Shown here in pieces: positions 1 to 64,000 of a DNA stretch of 64,000 nucleotides (position 1 is the first letter of the stretch; every line of letters begins with the position of its first letter). This DNA is from Monocercomonoides exilis PA203. Lineage: Eukaryota; Protista; Preaxostyla. The position numbers and the translations under genes are program-made. The notes under the pieces are model-generated. The model worked only from the letters and a program-made list of their open reading frames with translations, searched no databases and was not told the DNA's origin. The DNA lies in contig LSRY02000012.1 of NCBI GenBank assembly GCA_001643675.2, forward strand, positions 1,240,001 through 1,304,000, in the 5' to 3' direction.

Positions 1-192
1 AGAAAAAAGGTCACTTTTTAAAAATAGAAATATAACATATAACATGATACAACAAATATCATTTTAAGTGTGTAAAGTCACTTCCTTTAACAAAATATTT
101 CACTAAAAAATTTACAATTTAATGATAACAAAATTGACAAAATGAAAAGAGTCACAAATATCACAAAACACATAAAACGAATTTCATATAGC

Positions 193-675
193 TTATATTG
201 ATTCATATGGCGTGATATCAACAGGTTCAAATCCGTCTGAAAATGTGAAATAAACAAAATTAAAACGAGAAAAAAATAATAATGATAAATAAATATGTTT
301 ATGTATACCATTTGTCTTTAATCTTAACGAAATTTCTGAATCTTCCAAGATGCCTTGTTCACCGAGCGTCTTGCTGTCATTCAAATCTCGAAGTCCAAAT
401 GTTAGTAACATTTCATTTGGTGGAACGCTCTATATTACAGCAATTCAACATATCATAAAAAGCACTGCAAGTTAAAATATATCGCTTGAATGTGTAGTCA
501 AACCAAGATGGGAGAGAGTTTCTCTTTTGTTTGAATGATTGTTTCATGAGACTCAACTAAAAGGAAAATTGTTTGCTTTTTCCTTTTCACTCTTATGTAC
601 TATGTTTCGCGTAAAAATTTCATTATTTATTTATCAAAACAGCAAACTCTAAAAAATAAAAACATTAAATACCAT
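193..675 (-). CDS. ELOB: Elongin B (ubiquitin-like), 4 exons, 87 aa
   Basis: Manual splicing of exons 675-673 (ATG only), 599-504, 429-309 and 236-193, all GT-AG, gives MYIRVKRKKQTIFLLVESHETIIQTKEKLSPILSVPPNEMLLTFGLRDLNDSKTLGEQGILEDSEISLRLKTNDGFEPVDITPYESI. This matches the Elongin B pattern (YIRVKR.K.T.F ... DSKTL ... FE.V.I.P). Confidence 0.8.
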
Positions 676-1362
676 TTTTGATACAAAATGTGGGTTGACG
701 AACCAACAAAAAATCATTGTTAGTTCAACAATATCCATTAAACTCAGATTAAATGAAAGAAAAATGAATATGTATTTTCTTTGACTTCTCTTTGATGCTT
801 CACAGAATGTCTGAACAAAAAATGTGTTTTATTCAGAAATATTTGAAAACCGGAACGAAAGATGAAGTGCATTGTTGAAAGAGAAATAACTATTTGAGAG
901 ATTCCGAAGACCAGAAATTGATTTTTTTGTTTTCAATTTTCTGATTAGATTTCCTTTAAAAATGTTTCAACTTTTCAAAATGCTTTTTGCCATTTATAAA
1001 TCAAAACAAGTTTTCAAATGAAGAATCATCATTTTGTACGCAATATAATATTATATTTACATAAAGAAAAAAATCAAAACTCTCTGATATAATTGAACAG
1101 TCGATAATAGTAATTTGAAAACAACATTCAATTAATTCAAATTGGCATGATATTCAGAAAATGAAATCTTTTCTATCTATAACTTTTTACGGTTTTAATT
1201 TTTTGTGAAAATAAAGAAAGAATTTTAACTTCTCAGTTGATTCTTAACGAATGTTAGTGAAATGAACACGAAACAATTGAGAAAAAGAAAGAAAATAAAC
1301 AGAACAAATAAAAAATGGTTCCTCAATCATCTTCAATTTGTTGAGCAAGAATGCAAATAAAT

Positions 1363-3576
1363 TTAGTCGACTTGTTCCATTTCACCTGGCTCAGCTGAAG
1401 CATCGGCTTCCAATGGTGGAAGGTCAGATGCATCTGATGAATCGCTTGTATCATCAATTGAAAGACCAAGCTTGATCATTCTGTGAATGCGAGAGGCAAA
1501 TGATGATGAATCTTCAAGTGAAAATCCAGATTGAAGCAATGCAGTTTCATAAAGCATCATGACAAGATCCTTCAATGTGGCATCTGCTGGGTTGTCGCAT
1601 TTCTTTCTCAATTCAGCCATGATTGGATGATCTGGATTGATTTCCATGATTTTCTTTGATGCCATGTATGAGAATGAAGAAGCATCACGCAATGCTTGAG
1701 CCTTCATGATTCTTTCCATGTTAGCAGACCAGCCGTATTCGTTGGTCACAAGAACACATGGTGAATCAACAACACGTGAGGAAATTGTGACTTTCTCGAC
1801 TTTTTCTCCGAGGATGTCCTTCATAACTTTGCACAAGTTTTCGTTGGCAGCTGCCATTTCCTCTCTTCTCTTTTTCTCTTCTTCTGTCTCTTCAATTTCC
1901 AATCCTTCTTTTGTAACGCAAACAAGTTTCTTTCCTTCGTAGTCCTTGAGTTGTTGAACAGAGTACTCATCGATTGGATCAACCATGAACAAAACTTCCA
2001 AGTCTTTTCTCTTCAATCTCTCCAAGAATGGGGAATCGCGGACAGCTTCCTTTGATTCTCCTGTAATGTAGTAAATGTTTTTCTGCTCTGGCTTCATTCT
2101 TGCAACATAGTCTTTCAATGAAATAAGCTCATCAGGAGATTTTGTTGAGCAGTATCTCAGCAATTCAGCCAATTTAGCTCTGTTGTCAGCATCTTCGTGA
2201 ATACCCAACTTAATGTTCTTGGAGAAGGCTTCATAGAATTTCTGATAGTCTTCCTTGTTCTCTGCAATATCATTGAACATTTCAATGCACTTCTTGACAA
2301 TGTTCTTCTTGATAACTTTCATGATCTTGTTTTGTTGGAGTGTTTCACGAGAAATGTTCAAAGGAAGATCTTCTGAATCAACGACACCACGAATAAAGCC
2401 AAGATATTCGGGAATCAAATCATCACAGTTCTCCATAATCAAGACACGGCGCACATACAACTTGATGTTGGTGTTCTTCTTCTTTGTTTCGAACATATCA
2501 AATGGAGCACGACGTGGAGTGAAGAGAACAGCTCGGAATTCCAATGATCCTTCGAAGAAGAAATGCTTGACAGCAAGATGATCTTCCCAATCGTTTGAGA
2601 TGCTCTTATAGAATGCTGCATATTCTTCTTTTGTGATTTCCTCTGGCTTGCGCATCCAAATTGCTTTCATCTTGTTGATTTGTTCATATTCATGAACAAC
2701 CTCCTTAATCTTTCTTGTTTTCTTTTCCTTTGGTTTTTGTTCTTCTTCAACTTTTGGTTCTTCATCGTCTTTCTTTTCTTCCTCACCTTCTTTCTTCTCT
2801 TCTTCTCCTTCCTTTTTCTCCTCTCCTTCTTTCTTTTCTTCCTCACCTTCCTTCTTTTCCTCTTCTTTCTTCTCTTCCTCCTCTTCTTCTTCCTCGACTT
2901 CCTTTTCCACTGTCTTTTCGACTTGGAGTGAAATTGGATATGCAATAAATTCTGAGTGTTTCTTGACAAGCTCCTTCAATTTTCTTTCTTCCAAGTAGTC
3001 CAACATATCGTCCTTCAAGAAAAGAGAAATACGAGTTCCACGAGGAATTCTTTCTCCTTCTTTGTCTTCGCGAATTGAAAATGAATCACCAGCAGCACTT
3101 TCCCAAACAAGTTGGACGTCATCGTGATGTTTTGTTGTCACCATCACATTCTGGGCAACAAGATATGCTGAGTAGAAACCGACACCAAACTGTCCGATCA
3201 TAGACACATCTGCACCAGCTTGGATGGCTTCCATGAATGCCTTTGTGCCAGAGCTTGCAATTGTACCCAAATTATTGACGAGATCAGATTCGGTCATACC
3301 AATACCAGTATCGCAAATGTGAAGGACTTTGTTGACCTTATCCGGAATAAGACGGATTTCAAATCTTGGCTCCTCTTCCAACAATGATTTATCTGTGAGG
3401 CTCTGATAACGAACTTTATCCAAAGCATCAGATGCATTTGAAATAAGTTCCCGAAGGAAAATATCCTTATTTGAATAGAATGTGTTGATGATCAAGCTCA
3501 ACAATTGGTTGATCTCTGCACGGAACTTGTAGTTCTTTGCATCAACGGGTACTTCAGGTTTTTCTTCAGTCGACAT
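1363..3576 (-). CDS. HSP90: Cytosolic heat shock protein 90, intronless
   Basis: [51 protein letters not shown], charged linker, C-terminal MEQVD. Confidence 0.99.
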
Positions 3577-3861
3577 TTATTTATTCAATGAAAATGATCA
3601 AGAATGACAGATCTGAAATTCCAACAATGCCACCAACCATATTATCTGTATTTGTTTTCCACTTTCGTTTTGGTTGTTTTTATAATATGCAAAAAATATT
3701 GATATATTGTTTTATAATTATTTGTTGTTAAATTATTGAAAATTAGTTAATCAAACCATACTTGTTGCATCAATTAACTGTTTCTTTTGTTATTTCACTC
3801 TATTTATTTTTCCAGAAATAGTTGGTCTCACATATCGGAATTGTAATTTTTTTGATTTATA
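3577..3861. promoter_or_regulatory. Probable bidirectional promoter between HSP90 and the TmcB-like gene
   Basis: 285-bp gap between the divergent ATGs at 3576 (-) and 3862 (+, inferred first exon). Confidence 0.45.
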
Positions 3862-6800
3862 ATGTCAAAGCTTGGAGATGATCATGCTGCATATGGTGGT
3901 TCTGGTGATGGAGAAATAATATCTGATAAACCGTCAAAATTTGACCATTTTATATTCTTCTCGTTGTATCCGCTTTACGATCAAGTATGAAGCTTTTTTC
4001 CTGAAACCTCAATAAGGTTATTTTTGTTTTATTGAAATATTGTTTCTTTTTTAAAAAATGTGAATATTACATCTCCTTGTTTCTAAATTCATATTCGATG
4101 ATAGACCCGAGACAATGAGCCTTTTTGGGTTGTTCTGTCGTGGATTTTTAGTACTTTACAACTGTTTGCAATCGCGATATGCGGCATCGACTTTAATGGG
4201 AATTCTGAAATAAATGCAGTTTGTGACTGTTGATTATAAATAACAATTGCATTTTTCATTTGCATTCTGAACATATCATTAAAGATTTTTGGATTTATGG
4301 ACTGGAGCTCTTTTATTGGGCTGATGCCTCTTGGATTTATTGTGTTTACAATTGTGGCATTTGCTCTTATTGTTTTATATTTCTTGATGATAGTTATAAT
4401 AGCAATTACTTTGAAGGTATTCAACATTTCCTTTTTTAAAATTAAAGCAATTATTCATTTTCTATAGAAATTTCTCGTTTCTTCACCGTGGATCAGAACA
4501 ATTTTTAGACATATTGATGCATTTTTCCATTCATTCTTGTATGCTTTAAAGAAAATTTTTAAAGTCTTAAATGAACATTGTTGTTTATGATTGCTGCTAC
4601 TGAAAACATTTAGGATGGTTCCGATACAATCTATTCTAATAACATCTGTTGACTGCGTGAACGGATCTTTAAGAGTTTTGCCATCGGAAACTTGTTGGTT
4701 TGTGTTATGCTATTCAGTTTCGTTTTTAATAACTTTCGTCTTTTTTTTTTTTTTTGGATTACATGCGAATGGTTGCTTTTTATGGTTAACAACTACTTTT
4801 TAGGGTATCAAGACATATCATCCTAACAGCATTTTCTTTGGTATTCTTCATCATCATCTCATTTGTTTCACTTGCACACGCGTATTTCATCGTACGTATT
4901 GATCCGAAGCACGGCGGCCTGAACTCGCACTTCAACGGGCTGTTTGCAGCTGTGTACTCGCTGTTCATCACAATGCAGATTCTTGTGATGCGGGTGACGA
5001 TGAGCGACAGAGGATGGAGGTCGATTCTGACCATCGTCCCAACCGTCGCCCTCATCATCGCCATCGCCGTGATGATGCCGTACTACCACTTCGTCCGCAA
5101 CGCCTGGCTCGTCGTCTCTTTGATCCTGTATGCCTTTGGCCGCCTCGCCTGCGAGCTCGGCTACTTCATGGGCGGAAACTCTGCCAACTACATCACCCTC
5201 TGGGCACTGATGATCTTCGCTGCTGTCGCCTGCTCTGTCGGTGTGGTTATCTTCATGCGGTGGCGGCTCAAGCGGCTGTACCTCCTCGCACCCGATGGCG
5301 AACCCCTGTTTGATCCTGCGGCAGACGACGTGGCGAAGCAGCTTCCGCAGTTCAAGTCGTCGATGCTCGTTGAGCTCGGCCTGCGGTTCCTGCAGAGCAA
5401 AAAATACAGAACACAAAAGCACCTCAACTTCGCAGACTTGGTGTATCGCCAGGCGCTGCGGAAGCAGCCGTCGAATCAGCTGCTTATTGCACAGTATTCC
5501 TTATTCACTCGTGTGTATAAGAAACACTATCTGAAGGCAGACAACCTGCTGAGGCGCAGTCGGGCCATGGGCTCATCTCTGTTCATCCGGTTTGTCACGT
5601 TCAGCCACTTCAAAAATGCTGCTGAAGAGAGCAACGGCGGAGAAATGAAGCGGGGCGATGGCGGTGTGTTGGACAGAGACGGTGGGGCAGAAGGTGTGCA
5701 TCAGAACAGGAGCAATGGTGGAATGGCATCGATGGCATCGAAAAGCTTGCTGGAGACAGCTGAGAAGCACCACCAGGATGCAATTATGTGGGTGAAGGAG
5801 TTCTGGAACAACCTCATGCGCCCCAAAATCAACTTTGAGGCGATCCCAGTGCTTTTGATCCGGCTGGTCAACAGCGAGAAGGCAGCGAGCCAGTGCTACG
5901 AGGAGCTGCTGGTGATGCACCCAAACAACGTGCAAGTGCTGCGCGGGTACGGCTCTCTTCTGCACGACATCTACCGCGACGAGGATGCTGCTGATGTGTA
6001 CTTCCAGCGGGCAGAGCAGATTGAGGAAGAGTCGTCGGAGTCTGTCACACGCACGATGGGCACTGGTGTTGTTGGGGCTGATCAGAAGTCGATGACACGC
6101 TCATTCCAAGGCAGCGAGTTCGGCTCGCGCGTGTCAGACAACTCGTCGCTGCAGCGGAACAACCGCAAGAAGAAGAAGAAGAAGGCGAACAAGCAGCTCC
6201 AGCTGCTCGACCAGATCCAGTCGAGCGAGAAAGCAGGTGGTGGGCAGAACAAAAGAGAACGCAACACGATTCCTTTCTACATTCCAATGCAATTGGGTTG
6301 CTATATGCTGGTGCTCGTGTGCATTCTGGTCGGCTACTTCGTCACAGGCAACCTTCTGAGGAAGTCGCTGGTGCAGTCAGGCAACATGCAGGAGATTGCC
6401 CTCGTCTCCACAAACATCGGCCAGCTCTGCCTTTACTCCAAGCTCTATCTCGCACGCTTTAGCGGTTTGTACCCCGCAGGCGATTTTCCTGCCTGGTTCC
6501 CGTCGATCCAGATGCTCAAGCAGAAGTTCGCGACGCTGAGCCAGGCGCTGATGAACCAGCTAGTGACTGTCTATGCAGACTCTTATTTTGAGCCGTGGGA
6601 GCTGCAGGATGCACTGCTTACGATGACGTCATACGACGATGCTGGCAATTTGAAGTCGAATTATACTGTCACCCGTGGATTGTTTGATGCTTATCGGTCA
6701 TTCGCATATGCTGCATATGATTTGGGCTCTGAGAATCTCCTTCCGAATGCAGTGTATGCGCGTCTGGCGAATGTCATCATCAACTTCCCCACAGTCATCC

Positions 6801-9800
6801 AGGAGTCTGTGAAGAGAGCAAGCCGGCAGTACAACACGATGCTCACCTCTGCGCTGAACACGACGAACATCATTGTGATCATTGTGGATCTTGTGATGTA
6901 CATCATCTGCGTGCTCCTGTCTGTGTTTGTGGTTATCCTCGCCTTCAGCAAGTCGAACACTGAGCGGCGCCGGGCACTGCACTTATTGCTGTCTGTGCCG
7001 AAGACATACATCCACCGCATCTCGATGTCGCTGATTGCATCAGAAAACGAGCAGACAGAGAAAGACAGGACGGAGCAAGGATCGCTGGTGGCTTCATTGG
7101 ATGCGATTATGGAGCCGATTGGGGTGACGCACGCGATGACTGACCGGATTAGTGGGGAAGTGACTGCAGATGCTGTTGAAGAGTACGATGCACAGAAGGA
7201 AGAGATGGAGTCGAAGACAGACAGAGAGAAGTGGGGCGAGGGCCATCTCGGAACATCGATGGGGCAGCCAGGAAAGGGGAGGCAGATGTCTGTGTCTGCG
7301 CTTCCAGCGCTGGATGAGAATCTGCCACAGCAGAATATGGAGCAGGTACAGCCGATGGTGCAGGTGACAATCCACCCACCGCAGATGGCTGGGGAGCATA
7401 CAGAAAGATTCGAGGAAAATGGGGCTTCATGCGAAGTGGAAGAGAAAGATGCAAAAGAAAGGCGCACTTCAGAGAACGACAAGATGATGATTTCGAAGCT
7501 GGAGACAACAATTTCTCCGAACAACTCTGTTAATTCTCCGACTCCTCTATCTCCTCCTCCGTCCAACCCTACTTCTCCCATGACATCCACCACTCCTATC
7601 ATCTCCCCAGCCTCTTCGTCTATCCAATCAGCTCCTTCTGTTAAGCCCTCGCCACAGCCGAAGAAAACAGCAGGAGCACAGAATGCCAATCAAGCAAAGA
7701 AGGACACTGCACCTTCGACTCAAAATGGAACTTCTGAACATAATTCAAAGAATGCAAAGGAAAATGAATCCAAAAAGATTGTTCCGCAGGCTGGGAATGG
7801 TTCTGGAACTGAGAGCAAAGGCAACAGCCCTCCTCCAGCAAATACAGCTGAGACTGACAAAAAACAAATGATTACTCAAATTAAACCACTTCAGATTCCT
7901 TCTGTTATTCCTACATCAAGTCCAATCCGCGGAACAGTCCAATCACAATCACTTCCACAGCTTATTCCCTTAATGCCAATGACCTATCAACAGCACGGTG
8001 GATTCACTTACGGTGCTCCTGGAGCATCACAGCAGCAGTTGCAAATGAAGGAGAATGGAGAAGCATGGGGGCCAATGACAAACAACGGGATTAATCTACC
8101 GGCAAATGCGCTGGCAATGCAAAGGAAAGCACAGTCATCGCAGTATCTGATGCAGCATCCGCTGGCACCGTCGCTTATGGGCACAGAACAAGTGGCACTT
8201 GGGCAGATCCAAGGAGAAGGTAGCGCAAACTTCAACAATTACATGAAAATGAATATGATGAACGGGACGAAGAGAAACAGCGATTTCACCGATCGCACAC
8301 CGTTTGGTCCTGGTGGTGTGTGGTCAGAAGAGGAGAGTGATGGGGTGTTTATGGGGAGACACAAACCGAAGGCTGACTTGAGGGATGCAAAGGTGCAGGA
8401 AATGATGAGGATGGGCAAGCGGAAGGGGAGAAGAGACGATTCTTCATCAGATTCAGAGTCAGACAGCTCTGATCGACATCAGCGCCGTCACCGCCACCAT
8501 CGCCATAAGAGCAGAAAGTACCCAGATCAGAAGCAAAATGGGGAATATGACAAGAAACATAGGGGAAAAGGCGGGAAAGAGACAGTCACTCAGCCTCCGC
8601 TGGTTCAACAGCAGCAACTTGCAGCACAGAACTTGGTGATTCAGCGAGCAGCAGAAGAGAGCGAGATTGATGCGCATCTGAACGGAGCTGTGCGGAACCA
8701 AATAGCAGACAACGAGTGGATGGAAGCTCTTGGTAAATCGATCGCGAAGACGGCAGAGTCGTACAAGAGGCTTCCCAGTGCGATTACGAAGAGCCTCATC
8801 ATTCGTACGTGCATTATGGTTGCAGTGCTGACAATTGTTGGTGTTGTGTTTTCCATTCTGCTTTTGACTTCGATGCACGATGTGAAGACGATCTCTGCCT
8901 CGCTGATGCTGGCTGGCTTCCGAGAGGTGCAGTTCTACCAGCTGGCTGTGTTTATCCAGATGCTTGCATTCTACAAGAGAGACATTCCGCTTGACCCGCA
9001 CTACGAGCTGAACAAGTCGCTGTGCACAAGCACTGTCCTCTGTGACTTCACTCATTTGTCGGGTGATGTGACAGCGCTCAAGAAATTGACTATGGATTCC
9101 CTTGCGATGTTCAAGGAAATCACCACCAGTGTGAATGCAGGGCGGAACGGCAAGACTGGATGGACAAATGACTCGAAGCTGGACTTGGCTACTGAAGAAT
9201 GCATTCCTGAGGTTTCATTCCTGCAAATATCTGATGGGAATTATAAGTGTCCATTTGAGAATTCTGCCCAGTGCTCAGATCCAGGGAGAATACAAAGCTA
9301 CACCAAATATGTGGGTTATGACATGTTATCTGCGCGTTTTGAGCGAAAGATGATGCAAATTGATATCACCACGTCGGTTGACGATCCTCTCGACATTTCA
9401 TCTGAGAACTACGGATTTGTCACCACAGCAACAATGAACGATATTGCAGCCATCTATCACGTGTACACAAAGGGCTATCAGAATGCATTCAGTTCTTCTG
9501 TGGAAACATTGCTATCAATCTCTGTGACTGCTCTTTCTGTTGAGATCGTTGTTCTTGTTGCGTGCTTCTTTGCATTTGTGATTCCTATCAAAATGTCTCT
9601 CACTTCAATAGAAAGATACACAATTCAGCTGAAAACGCTTATTCCAGACAATCTTACAGAGCATCTGGCGTTAACTCCTGAACAGCGCACGGGTGTCACT
9701 CAAATTGACTCTGGAAGAAAGAAGCTGTTTGAGGTGCTTACGCTTCTTTATGACGCTGTCATCTCATTCTCCTCAAAAAGCGAAATAAAAGCTCTTTCGG

Positions 9801-10141
9801 TGGAGTTGCTCCAACAGACTAAGACTCAGTTTTCTGCAGAGGAGAAGCTGATGCTTGAGTCGCAGTATGACACTGATGATTATGAAGCGCATAAGAAAGA
9901 TCATCTTCGAATCAGACAGAGAATAACATACTTGACTGATAATATAACTGCAGGGAGTGAGGTTGTAGCGTTCGGTTCGATAAACATTCTTGGAAATATT
10001 TTTGCTGAACATTTCAGCACATTAGACAAGACGTTCGGAGGGTTTTATGCGAAGGAGATGGGATTGACTCTGGATGACGGAGATTCTGATGATGATGATG
10101 ATGCTGCTGATAACATTGATGAAGCTGCTGCGATGATGTGA
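3862..10141 (+). CDS. TmcB/TmcC-like polytopic membrane protein with TPR-like region and C-terminal hemerythrin-like domain (~6 exons, ~1960 aa)
   Basis: Five short 5' exons (3862-3984, 4105-4218 and following) join by GT-AG into the 4838-10141 ORF. N-terminal multi-TM block (C..CW...H...P..G), TPR-like EELLVMHPNNVQVLRGYGSLL, two TM-loop-TM modules, and C-terminal TG..ID...F..EE.LM...H...H...H...D. Confidence 0.8.
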
Positions 10142-10663
10142 TATGTTCGTTGATAGGGAAATGATTTAATTTGTTGAATTCAACATCATTTCATTTTGTT
10201 GGTTTTCGTTTTATTTACTATGATAAAGCTGCACTTATAATATCTCTTGTGATTGGTAATTTTTTTATATGTTTGAGGAGATATCATTGTGTCATACGCT
10301 TTTCTAAGTAGTTTTATTTCTCATTTTTAGTTTCTGTCCTTTCATATTTTTTTTTTCATTATTTCATTTAAATCATTTTTAATTGTAACACCATATATGT
10401 ATTTTCTTTTTAAGATTGATTGTTTGTCCTATTTGTTATTTGATCCTAAAAATTAATCAGACTTTCCATTTTATGTATCATTTTCGTTGAGGCATCATTT
10501 TCATGTTATAAATATATGTTAGCATTTCTTGAATTTCTTGTTATTATTCTAAAATTGTCATTTCACATTAAATTTCCTTATTTAGTTTAAAATTATCTTA
10601 TTTTCCGTTTTCACACATTCATGAGTACATGTTATTTATAAGTTCTTGTCTTGTTTTTTATTG

Positions 10664-10693
10664 GTTTGTTTGTTTGTATGTTTGTTTGTTTGT
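10664..10693 (+). repeat. Short imperfect (GTTT)n microsatellite
   Basis: gtttgtttgtttgtatgtttgtttgtttgt. Confidence 0.8.
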
Positions 10694-11181
10694 AAACTTA
10701 TGTGTCAGCTTCTTACAGAGTAATGTCAAATGATTGCGTAATTTGACTTTATGATTCCGACAAACAATCCTTTCATGTTTTGTTTTCTTCTTATATGTAT
10801 TACAATTCATATGTAGCTTTCAAATGTGTTCAAAAATTCTCTTATAAAAATAATGATCATTGTTCAGCAACACTTAATAATTTTTTTAAAGAATCTTTTT
10901 TATTTTTCATTTCATACAAAACTAATTTTTTTTATTTGTTTATTATATTTTTTTCTCATGAAACTTTTTAATTTTTAATCAATTGATTTTATACAAATTT
11001 TTATGAAGAAAAGAGAAATGTTGAAAATTGATTATAATTTATCGGAGTTATCGTAAAAGTCTTTCTTTTTCGCAATAATAATGAAAAAACATAAAGATAT
11101 ATTTTTCTTCACAATTAAAATCAGAAGTGAAAATTTCGATTTATAATTTTATATACAAAAACACAAAAAGCAAATTTATTA

Positions 11182-14100
11182 TGATGTGTGCGAAAACCCG
11201 AACATTTGCAAAAACCCGCACTCTTTGGATTTTTGGAAACATCATAAAATTTTTTGTATTAAATTAAAGTCTTTTTTAATAAACACAAGAAATTATGAAC
11301 GAATTTTTAATAAGAATGAAAATGCATTTATAATAATGGGAGAAAATCCATATTTAATTCTCAAAAAGCCAAAAATATTGCAGAAATCAGTCAATTGAAA
11401 ATATCCAAATTTTTGAAATGCAAAAAGTGAAGACAGGAAATATGAATAATTCCAGAAAAGAACATTTTCGAAGAAACAGAGCATATAGAATGGAATCTCG
11501 CGGTGAGATATCTGGTATAAATGGAAGGCCACGATATTTGACAAAGGAAGAAGAAGAGAAGCTTGTTCAAATTATATTGAATTGGCACAATGTTTTGAAG
11601 CAGCCATCAATTTATGACATTCCTTTTTTAGTATGATTTTCTAATTTTGAAATTTTGAACTTTTTTTCCCAATCAAGGCAAGACAAATTCGAATCGAAAG
11701 ATCTCCGGCCTCTTCTGAATATATCGAAACACCGAGTTTAAGATGGGTTTACGATTTTTTATCAAGGCAAAAACAATTGCGCATAATAAATCCAGTTCGA
11801 CTTGATCATGCACGCTTGAGAGCATCGTTAAAAGAAAATATACAGTCTTTTCTTTCTCATTTGCGAACTTTGATGCTAAAGAAAAAATACCATCCTTCAT
11901 TAATATTACAATTGGACGAAACAAGTTGTCAGTCCAATTGTCGTCATCATAGGAAAAGAATTGCTAATGAAAAATGCAAATACTTGCCATGTTTAGAAAC
12001 ACCTCCTCTTCGTCATTTAACTCTTTTATTCATTGTGAGAGCTGATGGATATCATCTCCCCACCCATCTTCTTTTAAGTTCAAAATATGAAAAAGAAATA
12101 AACGAACAATGGAATGACGATTCGTTTGTATTGCATTCTACTCAAAAAGGATGGATGACAAAGGAACTGTTTGAAAAAATTATGTTAGAACATGATCTTC
12201 TTTTCATACAGAAGCAAAGAAAAATCGTGGAAAGAATTCGACAATATCAATATGAAATATGCCAAAGGAAATCTGGTGAATTGAAAACGAAAGAAAAAAG
12301 GTCAGAAAATTGCGAACAGAAAATGAAAAAGAATGAAACTGGTGAAAAAACAACACAACAAAATTTTCAAGACGCAGACGATCATGAATCAATAGTATTG
12401 CATTCATTAGCTGGATCAGAACTATTTCCAAGAGATAACTCAGATTCACCGACAAAATCCCCAAAATCCAAAGATCAGTGTGATAATGAAAAAAGTCACA
12501 AGGAATCCATTTCTTCTGACAAACTGGAACTTTCGAATACAATGTGTTCGGAAGGAGATCGAATTCAATCGTTGCAGCAACTGCTTCAATCCGCATCTGA
12601 CACTTCAAAAGAATTTTCAGAGTGTGAAAATTCTATTCGAATGAAAAAGAGTTTTCAAATTCCATCAGATGGATTTCCTAAAGTTGATGTTGGTGTAATT
12701 TCAAACTTTCATGATGAAACTCATTCAAATTGTTCTGATGAAGGAATATTTCTATTTGAAGAAGACGATAATAGAGATTGGTGGATAAAGAATGACGTTC
12801 ATCTGCCGAAAGCAAACTTATCGAAAAATGAAATAACTCAACATGAAAAAATATCTGAAGAAAAAACAAGCCATTCATTTCCTTCTGCTTTAATTATTCT
12901 TGATGGACATTCTTCAAGACAAAATATCCAGCTGTGGAAAAAGTTTTCTGAAGAAAACGTGGATGTCGTTGTGCTACCAGCACACACATCCCATATCCTT
13001 CAGCCACTTGATCTCGGACCTAATGCGGCACTCAAAAAGTAATTGAAAAATGTTCGAAATGAACCAAGTGTGAGCAAAATGAAAACAGAATTTTTACCTT
13101 TTGTCCAAGCCATCGCAGATTGCTCTTATTACGCGATGGCCCCAAGAGTAATACGGCATGGGTTCTACGAAGCTGGAATAACGTCTTCTCGAATATCCCA
13201 CGTACTGAGGCGCACTTTGGATTACTTACCTTTCGGCGTAAAACCGGCTAGACAGACGAACCGATGGTCCATCTCTGGTAAACTAATTACATCAACAGCA
13301 GTTCTGAAGGAATGGCAAGCTTTTGAAGAGAAAAACCCTATTTGTGATGATGAAAGAGTTGAGAATGTTCACATAACAAATATTAATCAAAAAACGATTA
13401 AAAATAAAAAGGAAAGACCTTCATCTTCAAAAATAACTTCTACTGATTCAAAGCTTTCAAACCTCACTTCAAACGAAAACACAAGAGAAGATACTGAGTC
13501 TGACGATAACTCATATTCAACAGATTTCGAATCAGATCCAACTGATTCACAAAAAGGGGAAGAAAATATTTTAATCGTTCATGTTTTCAGAAGAAAAAAC
13601 AAACAGAAAAGATTTATTGTGTGCCGGTCAGATCATTTGGATGAAGCAGATGGTCGAAAACAAGTTTCTGATTTGTCAAGTTCTTCTAATTATTCTGAAG
13701 AAGAATCTTCAGAAACTGATCATCATTCTGACAGCTTAAACAAATCGAAAGAAAAGAAAAAAAGAGATCTAGACAGCAGCGAATATATAGAAGAAGATCT
13801 TTCATCAAGCAACGAAGAAGAAGATTCGGATGGGAAAAAATTGCACAAAAAATATTCCATGAGATCAATGAAAGGTTTGCCCAAAATGTTATCCGAGCAA
13901 TATATTCTTTTTACGGATTCTGATGAAAGTAAAAATAATCCAAAGAAATGATTTGTGAGAAATAAACTATCGTGAAAAGTTGAAAAACATAACAAATCTT
14001 TTCAATCTCTTCATATCAAACAATTATCATTTAGGAAATCACTTTGCAATTTTATTGTCAAACATTTTGTTTATGGGGTTGTTTCCAACAATAAGTTTCA

Positions 14101-15141
14101 ATAATTCTTGATAAAGAATCAGGATAACTCTATTTTTTCTTTAAAAGCAAGGATAAGCATTTTCAATGAAAAGAAACAATAATTTTAAGAAAAAAAAAAC
14201 ATTTTATAAAAAAGAAAAACAAAAGAGAAAAACAATATATTTCATTTCCAGATTAAAAAAATAAATCGCATATTAGTCAATGTGCTAAATTTTTCGACAA
14301 AGAAAATAAGTGATCCACAAACCTGCAACAATAAAAATAAACTTATTTCATTGAAAAACTTGTCGAATAAAATTCACTACAAATTGTCGTGCTATTGTCT
14401 ATGAAAAGAGCAAAATATAATTTTTTTGATATCAAAATCAAAATCAAACACGAAGAACAAACCACATAAATGCGGTTCTTCAAAGTTGAATAATTTCTGA
14501 AACGTTGTTTGATTGAAATAATTTTATTATGGGCTTTGGACCCATTGTTTTGATTGAAAATAATGTGATGATCGTAATTATGATAAATCTGCAATTTCAT
14601 TTCCATTTGAAGTTATAATGCAATAATGGTATTCTATGGAATCTCATCTATTTCATCTATTGACTTTTTTCATATTTTTTTCAGCTTAATAAGAAAATAA
14701 GATAAATGTTATTATTTTCCTATTTTTTTCATGTTATAGAAGTAATTTTAAATGTTTCGCTGTAAGAATGTATTTATATTTTCAATTAATTCTTTGTCAT
14801 TTTATTATTTGAGAAAAGATTTCAATTTTTCTGTTTTTTTCACTTCACAAGACAAAAAGACGTCAAAGACAAAAATTCTTAAAAAATTGAGTGATATTTG
14901 TTGCAAACAAATAAAGAATGAAATCATTGAAAGATAACATCAAAATAAAAATGAGAAGTTTCAAAATTTTTCTTCAACTGAAAATTGAACCAAAATAGTT
15001 AATTATCAAGAATAAAAATGAATTTTTGAAAACAACATTGAGTTTTAACAAAAATAAACATCATTTTATCAATTATCAACAACTTTTTTTTTATTCAAGA
15101 TGATATGTGCGGGTTTTTGCAAAGGTTCGGGTTTTACACCA
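11182..15141 (+). mobile_element. pogo-type (Tc1/mariner superfamily, DD35D) DNA transposon 1, ~3.96 kb
   Basis: 29-bp TIR cores at 11193-11221 and 15107-15135 with 1 mismatch. They extend to TA|TGRTGT ends if a 5-bp insertion is allowed on the left. The element encloses a DDE_1 transposase. Confidence 0.9.
11418..13951 (+). pseudogene. pogo/CENP-B-HTH + DDE_1 transposase with one in-frame TAA
   Basis: GRP motif; intron 11631-11677 restores the frame (PSLRWVYDFLSR); LDET, GWMT, LDGHSSR, PAHTSHILQPLD with 35 aa between D2 and D3. A single TAA at 13040-13042 is followed in frame by 302 more codons. Confidence 0.85.
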
Positions 15142-16026
15142 TACTATTAGTATTTTATTATTCTTTGTTTGATTCAGAATTCGCATTGCTCATTTATATT
15201 TTTGCAATCACAATTTTTCACATTTGCTGCAGTTCATTTTTTATTTTTTATTTTCTTTGAATAGTTAAATGTTTCTCATTTGTTGTTTAATCACTTTTCC
15301 AAATGCACCATTTTTTTTGTGTTTTGAAAACTCATTCACAATGAAATGACTTTTTGTTCTATTTGTTTATTTTTTATCGAAATTATTCTCTTTCAGTTTT
15401 AAAAAAAACGATAATTTCTTTGTGACAGACTGTTTATTTTCATAATGTGAAAAAAGAGCTTTTCAAAAATGTTAAATGTTATTCATTTAGATGGAAATAT
15501 TAATTTTGTCGATTTCAATTTTCGTTCAGTTTTCATGTTAATATCAAAATCTGCCAAAATCATTATCATTTCTGTAATAAGAGAATTTTCTTAAACCAGT
15601 TGAAACAGAAAATTTTCAATTCGTATCTAATCATTTTTTGTGACTCTATTCGATTGTGATTATCAGCAAGGTGACTTCAAAGAATGTTTAAATACAAATA
15701 TCGAAATAATTAAAAATGTGAAGAATTTTTCATACAGTTTGTTTGTTATTAATGTTGATCTGTCCAAAAATAATGTTGATTAAACCGAAAGTTAAAAAAT
15801 AAATACTTAGACATCACTTAAAAGTGGATAAAAAACAAAAACAGAAGAATTAACAAACAGGTTTTTCAAGGATTGTTTCTAAAAAATGATAAACACTTGA
15901 GAAACAATTAATGAAAATTCATGCGTAGCATTCAAGTTTTCATTTCATCTTGATTGCTTCTTTGTGTTCGGAGTTTGATTCTATTTCTTTTTTTCTTGAT
16001 TTTTTAATAACCTTCAGTTTCTAATA

Positions 16027-18519
16027 CCATCGTTTAAAAACCCTAGAATTTTTCAAAAACCCGGAGAAGCCTTATTAAAATATGCTTTCAAACTTTTTCA
16101 AAACAAGGATCCCTCAATTATTCCAGCAACACAAACCAACATAAAAGCAGGTATGATTTATATATCAATTGAAATCTTATTTGTTCTTTCTATTTTTATT
16201 GAGTTGAATGGTTTAATCATAGAAGGATTTCTAATTACTTTTTGGCTTTTTACAATCGAAAGTTTGAATTTGTTGTTTGTTTCTTATATTTTCATGCAAC
16301 TTGTGTTTGTTCGCAAATAAAATTGCTTATATTCAAAACTCTATTCCTCAATTATTAATTTGAATTAATATACTTTAATTATTTCTATAGTATTAGACTT
16401 TTCTGAAATGAGAAAATAATTGTTTTATGAATAACGAATTAAAAAGGTTTTTTTCATGATAAAAGCACTTTTCAAGGATTTGAGTGAGTTGTAATTGTTT
16501 GTCGTTCAAATCGATGAACAATTGTTTGAAGAATGTTCGTCATATCTTCGATATCTTGCTTTGATTGAATGTGTCGTCGTCATAATCGATCCTCAAGCAT
16601 TTTCTTTTCCATTTCATTTTGTCGCTATTTCTCCTGCAACTGTTTTTTTTTCTCCATTTTCTCTTCTTTCTTTTCTTTTCTTTTCAAATCCAATAAATCT
16701 TCTCTCGATTGTTTCTTTTTTTCTTTTCGAAAAATAGAAGCACAGTTGATTTCTTTAATCTTTTGAATTGATTCATTTTCACAATATCTTTTTTTTTTCA
16801 TCTTCAATTTTTTTTTCTTTGGAGAAAATCTTCCGAACAGCTGCTCTTTATTCTCATCGTCATTCAATGATATTTCCTTTTCAAGTGTTACGCTTGTTTT
16901 TTCAAGAACCGGAGCAGCTTTGACCGGCCAAACGCCCGTCTGCCTGAATGCATGCTTAATATTTGAAGGTGCAACCGCGGCAGAAAGAGCTTCTGGAAGA
17001 ATATCAAAGATAGCGGAGCGAAACGCGGAAGAAAAATGATCAGTTGGAGCTTTGAAGCTATAATAATATGTTTTCTTGAATCGTGCAAAAATTGAATTAT
17101 CGCACGGTTGCAGAAGATGAGTTAAATTCGGAGGAAACTTTTTTATGATGATGTTTTTCTTTTTTGCAACCTATTCAACAGCTTCACTGTTGTGAGAAGA
17201 ATGATTATCCATCAGGAACATTGCAGATTTCATTCCTCCATTTTTCATCTTTTTTTTAATATAATCAAGCCAATAATCGATCTTTATTTTTCGAAAATTT
17301 TTGTTGTAATCCATCCTGAAGATGCGAAGATATAATATATGTTGAACGATGAAAGCATACGAAATTCCACTGGAATTTTTTTCGCAGGCCAAAGAAGAAA
17401 AGATGACAAACATGAGCCATCTGCACAGGCACATAAGCACAATGTTGTGTTAGAAGTCTTTTTCGGAGAAGGAGTCGAAGGAGGTTTCTGGTTTTGCAGA
17501 CATACCACAAGTTTGCAAGAATCCTCACCCAGATGAAGTGAACTTTCATCAAAATTAAAGATGCCTGATGCAACAATTTCTTTCTCATTCACAATCTGCA
17601 AAAGTTCATCAAACCACTTTCTGACGAAATCAGAAGATTGGGAAGATATTTTTGCAGTGTCCAATTGCTTTTTAACATTTGATTTCTATATAGAACTTTT
17701 CAGAATAACACAGTATGCGGCTGTTAAACTTTGTATTTTTTACACTTCTTCGTCTTTTGAGGATTGCTCCATATACTCCATAGTCTGAAAATATTTTTAA
17801 AATTAATTTCTATAATAAAAAAGAACATAAACCAATTTGTGCACGTATTTAACTCTTATTGTTTCACCTTTTGAGAGATGAACAATAACATGGTTCTCGT
17901 TTTTTTTTTTTAATAAATCTGGTGTTATTATCGGAGGTCTTCCGTTCACTCCAGCCTGCCTTTTTTGCTTCTCTGCCGCTATTCATCTGTTCCATGAGCC
18001 ATTTGATATTCTGCCAGAATCAACAGCCACTTTTCTTATTATTAGATGATCCTAACGCAGTGCAAATATTTTTAAAGATGTTGTTTTTAACCTTCTTATT
18101 TCAGAGGTTGCCAACTTTTTCCTTTGTTCTGGAAACGACAATTCTTTTACAATAGCCATTAATATGGGTTAGATTTTTGATCATTTTTTTTGAAAGTGAG
18201 TATTAATTATGATTTTTGATAAATGTTTCAAAAAAAGGAATCATCAAAGTGTCAAAAAATTGTGAAAATGAAAAATATGATAATTGGAGAATGCTTATTT
18301 TTTTTCTTTTTGAGAAATGAATATATTTCAAAATAGAATTTTTTTGACGATGTATATTCAATAGCAATTAAATGTGATTTGTTTTTTTGATATTGCATTA
18401 ATAATAATATTCAACGAGAAATAATACAATTATTGAAAATGCTTTTTGACTTGATGATCGTAAATAATATTTTTTTGAAGTCCGTGTTTTTGTAAAATTC
18501 CCGGGTTTTTTTACGTTGG
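16027..18519 (-). mobile_element. pogo-type DNA transposon 2, degenerate, 2.49 kb
   Basis: 39-bp imperfect TIRs at 16027-16065 and 18481-18519 (7 mismatches), flanked by TA at 16025-26 and 18520-21. Minus-strand transposase remnants: GVNGRPP, FNFDESS, GWITTKIF, MDNHSSH, FPPNLTHLLQPCD. Confidence 0.9.
16625..18030 (-). pseudogene. Disrupted DD35D transposase of element 2
   Basis: Several in-frame stops and frameshifts; intron 17832-17785; all three catalytic Asp motifs are still recognisable. Outer boundaries are approximate. Confidence 0.8.
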
Positions 18520-19196
18520 TAACAGGAAAAAATCAAATTTATATTGTGTTATGTTTCAAACTTCCTGAGAGTGGAATGAGCTTTTAATAATTAAATCATT
18601 GTCATCATTTTGAATCAAATTTGAATTGAAGGTTCTGAATCAAATATTTTTTGTTTCACTTGGTTTATCTACAGAAAGAAATTTGCAATTTGGCAATATA
18701 TTTTGCATTCATGATTTTTATTCAAGGTTTACTTTATTTTTGAAATAATATTCACATTCACTATTATTGTTAGAATTTTTTTCATAGGAATATATCTAAC
18801 TTGAATTATATCAATGAATAGAGCAATATGAAACAAATGAACTTTTTTATCTTTTTCATTTTTTTATCTATCAATTTTTTTGACTTCAAAACAAAACAAA
18901 GAATATTCAAGATTATAATTTTTTCTTTTCTTTGATCAGTGAATATAGAAAATATTAAAACTTGTTGAATTGAAAAATGTTAAAAATTGTGAGTTAAACG
19001 TAACAAATCCTTTTTTTCCAAAACCAAAGTCCACACATCGTTTTCCACGTGCATGATTGTTTTTCTAACTACACATGCTGAAATTTTCTGAAAAGTTTGA
19101 AGCATTCTCGATATAAAATGAGACTCATCCTCTCATTTCAACGATTTTTCTTCAACTTTGGCTTTCCAAATACCAAAATTATTTTTTTGAAGGATA

Positions 19197-19440
19197 TGGT
19201 TAATTTTTTTTTTGTAAACTTCCTTTTGTTTAATTTTCAAATTAAACAAAATTTTCTCATTTTTATCTATTTTCTGTTCCCACTCACGTAACTTCACTAT
19301 AATGGAAATAACAATATTCTTCAGGTTTTGTTTCCATTTTTTTTAAGTTGCGTGAGTGGGAACAGAAAATAGATAAAAATGAGAAAATTTTGTTTAATTT
19401 GAAAATTAAACAAAAGGAAGTTTACAAAAAAAATATGCCA
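19197..19440. repeat. Long inverted repeat (89-bp arms, 1 mismatch), possible MITE/foldback element
   Basis: 19206-19294 is the reverse complement of 19345-19433, with a 50-nt spacer. The outer ends read TA|TGG ... CCA|TA. Confidence 0.85.
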
Positions 19441-19974
19441 TATATAAAATAAAATTAATGTTCATGAATAGAAAATTGTGATCATTACTGATAAAGACTA
19501 AATATTGTGTGATTGTTTCCGGTTTTTAAAATTTCAAAACATTTCCAACAAACAAGCTTCAGAATGAGTGTTTGAAAGTTCTTATTGAAGAATATTATTT
19601 CAAAATGGATGACCTTTTTTGAAATCATTCTTTTGTTCGAGTTATGATTGATAAAGTAATCTCAATGGAATAAGAAAAAATGAACGATTTCGGTATATTC
19701 AAAAAGTTAATGATGCTGTTTCAAAGATTTAAAAATTTTTTACGAAAATCCCATTGAGATAAGAATTTGATCAAAACTCAAATAAAAGTCTGATTTCAAA
19801 AAGGATCTGCTCCATTCTTTCATAAAATTTCGCAGCTAATTTATGCCTCGCTTTTCAATCGCAAAAATGAGGAAATCAACATTTTCAAATTTTTATTGTT
19901 TTGTCAAAAATAAATGTATTATCTTATTTGTCTGTTAAAATATTTTATAACTGTTCAATAAAATGAAATGTGAT

Positions 19975-19978
<4 letters not shown>

Positions 19979-20024
<46 letters not shown>
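19979..20024 (+). repeat. Poly(A)46 tract
   Basis: Uninterrupted A run, with AATAAA at 19957-19962 upstream. Confidence 0.95.
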
Positions 20025-20026
<2 letters not shown>

Positions 20027-21036
20027 AAGTAATGAAAAATTTCATTGAGGAATGTTTTCTTTTATTTCGAATTTCACGAAATGCAACATATTATTGTTAT
20101 TGTCTATTCTTTTTATTTTCCAAGATTAGAAAAAAAAATTCATCACTTCTGAAAACAAAAAAATATACAGACTCAAATCGTTTTTTTTTTTCCTATTGAT
20201 TTCACACGTATGACATTCTATTTTCAAAATAATCGTGTGTGTCTGATTTTCAAGTTTTCAAAAAAAATTTTTGAACGATGCACATATTTTCTTTTTTCAA
20301 TAAAAATAAAGAAAAATCAAATACATATGAATGACTTTTTTCAAAACAAGTCACAATTTGTATTTTGCAAAAATTTGTTGAGCCATTTTTAATAAAAGGT
20401 CAGAAATACAAAAATTTCTCTTTTCCTTGAAATTTTTTCATTTGTAATTATTTGAGAATAATGTTGGAAAAAAACAAAAGTTTCATATTTTTTTTGGAAT
20501 CCTTAACTTTAATAACGAAAAATTGAATAAAAATTTTTTTTCTTTTCAAAAATGAACAGTGTTAGTAAAACATGTGAACATTAATTTTCTGAAACATGAA
20601 TAAACACCAATTCATCATAAATTATATTTATCAAAAAAATCCAGTTTCATGTTTTTTGTTTTAGGTTGTTTTTATAATTAATTGAACAAAAACGCATTGA
20701 ACATTTGATAATTTGTAAAATATTACTGTTTTGATTAAAAATTTATGTTTTAAAACAAAAATAGTGTGAAACACACACATGCATATTTTCAAATTAAGGA
20801 AACAGAAACAATTGAAAATATTTATCATAGACAAATGGAGATAATTAATATTTGCATATTTCATATCCAAAACTTTTCAATTGTTTTTCAATTGAATTAT
20901 TTCCATTTAAAACAACATTATCAAAATTTTAATCACAAATTTGTTTATCTTTTTTGAATAAAAAAATATATCTACCCATTTTAAAAAAATTAACTTCTTT
21001 TTTACTTGATATTTTTAATAGCAATTGCATTTAACG

Positions 21037-23274
21037 ATGATGAAATTTGTTGTTATTTTACTAATAGATTTGCTTATTATGGAACAAGTTTCAACCAGGG
21101 AAACTTGGAATTTATTGGGAGATTCCTTGAAACCTTCAACTTCTGTTGGTCTCTCATATTCTTTTTCGTCAATACCTCATTGTGAAAGATCAGAAACAAC
21201 AAAAACATCTTTATATAATATTTTTGGGTTATTAGCTTTTCACAGTAAATTTGATTCAACTGCGTTTCAATTTGAAAAAAAATCCGAGCCGCAATTTTAC
21301 AATGTAAAATGCACCGATAACAAAGGCATTGACAAGCCATTTTTATTTACCCTTAGTCAAAAATCCGTTTTATTTCTCATAAATAAAATTAGAAGTGGAT
21401 ACACATACAACCTTTTTCTTTCTGGAATTCCAGTTGCAATAAGAGAAAATGGAACTCTTGATATCCCATTGGGATATTTTAAAGATGAAAAATGTTATTA
21501 TTTCAATCACTTTGATTTTTTGTTTACATGGAAAGAAAATGCAACGCCATTTCAATCACTTGATGATCTTGTGTTTGTGCAAGTCATTCCTCGGAGCATT
21601 TCAAATAGTGTTTCTTATTTCACTTCACCACAAACAACATCCGTTGCTTCATTAGAAAATCCAATTCCTCTTTATATGGATCCTTCCAAAGAATTGGAAG
21701 CGCCTTTCACTTACACAGTAACAAATAAACATGATACAACACACACATCAAGATCAAATCATTATCCAAAACCTTATGGTTCTAAACGCATGTCAGAAAT
21801 AGATTTTTCTCTTATTAATGTTATTCCATCAATTATCGTGACTATAATTTTGGAAGTTATTGTGGTGTTTCTTGTAAGATCAATAACTAAGCAAGAACTC
21901 AAAAAACAATCACAAAATATTCCAAAAGAACGAACAACCGGATCATCATCTTTGAAGTCAACACAACAATCTTCTTCTACTTCTTCTTCTTCTTCCTCAC
22001 TTGGTGGACCATTTTCGATTGCATCAACTTCACTGCCGTCTGAACCCACACCATTTTCTGCCTCTTCTGCCTCTTCAGACCAAACAGCCACTCTCGATGA
22101 CGTGTCAATGGAAATATCTATGATGATCGAAGAGAAAGGATGGAAGCAGCTGTGCAACGAAGTGTTTCGCCGTCCAAAAAATTCTGCTTTCCTTTCATCG
22201 AACGTTGCTGCTGGACTCCACACCATCGCTTTTTCACTTCTTGCTGTCATTTTGTCTCTTTTGGGACTTCTGAATTGGAATGACCGCACTTCATCAGCAC
22301 CTACATTGGTCATATTTATTTCCAGCATCGCAATTCACGTGATTGTCGGATTTGCTGCAGGAAGGTTTGAAAATTATCTTTCTTTCATTTAAAAATTGAA
22401 TTCATTGTTTTTTACCCACTCAATGTGAATTGTTCTAATTGGAAATCAATCAATTATTCTTTGAACATACATACATACATATACATATTTGAAATGCTAT
22501 CTTAGACTCCTCAAAATGTTCAACCATGCGAACCAATCTTGGTCTCTTCTTGGCAGAAAGCTCCTTTTCCGGCATCCATTCAACACTATCCTTGTCTCTG
22601 CTCTTTTGCCTCTTTTGCTTATCTTCATCGGAGAAGCCATCCTCTTAGTTGCTGGAACCGGACTTGCACCTTCATTTTTCACTCTTGGCTTCCTGGCACT
22701 GGCATATCTGCTGTTCAGCTACGGAGCAATTCTCCTTGGTGAAGCCAATGGATTTAAAAAGCCTGCAATCACACCTCCAAACAACATCACCACCAACACC
22801 ATCCCGCGGCTCATCCCGCCTCGTCCGTGGTATGCCACATTTCCTGCATCGTATATGATCACTGGACTTGCACCAATGGCTACTCTTATTGCGCCTCTAT
22901 GTGCCATTTTCAGGGGATGGACGCCTGTGAGTGGAGGCGACATTGTTCTGCTCTTTCTTTCGTTTGTGGTGTTGCCAGTACTCGCATCTGCCTCGATCTC
23001 AATTCTGTTTGTTTTTCTTCAGCTGTCATCTGAAGATCACTCGTGGTGCTGGAGGGCATTTCACTATCCAGCATCATCTGCAGCGTATGTTGCGATATTG
23101 TCACTTGTATTTTTGCTTCGCGTCAAAGCTTTGGCGGGGCCGTCTTCTTTCTTCTACTTTCTGGCTCGGATGGGAATTGTGTGCGTTGTTGTATATCAAA
23201 TGTGCGGATGTGCTGGATTTCTTGGGACACTTTGGTTTGTGAGAAAGATTTACGGTACACTTCGGAGAAACTGA
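21037..23274 (+). CDS. TM9SF: Transmembrane 9 superfamily (EMP70/nonaspanin) protein, 2 exons
   Basis: Signal peptide, YFNHFDF, EEKGWKQLCNEVFRRP, TNTIPRLIP, EDHSWCWRAF, GFLGTLWFVRKIY; intron ~22364-22505. Confidence 0.92.
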
Positions 23275-23796
23275 TTGCGCTGAAATGATCATGTTTATTA
23301 TTATATTTATTATAACATATTTGCACCGACAATGAAATTGTCGGGAGAAGCAACTTTATTATTCTAATTCACATCACTCCACATCAATTCATTTCGATGC
23401 ATTATTTTGTTATATTAACTTTTGAGTATCGAATACTACAATTTTTATCACGATAACTCAATGTTTTTGAAACAAAACAGACTCTCTATCATTTTGTAAA
23501 TATTTCCAAAAAACTAGTTTTCTTTATGTAAAAATAATAATTACTCGGAAGTAATATTGGTGTTCTAAAAATATATGTGAAATTTTAAGATTCTTAAATT
23601 CTCACAATTACAAAATTTTGAAGCTGCATGAATGCGACAAAGCAACATTGCCTTTTTAAAACATCTTCAATCTTTCAGTAAAAGTGCAAAAACAACTTTT
23701 TATTCTCAAGCGCATCCAATGAAAGCCTCGAACGCATCATTCGTTGAAAGTGAATTCAAGAATTAAACAAATACCAAACCGAGCCAATATCGAAGT

Positions 23797-26199
23797 TCAA
23801 CCATTTTGCCATTGGTCCAAAATAGAGACATAATTTCGCATTGAAATTGTTTTCCGATCAAACACCGTTCCGCTTGGTGTTACAACAGGAGGCAAAGTTG
23901 TTGCAGAAGAAGTGTCTAAGCTGTTTGAAGAAGGAGTTGATTTCAATGATGGCGAATTAGATAACGGGGATAAAGGAACGGAAGATGCCGATTGAGATGA
24001 AAAAGGATTCATCATATCCATTTCCGAAGGAGCACCAGCTGACAAACAAGGTGGAGAAGGGGTGGTTGAAGATGACGTTGTAATTGCATCGTCTGTAATA
24101 ACACTGTTTGCTGCTGATTGTGATTGAGATGCTGATAAATCTTCTTCCACAGAAAGTTGTGCAATTTCGTGTGGCTGAGATTCACATCCATAGCATCTTG
24201 AAGATTCCAACTTATCGACGAAATTCTCAAGTATTTTGATTGCATAATTCCTGATTGCTTGGTTCTTTGATTCCAGTGCAATCTGCTGAGTGATATCTTT
24301 TCCACCACACAAATAAAACTCCCACAGACATGTGTTGTAGTTGAACATCTTCATCTTCCTATCACTTTCAGGATCCAGTTCCTTTTCTCCAAACAACACA
24401 GAATTCCTCACTAAATCTGCAGTTGCTTCACCAAACAACAGAAGATGATGAATTATTTGCAACGCAAGCTCAGCCCATTGAACATTATCAGAATTTATGA
24501 AATGCGACAGAATTGCAATTACTTTCTTTGATAACAAAATCTCAATAAAGCTTGCCTCGCTGAAAGCAAGGCTGAGTACGATGTGCAACGCAGATGTCAC
24601 CAAACGACCCGATGCCTCCTTTCCAATTGGAGGTGTTCTCAAAATCTCTTTCCACCCTCTGCTGACGAGCACAGCACACACAGCATCCACAAGTCCAGCA
24701 TTTACAACTTCTTCAATAAATCTGCTTTCACCTTTGCATATGTTGGATGAAGCAAAAAATGCTTCTTCTAAAAGTTCTTCATCAGGAATGAAAAGCGACT
24801 GAGCAAAAAGAGGTATAAAATTTGCAGAAATTAATGCTTCTGTTTGGCTGTTTGCACCGCATGTTATACTTCCAAATACATAAAATAGATTTGTTGCAAC
24901 ACTAATTGGAACATCCTGACAAAAAGAAATCAACATTGGCAATAACCCTTCTGCAATGATAAGCTTTGGAAAAGAAGTGATATAATATATATAAAGAAAT
25001 AAAAAAATACGTAGTTTCAGTAAAACAAAATGCACACCTGACAATATTTGTTGCTTCCAGTCGTAAGATACCTCAAAGCTAATGCAACTTTTTTCATCAC
25101 CTTTGGAATGGAACATTTCTTCTCTTTTAATAATCGACAAATCACTCCAAACGCCGGCTCAACTGCTGGATTATTTGCTTGTTCAAATGTAATTATAGAA
25201 ATTAATTTAGCAATCATCATGCAAATCTCGTTATCTTCTGAATGAGTGGAATAAGCCACCGCACAAGCTAAAGCAGCGCCTTCATCAACAACATAAACGA
25301 GAAGATGCCGAAACTCCACGGAAAAATTGCGCAGTCCCCATAATGCCTTGAGAAAAGAAAAGAAGAGATTCCACAAAACAAAGTAATGGAATAAAAAACA
25401 AAAAGTTTAAAAAACATTGTATTTTATACAAATAATAAAGCACAAGCATTAATGAAACAAATGACTGATAAAAAAGAAATTATAAAAAATTCACACTTGA
25501 TGAACAACATCTTTATGCTTTGAACGAGTTAATTTTAAAAGGCTTGCGACAGCTCCCGAATACGCAATGTAATCAATATGTGTTTTCTCGTTTGTTAGTG
25601 CAACTAAGTCCAACACGTTTACAGTCACAAAATAAAAAATAATTAAATGAAAATTTATTTAAACAAAAAACCTATATTGCTCAGACACCAAGCAGCATTT
25701 AACTTTTATGGATGGAACAAAATTCAATATATTAACTTTTTATTGCTTCCAAAAAAAACAAACTTGTACTGAAGGATTCTCATCTTGATTCATCAAGCGA
25801 ATAAACGTATGAATTGCGTCAGTTCGAAAAATAAATCGAACATCCCGAGACGTTGCTGAAAAAAAAAATTAAGCAATAAACATAATAAACGCAAACTATT
25901 AGAAAGATATTTCTTCAATGAACTAAGAGCGTTACTCATAACAGAAAAATCTGGAGAAGATAACAATTTTATGTTTTCACACATCTGCTTCACCTATTAT
26001 CAAAAGTTGGAAAACTTAGCAGAGATATAATGAAAGTTAAAAAGACCTCATTTTCTTCTTCCTCTGATTTTTGTCTTGAATCAACAAGTCTGTAATCATG
26101 CAGCATATCTTCTCTATTTCTTAAACGAAGCGAGGTTGCCCTGGAATCTTTTTGCATACGAAGAACAGGCTGATCAATTAGGGATTGAAATCTAGACAT
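23797..26199 (-). CDS. Importin-alpha-like ARM-repeat protein, multi-exon
   Basis: IBB-like N-terminus (RATSLRLRNREDMLHDYR); ARM-like segments (ALWGLRNFS, ALALRYLTTG, EEAFFASSNICKG); Ser-rich tail; several GT-AG introns. Confidence 0.7.
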
Positions 26200-26390
26200 T
26201 CGACAATTTTCTTGAAAGAAAACTTTATTTGAGCTTTTAGGCTCTAACATTTCTATCGATTCCAGCACGAGATTTCCTTCAACTCAACGCAATGATGCTT
26301 TAATCCACAACAATAAAAAAATAAAAAATTGTTATTTTCTAATTGATCTGAATTGCTTAAAAATATCGATTTTCGTCATTTGAAAGAGAG

Positions 26391-28774
26391 ATGAGCATTT
26401 CACATACCGTAACACTTGTTTTAATTTTAATGGCTATAATGATTATAGCTATATTTTATTATTTAAGAAAACCTACAAGCCAAACATCAATTGCAATTGT
26501 TGTACTTGGAGATATTGGTCACAGCCCTAGAATGCAGGTAATTTTAAATTTTTTCTCAATAATTAATAAAGAAGTCCATATTAAGTATCATTCATTGTCT
26601 TTTGCATCATTGTTAAACTATTCTGTGCATTTAATTGGCCTATCAGGCTCAACTTGCAGGCCTGAAGTTATCAATAATCCAAACATCCACATACACGCTA
26701 TGAAAGCTTTTCCAAGGTATAAATATCGAATTTTTTTGAAGAATTTATCATCCTTTTTAAGAATCAAATTTCTTCCATATATCGCATTTGCAGCAATGAA
26801 ATCTATGTACATGGCTATAAAAATGTTTATTCAATTGTTAATCATTCCCAGGCCCAATTACATTCTTTTGCAAAATCCACCATGCATTCCAACAATGTTT
26901 ATTTGCGTTATAGTTTCATTTTTGAGAGGAAGTACTTTTGCAATTGACTGGCACAACCTTGGCTTTACAATCCTTTCACTTAAACTTCCACCGAAGGAAG
27001 AGAAAAAAGATAAAGGCAAAAAAGGAGAAAGCGGTTTGATACCTCCTGGATCTGAAGCTCACATATTGGTGCGATTGGCGTATCATTACGAGCGCATTTT
27101 AGCAAGAACTGCAAAGATCAATTTGTGCGTATCAAATGGAATGAAAAAGTGGCTTAAACAGTATTTTAATATTGAAGCAACAACCGTTTATGATAAGCCA
27201 CCCGACTTCGTCGGTAAAGGTGCTAAAGAAACTGAAAAAAGAAAAAAGAATGAAGAAAGAATGCAAAAGAAAGGAAGCAGCACTCTCACAGAAATGGGTG
27301 AGGTGCTTGATGAACAAGTAGAAAATGAAAGGAAAGCAAACGAATTAAATCGGATATTCAAGCTTTATCACTCCGGCTTTGATGGCTTTTCATTTGACAA
27401 GCCCAAAATAGCTGGCAATAAAAAGGAGACGGAGAAATCATCTCATTCATCATCATCATCATCTTCTTCTTCAGACTTCACATTTTCATCAATAACACAA
27501 CCAGCAGATTCACCAACAAAACCTTTTGGAATAGATAAAACGCTTGATGATCCAGACGTCTCAAAAGGCGAGAAGGCTTCAACAAAAATCTATTGTCCGT
27601 TTGTCGAAAGAGACAAAGATGGAAGACTAAAACTGAAGGAATCACGACCAGCTCTGCTTGTAAGTCCAACCTCTTGGACGCCTGGTATGTTGTGTTGGAG
27701 TTGATTTCACTGTTATTTTTGTGGGCGCCAACGATAACTTTGCTTCCATTTATTCTTTTTCACAATTGTTATCTGTCGAAATTCGAAAATCAAAATCAGG
27801 AAAATTTTTTCATTAATAATGATAAATGTTTGAAAATTCAATTTCTTGCTATTCTTGTTTATAGACGAAGATTTCACTCCACTACGCGAAGCTCTTGTAA
27901 AAGCAGAAGAGGAAATACGTAAAAGGCATATCACAAACTTCCCAAGAGTCCTTCTTTGCATAACAGGAAAAGGTTTCATTTCCAATTTTTGAAATTATTA
28001 ACCAAAAAATTATCAACTTTTCTATTATTTTTATTTGAAAACCCTTCACAAATTAGGTCCTCTGTTGTCTTATCACCTGTCCAAGCTGCACGAATTGCAT
28101 CTCTCTTTCTTCTCTGCCCATCCTCTGTGGCTGGAAAGCGCAGATTATCCAAGATTTCTGTCCTGTGCCGACGCTGGCGTGTCGATGCATCAATCATCAA
28201 GCGGAATTGATTTGCCGATGAAAGTTGTGGACATGTTTGGCTGCGGAGTGCCAGCTATCGCAAGGCAGTTTAAATGGTGTGGATGAAAAATCAAATATTG
28301 CTTAACATATTGTCGAAACTCTAGTTACAATTTTTGAATTTTTTTTCTTGAAGATAATATTTTTGTTTGCGTTTATACATTCATTACGATTCAAACCCTT
28401 TCATATTTGTACGTATATGAATTATTATGTAGCATCAATGAATTGGTCAAAGATAATGTCAATGGAGTGCTCTTCGATACTTCTCAACAACTCACCGAAC
28501 ATCTCTTAGATCTCCTGAACGATTTCCCACACAATGAGAAACTTTCTCAACTGTCAAAGAATGTGCAATCTGGAACGGTTTATAATTTCTATTTGATTTC
28601 TTTTGCAAAAGACTATTTCATTCTTATTAAATGTGTTAATTTTCAACATTCAAATATTTTCGCTAATAATCCTTTTCACGTACAATTGATTTATTCCTTT
28701 AGGAGCGTTGGACTTCTTGCTGGTCGCGTTGTGCAAAACCTTTGTTTCCTCCAATAAATAGAAAAAAGGATTAG
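26391..28774 (+). CDS. ALG1: Chitobiosyldiphosphodolichol beta-mannosyltransferase, 7 exons
   Basis: After splicing: VLGDIGHSPRMQYH, LQNPP, IDWHN, SWTPDEDF, TGKGP, HQSSSGIDLPMKVVDMFGCG. Confidence 0.97.
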
Positions 28775-29054
28775 AATTTTAATTTTTTTTAAATATTGTC
28801 ATTAACATTTTGCGTATTTTTGTATGAATATTGGAAATAATGAAAAAAAAAGCATTTCTGGCTTTCTTGTTCAGCATTTTTCAAAAATAGGAAAAATCTC
28901 TTGTGAGGGAATCTTTTGAATGGATCGTCATTTTAACAATGTGCACTGAAATGCTCTTGACATTTTCGAAATAATTACGCATCAACATTATTGTTAATTT
29001 TAAACAAGAAACAGAAAAAGCGAAATGAAAAACACGAGAAAAAATTATTGTAAT

Positions 29055-32000
29055 TTATGCTTGCTTTCCTTTAGGTGTTTTGGAGGAAGGGGACATCTTT
29101 GGAGATTTGGAGCCACCAGATTTTGCTCGAGTTTTTGGAGTCTTTGATGTCTTTTGCTGCTGTTCGGGAAGTGCAGAAGGTGGAGATGGCGCGACTTGGG
29201 CGCGTGGAGATGAAGAGCCAGCTGCTTTTGTGTTGCCCGACTGGCGGCGGTTGGCAGGGGCAGAGGCAGGCGGTGCTGACGGGGATTCTTTATCTCCCAT
29301 CAGCGATGGTGATTCTGCTTGCTCTGCTGGCTGCGATTGAACGATTGTTCGAGTTGGATTGATAGCTCCTCTTTCGTCAATGATTTCTTCTTCTTCCTCG
29401 TCTTCCTCTTCCTCATTTTGCTGACTTTGCTGTTCTGGATTGGTTTCATCCACAGACTCAACATTTGCTTTGCCAGGTGCTTCTGCTTGTGGTCGCATGC
29501 AAGATAAGACAGATACTACGATCAGAACTGTGAAGAATGACATGGCACCAGCAGCTAGTATTGACTGTAGAGAGAGAGGAATAAATGAAATGATGGAATA
29601 AAGAATATTTGATAATCATATGAATGCAAAGAAATTAACAGAAGAATCACGTGAAATAAAGAAATATATAAGTGAGATTTGAACGAAAACTTTATTCGCA
29701 AACTTTCCAGTGATCTTGAAATACATTTTTGACAATTGCAATTATGTTGTTCAATTTTCCTTCTCCATCATCAGAATTTGAGCCAATTGTAAATCCTTTC
29801 ACTTTGCTTGGTTTAACTTTACCATTCCTGACCTTCTCTAAGAAATCAATCATTTTTTGCTGATTCCATCCATTTGTCTGAGATTTGTCGCGATTTGGTT
29901 GGGCCATTGTGTAATTCATGCTTTATAAAAAATCGACAATAAAATAAAATAAAATAAAATAAAATAAAATAAAATAAAATAAAATAAAATAAAATAAAAT
30001 AAAATAAAATAAAATAAAATAAAATAAAAATAAAATAAAATAAAATAAAATAAAATAAAATAAAATAAAATAAAATAAAATAAAATAAAATAAAATAAAA
30101 TAAAATAAAATAAAATAAAATAAAATAAAATAAAATAAAATAAAATAAAATAAAATAAAATAAAATAAAATAAAATAAAATAAAATAAAATAAAATAAAA
30201 TAAAATAAAATAAAATAAAATAAAATAAAATAAAATAAAATAAAATAAAATAAAATAAAATAAAATAAAATAAAATAAAATAAAATAAAATAAAATAAAA
30301 TAAAATAAAATAAAATAAAATAAAATAAAATAAAATAAAATAAAATAAAATAAAATAAAATAAAATAAAATAAAATAAAATAAAATAAAATAAAATAAAA
30401 TAAAATAAAATAAAATAAAATAAAATAAAATAAAATAAAATAAAATAAAATAAAATAAAATAAAATAAAATAAAATAAAATAAAATAAAATAAAATAAAA
30501 TAAAATAAAATAAAATAAAATAAAATAAAATAAAATAAAATAAAATAAAATAAAATAAAATAAAATAAAATAAAATAAAATAAAATAAAATAAAATAAAA
30601 TAAAATAAAATAAAATAAAATAAAATAAAATAAAATAAAATAAAATAAAATAAAATAAAATAAAATAAAATAAAATAAAATAAAATAAAATAAAATAAAA
30701 TAAAATAAAATAAAATAATAAAAAGAAATATTGAATAATAAAAATAATTTAATAGAGAATATTTCATTGAAAAAATTTAATTTGTATTTTAATTTGCAAA
30801 TTCAAAACAATTCTCACATAAACTACTTTGAAATGATTACCCACATACTTATGTTTCCAATTGATAACAAAAAAATCAGGAATGCCAACCGAAGAAACGT
30901 TGTAGAAATCAGCAAAGCCAGGAAACTTGGTATGGTCAACCACAATAAAGAAATAGTATGGATTGTAAACAGATGATGGAGAAAGATAATTTCTTGGGAC
31001 TTTCATTTTTGAGTCAGGAGTGAATAAATCAAAATTCTTTGCAGTATTTTCATACATGTCCATAAATCTTATGAAATATAAAATCAAAATTAATAAAAAT
31101 GAAATATCGAATTATAAACATAAAGCTCAAAAATTCATTATATAAATCTCTTGGAGATAAAAAGCGACAGCATTTCAAATAAAAAAATTTCAAAGATGAA
31201 TCAAAATATTTCATTTTTCCTTGTCCATGTCTTTCTTTCTTTCTTTCTCTCTCTCTTTCACAACAAAAGCACACTCTTTGCTTTCTTCTTTGTCTCTTCC
31301 TTTGACAACAGCAACAACAGTCCGAACTTCATCGACATGTGTGTTCTTTGCCATATCAACAGTGAAAGAAGGAAGGAATGGATGTTGATAAACAGAAAAG
31401 AATGATTCCATTTCTGATGCTGTAGGGAGCATAAATTCCAACATGGATGTTGACTGAGACAGTGCAGACGAAGAAGCAGAAAATGGAGAGCCAAATTGTC
31501 TGGAGTGAGACATAGGAGGGCATCTGTGATTGTATTTTGTTCCATTTGCAGTCGATATCAAGATTGCTGGAGCAGTGGGAGGCATCGTTTTTGGCTTGTT
31601 TAATGAAATTTGATCAGCTTTTTCATTTCGAATTTGATTGGCTTTGTACTGCTTCATGCTATAGTAATATTCTTTCACTGCTTTTACATAATCTTTCTTC
31701 AAATCATCACCAATGCTTAATTGAGAAAGAAGGGCGTTGACTGTTCTGTGCTTTTCATCCAAAAGCTTTATATCGTCGGCTGATTCTACTGATGTGTCTT
31801 TATTCTTCTCATCCATCAATGGCCATTGCAGATGGAAAAATGCTGACAATGTTCCCTTTTTTTCTGTTGCCAAATGTGTGAAAAAGAAATGTGGCTCAGG
31901 AGAAATAAAAACGAACGTAGATCGTTCGTGAGAGTCCTCAACATATCCAAGAGTTTGTGCAGGCGTATAATAAGTAGACGCAATATCGGGAAGATTTTCT

Positions 32001-32777
32001 GGCCGAACGGTTGCAGATGTAATTACAGGTGATTGATTAAGTTTGGCGGCAAATTGTGTCATTTCAACAACATTATAATCAAATTCAAATGTTGAAATAT
32101 ATGAACCTACACCAAGAAATAAGATGTTTAAATATTCCAAAATGCAATATCTAAAATCTCATACCATTGGAAAAAAATCGAACACGCGGATATTTTGTAA
32201 TTCCTAATGCAACACAAAGATCATTATCAGCTTCACAATCAACGTTTCCAACACGAACTCCGGGCGGAGGATTTTCTGAAACCTTATTAAATTCAGGTTC
32301 CATTTTCCTGCATCTTGGACACCTACAAAAAGACCGAAATATTTTTATAATGAATGGAAAACACAAGAAATTTTGCAAAAAATTTTTTTCATAAATACGC
32401 AAAATAAAGAAATTTGTATTCGAACCATGGGGCAAAAAACCGCTAATTTTCATGATGACATAAATCAATAAAAATTACAATTGTTGAAAAATTAAGAAAA
32501 AACATCAAAATTTTGAGATGAACAAGCGACATAAATAATTCAGCATCCATACAATACTGGCCATATGATTTTAAAATTAATATTCAAAAAATAAAAGAAT
32601 ACATTAGTATCAACTTATAAAATATCAAATGATAAGAAAATATAGATACAGCCAGTTTCCCTCAGCAATTGTTTCATTAAACTGTGACGCAGGAATTAGC
32701 TGTGGCAAGCAAATTCCGCTGTTCAATATTAATGCAATGCTCAAAATATATTTGATGAAACAAAACATTTTTGACAT
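29055..32777 (-). CDS. TMX-like thioredoxin-domain type I membrane protein (PDI family), multi-exon
   Basis: Signal peptide; spliced FAPWCPRC active site with an intron inside the Trp codon; VGNVDCEADNDLCVALGITKYP; C-terminal TM helix and low-complexity cytosolic tail. Confidence 0.8.
29938..30716 (+). repeat. (AAAAT)n pentanucleotide microsatellite, ~155 units, intronic
   Basis: Near-perfect array with one extra A near 30026-30030. It lies between two exons of the TMX-like gene. Confidence 0.98.
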
Positions 32778-32953
32778 GATGCCATAATAAAATATTGTTT
32801 ACAAAAAATCACAAAAAACAATAACTTCTGCAAATGTCTTAATCCTTTTGTGAAACATAGTGATTGTTCAGAAATTTCTTCATGTGAACTTATCAAGTTA
32901 AATTTTGTATTGGGTTAGATGAGTGAAAAAATTTGTATTTTGTTGATTTTGAG

Positions 32954-35900
32954 ATGAGTATTGCTTCTTACTTTAATAAGAAAAACTCTCAATCAAATTC
33001 AAACATTCAAACATATCATGCTCAACCTTCTTCCCCGGCCCAACTTCACAGCTCTGAAAAACATGACAATATGATTGAAAGTCGTTTTCAAAAGAGTCAA
33101 AATTCAAATCAGTTTGAAATTTAATTTTGAAAATAAAAATTCCTTTTTGTTGTGAACTTTAATATTTTATTTTGCCTTTTCTTTCAGAGGTTTTTACAAA
33201 AGTGATTCTTATCAACGTAATTACCAAGCATCTTCAGCTCCTCTTCCACAAAAAACACCACAACAAACTTATTCAACTTCCTTCAATTCTTCGACTCCTC
33301 CTCCAACTGCTAAAAAACCTTTCTATTCTTCATCACCACAATCTTCATCAAGACCATCTTATTCTTCAGGAATGCCCATGCCTAGTTCTTCTTGGAAACA
33401 ATCACATCAACAACAATATCAGCGCTCAAATCAATATTACAAAGGCTATAATCAACAAAGAAATTTTTCTTCAACATCTTCACAATCTTTATATAGTCCT
33501 TCGTTTTCACAAATAGATTTTAGTCTTATAACTCGAAATTCTTTCAGCGCAAAGTGCAATCCGATTTGCGACGCAGTTATGAATATTTTTAAAAGAATAC
33601 CAGGAAGACATTATGATGGAGAAATGCGCGAATGGATTTTCCCTCTTTCTCAACATGATAATCTTTCAGCAATTCTTTGCTCAGAATATTATAAATCAAA
33701 ATCTCCATCATCAGGCTATGCCATCAACAAGCTGAACGTATTACCAAAATCTGTACTAAGGGTATTTAGCAAGTACATGACATGCACAGAGGAGAACCCT
33801 CAGCCCCCGCCTTTAGTCGCCACACCAAGCGAAGTCAGGCTAATGGACCGAATGCCTCTTGCATTGCGTTCTGCTTTATTCCCATTTCAGGAAGAAGGCG
33901 TGCTGTTTCTCCTGCGGCGTGAGGGGCGTGGGATGATTGGAGACGAAATGGGGCTGGGAAAGACTCTGCAAGCGCTGGCTGTAGCGTCGGTGTATCACAA
34001 CGAGTGGCCGCTGCTTGTGATCTGCCCATCGACGCTGCGGTTTCAGTGGTCAGAGGCGATTGAGAAGTGGTGTGCACCGTTTGTGGACGAAGGCGGAGTG
34101 AAAGTGATTATGAGTCAGATGGATGAAGTAACGGGAAAAGAATCAGCGGTTGTGATTTCGTACCAGATGTGTGTGAATCAGATCTCGAGCATTGTGAAGG
34201 CTCGCTTCGGAGTGATCATTGCCGATGAATCGCACCAGCTGAAGAACGGGAAATCACAGCGGGCGAAAGTGATTCTGCCGCTCATTCAGACAACGAAGCG
34301 TGCAGTGATGCTGACAGGGACACCCGCCATCAACCGGCCGGTTGAGCTGTTTTCGCAGATCAGCTGCCTGCGGAGGGACCTGTTCCCGACGATGGCGGAG
34401 TTTGGGCGGCGCTACTGCGAGATGAAGCAGATGCCACGGTGGGTGGACTACTCAGGAGCAACAAACTTGAAGGAGCTGCACCTGCTGCTGGAAGAGACAG
34501 TGATGATCAGGAGGCTGAAGAAGAATGTGCTCACACAGCTGCCGAAGAAGAGCAGAGTTGCAATCTACTTAAACATTGGGGAGAATAAGATGAAGGAGCT
34601 GAAGGAGGCTGTGAAGGAGGCAACAGAAGCAGCCACAGCGCGAAAGAGGGAAATTGTGCAATCCTTAAATCTATCGTCAGGGTTATCGTCATCATCTGCA
34701 TCATCCTCGTTTGGCTCAGGCGGCTTTGGCCAATCAGACAAAAGCGACGACATTGCAGACGCCAACACGATTATCAAGCAGTATCAGCTGACTGGCAAAG
34801 CGAAGCTGGATGCGGTGTGCGAGTATCTGCACGACCAGCTGGAGAAGAAGGAGAAGTTTCTTGTGTTTGCGCATCATCGCATTGTGATGGACGGGATCTG
34901 CCAGATTTTTGAGAGCAACGACGACTACATCCGCATCGATGGAGACACTCCCGCTGCTGATCGGCACATGTATGTGCGCTATTTCCAAGAGGAGGAGCGC
35001 TGCAAAGCGGCTGTGCTGTCACTGAAGGCAGCGTCGACAGGGCTGACGCTAACGGAGGCGTCGCGGGTGATCTTTGCAGAGCTCAGCTGGACGCCCGGGG
35101 TGCTTGTGCAGGCAGAGGACAGAGTGCACAGAATTGGCCAGTTCAATCCGGTGTGTGTGACGTACCTGCTGGCTAAGGGCACAGTCGACGAGGCAATTTG
35201 GGCGATGATCCAGAAGAAGCTGGAGGTGATTGGCGATGCACTGAACGGCAACAAGATCCGGCTGCAGGCATCGACTGAGGAAAGAGTGGTGAATATGCAG
35301 CGGCTGAGGATGCTGCAAGGGAAGAAGGCGCTGATGATGATTGGACGTGGGGAGATGCTGGATGACAACATGGAGCTGTTCAATGAAGGTGTGGATGGAG
35401 GAGATTTCGATGCGGGAAGCCAACTCAGAGACAAGTCACAGTCGCAAATTGTCGATTTTTTCAAGCCAGTTTTTGATGTGCCAGATCCGAACAAAGTGGA
35501 AGGAGCAGAGAAGTTCTTTGAAGACGAGTTGGAACAGCGGCTGATGAGCGAAGATATGGCGTCTGTGCAGAACGAGGGGCTGAAAGGGAAGAATTCTTCT
35601 TTTGCTTCATTCCCTTCATCATCATCTTCATCGTTGTCATCTTCATCTTCTTCTCGTTCGAACATACAAAGCTCAAGCATGTTTGGAGGGCACGTGGAAA
35701 CAGACGTCACACGCGAGGGTGAGCCTGTTCGTATCACTCATTTCTCGCCTAATTCACTCAGAACAAGCACATCCTCTGCTTCTGGCTTTGGATCTTCCTC
35801 TAAAACGGGCACTGACTCACTGCAAAGTAATCTTCCTGTGAAAAGGCAGGACGGAACGATTGATCCGATGGATATTGATGCGACGTTTGGGATGGGCTGC

Positions 35901-36485
35901 TTTGCAGACGGAGACGAATTCGAGCCGCTTGATCCGAAAGAGGAGCTGAAGGATGTGAAGGACAGCAAAGGAGGAGAATTCGGCTTTGATCAGAACGAAA
36001 GTGTGATGATCGTTGAGGACAATAGCATTGCTGATTTGACAAACGAAGAAGCTTTTCAGAATCCGAAAATTAGCGAATTAGAAATAGAAGGAAATAGCAA
36101 AGATGAACAAAAGAATGAAGACAAAGAAGAACCCACAGCAACAAAGCCAGAACAAATGTCACCTGCACCAAAAAGAAAGTTTCATGATTTGATGGAAATA
36201 TACGAAAATGAAGGAGAGGAGGAAGATGATTCAAATGTTAATGAAACCAAAATAGAAGTTATTGAAGACAACGAAAGGGAAAACAACTTTGGAAATTTGG
36301 AACAGTATGGGAAATCACGGAAACTATCGAGCGAGGAAATAGCTAGGCAATTTGCTGATATTCACGATAATATTTCGAGTGATGAGATGAAACTTCCAGA
36401 GTTCACAATAAATACCGGTTTTTCAGATGTTCCATTTCCAATTGATGACGTTGTCGAGGGACCAGACAACGATGAATGGACATGA
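32954..36485 (+). CDS. SMARCAL1: SMARCAL1/HARP-type SNF2 annealing helicase, 2 exons
   Basis: HARP-like segment (IFKRIPGRHYDGEMREWIFPL), DEMGLGKT, DESH, LTGTP, RIDG, QAEDRVHRIGQ. Confidence 0.9.
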
Positions 36486-36859
36486 ACATTGCATTAAATC
36501 CCTTGTAATTCTAAACCAATGTAACATTTCATCAGAAGTATGTATCAAGGAGGAGAAAGATGATTTTGAGGAATGAAAGATAATTGATTACATGCAAATA
36601 TGGAAATGCAAATTTCCTCCATTGAAAAGCAGCAAAAATTGAATTGTGCATATTTCTTGACCATTAATCTAGTGCTTTGGATCCTGCTAATAAATCATTA
36701 GATAATCATCAAAGTTATTCCTCCTCATTTAATTATATTGTGGAATTATGATCAATATTTTTTTTTGATTTGAAACGTACAATAGAGCATGTCTACAGCT
36801 GATTTTAAAGAAGGAACAAGATAGTTTTTGATTTTCCCCTGTTCCAAAGCTATCTTGGA

Positions 36860-39800
36860 ATGAATTCCTTTTTGTTATTTGCGTATTTACTTGTTTTTGA
36901 TTCTTTTGGAAAAACACATCGCCCAATTCATGAAAGAAAAGACATACCAAAACAGTATCAATGGGATCTAGGACAGTATGGGTTATTTGATTATTGTGAA
37001 ATATGTGTGACTTTTGTTTGAGAAAGAATGTATGATTCTTATCAAGATTGGTCAAATGATTTGGAATCAATACAGCCGCTTATTCAAAAGCTTAGTATAT
37101 ATAAAACACACATAAATGAAAGCTCCGCTTCTTTGGCTTCCGTTCTTCATTTAAATTCTCAAATCTCAAGAAAAGTCGATATTCTTTTTGCATATGCACA
37201 TGCACTAAAGATTCAAGATACCAGAAACAGCAGTGCACAAGCTATGGAAAATAGAGTTCTTGCTGTTTCTGCACAGGCAAATGCTGCAACTGCGTGGATT
37301 GAACCAGAAATTCTTTCGATGGATCCAGAACGACTATCTGAATTACGTCAAGATCCAATGCTGAATGAATGGAATCGTTATTTCGAAATTCTTCTTCGAT
37401 CAAAGCCACATTTATTAAGTTCTAAAGAAGAGAGGATTATGTCATTGATGGCAGAACCGCTTGGAATGTTCCAATCCATCTTTTCACTTCTGGCAAATGC
37501 TGATTTGAAATTTCCAAATGTGACAGTGATGAATGAAGATGGCAGCGGGGGCAATCACACAGAGCAATTAACTGATGCTCTTTTGAGGAGGTTTATGCAG
37601 CATCCTGATCGGACTGTTAGGAGAAATGCGTTCGAGTCGATGTTTACGACACTTTCTTCATTTCAGAATACATTTGTGACTGCGCTTGCTGGACACGTCA
37701 AGGGAGACGTTACACGATCAAAAATACGTAAGTTCAATTCTTCAATCGAAGCATCGCTGTTTGACGTTTGTTTCGTTATATCCGTCATTTAGAATATATT
37801 TCAATATTTTTTCAAAAAAATTCTCTCTTTTTTATGAAAAATAATATCCCGCTGTGATAATTCAAATCTATCAAAATGGCTTTTTGATAACATTTGCATT
37901 ACTAATGAATTATTTCACCCCCACAGGAGAATATTCCTTTGTCTGTTTACGAGAATCTTATTGACTCAGTTCACAGGAACTTGCCAATATTCTATCGATA
38001 TTTGTCTCTCATTCGACATTCTTTAAATGTTGACTCGCTGGAGATGTACGGTTTGCTATACATTTTTATTCACATATTATTTTTAATGAACGCCATCTTA
38101 TTTATGTTTTTGCTTATATTTTGAATGATAATATTTTCATTCATTGGATCAAAATTTTGCATCTATTGAAACGAATTATTGAATAAATTCAATATTTTTT
38201 TGTTCTGTTTCGTTTTATCTCAACAATCCTTTGGGAAGATCTTCATGTTCCTCTTGACAAGAGTGTTGATACAGAAGTTACATATGATGAAGCCATTGAA
38301 ATGGTTCTAGAAGCTATTAAACCGCTCGGAGAAGAATATTCCTCTGCTGCCTCACGAGTTCTAAAGGAGGTATTTTTTTCTTTTCAAATCTTAAAATTTC
38401 AAAGTTCCATTTGCTTTCTAATTCATTTAATTTATTAATTTTTGATATAATTTCTTTAATCGTAATTTCTTTATTCATTTATTTCATTTTCACTCATTGA
38501 TAAAATTTTTGTATTGTTCATTGCTCAATCTGTTCAGTTAAGATGGGTTGATCCATTTCCGAATGTGGGCAAGCAAAGCGGAGCAAGGCAAATGGGGTGC
38601 TACGACAGTCCCTCATACATTTCACTCAATTTTGATAACGTATGTTATTTATTAAACAGATAAACGAAAAATTTCTTTTCTTTTTTTTAATGACAAAATT
38701 TTCTTCATTTATTTATATTTCAAACACAAAATTTCTTTTCATTCTCTTGTATAATCATATTTTCCCCTCTCTTATATATGTTTTAATTTCTCATTTTATG
38801 CATTGCAGACTTTGACTGATGTGTTCACGCTTGCCCACGAGCTGGGGCATGCGATGCATTCTTTGTATTCAAAGCGGTCGCAGCCTGTGCAATACGCACG
38901 ATACAAGATATTCGTGGCTGAAGTGGCGTCAAATGTGAATGAAATACTGCTATTTGACTATCTTATGAACAAAGAAATCGAAAAGGGAAGAGAATTGCTG
39001 ACGAAGGAAAGAGAGAAAGGAAATATGACTCAAACAAGTGTGAATGATAAAAGAAATATGACAGAAGCTACAAACGAGACAAACAATGCACGCTATCCAC
39101 CAAAAGCCTTGCTTAACACCGATTCTTCTGATTTATCTTCTTCTTCTTCTAATTCATTTGCACCAAATACGATCAATTCATCAGAAACAGAAGCCAATTC
39201 TTCTTCAAGTCCAATAATTCACTCACAAAGCGGAGATTATATTGCCACGCCCAGATTGATCACGCTCATTGCGATGAAGTGCGAAAAGATCAAAGGCTCG
39301 GTGTTTCGGCAGACGATGTTTGCTGAATTTGAAAAGGGGCTCCATCAGCTGGCAGAAGGGAAAGAGATAACACTGAATGGAACTGGTACTGTTCTTCGCT
39401 CTGTCACACCTGCATCGCTCTCTTCGTTGTACAAGGAATTGAATGATTTGTACTACGGTGATGAAGAATATCTCGAAAAGACAAATTTTTATTTTGCTGA
39501 TAATAATTCATCTAATGGAAAAGGATCAGGGCAAAAGATTAATAATGCTTTGTCAACGAATACAAACACTTCAAAATGCCCAAGACGCAAGATGCGTTCA
39601 ACACCGTTGATCCGATGGGAGTTTCTTCGGATCCCTCATCTTTATGTAGACTTTTATGTTTATAAATATGCCACTTCTTTCTCTGCTGCCCAGCTAATTG
39701 CTCGCAACATCCTAAATAAAAATGAAGTAAAGAATCAAAATGAACAGTCTCCAACACCTCTTGAAAAGTACATAGAATTCCTTTCAGCAGGAGGAAGCAA

Positions 39801-39918
39801 AGATCCTCTTGATATCCTAGGAGATGTGGGAATTGATATGACAAGTCCTGTTGTTGTGGATAAAGCTATGCAAAGCTTTGAAGAAATGGTAAATCAACTT
39901 GAGCAATTTTTATGTTGA
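36860..39918 (+). CDS. pepF: Oligoendopeptidase F (M3B metallopeptidase), 6 exons, with N-terminal signal-like peptide
   Basis: Spliced ERKDIPKQYQWDL, RWVD...GKQSGA, TLAHELGHAMHS, FVAEVAS, FRQTMFAEFE, RIPH...FYVYKYATS, FLSAGGS..P; 5 GT-AG introns. Confidence 0.9.
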
Positions 39919-40046
39919 AACATTCTTATTCTTCATTTCTCATTTCAAATTTGTTAACATCTGTAACAATTATTCTTTTACACAAATCATATGTGTTATC
40001 AAATTCTATTTTAATTTTTTGGCGTATTATTCGTAAATTCAAAAGA

Positions 40047-43000
40047 ATGGATCAAAAAGAACAAACTGGTTTGTAACAATTAGGAAAGATAATTTTATGA
40101 TATTACGATGAAATTTTGTAATAATTATTCGAGAAATTATTGAAGAGATAAATATTTTTATTTTGCAAAAACCTCATCTTTTTTATTCATTTATCAAATT
40201 ATCAATTTGTATTTTGTATTTGACATAAACGTTTTATAATAGATGAGACAAAAGAAGAGTTTATGATCCAAACAGAAAACTGTAAGGCACAGCTGCAATA
40301 CGAGCTTTCATCTGCGTTGCTTCTTCAAAAAGACTTTCAGCGTGTTTTCTTTGCGAAAGATGAAGAACTCACAAAACTTAGAAAAGAACTTGAAGACCTA
40401 AAAGCAAATTATAATTCTCTACAAGAGTCATGCGATGCTGCGAGAAAATCAGCGGAAGAAATGAAACAGGAAAAAGAAAATGTTGAGATTCTTCTCTCTG
40501 CAACCAAGAATGAACTTCAACAAACAAAGGAGAATTCAAACTTAGAAATAAATAACTTGCAACAAAAATGCCAAACGATTGAACAACAAAGAGTTCAAGA
40601 AAATGATGAATCAAATCAAAAGATTATAAAACTTTCTGAAGAATTGGAAAAGGCAAGTCAAACAGCTTCAAAAGCACTTGAAGTCAACAGAGAATTAACG
40701 TCAATGACAATGCGTTTCGAACAGGAAAAATCAGAATATCTTTCGCAGCTTAATATCCTCACTGGGTCAAACGAAGATCTTACACGCAGAATTTCTGAAC
40801 TGGGAAATGCCCTCAGCGCAGCAAATGAAACGATCATGAAACTGAAAGGAGAATCTTTGGAACTTGCTGAGAAGCTAAAGAAAGAAGAGAGCCGTTCTGT
40901 GTGTGCTGAAAATGAGTTGGAGAAACAAAGATTCCAACAATCTGAGCTTTCTTCAGCAGCGTCAACTTCAAACGGCAATATCTCAAGCAATGAAACATTG
41001 CAGAGCACAATTATGAGCCAACTGCACGAAGCAGAGCTGAAGAACCAGCAGCTGCGTTCTGAGCTAAATGTGATGAAGTTGCAGATGGACAAGCTTGCTG
41101 AGGAAAACACTCAACGAAACAATGAACTGACAACTGTGAAGAGCGAGTGTGAGCAGCTGGGGCAGCAAAAGACAGCGCTGGAGGTGCAGCTGACTGAGGC
41201 GTCGCAGGTGATCCATGTGTTGAAGGAGGAGAAGCTGGAGAATGCAGGGCGAGAAAAGCTGCTGCAGAAGCAGATTGAGAAGGCGGTTGAGATTGTGTCG
41301 GCTTCTGTGAATGCAAATGCATCAGTCGATAACAACAACAATAATAATAATGCTGAATCAAATTCTGAAGGCAAAGAGAATCAGATGGAGGCTGAGTCTT
41401 CACAGGGCAGCAAAGATAATGAAAGTGCATCATCTTCAATTTCACAGGATAACAATGCTGAAAACTCAGAACTGACAAGTGAAGCAAGTCTCTCTGAATC
41501 AGCTTCAGAGAAAAGTGGCCATTCAACATTGCTTCCTCCACAATATCGCTCTCTTGCTGCACTGACAGCAGAACACATCCGTCTTTCAGCTGCTGTGGAG
41601 TTGCTGTTGGACAAAGAGAAAGTAGGCCAAGAAGAGAATAAAACTGACTCATCTGATTCATTCCAGAGGCAGAGTCTGTTGGAAGCTGAAGAGCAGGTGA
41701 AGAAGCTGGAGAGGTGTGTTGAGTCGTGGAAGAAAGTGGGCACGACAAATGCCTCACTGAACAACCACCTGCGGAGGGAGATTGAAACACTGCGGCAGAA
41801 GATTACCTGTTTGGAGGAAGAGAGAGAAAAAAGAAACGAAGCTGCTGCTGCCCAGCAAGCCTTCCTCAGCCAGTACGAAAAGCATCTTATCTCTTCTATT
41901 ACACCTCCTTCATCATCTTCTTCATCATCAGCCTCCTCTTCTTCCTCTTCTTCTTCTTCTCTCTTCACCGGGCTGACCATCGCCACAACAGAGCCCTCGG
42001 AGCTGTTTGACCGCCCGCTCCGCTCGGCTGATCTGCGCCACGCGCTGATGGCACATCCTTCCCCATTCACATCACATCAATCAACTCAACAATTAACCAC
42101 ATCATCTCTTATTCCTCCGCTTTCATCAACAGTTTCACCATCATCCTCATCATCATCCTCTCCTTCACCTTCACAACTCTTGCAGAAGGGCAAATCTCCC
42201 GACACACAATTACATTCCCAACAATATCAACATCAACAGCATCAACAACAGCTCAGCATCGCCTCTGCAATCATCGTTGATCTGCAGCGTCGGCTGAGTG
42301 AAGTGCACCAGATCCACACGAGCACCATTGGCCAGCTGAATCAGCAGGTGGCGTCGCAGCAGCAGACGATTGCGCTGTTCAAGCAGAAGAACCAGCTGTT
42401 GGAGCTGCACACGCAGACGATGGCGACAGAAATGGCGCATCTGAAGGAATCGCTCCAGGAGCAGAACAAACAGGCAGCGGCAGAGTCGTCCTATGCGAGT
42501 CACTTGCTTTCTCTTTTGGAGAGATACGAAGCAATGATCGAGTCTAAAGCGCAGATGCTGCGGCAGATTGACCTGTTCTTCAGCAGAGAGAAGAGGGAGA
42601 AGAGGAAAGCGCAGCTGGAGAGGGACGCGGAGAGGAGGAAGAGAGAGAAGCGAGAGAAAGATTCACAGACACTTAGGCTGATCTACGATACGCTTGTTGA
42701 GTCTGCTAAATTGCAGAGGCCGTCGTCGAAGATGGGAAAGGGAGTGCATTTGATGTTGCCAGAAGAGAATGAGACTGCGAAAGAGGATATCAATGTGCAG
42801 GAAGGAGAAGGAGAAGGAGGAGAAGGAGGAGAAAGAGAGGAGGAAGGAGAAGAGATTGAGGGATTGCCACAAAAGACGAAGAGAAAGAGAGAAGGGAAAT
42901 CTGCGCAGATGCCAATCAAACAGAAAGGTAAAAGAGGAAGAGGAGGTAAAAAACAGAGATTTGTAACGGAATTAATAGAAACACCAGCTGAAGGAGAAGA

Positions 43001-45917
43001 AAAGGGAGACAAAACTGCAGCAGCAGAAGAAGAGGAAGAACAAGGAGGTAAAAGCGATCACGGAACTGCTTCAGAAACTCAACAAAAGCCAACAGGAACG
43101 GAGAAATCTGAGCTAATTTCTCCGCTTACATTATCTGTTGATGCGCTTATATCAGCCAGACACGCCTCGCTGCTGGCAAAAGTGGAAGAGCTGACGAAGT
43201 CTCTTAAGGATGCCACACAAAAAGCAGAAGAAGCGGCTGAAAAGCAACAAGAACTGAAAATTGAAATGGAGGAGCTAACAAAAGCGAAAGATGGGCTGCA
43301 GAAGACGATGGAGGAAGAAAAGCAGGTGTTTGAGAAGGAGAAAGAAGAAATGGCGAAGCAAGTTGAGGACAAGACTCAGGAACTGAAGCGGCTGCAGGCA
43401 GAATTTGACAGTGTGATCAAGGAAGGAGGGATGTCACAGACGGTGGATGCGCTGAGGGAGTCAATAAGAGAGAAAGAAGAAGAGAAGCTGCAGTTAACAT
43501 TGCACTATGCAGAGGAGAAGGCAGAGATGGAGAAGAGCTTTGCGGAGGAGAAAGGGCAGATGGCGCAGCAGATGGCAGAGAAGATGGAGGAGACGAGGAA
43601 AGAATGTGAAGAGAAAACAGGGCTGCTGATGAAGCAGATTGAAGAGCTGCAGAAGGAGCTGGCGGAGACGGCAGAGAAGCTGAGCAAAGTGGAGGAAGAG
43701 CTGCGAGAGGCGAAGACAGAAAAGGAGAAAGTGTTCTCGACATTGACACACACAACAGCCCAGGTGGATGAAGAGAAAGAGCAGAAGGACATGTTTCTGA
43801 ATGAGATTCGCCTGCTGAAGGAGAACTTTGCAGCGGCACAGGGAAGAATCCAGGAAATGGCTGCAGAGCACGAGGCTAAAGTGAAAGAGGATGAAGCGCG
43901 TCTGACAGAAATGAGCACAGTTGTGGAGTCATTGAATGGAGATATCAAGCAGAAGGAGGAGGAAGCGATGAAGCTGAGACAGGAAATAGAGACACTGAAC
44001 AGCAAGCTGAGTGATGCAGTGGCATGTCAAAAAGATGAGATGAGGCAGCATGGAATGACATTGCGCAGATTGGAAGAGGCAGAACAGGAGAGAAACAGGT
44101 TGGAAGGAGAAGTGGAAGAGATGAAGAGGAGAATGACGTTGCAGAAGAAGGAAGCAGAAGAAGGCAGTGGAGAGATGCAAGAAAAGCAGATTGACATGAT
44201 GAAGCAAGTGGAAAAGGAGAATGCGCAGAAGATTGAGCAGCAGGAGAAGAAGTTGGCTGAGCTGACGAGTGCGTTGGAAGACAAGGAGAAAGAGTGTGTG
44301 AGATGGAAGCAGTTGGCATTTAGCCAGACAAAAGCGCCTTTGGCAGTCAAACAAAGGAGTCAGAAAGAAGATGGATCAGATGAACACGAAGAAGAAAGAA
44401 AAGAAGAAGAAGAAGAAGAAGAGAAAGTTTCAGAATCATCTTCAATTCCTGAGCCATTGCATTCGAAGTCTTCAACACTTCTGCCTATCTTGATGTCACA
44501 GATAGATGCGATGGAGTCTCAACTCTCTCTTTTGAAGATGGAAAACCAGCGTCTCTCGTCTGCGCTGGAACTTCGTTCACAGCAAGTGCCACAGCCGCTG
44601 CGGACGGATGCACAAATAGCAGCAGCACAAAATGCACAATTGACACAGATGGGATCAGTTTCCAAAGTAAATGCTTATTCTTCTTCTTCTTCTTCTTCTT
44701 CTTCTGAAAGTGATTTGGAGAGAATTCAGCTTTTGAGCGAGTCCAACAAGACGCTCCGCAGCGACAAGCAGAATTTGGAGAAGAAGCTTATTTCAACTGA
44801 AAGGAAGCTGAATGAAATGGAGAAAGAGATGCAGAAGATGCAAAATGAACTGACAATTTACAAAAAAAGTGCAGAAGAAGCGGCTGTGCTTCGTGTGCGT
44901 GTGGAAGAGCTGACCAAGAAAATCAGTGCGCTCAGCGGAGAATTGGAAGAGATGGGGAAGAAACTGGGAAGGAAAGAGCTGGAGCTGAAGGAAAAGGAGT
45001 TTGAGAGGATGAACGAGAGGAAGCAGAAGGAGAAGGAGAAAAGATTGAGAGAGGAGGAGAAAGGGAAGTTTGAGGCAGAACGGAAAGAAAGAGAAGAAAA
45101 ACTGAGAGAAAGTGAAGCGAATGCAGGAGAGCTGCAAAAAACGCTGAGTGCGAAAGAGGCAGAGCTGAAAAGGTTGAATGAAACGAAGTTGAACTACGAA
45201 GAGGAGCTTGCTAACAAAAATGAAGTTATCAGAAAGAAAGAGGCAGAGCTGGCAGAAGCGATGAAGAAAATGGAGGCAGCTGAAAAAGAACTGAAAGTTC
45301 TGACAGCTTCTTCTCAGCAGCACGGCGAAAGCATCCAAAAACATGAGGCAGAGAAAGCGAGCTATGAAAAGACGATACAAGAGCTTAATGCACAGTTGAG
45401 TATGCTGAAGGAAGAGAAAGAGAAAATCGAAGGAGTGGAGAAGCGGAGAAACGGAGAATTAGCAGAAGCGCAGGGGAAGCTGGCACGAGCCTCGGAGCTT
45501 CTGCAGAGGATGACGCAGACAGCGAAGAGGACGACGGAGTTTGTGAGCAATCTGGTGAAGAGCCAGACGGAAGAGAAGGCGCTGAACAAAGTGCTGGTGG
45601 CAAAGATAAAGAGGATGGAGGCGAAGAGAGAAGCAGCGAATGCCGCAGGAAATACAACACAAAAACAAAATACAGAAGAAAAGACGGAAAAAACAGCAGA
45701 TTTGAATTCTGAGAAAAATGAGGGAGAAGCAGCGGGAAAGCAAAGTGGTATGAAAAATGTAGGAGTTGCTGATTTGCATCATGATGAGAAGAGTAACGCT
45801 ATGGAATCTGATGAGATACCAAACACATCTAACGAACAGACAATTGCACCAAATTTACCACAATCTGCTTCGTTGGATTCTGAAGTTCATCAAAAGGATG
45901 CAGAAGAAAGATCCTAA
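40047..45917 (+). CDS. Long coiled-coil protein, probable nuclear basket TPR/Mlp1 homolog, 2 exons
   Basis: ~1890 aa, heptad-rich. ERIQLLSESNKTLRSDKQNLEKKL resembles the TPR/Mlp LNLLRESN..LR.E motif. A short first exon starts at 40047. Confidence 0.6.
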
Positions 45918-46169
45918 CGAATTCTTTCCAAATACCGTTCTATGTATTTTGCTCAATTCATATTCATTTCATTTATAAACTCCAAATTTTTTCATTTCAT
46001 GCAATTTTTATTTTCATTTTGAGAATGGTAACAGATGTTCTTTGTTGAAAAGAAATGAGATTCTTTGAAAATAGTGAAAAAAACTCGAAAAGTTTCATTT
46101 TTATTTCTTGTGGATGATGAAGGTTGATCAGAAATATGTAATAAATTTCAAAAAAATATTAAAACGACA

Positions 46170-46922
46170 ATGCTCTTAACAAATGCAACGATTATTTATT
46201 TATTAATAACATTCGGAATAACTTATACGTGCTGGATTCCATTGATATATCTTGTTCCAAAAGGAAAAGACTTGCTGAAAATTCCATATTTACTAATATT
46301 GTTTTTGATTGGGGCAAATGCTCCCCCTCTTTCTGCACTTTATATAATGTTATCTTCATCAAAATCAAGTTATTTTTCGCTTCAACCACATTCGCTATCT
46401 ATTTATGTATTTTGGCTTCTTTTTGGAATTGCTTATGTTGTATTTATTGCGATTGGGAGAACAAATATCACAAAAACGAAACGTTCCCAATCAGTTGGAA
46501 AAATATTTTTGAATTTTCCAGCGATGGTAATTGGAGGAGGAACAGAGGAGTTCGGTTGGCGTGGTATTATGTTTCATGAGTTGTCAAGTTGCACCTCTTT
46601 GTTCACCACTGCATTAATAACTGGAATCATTTGGGGATTTTGGCACCTGCCTTTATTTTTCATCGATGGACGTCCCCAGCAAATAAGTGCTAAAAAAAGT
46701 CCTCGAACGGCCTTTTTATCTTTTGTTTTATTATGTTTGTCAATAACTTTTATTTTCGATATTATTGCATTTGAAACCCACAACGTCTTCATTTGTGTGA
46801 TGCTTCATGCTCTTTTGAATTCCATTTTAAGTGTTTATCCATCGGATGAATCTCTCTGCGCAAGCTTAGTTATATTTACCGCATCTATTTTCATTTTCGC
46901 AATCTATTCGTCGATTGCTTGA
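46170..46922 (+). CDS. CPBP/Abi (type II CAAX) intramembrane metalloprotease, intronless
   Basis: EEFGWRG, GIIWGFWHLP, MLHALLN; multiple TM helices. Confidence 0.93.
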   Translation: MLLTNATIIYLLITFGITYTCWIPLIYLVPKGKDLLKIPYLLILFLIGANAPPLSALYIMLSSSKSSYFSLQPHSLSIYVFWLLFGIAYVVFIAIGRTNITKTKRSQSVGKIFLNFPAMVIGGGTEEFGWRGIMFHELSSCTSLFTTALITGIIWGFWHLPLFFIDGRPQQISAKKSPRTAFLSFVLLCLSITFIFDIIAFETHNVFICVMLHALLNSILSVYPSDESLCASLVIFTASIFIFAIYSSIA

Positions 46923-47181
46923 AAAATGATAATGATGGATTTAAAACAATTATAGTGAAAAAAAAAAAAAATATTTTTTTCCTCTGAAAAATAAAAAATA
47001 AATTGTTCGAATGTCTTATGCGTGGAAAGAAAGAATGCTAAGAATAACAATTTTATAAATAATGTGGAAAATAAATTATGTAAGAACGCAAAATTTGATC
47101 ATTTTGAATAATACACATCTTAAGATAATATGGGGCACGATCACTTTTTGTTGCTATTTATTTTTAGAATTTATAATTTTA

Positions 47182-50100
47182 ATGCTTTCAATTATTGTTG
47201 TTGCATTATTTGAATTAATTTCGTGCATTGAAGGTTTGAATTTTACTTTATATTGTTTGAGAATCAAATTCGAAATTAGATTTTCATCAACCAAATTATG
47301 ACGAACGTGGTGCGTATGAGTTCTACGGTAGGAAGCGATTTAATAATCCAAGAGATATTGAAGAGTGGAAGAAAGCTCCGAAAGAGATCAATAATTTAGT
47401 TGAAAAGACACTTGAAACTTATGAAAACTCATCTAATTACAGATGGTCAGAATTGCAGGATAATTCTTTAGCACGTGTATGAAAATTGATAGAGATTAAT
47501 TATTGTTATTAAATGAAATTAATATTTTTAGAAGCTGTCTTCGATGATTGCTCCAGTAATGGTTCTTTTCTGCTTATGCGGAGGATGGTTCACTGTATGG
47601 ATAATTGTACAATGCGCAAAATGCTGTTGTTGCAGCCAAAAAGAAAATCACGGACGTAAGCATTGCTGGGGAGAAAAAGGACCTTCAAAATGTGTTTCCA
47701 TTCCTCTGCGATTGCTATATATTGGACTAACCATTGGATTAATGTTTGCTTTTTTTTAAAGAAATCTTTTAATAAGAGCGTTACGTTTGTAGGATTGGGG
47801 TAGGAACTATTGCTCATGGGTTTTTACAAATACCGAAACAAGGGGAACCTTTATTTATGGATATATCCAATTATCTTAGTGGCTTCAAACATACTTTTAA
47901 ATTTGCATCCAAAGGAGAAGAAGGTTTGATTACATAATTATGGCTTTCAACGGAAATTTCTCTCTCTTTTCTTTTTATTCATTTTTCTCTTTACTTGCAA
48001 TATAGCGGCAACCGGAATGACAGACTCATTAATAAAATCTCTCGGGTTTTATGGAGAAGATCTTAGGTCGCAAATACAACATTTGTCAACGTGCGTTGAT
48101 TCACTAAATCAAACTTTTGAAACGAGAAATAACTTTTTCAAGACTTTGGTGAAAGAAGATTTTTCAAAAATGTACCCTGCATCTGTTCAGGAAAGTTTCC
48201 AATTACTTCATAGCATGAAAATTAAGGTCTGCTTTTTTATTAAAAAAATATGATTAAAAATTCAATATCTTTTTACGACTTATTTTCTTTTTTCTTTCTT
48301 TCTTTTTTTTTTTTTTTTGATAATTTGATGCTCAATTACGCGCTTTTTGGTTTATTATTTAAATTGGTTCAGCTTAACTATTCATATTGCCGCAACAATA
48401 GCACACACAAAAAAGAATTTATAGTTCACAGTAGCAAGCTTGCAGATGGAAGCGACTCTTTGAACGAAACAATGAAAGATGCTATTAAGACAGTTATAAA
48501 AGCTTTTGAAGAATCATCTCCGTTCAACAAAACATCAACATTCTTACCAACAAATATGCTTCTCTTACACTCAGGGTTGAATTATACTTACAGACTTGCT
48601 TCTCTCGATGCGGCAAAAGCAACAGATCTACTGAAAAGTTAGCTTGCATTTTATTTATTTATACATTTATATTGAATTTTATTTTCCTTTCTCTCTCTTG
48701 AAAAATTTTCAGCTTATCAAACAAAAGTTGTGGAATTGCCTGCGTCTATTGAGAACTCCTTTAACAATTCACAGCAATCCTTCTTTTCTTCCGTTGACGA
48801 TAACTTTGACCACAAAAATTTAACATACGAATTGTATTATGAGTTCAGCTATCTCGATGCGATACGTAGCTTCTTTTTTAACGTCACCGACGCCCTCAAC
48901 GGAATTCTTGTTTGCACAGGTGTTCATCCAACAATTACAGAGACGGATCCTGAAATTGTCAAGCAATATTGCCAGAAAGCCAAAATGTTTATTTCGAATG
49001 AAACCTGGCCGGTCTATGAAACTGAAGAAGAAGTGTCTCTGGACAGTCTCATCGGAGAGCGGACAGAAAAGACATACTTTGAAGCACTCACAAATGGCAC
49101 AACAGAATTAGCAGATAAGGCGATTGAAATAAAGACTTCGCTGAATGAAACACTGAAAGCTTTTGAATCGACGAATTGTGTGGGTTCGCTGATGGAGAGC
49201 GTGGAAGAGATTTCAAATGTAACAGAAGAACTCGAGCAGACATTTGCAATAGCCATTGATGGCCTCAGCGCAGTCTCAGGCACTTTCAACAAGTACGTCA
49301 CAAAGCCGATTAACACACTTTCACAAGAATTGGAGAGTTCTAACGCTGAGCGGGATGCTGGAAAGATCAAGTCGCAATGCCGCAGGATTCAGGCTGCCTT
49401 TAATGCAATTGCCGCTGTGATTATTGTGCTATTGTCAGTTAAATCACTTTTGACAATCCTTTCTTGCAGCTCTAATTGTGTTGGCGTGTCAATTTGCTTG
49501 GAATTCTCTTTTGTGTCATTCTTTGGCGTGTTTCTGGTTATGTGCTGTGCTCTCAGCATTGTCCTGTCTGAGGTGAGCACTTATGCATACAATGGCGGTA
49601 TTAGCGATCTGCTTGGCCGTGAAATTGTGGCAAGGACAATTGACAAAGAGACAGATGGATTGAAAAAACTGAAAGATTCACTGAAGAAAGAATGGCTGAA
49701 AAATGGAACATTTTATGACGACAAAGACGAAGAATTTTATTTTGAAAGCAACATGTTCTCAAACTCCAATAACGATACTGTTTCGACTGCTGTGCGTATC
49801 TTTATCAAGACGATCATAGAATTCTGGAACGCAAGCCCGAATTCAGTGGAAACAGACCTTCTGAAAGTTATTCACTCTGCACTTGATCCTTTGTCAGAGA
49901 CGTACAAGGAGTTGTCATATGATGTCCCACGAAACCCACTTTTCAATCTGCCTTCTGGAATTGCAGTGAAGCCGTCTTTGATAATGAAGAGCAAAATATC
50001 AGAAGCAACGCGCCGTTCTGAAGAGGCAATGAAAAACTTTACAGATGGCGTTGATCGAACCCTGAATCCGTATCACTTTGGACAGTTCATTCACGAAATC

Positions 50101-50745
50101 GCTGATCCTATCCTCATTCACATGGTCAGAGGAACTGTTTCTATCTGGCAGGGTACTTTGCTTGTGATAGCGTTTGCCATCCCTCATTTAATTCTTGCAA
50201 TGATTGGCAGAAAAGAATGGGCGATGTATCGTTCATACAAGAACAAGGACGGAGAGACTGTTTATGCAGAAGTTGGCTGCTTCGGATGCTGCAGAAGCAA
50301 GAAGAGCAAGCCTACTGCTTCTTATTATGACCCCGAGAACGACACCACAAATCAATCTGCTCCTGCACAAAGAATTGAAAGTGTGCATGCAGTTCCATTG
50401 CCAACCAACCAGACAGTCAATTATGTGCACATGGACGACAAAGCAATGGAGCAGCCACCAGTCGTGGCGTATCGGACTATCCCTGGCATGCAGATGCTCT
50501 ATCCTCAGTCAAATGGAGCATACATCCAGATGCAAGTGCTCCCTCAGCCATTCATGCAGACTCCACAAAGCCAACCACTTCAACAGCTCCCCGCCGAGCA
50601 GCCATTGCACCCGTATCCACAGCTTCCCGAGCAAATTACTATTCAGCCCGTTGTTTATGCAGCACAGCCCCAGCTGCAACAGCCTGCAAACACTGGTGGA
50701 AATAATATTTCGGCCCCAGTTATTCCTCCACCACTTCAGTTGTAA
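47182..50745 (+). CDS. Prominin/tweety-like pentaspan membrane glycoprotein, multi-exon
   Basis: Signal peptide, TM followed by a CAKCCCC cluster, large N-glycosylated helical loops, further TMs and a P/Q-rich cytosolic tail. The family call rests on topology only. Confidence 0.55.
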
Positions 50746-51327
50746 AATGGAATTAGTGAAAAGATAAGCATTTTATATTCTTATGCTTTTTATTGTAATA
50801 TTCACGAACAATTTTTTTCCATAAGTTAAAATTTTTTTATGTTTATTCATTTTTTGAGCTTTATATTATATGGCAATTGCTATGTATTTTATTGGCTTTT
50901 GCATTTTGATTTTTATCTTTATTTTTTATTTTTTATTTTTTCATTTCTTTACTATTTTGTTTTAATCTTAGAGGCTTTTATTTGAGTGCGATTTTATTTT
51001 TTTAATTTGCGTTTATTGAGGCGATAAAATGTCTATTTGTACGGTATTTTTTATAAAATCTATTCTTCGATAATTTTCTGCTAAAAACTTGTTGATTGAG
51101 AATTGGATACGGGAGTGAAAAACGAAATTTTAAATATTTCGATAAAATGCATCTTTCAAAAACTAAAAAAATAAATATGTCCACTGCTTTCGAATTTATA
51201 GCATATAAACAAAATACTGTTTCGATTTCTTATTTATCTAAAAAGCTGATCATTTTTGATCTTAATTTACGTTTATGATTAATTTGCTGTTTTTCTGGCC
51301 AAATTGCGGGAAACATACTTGTATTAA

Positions 51328-54300
51328 ATGCAGACATCCCTCAAAAGTGATTGGGAAATTAGATTCAGAATTCTATCAAATTGGGGACATCCTTCAGAAG
51401 TTGGATTGAATGCAATTGAGTTTTTTGATTCTTTTCACAGACAGATTTGCATACATCCAAATATGATAAGCATCAGAGAAAGGACAAGCCATCGTCTATC
51501 GACTAGAAAGGTTGAAGACTCTTTGCATTCGCATGATTTACCTTCAAAAGTAATAACATTTTCCGAAGCTGCTTCAACATTGGGGATTCTTCTTTCCAGA
51601 GTTCCAAGTAACGCCATCAAAAAAGAAGCTTGGAAGGCTCCATATCATTGTTCATCTGGGATGATGCTCGAAATCATTGTACGAACGCCATCTCCTGAAA
51701 TTGGATTATTTCCTCAACCTTCGGAAATAAGACTTTGGAATTATAATGTTAATCATTCTGATAACAAACGAGGAGTTAAAAAAATGGAAATTTTGATGAA
51801 TGGAGGAAATGTCTGGTCTGGAGAATTGCAAAGAGGAATTGGCACTGATCATGCATTGCCAACAATAATAACGCTTTTCTCTGAGCATCATCATCAAGGA
51901 TCATCTCATTCGCTTAAAGATACAACGAACCTTTCTGATGCCAAAAGTGCTGATGCACACACATCATCTTATTTGCATTCTTTTAACGATCGAAGTTTAG
52001 GACATACTCATTCCACCCATTCTCATTCACAACAAAAACTTCAACCATCTTTCAGTCAGTCATCTTCTTCTCCACAACACCGACCTTCTTCATCTTCCAC
52101 ATCATCTATACCGCATCACAGCTCCTATCATTCTCATTCATCACAAACATCTCAATCATTACACACTCAATCTCCCTCCCAATTCATGTCAAATCATTCT
52201 CAAAGCTCAGCGACTCCTTATCCTTCTGCTCAATCAACACATCACCGCAACCATTCAGCTTCACTTTCGCCATCACCTTCACCCACACCCGCACCTGCAA
52301 TTTCGCGCTCGCATTCACATTCTAATTCGCGTTCGAGTCGTCTGTCACATCACCCTCCTTCCTCGTCATCTCCTTTACTCCCATCTCCTTCTATCTTGCC
52401 TCTTGTTTCTCTTTCACAAACGCCTCTTTCTCCGAAAAGTCTTTCTCTGTCGCCCGTTCGCACTCTTTCTTCTCCCTCGATGCGTCCTCAAATAACTCAG
52501 CTTTTCACTTCAAAGGAAGCACCAGCAGCTCCTTCATCGTCTGTTGTTCCTCATCTTTCACCAATCACACTGACTCGGCCAAAGCAGCACCCAACACACA
52601 CCGCACCTTCTGTTACCAAGCCATTGCCTGATTCTCGAGGCAGCATCGCCCTTCTTCCCGCTGTTTCTTCCGCAATCCGCCCTGTTCCGCAGGTTGTGCC
52701 TACTCCTGTTCGTTTGAATGTCCCTGTGCAACCTGCACCAGCACCATCGCTTAAGCCACATCAGTCACAAGCAACAAAAACAGACAGAGCGACAACAACC
52801 AATCCTGTTCTTCCCCTCAAGCTGAGTCCTCAGCCCAGCCATTCTCAGCCTCAAGCTTCCCGGCCTGCACTGAGCCAGCCTGCCACAGCAGCTGAGCTGC
52901 TTCTTCATCTGGCAAAGCAGCAGCCGGCTTTGCTTTCTGCAGCCTCTTTGCTTCCCTCTGCGGTTCTTCCGCAGCTGTCTGTGGCTGCCCCTCAGCTGGC
53001 TTCGATGCTTCTTGCCTCTTCTGCGCTATCTATGCAAAGCCAAAATGCACTTCAAACACATGCTATGCAACATCCTGCCTCTTCATCAGCAGCCAACCCG
53101 AATTATATGCAGCTGCTTATGCTGCTGCAAATGATGGCCAACAGCAAAAATGCACAGGAACTGAAGAAGATTGTGGAGGCGAATGAAGCTGAGGCAAGAA
53201 AGAGTGATAAGAAGAATTCGCAGAAAAAAAGCAAGCACAGAAAGGAAAAAGAGGCGAAATCTGAAGAAGAAGCTGCGAAAAGCTCGAAGAAGAGTTCAGA
53301 TTCGCAAAGGGATTCGGTTGACAAGCAAAAAGAAGCTAAAACTGAAGAGAAAAGTTCGAGGCACAAATTGAAATTGCACGTGAAGAAACACAAACATGAA
53401 GCAGAACGCAATCAAGATGAACTGGAAAAGACAATGAAAGAAGATGTTTCTGAGAAAAAAGTATCGCTTGATGATGATGTTTCAAAAGAAGAGAAAATTT
53501 CCGGTGAGCAAATGATCGAATCAAGCAATAAGAATACGAGTGAAGTTGAAGTGCCGGCCAAAAAAATGATGATAAAGATTCCTTTGAAGCAGAGTGGTGT
53601 TCCGCAGGTCAAAACTGAGCGTCATTCAAGCAAAAATGAACAAATGGAAAAAGATAAACAAAGAGAACTGTCAAAGAATGAAAAAAATGAGGAAGAAAAA
53701 GAGAAAAATGTTGAGGCAAAATTAGCAGCATTACCAGCATCTTCTGAAGAGAAGAGAGAGAAACGAAGTTTTGCGAATCAAAAGCTGAAAATTAAACTGA
53801 AAAAGAGAATTCGATTGGAAGAAGAAGGAGAAGGAGAAGGAGAGGAAAAAGAACAAGTTTTGAAGGACGAACCGAAATTGAAGGAGAAAGAAGAAGATAA
53901 TAAGGAAAGAGTTGAAGAAAGAAGCAAAAGAAAATCCAGCAAAAAGCGAAATGAAGAGGCAAAAATGAATAAAGAAGAAGGAGAAAGAGAGAAAGAGAAA
54001 GAAGAGAAAGAAGAGAAAGAAGAACAGAAAGAAGGAAGAGAAGTGGATGGGGAAAAGTTCGAAGAAGCAAAGCATTTTCTAAGAAGCAAAAAATCGACTG
54101 AAGAGAAGAAAAAGAAGCAAAAATCAACAACACATGAGAAAAGCACAAGAGGAAAACACACACAAAAGATAGAAATGGAAGAAGAAAAAGGAGGAGAAAA
54201 AGGAGAAAGAAAAGTCAATGATAACAATGTCTTTGAGGATGAATCTGAAGATGAAGAGAAAAGCGAGGAGACAAAGAGCAAAGAAGAGCACGATAGAGAA

Positions 54301-57300
54301 ATCAGTCTGAGAGCAGCGCTCTTCAAAGAATCACTGCGAAATGCAGAACTGGAGACAGATGAGTCGGAAAGGGAAAATGAAATTATTGGAAAAAGGCGAA
54401 TTGTTAGAGAAGAGAGTGAAAAAGGCAAAGATGAAGATGAAGATGAAGAAGCAGTTGTGAGAGCAGCATTGAGCAAACGAGAGGAAGACTTGTCTGTTGA
54501 AAGGAAGAAAGGAACATTCAAGTTGAAATTGAATCAAAATAGAGAGAAAGACAAAAGGAATATGAGCAAAGAAAAAGATGTTAAGAAAGAAGAAGAAGAA
54601 GCTGAGAAGGCAAAGGAAAGTGACAATGAATCAAGAAATATGAATGTGGAACAAGTAACAGCTGAACAATTATCTCCAAACGAAGATTCGCAGGTCGTTC
54701 AGACAAAAGCTGATAAAAAAGGAAAGGAAAGGACTAAAAAAGTGAAAAGGGGGAGAAGAGAATTGAGTGCACTGAATATTGGAGAAATGGAATCGGAGAG
54801 GCAGAAAGAAGAAGAAGAAGAGAAAGAGAAAGAAGAAGAGGAGGAGGAGGAGGAAGAGAAGGAAGAGGAGGAGAAAGACAACGATGAACTATCTGAGACA
54901 GATGAGGAAATTGAAAGGAAGAAAAATCAAATTGCAAAGTTGAAGGAAAAACTGAGGCGGATGCATTTTGATAGTAAAAAGAGGTTCAGTTTCAGGTCAA
55001 AAGATCATAATAAGTCGAAAGAGAAAGAGAAAGAGAAAGAGACGGAAACTGAGACTGAGAAAGAAAAGGAGAAAGGGAAAGGGAAAGAAAAGGAAAAAGA
55101 GAAAAGGAAGGGGGAAAAAGGCGAAAAAGGCAAATCACATAAAAAATCTAAAAGTGAAAAAGAGGAATCCGAACAAGGGCAAATCGCAGAGCTGGATGCA
55201 GAATATGAGGAAAAGGCAAAAGCAGAGGCAGAGTCTCTTCATCAGCAAGCATTGAAGATCAAAGGGATGCTGAGCAGCAAGACGAAGAAGCGAAGAGAAG
55301 AGGAGAAGAAGAAGAGAAGAAGAGGACACCCACAAATCTTCAAATCAGACCGCGTGTTGAGAGATAGCACTGTGAAAGAGCACAAAAATGAGGCAGAGGC
55401 AAAGAAAGAAGCTGGAAAGGGAATGAAAATGCGGAAGGTGCCGCGGGAGCTGCTGCAGATCACAACAGAGGAAGAGGGGAAAAGAAGTCTGGAGACGAAA
55501 CGGCAGTCAACAGAAAGAAGTGAACTGAGAAGGAAAGGAATTTTGCGCTTGAGACGGCCGGACAAAAAGGTTAGGGTGGTTAAAGAAGACGATACAGATG
55601 ACAACTCTTCGGAGAGCGGGAAGGAAGAAAATGAAAGTTCTGAGAAGGAGAAATCCAGTGGTGATTCTTCAGAAGGCTCAAAGACAGCTGGTGTGGAGTC
55701 AGAGGCTGAGCAAAGTGAAATTGAAAGCACTAACAAGGAAGAAGAAGAGGTAGAAGAAGAAGGCAACGAAGGCGAAGGCAACGAAGAGAATGAAGGGAAT
55801 GAAGGGAATGATGCTTCAAAGGAGAGTCCGAAGAAGTCCAAGAAGAAGCATGAGATTGAGCAGCGGTTTATCAAAGAGCTGTTTCAGTTGATGTCTGGCC
55901 AATCATTTGACGAGAGCATAGACGCCAGCAGGGCACAAGGTGAGGATGTTGAGAATGAAGAAGGGAAGACTAAAAGTGGGGTGAAGAAAGCAGATAAAAA
56001 GAAGCAGCGTTCAGATGAAAAGGGGAAGCACAAAAAGTCTGGGCATTCTACAAATGAGTCAGATAGAGGCAAAGAGGACAAGAAGAAAGAGAAAGAGAAG
56101 AAAGAGCTGAAGGAGCTGAAGGACATTGACCACTGGTTCTCACCCGAACACGAGCAGTTCTACTACAAAAGCGGCAACACGTTCCACAAACTGCGACTGC
56201 TGCGGCGGGAGATGCAGATGTCCAAAGCGAAGAAGCTGCTGAAGGAGCAGCAGAAGGCCAAAGCGAAGTCGTCGAGGAGAGAAGAAGACTCAGAGCAGGC
56301 GAAGAGAGAGATGGCAGCAAAGAAGCAGGAGAAGGAAGAGAAGCGGAGAGAGAAAAGACTGCAGGAGCTGAAGGAGAAGCAGAAAGAAGAAGAGCGCAGG
56401 CTGAATTTGAGGTTTTCGAGGAAGTTCTGGACACAGGAAAGAGACGCGATGTTGTCGTTGTTTGCGCTTTCAGACAGCGAGAGCAGCAGCGAGGAAGAAG
56501 AGAAGGCTCAAAAGGAGAAACCAAAAGTCAGCACAACAAGACGCAATATCTACAGAGAAGCAATGAAAAAGAAGAACGAGGCTGCGAAAGAAAAAGTCAA
56601 GCCGAAAACTGAAGAGAACGTAAATCCACAGCCGCTTATTGAAGATAACGATGCAAATGATCTGAAACACCAGAAAATGCGAATTATTATGGAAGCTGTG
56701 GAGAAAGGTTTCAACCCTTGTGAGTTCTTTCCGCACGACGAAGGGCTCAAAAAGTGGATGACGCAGCGGCAGAGGAGGAAGCACAGCCTCACCTCTGCCT
56801 CGCCTTCTCCGGCTGCTGGTGGCTCTCGTGCTGTTTCTTTGTCACCGGGTGTCAGGGCTTCTCGAAGCAATGGAATATCTCCTGCTTATTTGGCTGTGTC
56901 CGGTAATTCTCCATCTGTTATTAGGGCTGATGGCAAAGCAGCAGGTGAAAAGGAAAATCAGAGTGTCAGTCAATTGCTTATCAAAGCAGATGATGCTCTC
57001 ATTCTGGATTCTTTGCCTTTGCTTTCGAAGAATTCTCTTGAGTTTCCTGAGCAAAACGAAGAGCTGCTGAAGTTCTCCACACTCAACTTGACTGCAACAC
57101 CAAAGAATCCATCAGAGAGCCCAAATGAATCTTCTGAAAAGAATTGCATTTTATCTGAAAATGTCATGTCTTCCACCCCAAAACTTGCATCTTCAAGAAC
57201 AGATTCAGATGCAAATTCATATCCACTTTCGTTTTCCTCTCTATTGTTACGTCAGTCTTCATCAACAATTTCAACGGAGAGTCCTTTGAAAGGATTGTCT

Positions 57301-59445
57301 GTTTCACAGCAAGAGAATTCTGATGAAGGTCAATCAAATTCATCCTCAATGCAGAAGCCTTTGGCAGTTCGATGCTCTGCACTCGAAGGCAAAGAAGCGA
57401 GTGATTCAGTGTTCACCTCAAATTACACGCTTCCATGTTATTTCGACCCATCGCCTGTTGTTGAGGTGAAGCCACAGATTGAAGAAAGACTTCTGACACT
57501 TCTGACACGCGATGCATGCTTATCACAGACATATCCGAGGCCGACGATGATTGAGTATTTGGACCAAATCCCTTCCTCCATCAGCGAGAGAGACGACGAA
57601 AGCTGCGAGTCAGAAAGAGAGCTGAGTCTGTGCAGCTTTGACGACGAAGAAGTGCTCTCTGACGACTTCTCCTTTTTGAGTGAGTCAAATGCGTCGAGCG
57701 ATGCAATCAAAACTGATGCTGTGAATGGAATGCACAAGCTGTTTCCTGTCAGGCAAATGAAAGAGGAGTTTGACCGCGCCATTTGCTTGAGGCAAGGGCG
57801 GGACGATGATCGTCTGTCGCTGGGCCATCCGTTTGAGTCGCTGCCGTCTTTTAATGTCGAAAGAGATGGCTGGCTGACGCTGGGCGAATGGATCGAGGAG
57901 AAGAAGAGCGAGTCTGAAACACTCAGAGACATTCTCATCGGCTCGTTGGCAGACAGAGTGAAGTCAGTTTATGATTTGGCAGAGAAAGATGCGTTGCTGC
58001 GCTTTGGGTGGGAAGATAAGCCAAATGATGATGTTATTTCTGTGTTGTCAAACAGCAATTCATTCTGTCATTCCACAAAATCCATGGTAAAGGAAGATTC
58101 ATATGCGAATGGATTTGAAGGAGATGATAACAAATTGACATGTCATTGTGATGAAAGAATTAACTTTAAGGAAATCTATCTGACAGTTGAAGACGATAAG
58201 CCCGAATATAACATTAGCAAAGACAATGTTGAACTTTCTAGTTCTTCAAATGCACTGGAGCGTGTGATGGCAATGCGACGTTTGAAAAAGGATTCTGAGG
58301 TTAAAATTGAGTCATCAAATGAAGAAATTGAGAGCGAGCAATCAAAGAGCGAGGATTGTGAACAGGCAGATCAAGGCAGCACTTCAGACCTGGATGAGTT
58401 TCTCCGTTTGAGCTGTCAGAAGTGCCGGTTGTTCATCATTGACTCAACAAGAGCTGATGTGCTTCAGAGAGAAGTACAAAGGCGAGACAAAATGCAGAAA
58501 ATGTCTGTTTTCAACCCATCTATTCCTGATATCATTACACCCACTCAAGCACCATCAGACACTCCATCTCAGTTAAATTCCACTGAAAACAATTCTGTTC
58601 CCACTTCACGTTGTTGTTCTGCATTAGGCAAAGATGCGTTATCTCCCTCACGAATCCCGTTTGTCGTGCCTCCAACAGACTACGTGCTGTCATTTGCCTT
58701 CAAAACAACGCTGACACACCTCGAATGGCAGGCGCTACGTGTCATTTTGTCGCAGCAGGACAAGAACCTGTCGATGCAGCGCTCGGGAATCCACAGCCAC
58801 GGTCTGTTTGCGTGTGCCTTCATCCACCGCGGGGTGCCGATCATCGAGTACAGCGGCGCCAGAGTCAGTGTGGGTGTGGGCGGGCTGAGGGAGCGTGTCT
58901 ACGAGTGGGAGAGCGGGGCTGATGGCGGGTCTTATATCTTTGGTGTGGACGAGGAGGTGATGGTGGATGCGACGAAGGACGGGAACAAGGCGAGGTACAT
59001 CAACCACTCGTGCTCGCCAAACTGCTGGGCAGAAATCGTTGATGTGCAGCTGAATGACGAAGAAGAGACTGCAGGCGTGTTTGTGGAGAGAAACGAAAAC
59101 GAGGAAGGAGAGGATGGGCCTGCTGAAGATGAGTCAGACAGGAAACAGAGGCAGAAGCAGAATCTGCTGAAAGTGTCAAAGAACAAGGCCAAAGAGAAGC
59201 TGACGATGCTTCTTGAAGAGTCCGACCAGCAGCGCGAATACGAAAGAGAACTGCGGCGCCTGCGGGAGCATCGTTGGATGGGCGACCGAAAATACAAGTA
59301 TGTGAAAAAGATCATTTTGTATGCAAAAAGAGACATTCTTCCTGGTGAAGAGCTCACATACGATTACAAATTTCCGTTTGAACCAGATGAGAAGAAGGTT
59401 AAGTGTACTTGTGGTGCTCCGAATTGCTGCGGTTATCTGAATTAA
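51328..59445 (+). CDS. SET1: SET1-like H3K4 methyltransferase with N-terminal KATNIP/DUF4457-like domain, 2705 aa single ORF
   Basis: C-terminus: RSGIHSHGLFA, IEYSG, VDATKDGNKARYINHSCSPNC, GEELTYDYKF, post-SET CTCGAPNCCGYLN. N-terminus: ILSNWGHPSEVGLNAIEFFD, IRLWNYN...RGVK. Confidence 0.85.
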   Translation: MQTSLKSDWEIRFRILSNWGHPSEVGLNAIEFFDSFHRQICIHPNMISIRERTSHRLSTRKVEDSLHSHDLPSKVITFSEAASTLGILLSRVPSNAIKKEAWKAPYHCSSGMMLEIIVRTPSPEIGLFPQPSEIRLWNYNVNHSDNKRGVKKMEILMNGGNVWSGELQRGIGTDHALPTIITLFSEHHHQGSSHSLKDTTNLSDAKSADAHTSSYLHSFNDRSLGHTHSTHSHSQQKLQPSFSQSSSSPQHRPSSSSTSSIPHHSSYHSHSSQTSQSLHTQSPSQFMSNHSQSSATPYPSAQSTHHRNHSASLSPSPSPTPAPAISRSHSHSNSRSSRLSHHPPSSSSPLLPSPSILPLVSLSQTPLSPKSLSLSPVRTLSSPSMRPQITQLFTSKEAPAAPSSSVVPHLSPITLTRPKQHPTHTAPSVTKPLPDSRGSIALLPAVSSAIRPVPQVVPTPVRLNVPVQPAPAPSLKPHQSQATKTDRATTTNPVLPLKLSPQPSHSQPQASRPALSQPATAAELLLHLAKQQPALLSAASLLPSAVLPQLSVAAPQLASMLLASSALSMQSQNALQTHAMQHPASSSAANPNYMQLLMLLQMMANSKNAQELKKIVEANEAEARKSDKKNSQKKSKHRKEKEAKSEEEAAKSSKKSSDSQRDSVDKQKEAKTEEKSSRHKLKLHVKKHKHEAERNQDELEKTMKEDVSEKKVSLDDDVSKEEKISGEQMIESSNKNTSEVEVPAKKMMIKIPLKQSGVPQVKTERHSSKNEQMEKDKQRELSKNEKNEEEKEKNVEAKLAALPASSEEKREKRSFANQKLKIKLKKRIRLEEEGEGEGEEKEQVLKDEPKLKEKEEDNKERVEERSKRKSSKKRNEEAKMNKEEGEREKEKEEKEEKEEQKEGREVDGEKFEEAKHFLRSKKSTEEKKKKQKSTTHEKSTRGKHTQKIEMEEEKGGEKGERKVNDNNVFEDESEDEEKSEETKSKEEHDREISLRAALFKESLRNAELETDESERENEIIGKRRIVREESEKGKDEDEDEEAVVRAALSKREEDLSVERKKGTFKLKLNQNREKDKRNMSKEKDVKKEEEEAEKAKESDNESRNMNVEQVTAEQLSPNEDSQVVQTKADKKGKERTKKVKRGRRELSALNIGEMESERQKEEEEEKEKEEEEEEEEEKEEEEKDNDELSETDEEIERKKNQIAKLKEKLRRMHFDSKKRFSFRSKDHNKSKEKEKEKETETETEKEKEKGKGKEKEKEKRKGEKGEKGKSHKKSKSEKEESEQGQIAELDAEYEEKAKAEAESLHQQALKIKGMLSSKTKKRREEEKKKRRRGHPQIFKSDRVLRDSTVKEHKNEAEAKKEAGKGMKMRKVPRELLQITTEEEGKRSLETKRQSTERSELRRKGILRLRRPDKKVRVVKEDDTDDNSSESGKEENESSEKEKSSGDSSEGSKTAGVESEAEQSEIESTNKEEEEVEEEGNEGEGNEENEGNEGNDASKESPKKSKKKHEIEQRFIKELFQLMSGQSFDESIDASRAQGEDVENEEGKTKSGVKKADKKKQRSDEKGKHKKSGHSTNESDRGKEDKKKEKEKKELKELKDIDHWFSPEHEQFYYKSGNTFHKLRLLRREMQMSKAKKLLKEQQKAKAKSSRREEDSEQAKREMAAKKQEKEEKRREKRLQELKEKQKEEERRLNLRFSRKFWTQERDAMLSLFALSDSESSSEEEEKAQKEKPKVSTTRRNIYREAMKKKNEAAKEKVKPKTEENVNPQPLIEDNDANDLKHQKMRIIMEAVEKGFNPCEFFPHDEGLKKWMTQRQRRKHSLTSASPSPAAGGSRAVSLSPGVRASRSNGISPAYLAVSGNSPSVIRADGKAAGEKENQSVSQLLIKADDALILDSLPLLSKNSLEFPEQNEELLKFSTLNLTATPKNPSESPNESSEKNCILSENVMSSTPKLASSRTDSDANSYPLSFSSLLLRQSSSTISTESPLKGLSVSQQENSDEGQSNSSSMQKPLAVRCSALEGKEASDSVFTSNYTLPCYFDPSPVVEVKPQIEERLLTLLTRDACLSQTYPRPTMIEYLDQIPSSISERDDESCESERELSLCSFDDEEVLSDDFSFLSESNASSDAIKTDAVNGMHKLFPVRQMKEEFDRAICLRQGRDDDRLSLGHPFESLPSFNVERDGWLTLGEWIEEKKSESETLRDILIGSLADRVKSVYDLAEKDALLRFGWEDKPNDDVISVLSNSNSFCHSTKSMVKEDSYANGFEGDDNKLTCHCDERINFKEIYLTVEDDKPEYNISKDNVELSSSSNALERVMAMRRLKKDSEVKIESSNEEIESEQSKSEDCEQADQGSTSDLDEFLRLSCQKCRLFIIDSTRADVLQREVQRRDKMQKMSVFNPSIPDIITPTQAPSDTPSQLNSTENNSVPTSRCCSALGKDALSPSRIPFVVPPTDYVLSFAFKTTLTHLEWQALRVILSQQDKNLSMQRSGIHSHGLFACAFIHRGVPIIEYSGARVSVGVGGLRERVYEWESGADGGSYIFGVDEEVMVDATKDGNKARYINHSCSPNCWAEIVDVQLNDEEETAGVFVERNENEEGEDGPAEDESDRKQRQKQNLLKVSKNKAKEKLTMLLEESDQQREYERELRRLREHRWMGDRKYKYVKKIILYAKRDILPGEELTYDYKFPFEPDEKKVKCTCGAPNCCGYLN

Positions 59446-59930
59446 GAAACCAAAGAGCGTTATCTTATATTCAATGGTATTTCTATTGATATTGAAAAAC
59501 TTTTCTTTTCCTTTATTCTTTTTTATTTTTAATTTTATTTTTAATTTTATTTGTTGATTCAACATCCCACAAATAATATGTTTATCTTTTCACTGATGTT
59601 TTTATTTTGTTCTTCATCACTTGATGTTGAAGTCTTAATAATTCTTTTTTTATACAAATAGAATTATGCAAATGTTGTTAGTTTTTTCCAATTGCGTTTC
59701 ATTCAGTTAGTTTTTCTTTATTAGATAATGAAAGATTATTTTGAATTCCTTTTTTATCCATTTAGTCAAACATATTGAGATCTCTTTAAAAGAAAAGATT
59801 CAAATGGAATTTTTTTTAAAGTGCAAATTTTTAAACATTATTAATAAATTCGAAGTGAATTATAGACAACAGATTTGAACTGATGGAATTAAACGTAATT
59901 AATAAGATCTGTCCTTTAATATTGTGATGA

Positions 59931-61445
59931 ATGACTTCAAAAAACGAAACTCTTATTGTGAATGAAAGACAACTTTCGTTACCAAAAGAAAATATAGAAA
60001 AGACTTTTACGATAAGCTCGTTTAACATTTTACTTCAAAAATTGTGCACTGAGAAGTATTTTCCATATTCAGCGAATACAGACAGAAAACAAGGAACTCG
60101 GTCAAAGCGGATTGTGGATGAAATGACTTTTTTGAATTCAGATATATTTTGTTTGCAAGAAGTGGATTTGTTGGAAATATTAAAGAAAAATTTTGAAGGA
60201 CAATATGATTTTTGCTTTTTCAATCGACCATCAACTTTTCAACTTTTGCAAGGTAGAAGCAGTAAAAGAATTGATGGAGTTGCTGTTCTTCTTAAAAAAT
60301 CAAAGTTTAAATTGATATGTCAACAGATTGTCGATTATAATAGACTTTCTATTTCGATCGATCCAGAATATGCGAAATTCATATTTAAAGATGCACCGCT
60401 GAAGGAGACCTACAAAGGTGAAAACTTTGAAGAAGCAAAAGCTGATGACGAGGAAAGTAATTTCTTAAATAAAGTTGCAACACTTCCCAATTTCCTTCAG
60501 GTGTTTCTAACAGATAATATTGGATGTCTTCTTTGTGTCGAAATTATTGACCCATCCATTGTGCCAGATGCTGATGGAACATGTAATTACCGAAATATTA
60601 TGTTTTTGGCAAGTACTCATTTATATTGGGATCCTGTTTTGGATGCTCTAAAGACAGAGCAGATGAGATGCCTTTTAAGAGAACTTTCAATTTTTAGAAG
60701 AAAATTGTTAAAAGAACTTCAAACTAAAGAGGGAGAAATGGCTGTACGAGAAATCGGAACATTTGTTTGCGGAGATTTTAATTCATTGCCTGATTCAAAT
60801 GTATACAAACTATGTACTCATTCATCACTTCAATTAGCTGATTATGATGTTTCGAAACATGAGCAACTCCCCAAAAAAGAAAGCGAAGAGAAAGAAAGGG
60901 AATCTGATGTTTATTCAATGGAAGAAGAAATTCTATGGAAAGGAATTAAAGAAGAGAAAAGAAAAGAGCAAAATGAGATGGATTCATTAAGTCATTCATA
61001 TGGCAGTATTTTGCCTCTTTGCTCCTCTTACCATCAAATACTTGGTGCTGAGCCAAAATATACCAATTTTACTGCTGGATTTAAAGGGTGTCTTGACTAT
61101 GTGCTTTTCTCGCCTGGAACAATAGGGTCAAAATGTGAGCATGGAGAAATAAGTACTTCGTCAGCAACTCCTACAAGTAACTCTTCCACTGAATCTTCCT
61201 CATCACTTTCTCTATCTGAGCATCCGTCTTCTTCTTCTTCTTCTTCTTCAGCATCATCTTCAACATCTCCTTCAATGACTTCTTCATCTGTACAATCGTC
61301 CGTTAATCCGACTTTAAGTTGCGTTGGAATTCTTCTTCCTCCAAATGATGAATTATTGTCGCAACACGTTGCTCTTCCAAGTTGTCGCTGTGGATCTGAT
61401 CATATTTCTTTACAATCATTTTTTAAATTATTTCTAGGGAAATAA
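59931..61445 (+). CDS. CCR4/nocturnin/Angel-family EEP deadenylase/phosphatase (no LRR)
   Basis: SFNIL, CLQEVD, THLYWDP, CGDFNS, TNFT..FKGCLDY, GSDH. Confidence 0.92.
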   Translation: MTSKNETLIVNERQLSLPKENIEKTFTISSFNILLQKLCTEKYFPYSANTDRKQGTRSKRIVDEMTFLNSDIFCLQEVDLLEILKKNFEGQYDFCFFNRPSTFQLLQGRSSKRIDGVAVLLKKSKFKLICQQIVDYNRLSISIDPEYAKFIFKDAPLKETYKGENFEEAKADDEESNFLNKVATLPNFLQVFLTDNIGCLLCVEIIDPSIVPDADGTCNYRNIMFLASTHLYWDPVLDALKTEQMRCLLRELSIFRRKLLKELQTKEGEMAVREIGTFVCGDFNSLPDSNVYKLCTHSSLQLADYDVSKHEQLPKKESEEKERESDVYSMEEEILWKGIKEEKRKEQNEMDSLSHSYGSILPLCSSYHQILGAEPKYTNFTAGFKGCLDYVLFSPGTIGSKCEHGEISTSSATPTSNSSTESSSSLSLSEHPSSSSSSSSASSSTSPSMTSSSVQSSVNPTLSCVGILLPPNDELLSQHVALPSCRCGSDHISLQSFFKLFLGK

Positions 61446-61926
61446 ACTATAATATATTTATCAAAAAGCTATTCCTTTTTGTTATGGAAAAAAAACTATT
61501 TTTCAGCTTTTCTTTACAATTAATTATCTATAAATAGAAATGTTAAAGTTAACAATTTTCGTGCTTAACTTTATGAATCTTTCAAATAAAACGTTTTTCA
61601 TATTATTGTTCATATGCGATAACGTAAATTCATCGTTCATTTTGATAATTCCGCTAAATTAACTCATGAAGAAATATATTATATTGGGTGCAGAAAGATC
61701 AAATCAATTTGATTTCATTTTTGCTGAATCGAATTTTGATTTGAATAGAAAAATTATAATCTACCTTGCTTTGTTTGTACTTATATTAGTGATTTTATAA
61801 TTTTTTATTAGTTATACTTTATTTTTGTTGCACTTCTTAGAAATCTTTTGTTTTGTTTCGTTGCAAAGCAAATTTAAGAATAGGTCATATTTCTATATCT
61901 GAATAGGATTATTCACTTTATTGTAA

Positions 61927-63356
61927 ATGTACAGTTCTTTTTCTGCCGTTGGAACTCCTCTTGCAAATAAAACTGTTGTTTGATTCAAATTTTTGTTATT
62001 TATTTACTTAAAAACCGCTTTGGGGGGGGAAAAAAATAGGGTACATTTCCTTCAGATTCGATTTTAAACATAGAACTTACTGCTTTTCGCCAAAGGTCAT
62101 CTCCGGCTGCTGCTTTGAAAACACCAGAAGTAGTCGAAAGGAAAATTGATTCGTTTTCTGAAGACAAACCTTCAATATCTCTCCCCATGATCCGTGAAGC
62201 AGCAACGAAGCCTAAACTTGATGATAAAAGCGTAGAAAGTCATAATGTTGACCAAAAAAAACTTCCATTGACTTCTCAATCTCCTGAAAAAGAAAAATCA
62301 ACACAAAATATTGAAAATCCATTTTTAAACATGATACTTGGAAGCTCTAGCGGGTCTTCGCGCAGCAAACCTGTTTTGCAATCAACTTCAACATTTCAAG
62401 CATCTTCTACTCAATTTTCTCCCACGTCTCGATCATCTCATCCACTTCGTCAATCATCTTCACAGCAACTTGTTGAACAAACTTCCACAAGTTTATTAGA
62501 ATCTGCATTTCAAAATATTACAAAGAAAAAAATGCTTGCAGACAAAGATAAGGAACAAGATGAGCAAAAAAAGAAGCATGTCACATTTAAGTTAACCAAA
62601 GAAAATGAATCGATTATAGATGCACGAATCAAGCCTCAGAGCACAACTTCAACGAAAAAGGCATCCATTCAAGATGAAAGAAGCGTTAAGAGTAAGTTTC
62701 TGGAAAGCCTTGGGAGAATGGAAGAAGATAAGGATAATCAAGATTTCATTCCAAAAAAAAAAACACGAGAGGAAATGGAAAACTCTTCGTTTATTAAGCA
62801 AGCAGATCAGCCTCAAGAAAAGATTTTACCAAAAGACAGAAAAAGGCCTATGATAAAAGACAAAGAGGAACCTCAGCCATCTCAAACAAGAAAAAAATCA
62901 GAAGAACCAGAAAAACAGCCGAAAAATGCAAAGGATGTTGAATCAAAACCGCAAAATCCTTCTTCAAAACATTCTTCGACGAGGGAATTTTTCCCTGTGT
63001 TGTGCAAAGGAGAAAATTATGTTGCAGGAAAAGTAGTTCTTTCTTGTCACAGTTTTCGCAACTCATTTCGCAATGGAAAGTCGCACTTGGTATGACTTGA
63101 TTCTGTTCATAATGTTTTTTACAATCTTTTTTGTTTTGTTTTATATTTTAATTCTTTTCTTCTTTTTAAAAACCAGATTTTTTTCATTGCTCAAGGTTCG
63201 CCTCACATCACAATTGGACCAGCTTCGAATCCATCCATCAAACCTCAGCTGCATTCCATGCTTGTTGTACCTCCATACGAACAATTTGTGCTTGAAAATT
63301 ACTCTGATAATGAAGTTTGCGTGCTCTCATATGTCAGAGTTAAACCTTCTGCATGA
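61927..63356 (+). CDS. Disordered protein with C-terminal CENP-C/Mif2-type cupin, 3 exons
   Basis: Exons 61927-61974 (tentative), 62040-63089 and 63177-63356. Spliced C-terminus: YVAGKVVL...SHLIFFIAQGSPHITI...SMLVVPPYEQFVLENYSDNEVCVLSYVRVKPSA*. Confidence 0.65.
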
Positions 63357-63924
63357 TGCAGATCACTTCACATTCAATTAGCTTTTTTCATCATCTCATT
63401 TCTCTATTTTATAGCTCTCAATTAATCATTTCATTTGCATTCATTTTCACTGCATATTGATTTACTATTTTTTATTAAGATTTCTGTATAACATTGAAGC
63501 TTAACACATAAATTTCTTTACGTTTCAATGCATTTTGTGTTTTGTACATTGAGAACAGCTATTGATTGAACTGGCTAATAATTACTGTGTTGCAAAAATT
63601 AATTGAAAGCAAGTCATATCTGAAAGAAATATGAGCTGAATGATGAGAAAAATGATTCAAAAAAAGAACATTTCTCCAAAGATTTATTATTAATTAAAGA
63701 AGTATTATTTTGAAATAATATGAAGCTATATATCTTCCTTTCATTGTAATTTATATTTTAATATTTTTTCTTTTTAAAAGATCATACCATCATACATAAA
63801 ATGAATGTGCAAAAACTTGGGAAACTTGATCTAAAGAAAGAGAAAAGTTGATGTTTGATTTAAATTGGATATCCTTGTTAATAAAGCTTTCAACATTCAT
63901 TATCAATTTTTATTTTATTAGTAT

Positions 63925-64000
63925 ATGGACAGACAAAGATCGTCCGATCAACGCCGTGGTGGATTTGGAAGAGGTGGTGAAGGAAGAAGAAGCGATGGTG
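63925..64000 (+). CDS. 5' fragment of an RGG-rich protein, truncated by the window edge
   Basis: MDRQRSSDQRRGGFGRGGEGRRSDG, with a GC jump relative to the flank. Confidence 0.45.
   Translation, partial: MDRQRSSDQRRGGFGRGGEGRRSDG

Follow-up and report, generated by a model that had tools for sequence, protein, structure and literature searches.

Introduction

Monocercomonoides exilis is a gut protist, famous for its absence of mitochondria. Within a window of 64,000 nucleotides from strain PA203 (contig LSRY02000012.1, positions 1,240,001-1,304,000, assembly GCA_001643675.2; all coordinates below are positions in this window), an initial annotation proposed that a receptor-like membrane protein ends in a hemerythrin domain from which only the ligands of the O2-binding iron have been lost. 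To our knowledge, all hemerythrins studied so far, whether carriers or sensors, function via two irons. The locus raises the question of whether this tail is a hemerythrin at all, whether its altered site is a selected state or the decay of one gene, and what such a site could do.

Results

An expressed gene for a predicted multi-pass membrane protein

The gene was assigned to MONOS_6502, which encodes a TmcB/TmcC-type membrane protein of 1953 amino acids in six exons (Table 1) with 11-12 hydrophobic segments, and so as many predicted passes, according to hydropathy. Exact residue mapping gave GT..AG borders at four of the introns, the donor of the fourth intron being ambiguous. Logan contigs of the runs ERR12411804, ERR12411574 and ERR12411199 carry the 1953-codon frame uninterrupted, with all five introns removed and at 99-100% identity; the transcript 5' ends fall at 3771-3776 and the 3' UTR extends to at least 10960. 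Since spliced full-length contigs are present in three runs, MONOS_6502 is an expressed gene, both transcribed and spliced.

A Pfam search of the 1767-aa frame of MONOS_6502 retrieved TPR_TmcB only, with no recognisable output domain (MCP, GGDEF, HD-GYP). The occurrence of PF25474 in a large multi-pass membrane protein places MONOS_6502 among the TmcB/TmcC membrane proteins, and the Atlas clusters nearest to it consist of TmcB/TmcC proteins from Preaxostyla and Parabasalia; with no fused MCP, GGDEF or HD-GYP domain, it falls outside the bacterial hemerythrin-sensor class (DcrH, Bhr-DGC or Bhr-HD-GYP type). The expectation of a receptor-like, multi-pass membrane carrier in an anaerobe is in agreement with these features.

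In the AlphaFold2 (AF2) model of the last 452 amino acids (pLDDT 83), a single continuous helix runs from the second outer loop into the last membrane segment. Four K/R are found in the 15 residues preceding helix 1511-1529 and three immediately C-terminal to helix 1752-1770; because of the hydropathy profile and these positive-inside counts, the tail is predicted to lie in the cytosol. Two cysteines of the outer loop, Cys1657 and Cys1665, are invariant (Cys179 and Cys187 of alignment A2). In a wide structural search this loop showed a weak likeness to the sensor bundles of NarQ, McpN and Adeh_2942, with Z around 10, under the noise line for helical proteins, and the name "sensor bundle" accordingly expresses no more than a resemblance; on these weak, model-based matches the loop may be read as that of a receptor.

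Table 1. Features of MONOS_6502 and its C-terminal tail, with window coordinates.
Feature	Position	Strand	Evidence or remark
Gene MONOS_6502	3862..10141	+	Word-index protein search, identical NCBI protein
Transcribed span	3771..10960	+	Spliced Logan contigs
Exons	3862-3984, 4105-4218, 4285-4416, 4468-4539, 4615-4698, 4805-10141	+	Exact residue mapping on window
TPR_TmcB domain (cytosolic)	5720..6040	+	Pfam PF25474, E 5e-22, 78.5 bits, cutoff 27
Predicted transmembrane helix before second outer loop, residues 1511-1529	8810..8866	+	Kyte-Doolittle peak 2.99
Second outer loop, residues 1530-1751, predicted helical bundle	8867..9532	+	AF2 model
Predicted last transmembrane helix, residues 1752-1770	9533..9589	+	Kyte-Doolittle peak 2.67
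Juxtamembrane linker, L-x-x-L-(L/I)-P motif	9590..9646	+	Conservation in 60 half-site domains
Predicted hemerythrin-fold domain, residues 1784-1928	9629..10063	+	TIGR02481, family profile, AF2
Arg1813 (AGA), first Fe2 histidine position (4xpw His22)	9716..9718	+	HMMER alignment
Gln1850 (CAG), second Fe2 histidine position (4xpw His58)	9827..9829	+	HMMER alignment
Glu1854, bridging carboxylate position (4xpw Glu62)	9839..9841	+	HMMER alignment
His1871 and His1875, Fe1 H-x-x-x-H pair (4xpw His77, His81)	9890..9904 (9890-9892, 9902-9904)	+	HMMER alignment
Arg-Gln-Arg motif, residues 1879-1881, clade-specific	9914..9922	+	Half-site domain conservation
His1911, third Fe1 histidine (4xpw His117); Asp1916, bridging (Asp122)	10010..10027 (10010-10012, 10025-10027)	+	
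Acidic C-terminal tail (poly-Asp, ending D-E-A-A-A-M-M)	10064..10138	+	Common to closest paralogs L002, L003
Stop codon TGA	10139-10141	+	

The C-terminal tail has a predicted hemerythrin fold

The C-terminal peptide singled out by the initial annotation was located in the plus-strand ORF, at the place given there; its TGV motif starts at 9689 and its last ligand codon ends at 10027. TIGR02481 matched the tail of MONOS_6502 with 62.9 bits (cutoff 51.75) over model positions 7-123 of 126; Pfam PF01814 scored 24.7 bits, slightly below its cutoff of 25.3, and the bacteriohemerythrin subfamily NF033749 61.4 bits, below its cutoff of 84. A family profile reached the PDB entries of McHr and DcrH with E-values of 2e-12 and 6e-10, respectively, and the single tail sequence still matched McHr with an E-value of 7e-4, colinear along the whole domain.

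The AF2 model of the domain (pLDDT 91.1) points the same way. In VIA-align its 14 best structural matches were all hemerythrins, with Z of 15-17.2 against at most 12.9 for unrelated bundles, and the best of them was DcrH-Hr (Z 17.2, or 18.1 in a longer model; rmsd 1.8-1.9 Å over 132-133 residues). Foldseek gave every match an E-value above 0.001, yet its top 14 rows were hemerythrins with TM of 0.6-0.86; the separation from unrelated bundles is taken from the VIA-align Z-scores and not from the Foldseek E-values. Profiles and model together identify the last 145-170 residues of MONOS_6502 as a genuine hemerythrin four-helix bundle, predicted to follow directly after the last membrane helix, and the fold claimed by the initial annotation is thereby upheld.

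In hemerythrin three histidines bind Fe1 and two bind Fe2, a glutamate and an aspartate bridge the irons, and O2 binds on Fe2 (PMC9388753), which is the assignment that the annotation had used. Ligands were mapped by HMMER alignment to the solved bacteriohemerythrin 4xpw. The tail retains five of the seven canonical ligands (Glu, three His and Asp), with Arg and Gln replacing the first two histidines, those of Fe2, just as had been read from the letters.

The altered site defines a conserved oxymonad clade

Paralogs and orthologs were collected by a search of the genome itself and an exhaustive representative search; a word-index protein search with the tail alone returned only the MONOS_6502 protein. 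The M. exilis genome holds around 49 hemerythrin tails, all on TmcB-type genes, at least 31 of which read R-x-E-H-H-H-D while 8-11 are intact; the paralog nearest to MONOS_6502 is 51% identical. The tails with the altered site form a monophyletic clade of 60 rows (support 100/99) from three oxymonad genera, Monocercomonoides, Blattamonas and Streblomastix, which we define here as the oxymonad half-site hemerythrin tails. MONOS_6502 falls in a 7-row subclade (84/93) together with Blattamonas and Streblomastix members. The C-terminal end of its Streblomastix relative is likewise acidic. Paralogs L005-L007 have His at the first position, but the tree places them within the Arg-bearing copies, so that this His is a regain and not an ancestral intermediate. 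The long proteins with tandem intact hemerythrin tails in the representative search are bacterial SBP-PAS-GAF-SpoIIE signalling proteins, not TmcB relatives.

The 60 half-site domains are only 24-50% identical outside the fixed positions. The kept ligands are nevertheless conserved in nearly all of them (Glu1854 98%, His1871 100%, His1875 100%, His1911 98%, Asp1916 100%), and all five are among the 15 of 144 columns conserved at 95% or more, for which the hypergeometric probability by chance is 6e-6. Arg occupies the first Fe2 position in 95% of the clade, against His in 10 of 10 intact-type oxymonad domains and in 91% of the bacterial domains compared. The clade carries two further marks: the Arg-Gln-Arg motif (92%, 100% and 98%), where intact-site oxymonad paralogs mostly have L-R-K, and the linker motif (L1 100%, L4 91%, P6 93%), which is missing from those paralogs. 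Together with Arg at the first Fe2 position and the missing second-position His, MONOS_6502 has all four.

These figures bear on whether the tail is simply decaying in a dispensable or dying gene copy. Many paralogs share the genome and a few are broken, with an in-frame TAG at C47:219023 and C25:860540; MONOS_6502, however, keeps its 1953-codon frame open and is represented by spliced transcripts of full length, and the identical pattern recurs in three genera, leaving decay a very remote prospect. Both Fe2 histidines are gone from a clade of three genera in which the Fe1 and bridging ligands, five in all, do not vary; judged from the aligned domains, the loss of these histidines is selective and under selection and, as the initial annotation had suggested, not the random decay of one gene.

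The second Fe2 position behaves differently. Val is its commonest residue in the clade (45%), Q, Y, T, A, I, E and S also being present, and since the column is not conserved we reject Gln1850 as an unlikely replacement ligand. The substitution that the alignment shows to be conserved is the Arg at the first of the two Fe2 positions and not Gln1850; of the pattern initially expected among homologs, the Arg and the H-H-H-E-D set held and the Gln did not. The same column informs the proposal that two metals are kept, a more labile second iron sitting on the bridging carboxylates, solvent, Gln1850 or a nearby Glu, as a labile-iron sensor like FBXL5/BRUTUS. Possible ligands (Gln, Glu, Tyr) do occur at the second position within the MONOS_6502 subclade, Glu1855, adjoining the bridging Glu, is 97% conserved, and of the irons in the YtfE centre one is by nature the more labile (PMC9268430). 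In most of the clade, closest paralog L002 included, the position is nonetheless Val, Ala, Ile or Thr, and the first-position Arg cannot ligate iron, its charge opposing a second cation; we hold this arrangement to be improbable.

The two clade-specific arginines would also permit a metal-free pseudo-hemerythrin, in which buried salt bridges link Arg1813, and perhaps Arg1879 too, to Glu1854 and Asp1916 and the histidines take part in hydrogen bonding or pH sensing, in a structural, dimerising or partner-binding module. Arg does replace a metal ligand in nearly the whole clade, the second Arg lies one turn past His1875, both could neutralise the carboxylates in place of a metal, and the domain scores under the Pfam PF01814 cutoff. 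Salt bridges alone, however, would seldom require all three histidines, and here the classic metal site of three His, Glu and Asp is invariant among otherwise divergent domains. We regard a metal-free tail as unlikely, if somewhat less so than a two-metal one.

Discussion

The explanation we favour, and give a little better than an even chance, is a single-metal half-site tail with Arg filling the Fe2 pocket, acting as a metal or redox-responsive regulatory module. The 3-His/2-carboxylate site of the domain would hold a single metal ion, iron being the likeliest, and the Arg guanidinium would fill and charge-balance the emptied pocket, a contact between Arg1813 and Glu1854/Asp1916 being suggested by position alone. 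How the bundle packs would depend on whether this one metal is bound or on its oxidation state. By way of the conserved, rigid linker into the last membrane helix, the packing would in turn fix how the receptor signals on its inner face, or the influence would run the opposite way. With the O2-binding iron lost, reversible O2 carriage would be impossible; as far as sequence can tell, the half-site tail probably has a single metal and does not serve to carry oxygen.

A one-iron half-site is chemically feasible, since the E159L mutant of YtfE (RIC), a hemerythrin-like bundle, crystallises with one iron in its site after loss of a ligand (PMC9268430). That mutant is an engineered, destabilised bacterial protein, whereas the half-site would be a natural, conserved state. 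The iron remaining in it is weakly bound (PMC9268430), and the half-site may therefore bind metal poorly. More speculatively, and in our view doubtfully, the tail could be a new kind of one-iron sensor, in which the 3-His/2-carboxylate iron, next to a pocket lined by the two clade-specific arginines, would bind a small anion or gas (such as NO, sulfide, peroxide or a carboxylate), making this receptor family of at least 31 copies the main membrane readout of redox, iron or gut chemistry in these mitochondrion-free anaerobes.

The closest structural counterpart is DcrH of Desulfovibrio vulgaris (PDB 2avk, 2awc), a chemoreceptor that ends in a hemerythrin domain. Each of the two proteins is a membrane receptor from an anaerobe in which a pair of membrane helices flanks an outer loop and the C-terminal hemerythrin lies in the cytosol (PMC9388753), an arrangement that is predicted in the case of MONOS_6502. 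DcrH, however, has all seven ligands, two irons and O2 binding, with HAMP and MCP between membrane and hemerythrin, whereas in MONOS_6502 both Fe2 histidines are gone, the domain comes straight after the membrane helix and no output domain is recognisable. McHr of Methylococcus capsulatus (PDB 4xpx, 4xpw), the closest solved relative in sequence, differs in that it is soluble, consists of this one domain and keeps its di-iron site intact.

In bacterial hemerythrin sensors the ligands are fully conserved, one ATPase group excepted (PMC9388753). A known group of membrane pumps (PMC9388753) resembles MONOS_6502 in being multi-pass, with a cytosolic C-terminal hemerythrin-like domain, a ligand motif that departs from the canonical one and a role in sensing that is not settled; its motif H-HxxxE-HxE-HxxxxD still forms a di-iron centre, unlike that of MONOS_6502, and its carrier is a known pump. 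Among eukaryotes, FBXL5 and BRUTUS/BTSL2 are likewise hemerythrin-like bundles that report iron or redox state and do not carry O2, and one such subdomain of BTSL2 is without a metal centre (PMC12022348); they differ as soluble parts of E3 ligases, with working domains that hold two irons, and fall in the wider HHE group and not with the O2-binding type. Within the same oxymonad receptor family, the intact-site tails (e.g. L030, L032, L033 of this genome) share the TmcB-type carrier and C-terminal position and differ in their H-H-E-H-H-H-D site, the lack of Arg-Gln-Arg and L-x-x-L-L-P, and their separate clade.

In the literature on the hemerythrins of oxymonads, on TmcB and on degenerate or mononuclear hemerythrins we found no description of a half-site family. 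The only entry for hemerythrin in the M. exilis genome paper is as an oxygen-stress gene acquired laterally (PMC6759080), and the main text says nothing of a fusion to receptors or of an altered site.

A natural and strongly conserved form without exactly the histidines of the O2-binding iron is the majority form in a large M. exilis receptor family. The domain, small and soluble, lends itself to expression, with the intact-site paralogs of the same genome as built-in controls. If one metal is bound, the half-site tail would offer a natural means of telling apart the contributions of the two halves of the di-iron site, and would be a candidate for the way in which oxymonads detect iron, redox state or exposure to oxygen.

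A hemerythrin domain lacking both Fe2 histidines

The C-terminal tail of MONOS_6502, a multi-pass membrane protein of the TmcB/TmcC type, scores 62.9 bits against the NCBIfam hemerythrin domain model TIGR02481, above its cutoff of 51.75, and falls below the narrower bacteriohemerythrin NCBIfam model (61.4 bits, cutoff 84). Against Pfam PF01814 it reaches 24.7 bits, slightly under the cutoff of 25.3, which is why public annotation lists only TPR_TmcB. A profile built from 29 paralog tails matches the bacteriohemerythrin of Methylococcus capsulatus (E 2e-12), the hemerythrin domain of Desulfovibrio vulgaris DcrH (DcrH-Hr, 6e-10) and myohemerythrin (8e-6), and the sequence therefore points to a hemerythrin. 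The AF2 model of the tail (pLDDT 91.1, pTM 0.85) predicts the same fold: its best 14 matches among solved structures are all hemerythrins (Z 15.0-17.2), with DcrH-Hr superposing at 1.9 Å rmsd over 132 residues, against Z values of at most 12.9 for unrelated four-helix bundles. In a longer AF2 model the hemerythrin-domain match rises to Z 18.1. The hemerythrin identity claimed in the initial annotation is thus borne out by profile matching and by modelling.

The hemerythrin-like peptide quoted in that annotation is present in the MONOS_6502 frame. The seven ligand positions were placed by direct HMMER alignment to the bacteriohemerythrin 4xpw and by family-profile alignment; both agree, confirming Arg and Gln at the Fe2 histidine positions and retention of the Glu, three His and Asp (Table). 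In hemerythrin, Fe1 is bound by three histidines and Fe2 by two, Glu and Asp bridge the metals, and O2 binds end-on at Fe2 (PMC9388753), in agreement with the ligand chemistry given in that annotation.

Table. Window coordinates of MONOS_6502, its ligand positions and neighboring features. Ligand roles follow the motif in PMC9388753; percentages refer to 60 half-site domains.
Feature	Position	Strand	4xpw residue and role	Basis or conservation
Open frame around tail, 1767 codons	4838-10141	+		ORF reading
MONOS_6502, six exons	3862-3984, 4105-4218, 4285-4416, 4468-4539, 4615-4698, 4805-10141	+		protein residues mapped on window
Ser/Asp and His/Arg patch, residues ~1385-1425	8390-8540	+		
Arg1813	9716-9718	+	His22, Fe2	Arg 95%
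Gln1850	9827-9829	+	His58, Fe2	Val commonest, 45%
Glu1854	9839-9841	+	Glu62, bridging	98%
His1871	9890-9892	+	His77, Fe1	100%
His1875	9902-9904	+	His81, Fe1	100%
His1911	10010-10012	+	His117, Fe1	98%
Asp1916	10025-10027	+	Asp122, bridging	100%
Cytosolic Hsp90	1363-3576	-		PF00183, E 5e-227
DDE_1 transposase-like frame	11777-13951	+		PF03184, E 2e-11
SMARCAL1-like helicase	33372-36485	+		
Frame of 1884 codons	40263-45917	+		no Pfam match
Frame of 2705 codons	51328-59445	+		

Transcription and architecture of MONOS_6502

A word-index search returned a single exact match among public proteins, MONOS_6502 of Monocercomonoides exilis, which is 1953 aa long and uncharacterised. As mapped, four of its five short introns have GT..AG junctions, the fourth intron's donor being the exception. 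The entire 1953-codon frame, with all five introns spliced out, occurs in three Logan contigs, each from another run, with 5' ends at 3771-3776 and 3' ends reaching at least 10960, so MONOS_6502, including its tail, is transcribed and its splicing follows the annotation. The Hsp90 gene lies head-to-head with MONOS_6502, about 195 bases separating its start codon from the transcript 5' end. In the AT-rich DNA downstream, the DDE_1 frame runs to a stop followed directly by a second frame of 302 codons, resembling a pogo/Tigger-type element whose frame is broken. Further along are a SNF2-family helicase with a HARP motif and two very long open frames in purine-skewed DNA.

TPR_TmcB is the one Pfam domain detected in the 1767-codon frame, and the closest Atlas clusters hold TmcB/TmcC proteins from Preaxostyla and Parabasalia. 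Hydropathy indicates an N-terminal block of seven clear hydrophobic segments and one marginal. Next come the TPR domain, in the cytosol, and two membrane helices separated by a loop of ~180 aa; a disordered loop of 620 aa, rich in Ser, Pro and Gln, then leads to a further pair of helices with a loop of 222 aa between them, the second of which is the last membrane helix and leads into the tail. Positive-inside counts place the tail in the cytosol. The disordered loop, also cytosolic, carries a Ser/Asp run followed directly by H-Q-R-R-H-R-H-H-R-H, a candidate site of phosphorylation or metal binding. The second outer loop contains two invariant cysteines and is modelled by AF2 (last 452 residues, pLDDT 83) as a helical bundle whose last helix continues unbroken across the membrane toward the hemerythrin bundle. 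Matches of this model to the sensor bundles of NarQ, McpN and Adeh_2942 reach only Z ~10, under the noise line for helical proteins, so that "receptor-like" is a fair label and not demonstrated membership.

Distribution, conservation and age of the half-site

The M. exilis genome (82.3 Mb, 101 contigs) gave 53 profile matches, representing ~49 hemerythrin tails, nearly all terminating open frames of 1200-3800 codons. With the seven columns read in all matches as Fe2, Fe2, bridging Glu, three Fe1 His and bridging Asp (x, any residue), at least 31 tails show R-x-E-H-H-H-D, three H-x-E-H-H-H-D and 8-11 the intact H-H-E-H-H-H-D, with a few broken or partial copies. Two copies, G000:C47:219023-219430 and G000:C25:860540-860818, carry an in-frame TAG, the latter also Gln at the third Fe1 histidine, and are likely decaying paralogs. 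An exhaustive search of 1.84 billion representatives found further half-site tails, sharing only 27-53% identity with the M. exilis ones, in Blattamonas nauphoetae, Streblomastix strix and, for the rest, metagenome contigs; the best 150 representative matches included none of this type on a TmcB carrier outside oxymonads. One B. nauphoetae protein (KAK2960695.1, 3353 aa) has an internal H-Q-E-H-H-H-D domain at 1485-1628 and a C-terminal half-site, and may be a tandem receptor or a fusion of two gene models. Another, within the half-site clade (KAK2958320.1), reads R-H-E-H-H-H-D; where it has His, at the second Fe2 position, its sister protein carries Gln, a single base change away.

Among 60 half-site domains, 15 of 144 columns are at least 95% conserved, including all five kept ligands (hypergeometric 6e-6). 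Three more conserved features are specific to the clade: a linker of the form L-x-x-L-(L/I)-P, at fixed spacing to the membrane helix, an Arg-Gln-Arg 4-6 residues past the second Fe1 histidine, and a Phe following the third of these histidines. The five ligands and the Arg are conserved and the Gln is not; because its position is variable in the clade, Gln1850 makes a poor replacement-ligand candidate.

In a maximum-likelihood tree of 78 hemerythrin domains, the 60 half-site rows form a single clade (support 100/99) on a long stem, and intact oxymonad tails a separate one. Together with the 98-100% conservation of the kept ligands, this upholds the initial claim of selective loss; the mononuclear metal site also put forward there stays a proposal. 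Random decay of the tail is contradicted by a pattern conserved over 60 domains and in three genera, and by the transcription and splicing of MONOS_6502. Since the clade spans Monocercomonoides, Blattamonas and Streblomastix, the half-site state predates their split. The His at the first Fe2 position in M. exilis paralog tails L005-L007, nested among Arg-bearing copies, is therefore a regain. MONOS_6502 is one of many paralogs, yet its tail belongs to a seven-row subclade (84/93) near the clade base with relatives from all three genera: M. exilis tails L002 and L003, one Blattamonas and one Streblomastix protein, the latter sharing its R and Q pair, and two metagenome contigs.

Comparison with known systems and proposed function

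The nearest analogue is DcrH, an anaerobe's membrane chemoreceptor with a cytosolic C-terminal hemerythrin; unlike MONOS_6502, it keeps the full set of seven ligands and carries HAMP/MCP domains (PMC9388753). P1B-5 ATPases, also membrane proteins, have a hemerythrin-like tail that is variant but still di-iron (PMC9388753), and in BTSL2 one hemerythrin-like subdomain lacks a centre (PMC12022348). Two tandem hemerythrins from bacterial MAGs have domains without both Fe2 histidines alongside intact partners: S-Q with the other five ligands kept (NOX08786.1, Gammaproteobacteria), and N-I with Ala for the bridging Asp (MBD3218447.1, Zixibacteria). The loss pattern is therefore recurrent, and in these uncharacterised domains it has arisen independently. 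In the M. exilis genome paper, hemerythrin is mentioned solely as an oxygen-stress gene gained by lateral transfer (PMC6759080), and our literature search on TmcB and on oxymonad, mononuclear or degenerate hemerythrins found no description of the receptor fusion or altered site.

For an expressed protein with a predicted hemerythrin fold at the cytosolic side of the membrane, both Fe2 histidines lost and the three-His/two-carboxylate set strictly kept, we propose that the Fe1-type site holds a single metal ion, most likely iron. A single iron in a hemerythrin-like bundle is seen in the crystal structure of YtfE E159L, where it is weakly bound (PMC9268430). Less likely alternatives are a bundle without metal, held together by pairing of Arg with carboxylates, and a second, labile metal. 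Under the single-metal proposal, the Arg side chain, from a position aimed at Fe2, would fill and neutralise the emptied pocket, and hemerythrin-style reversible O2 binding would be lost. Metal occupancy or oxidation state may then alter bundle packing, and the rigid linker would tie such changes to the last membrane helix.
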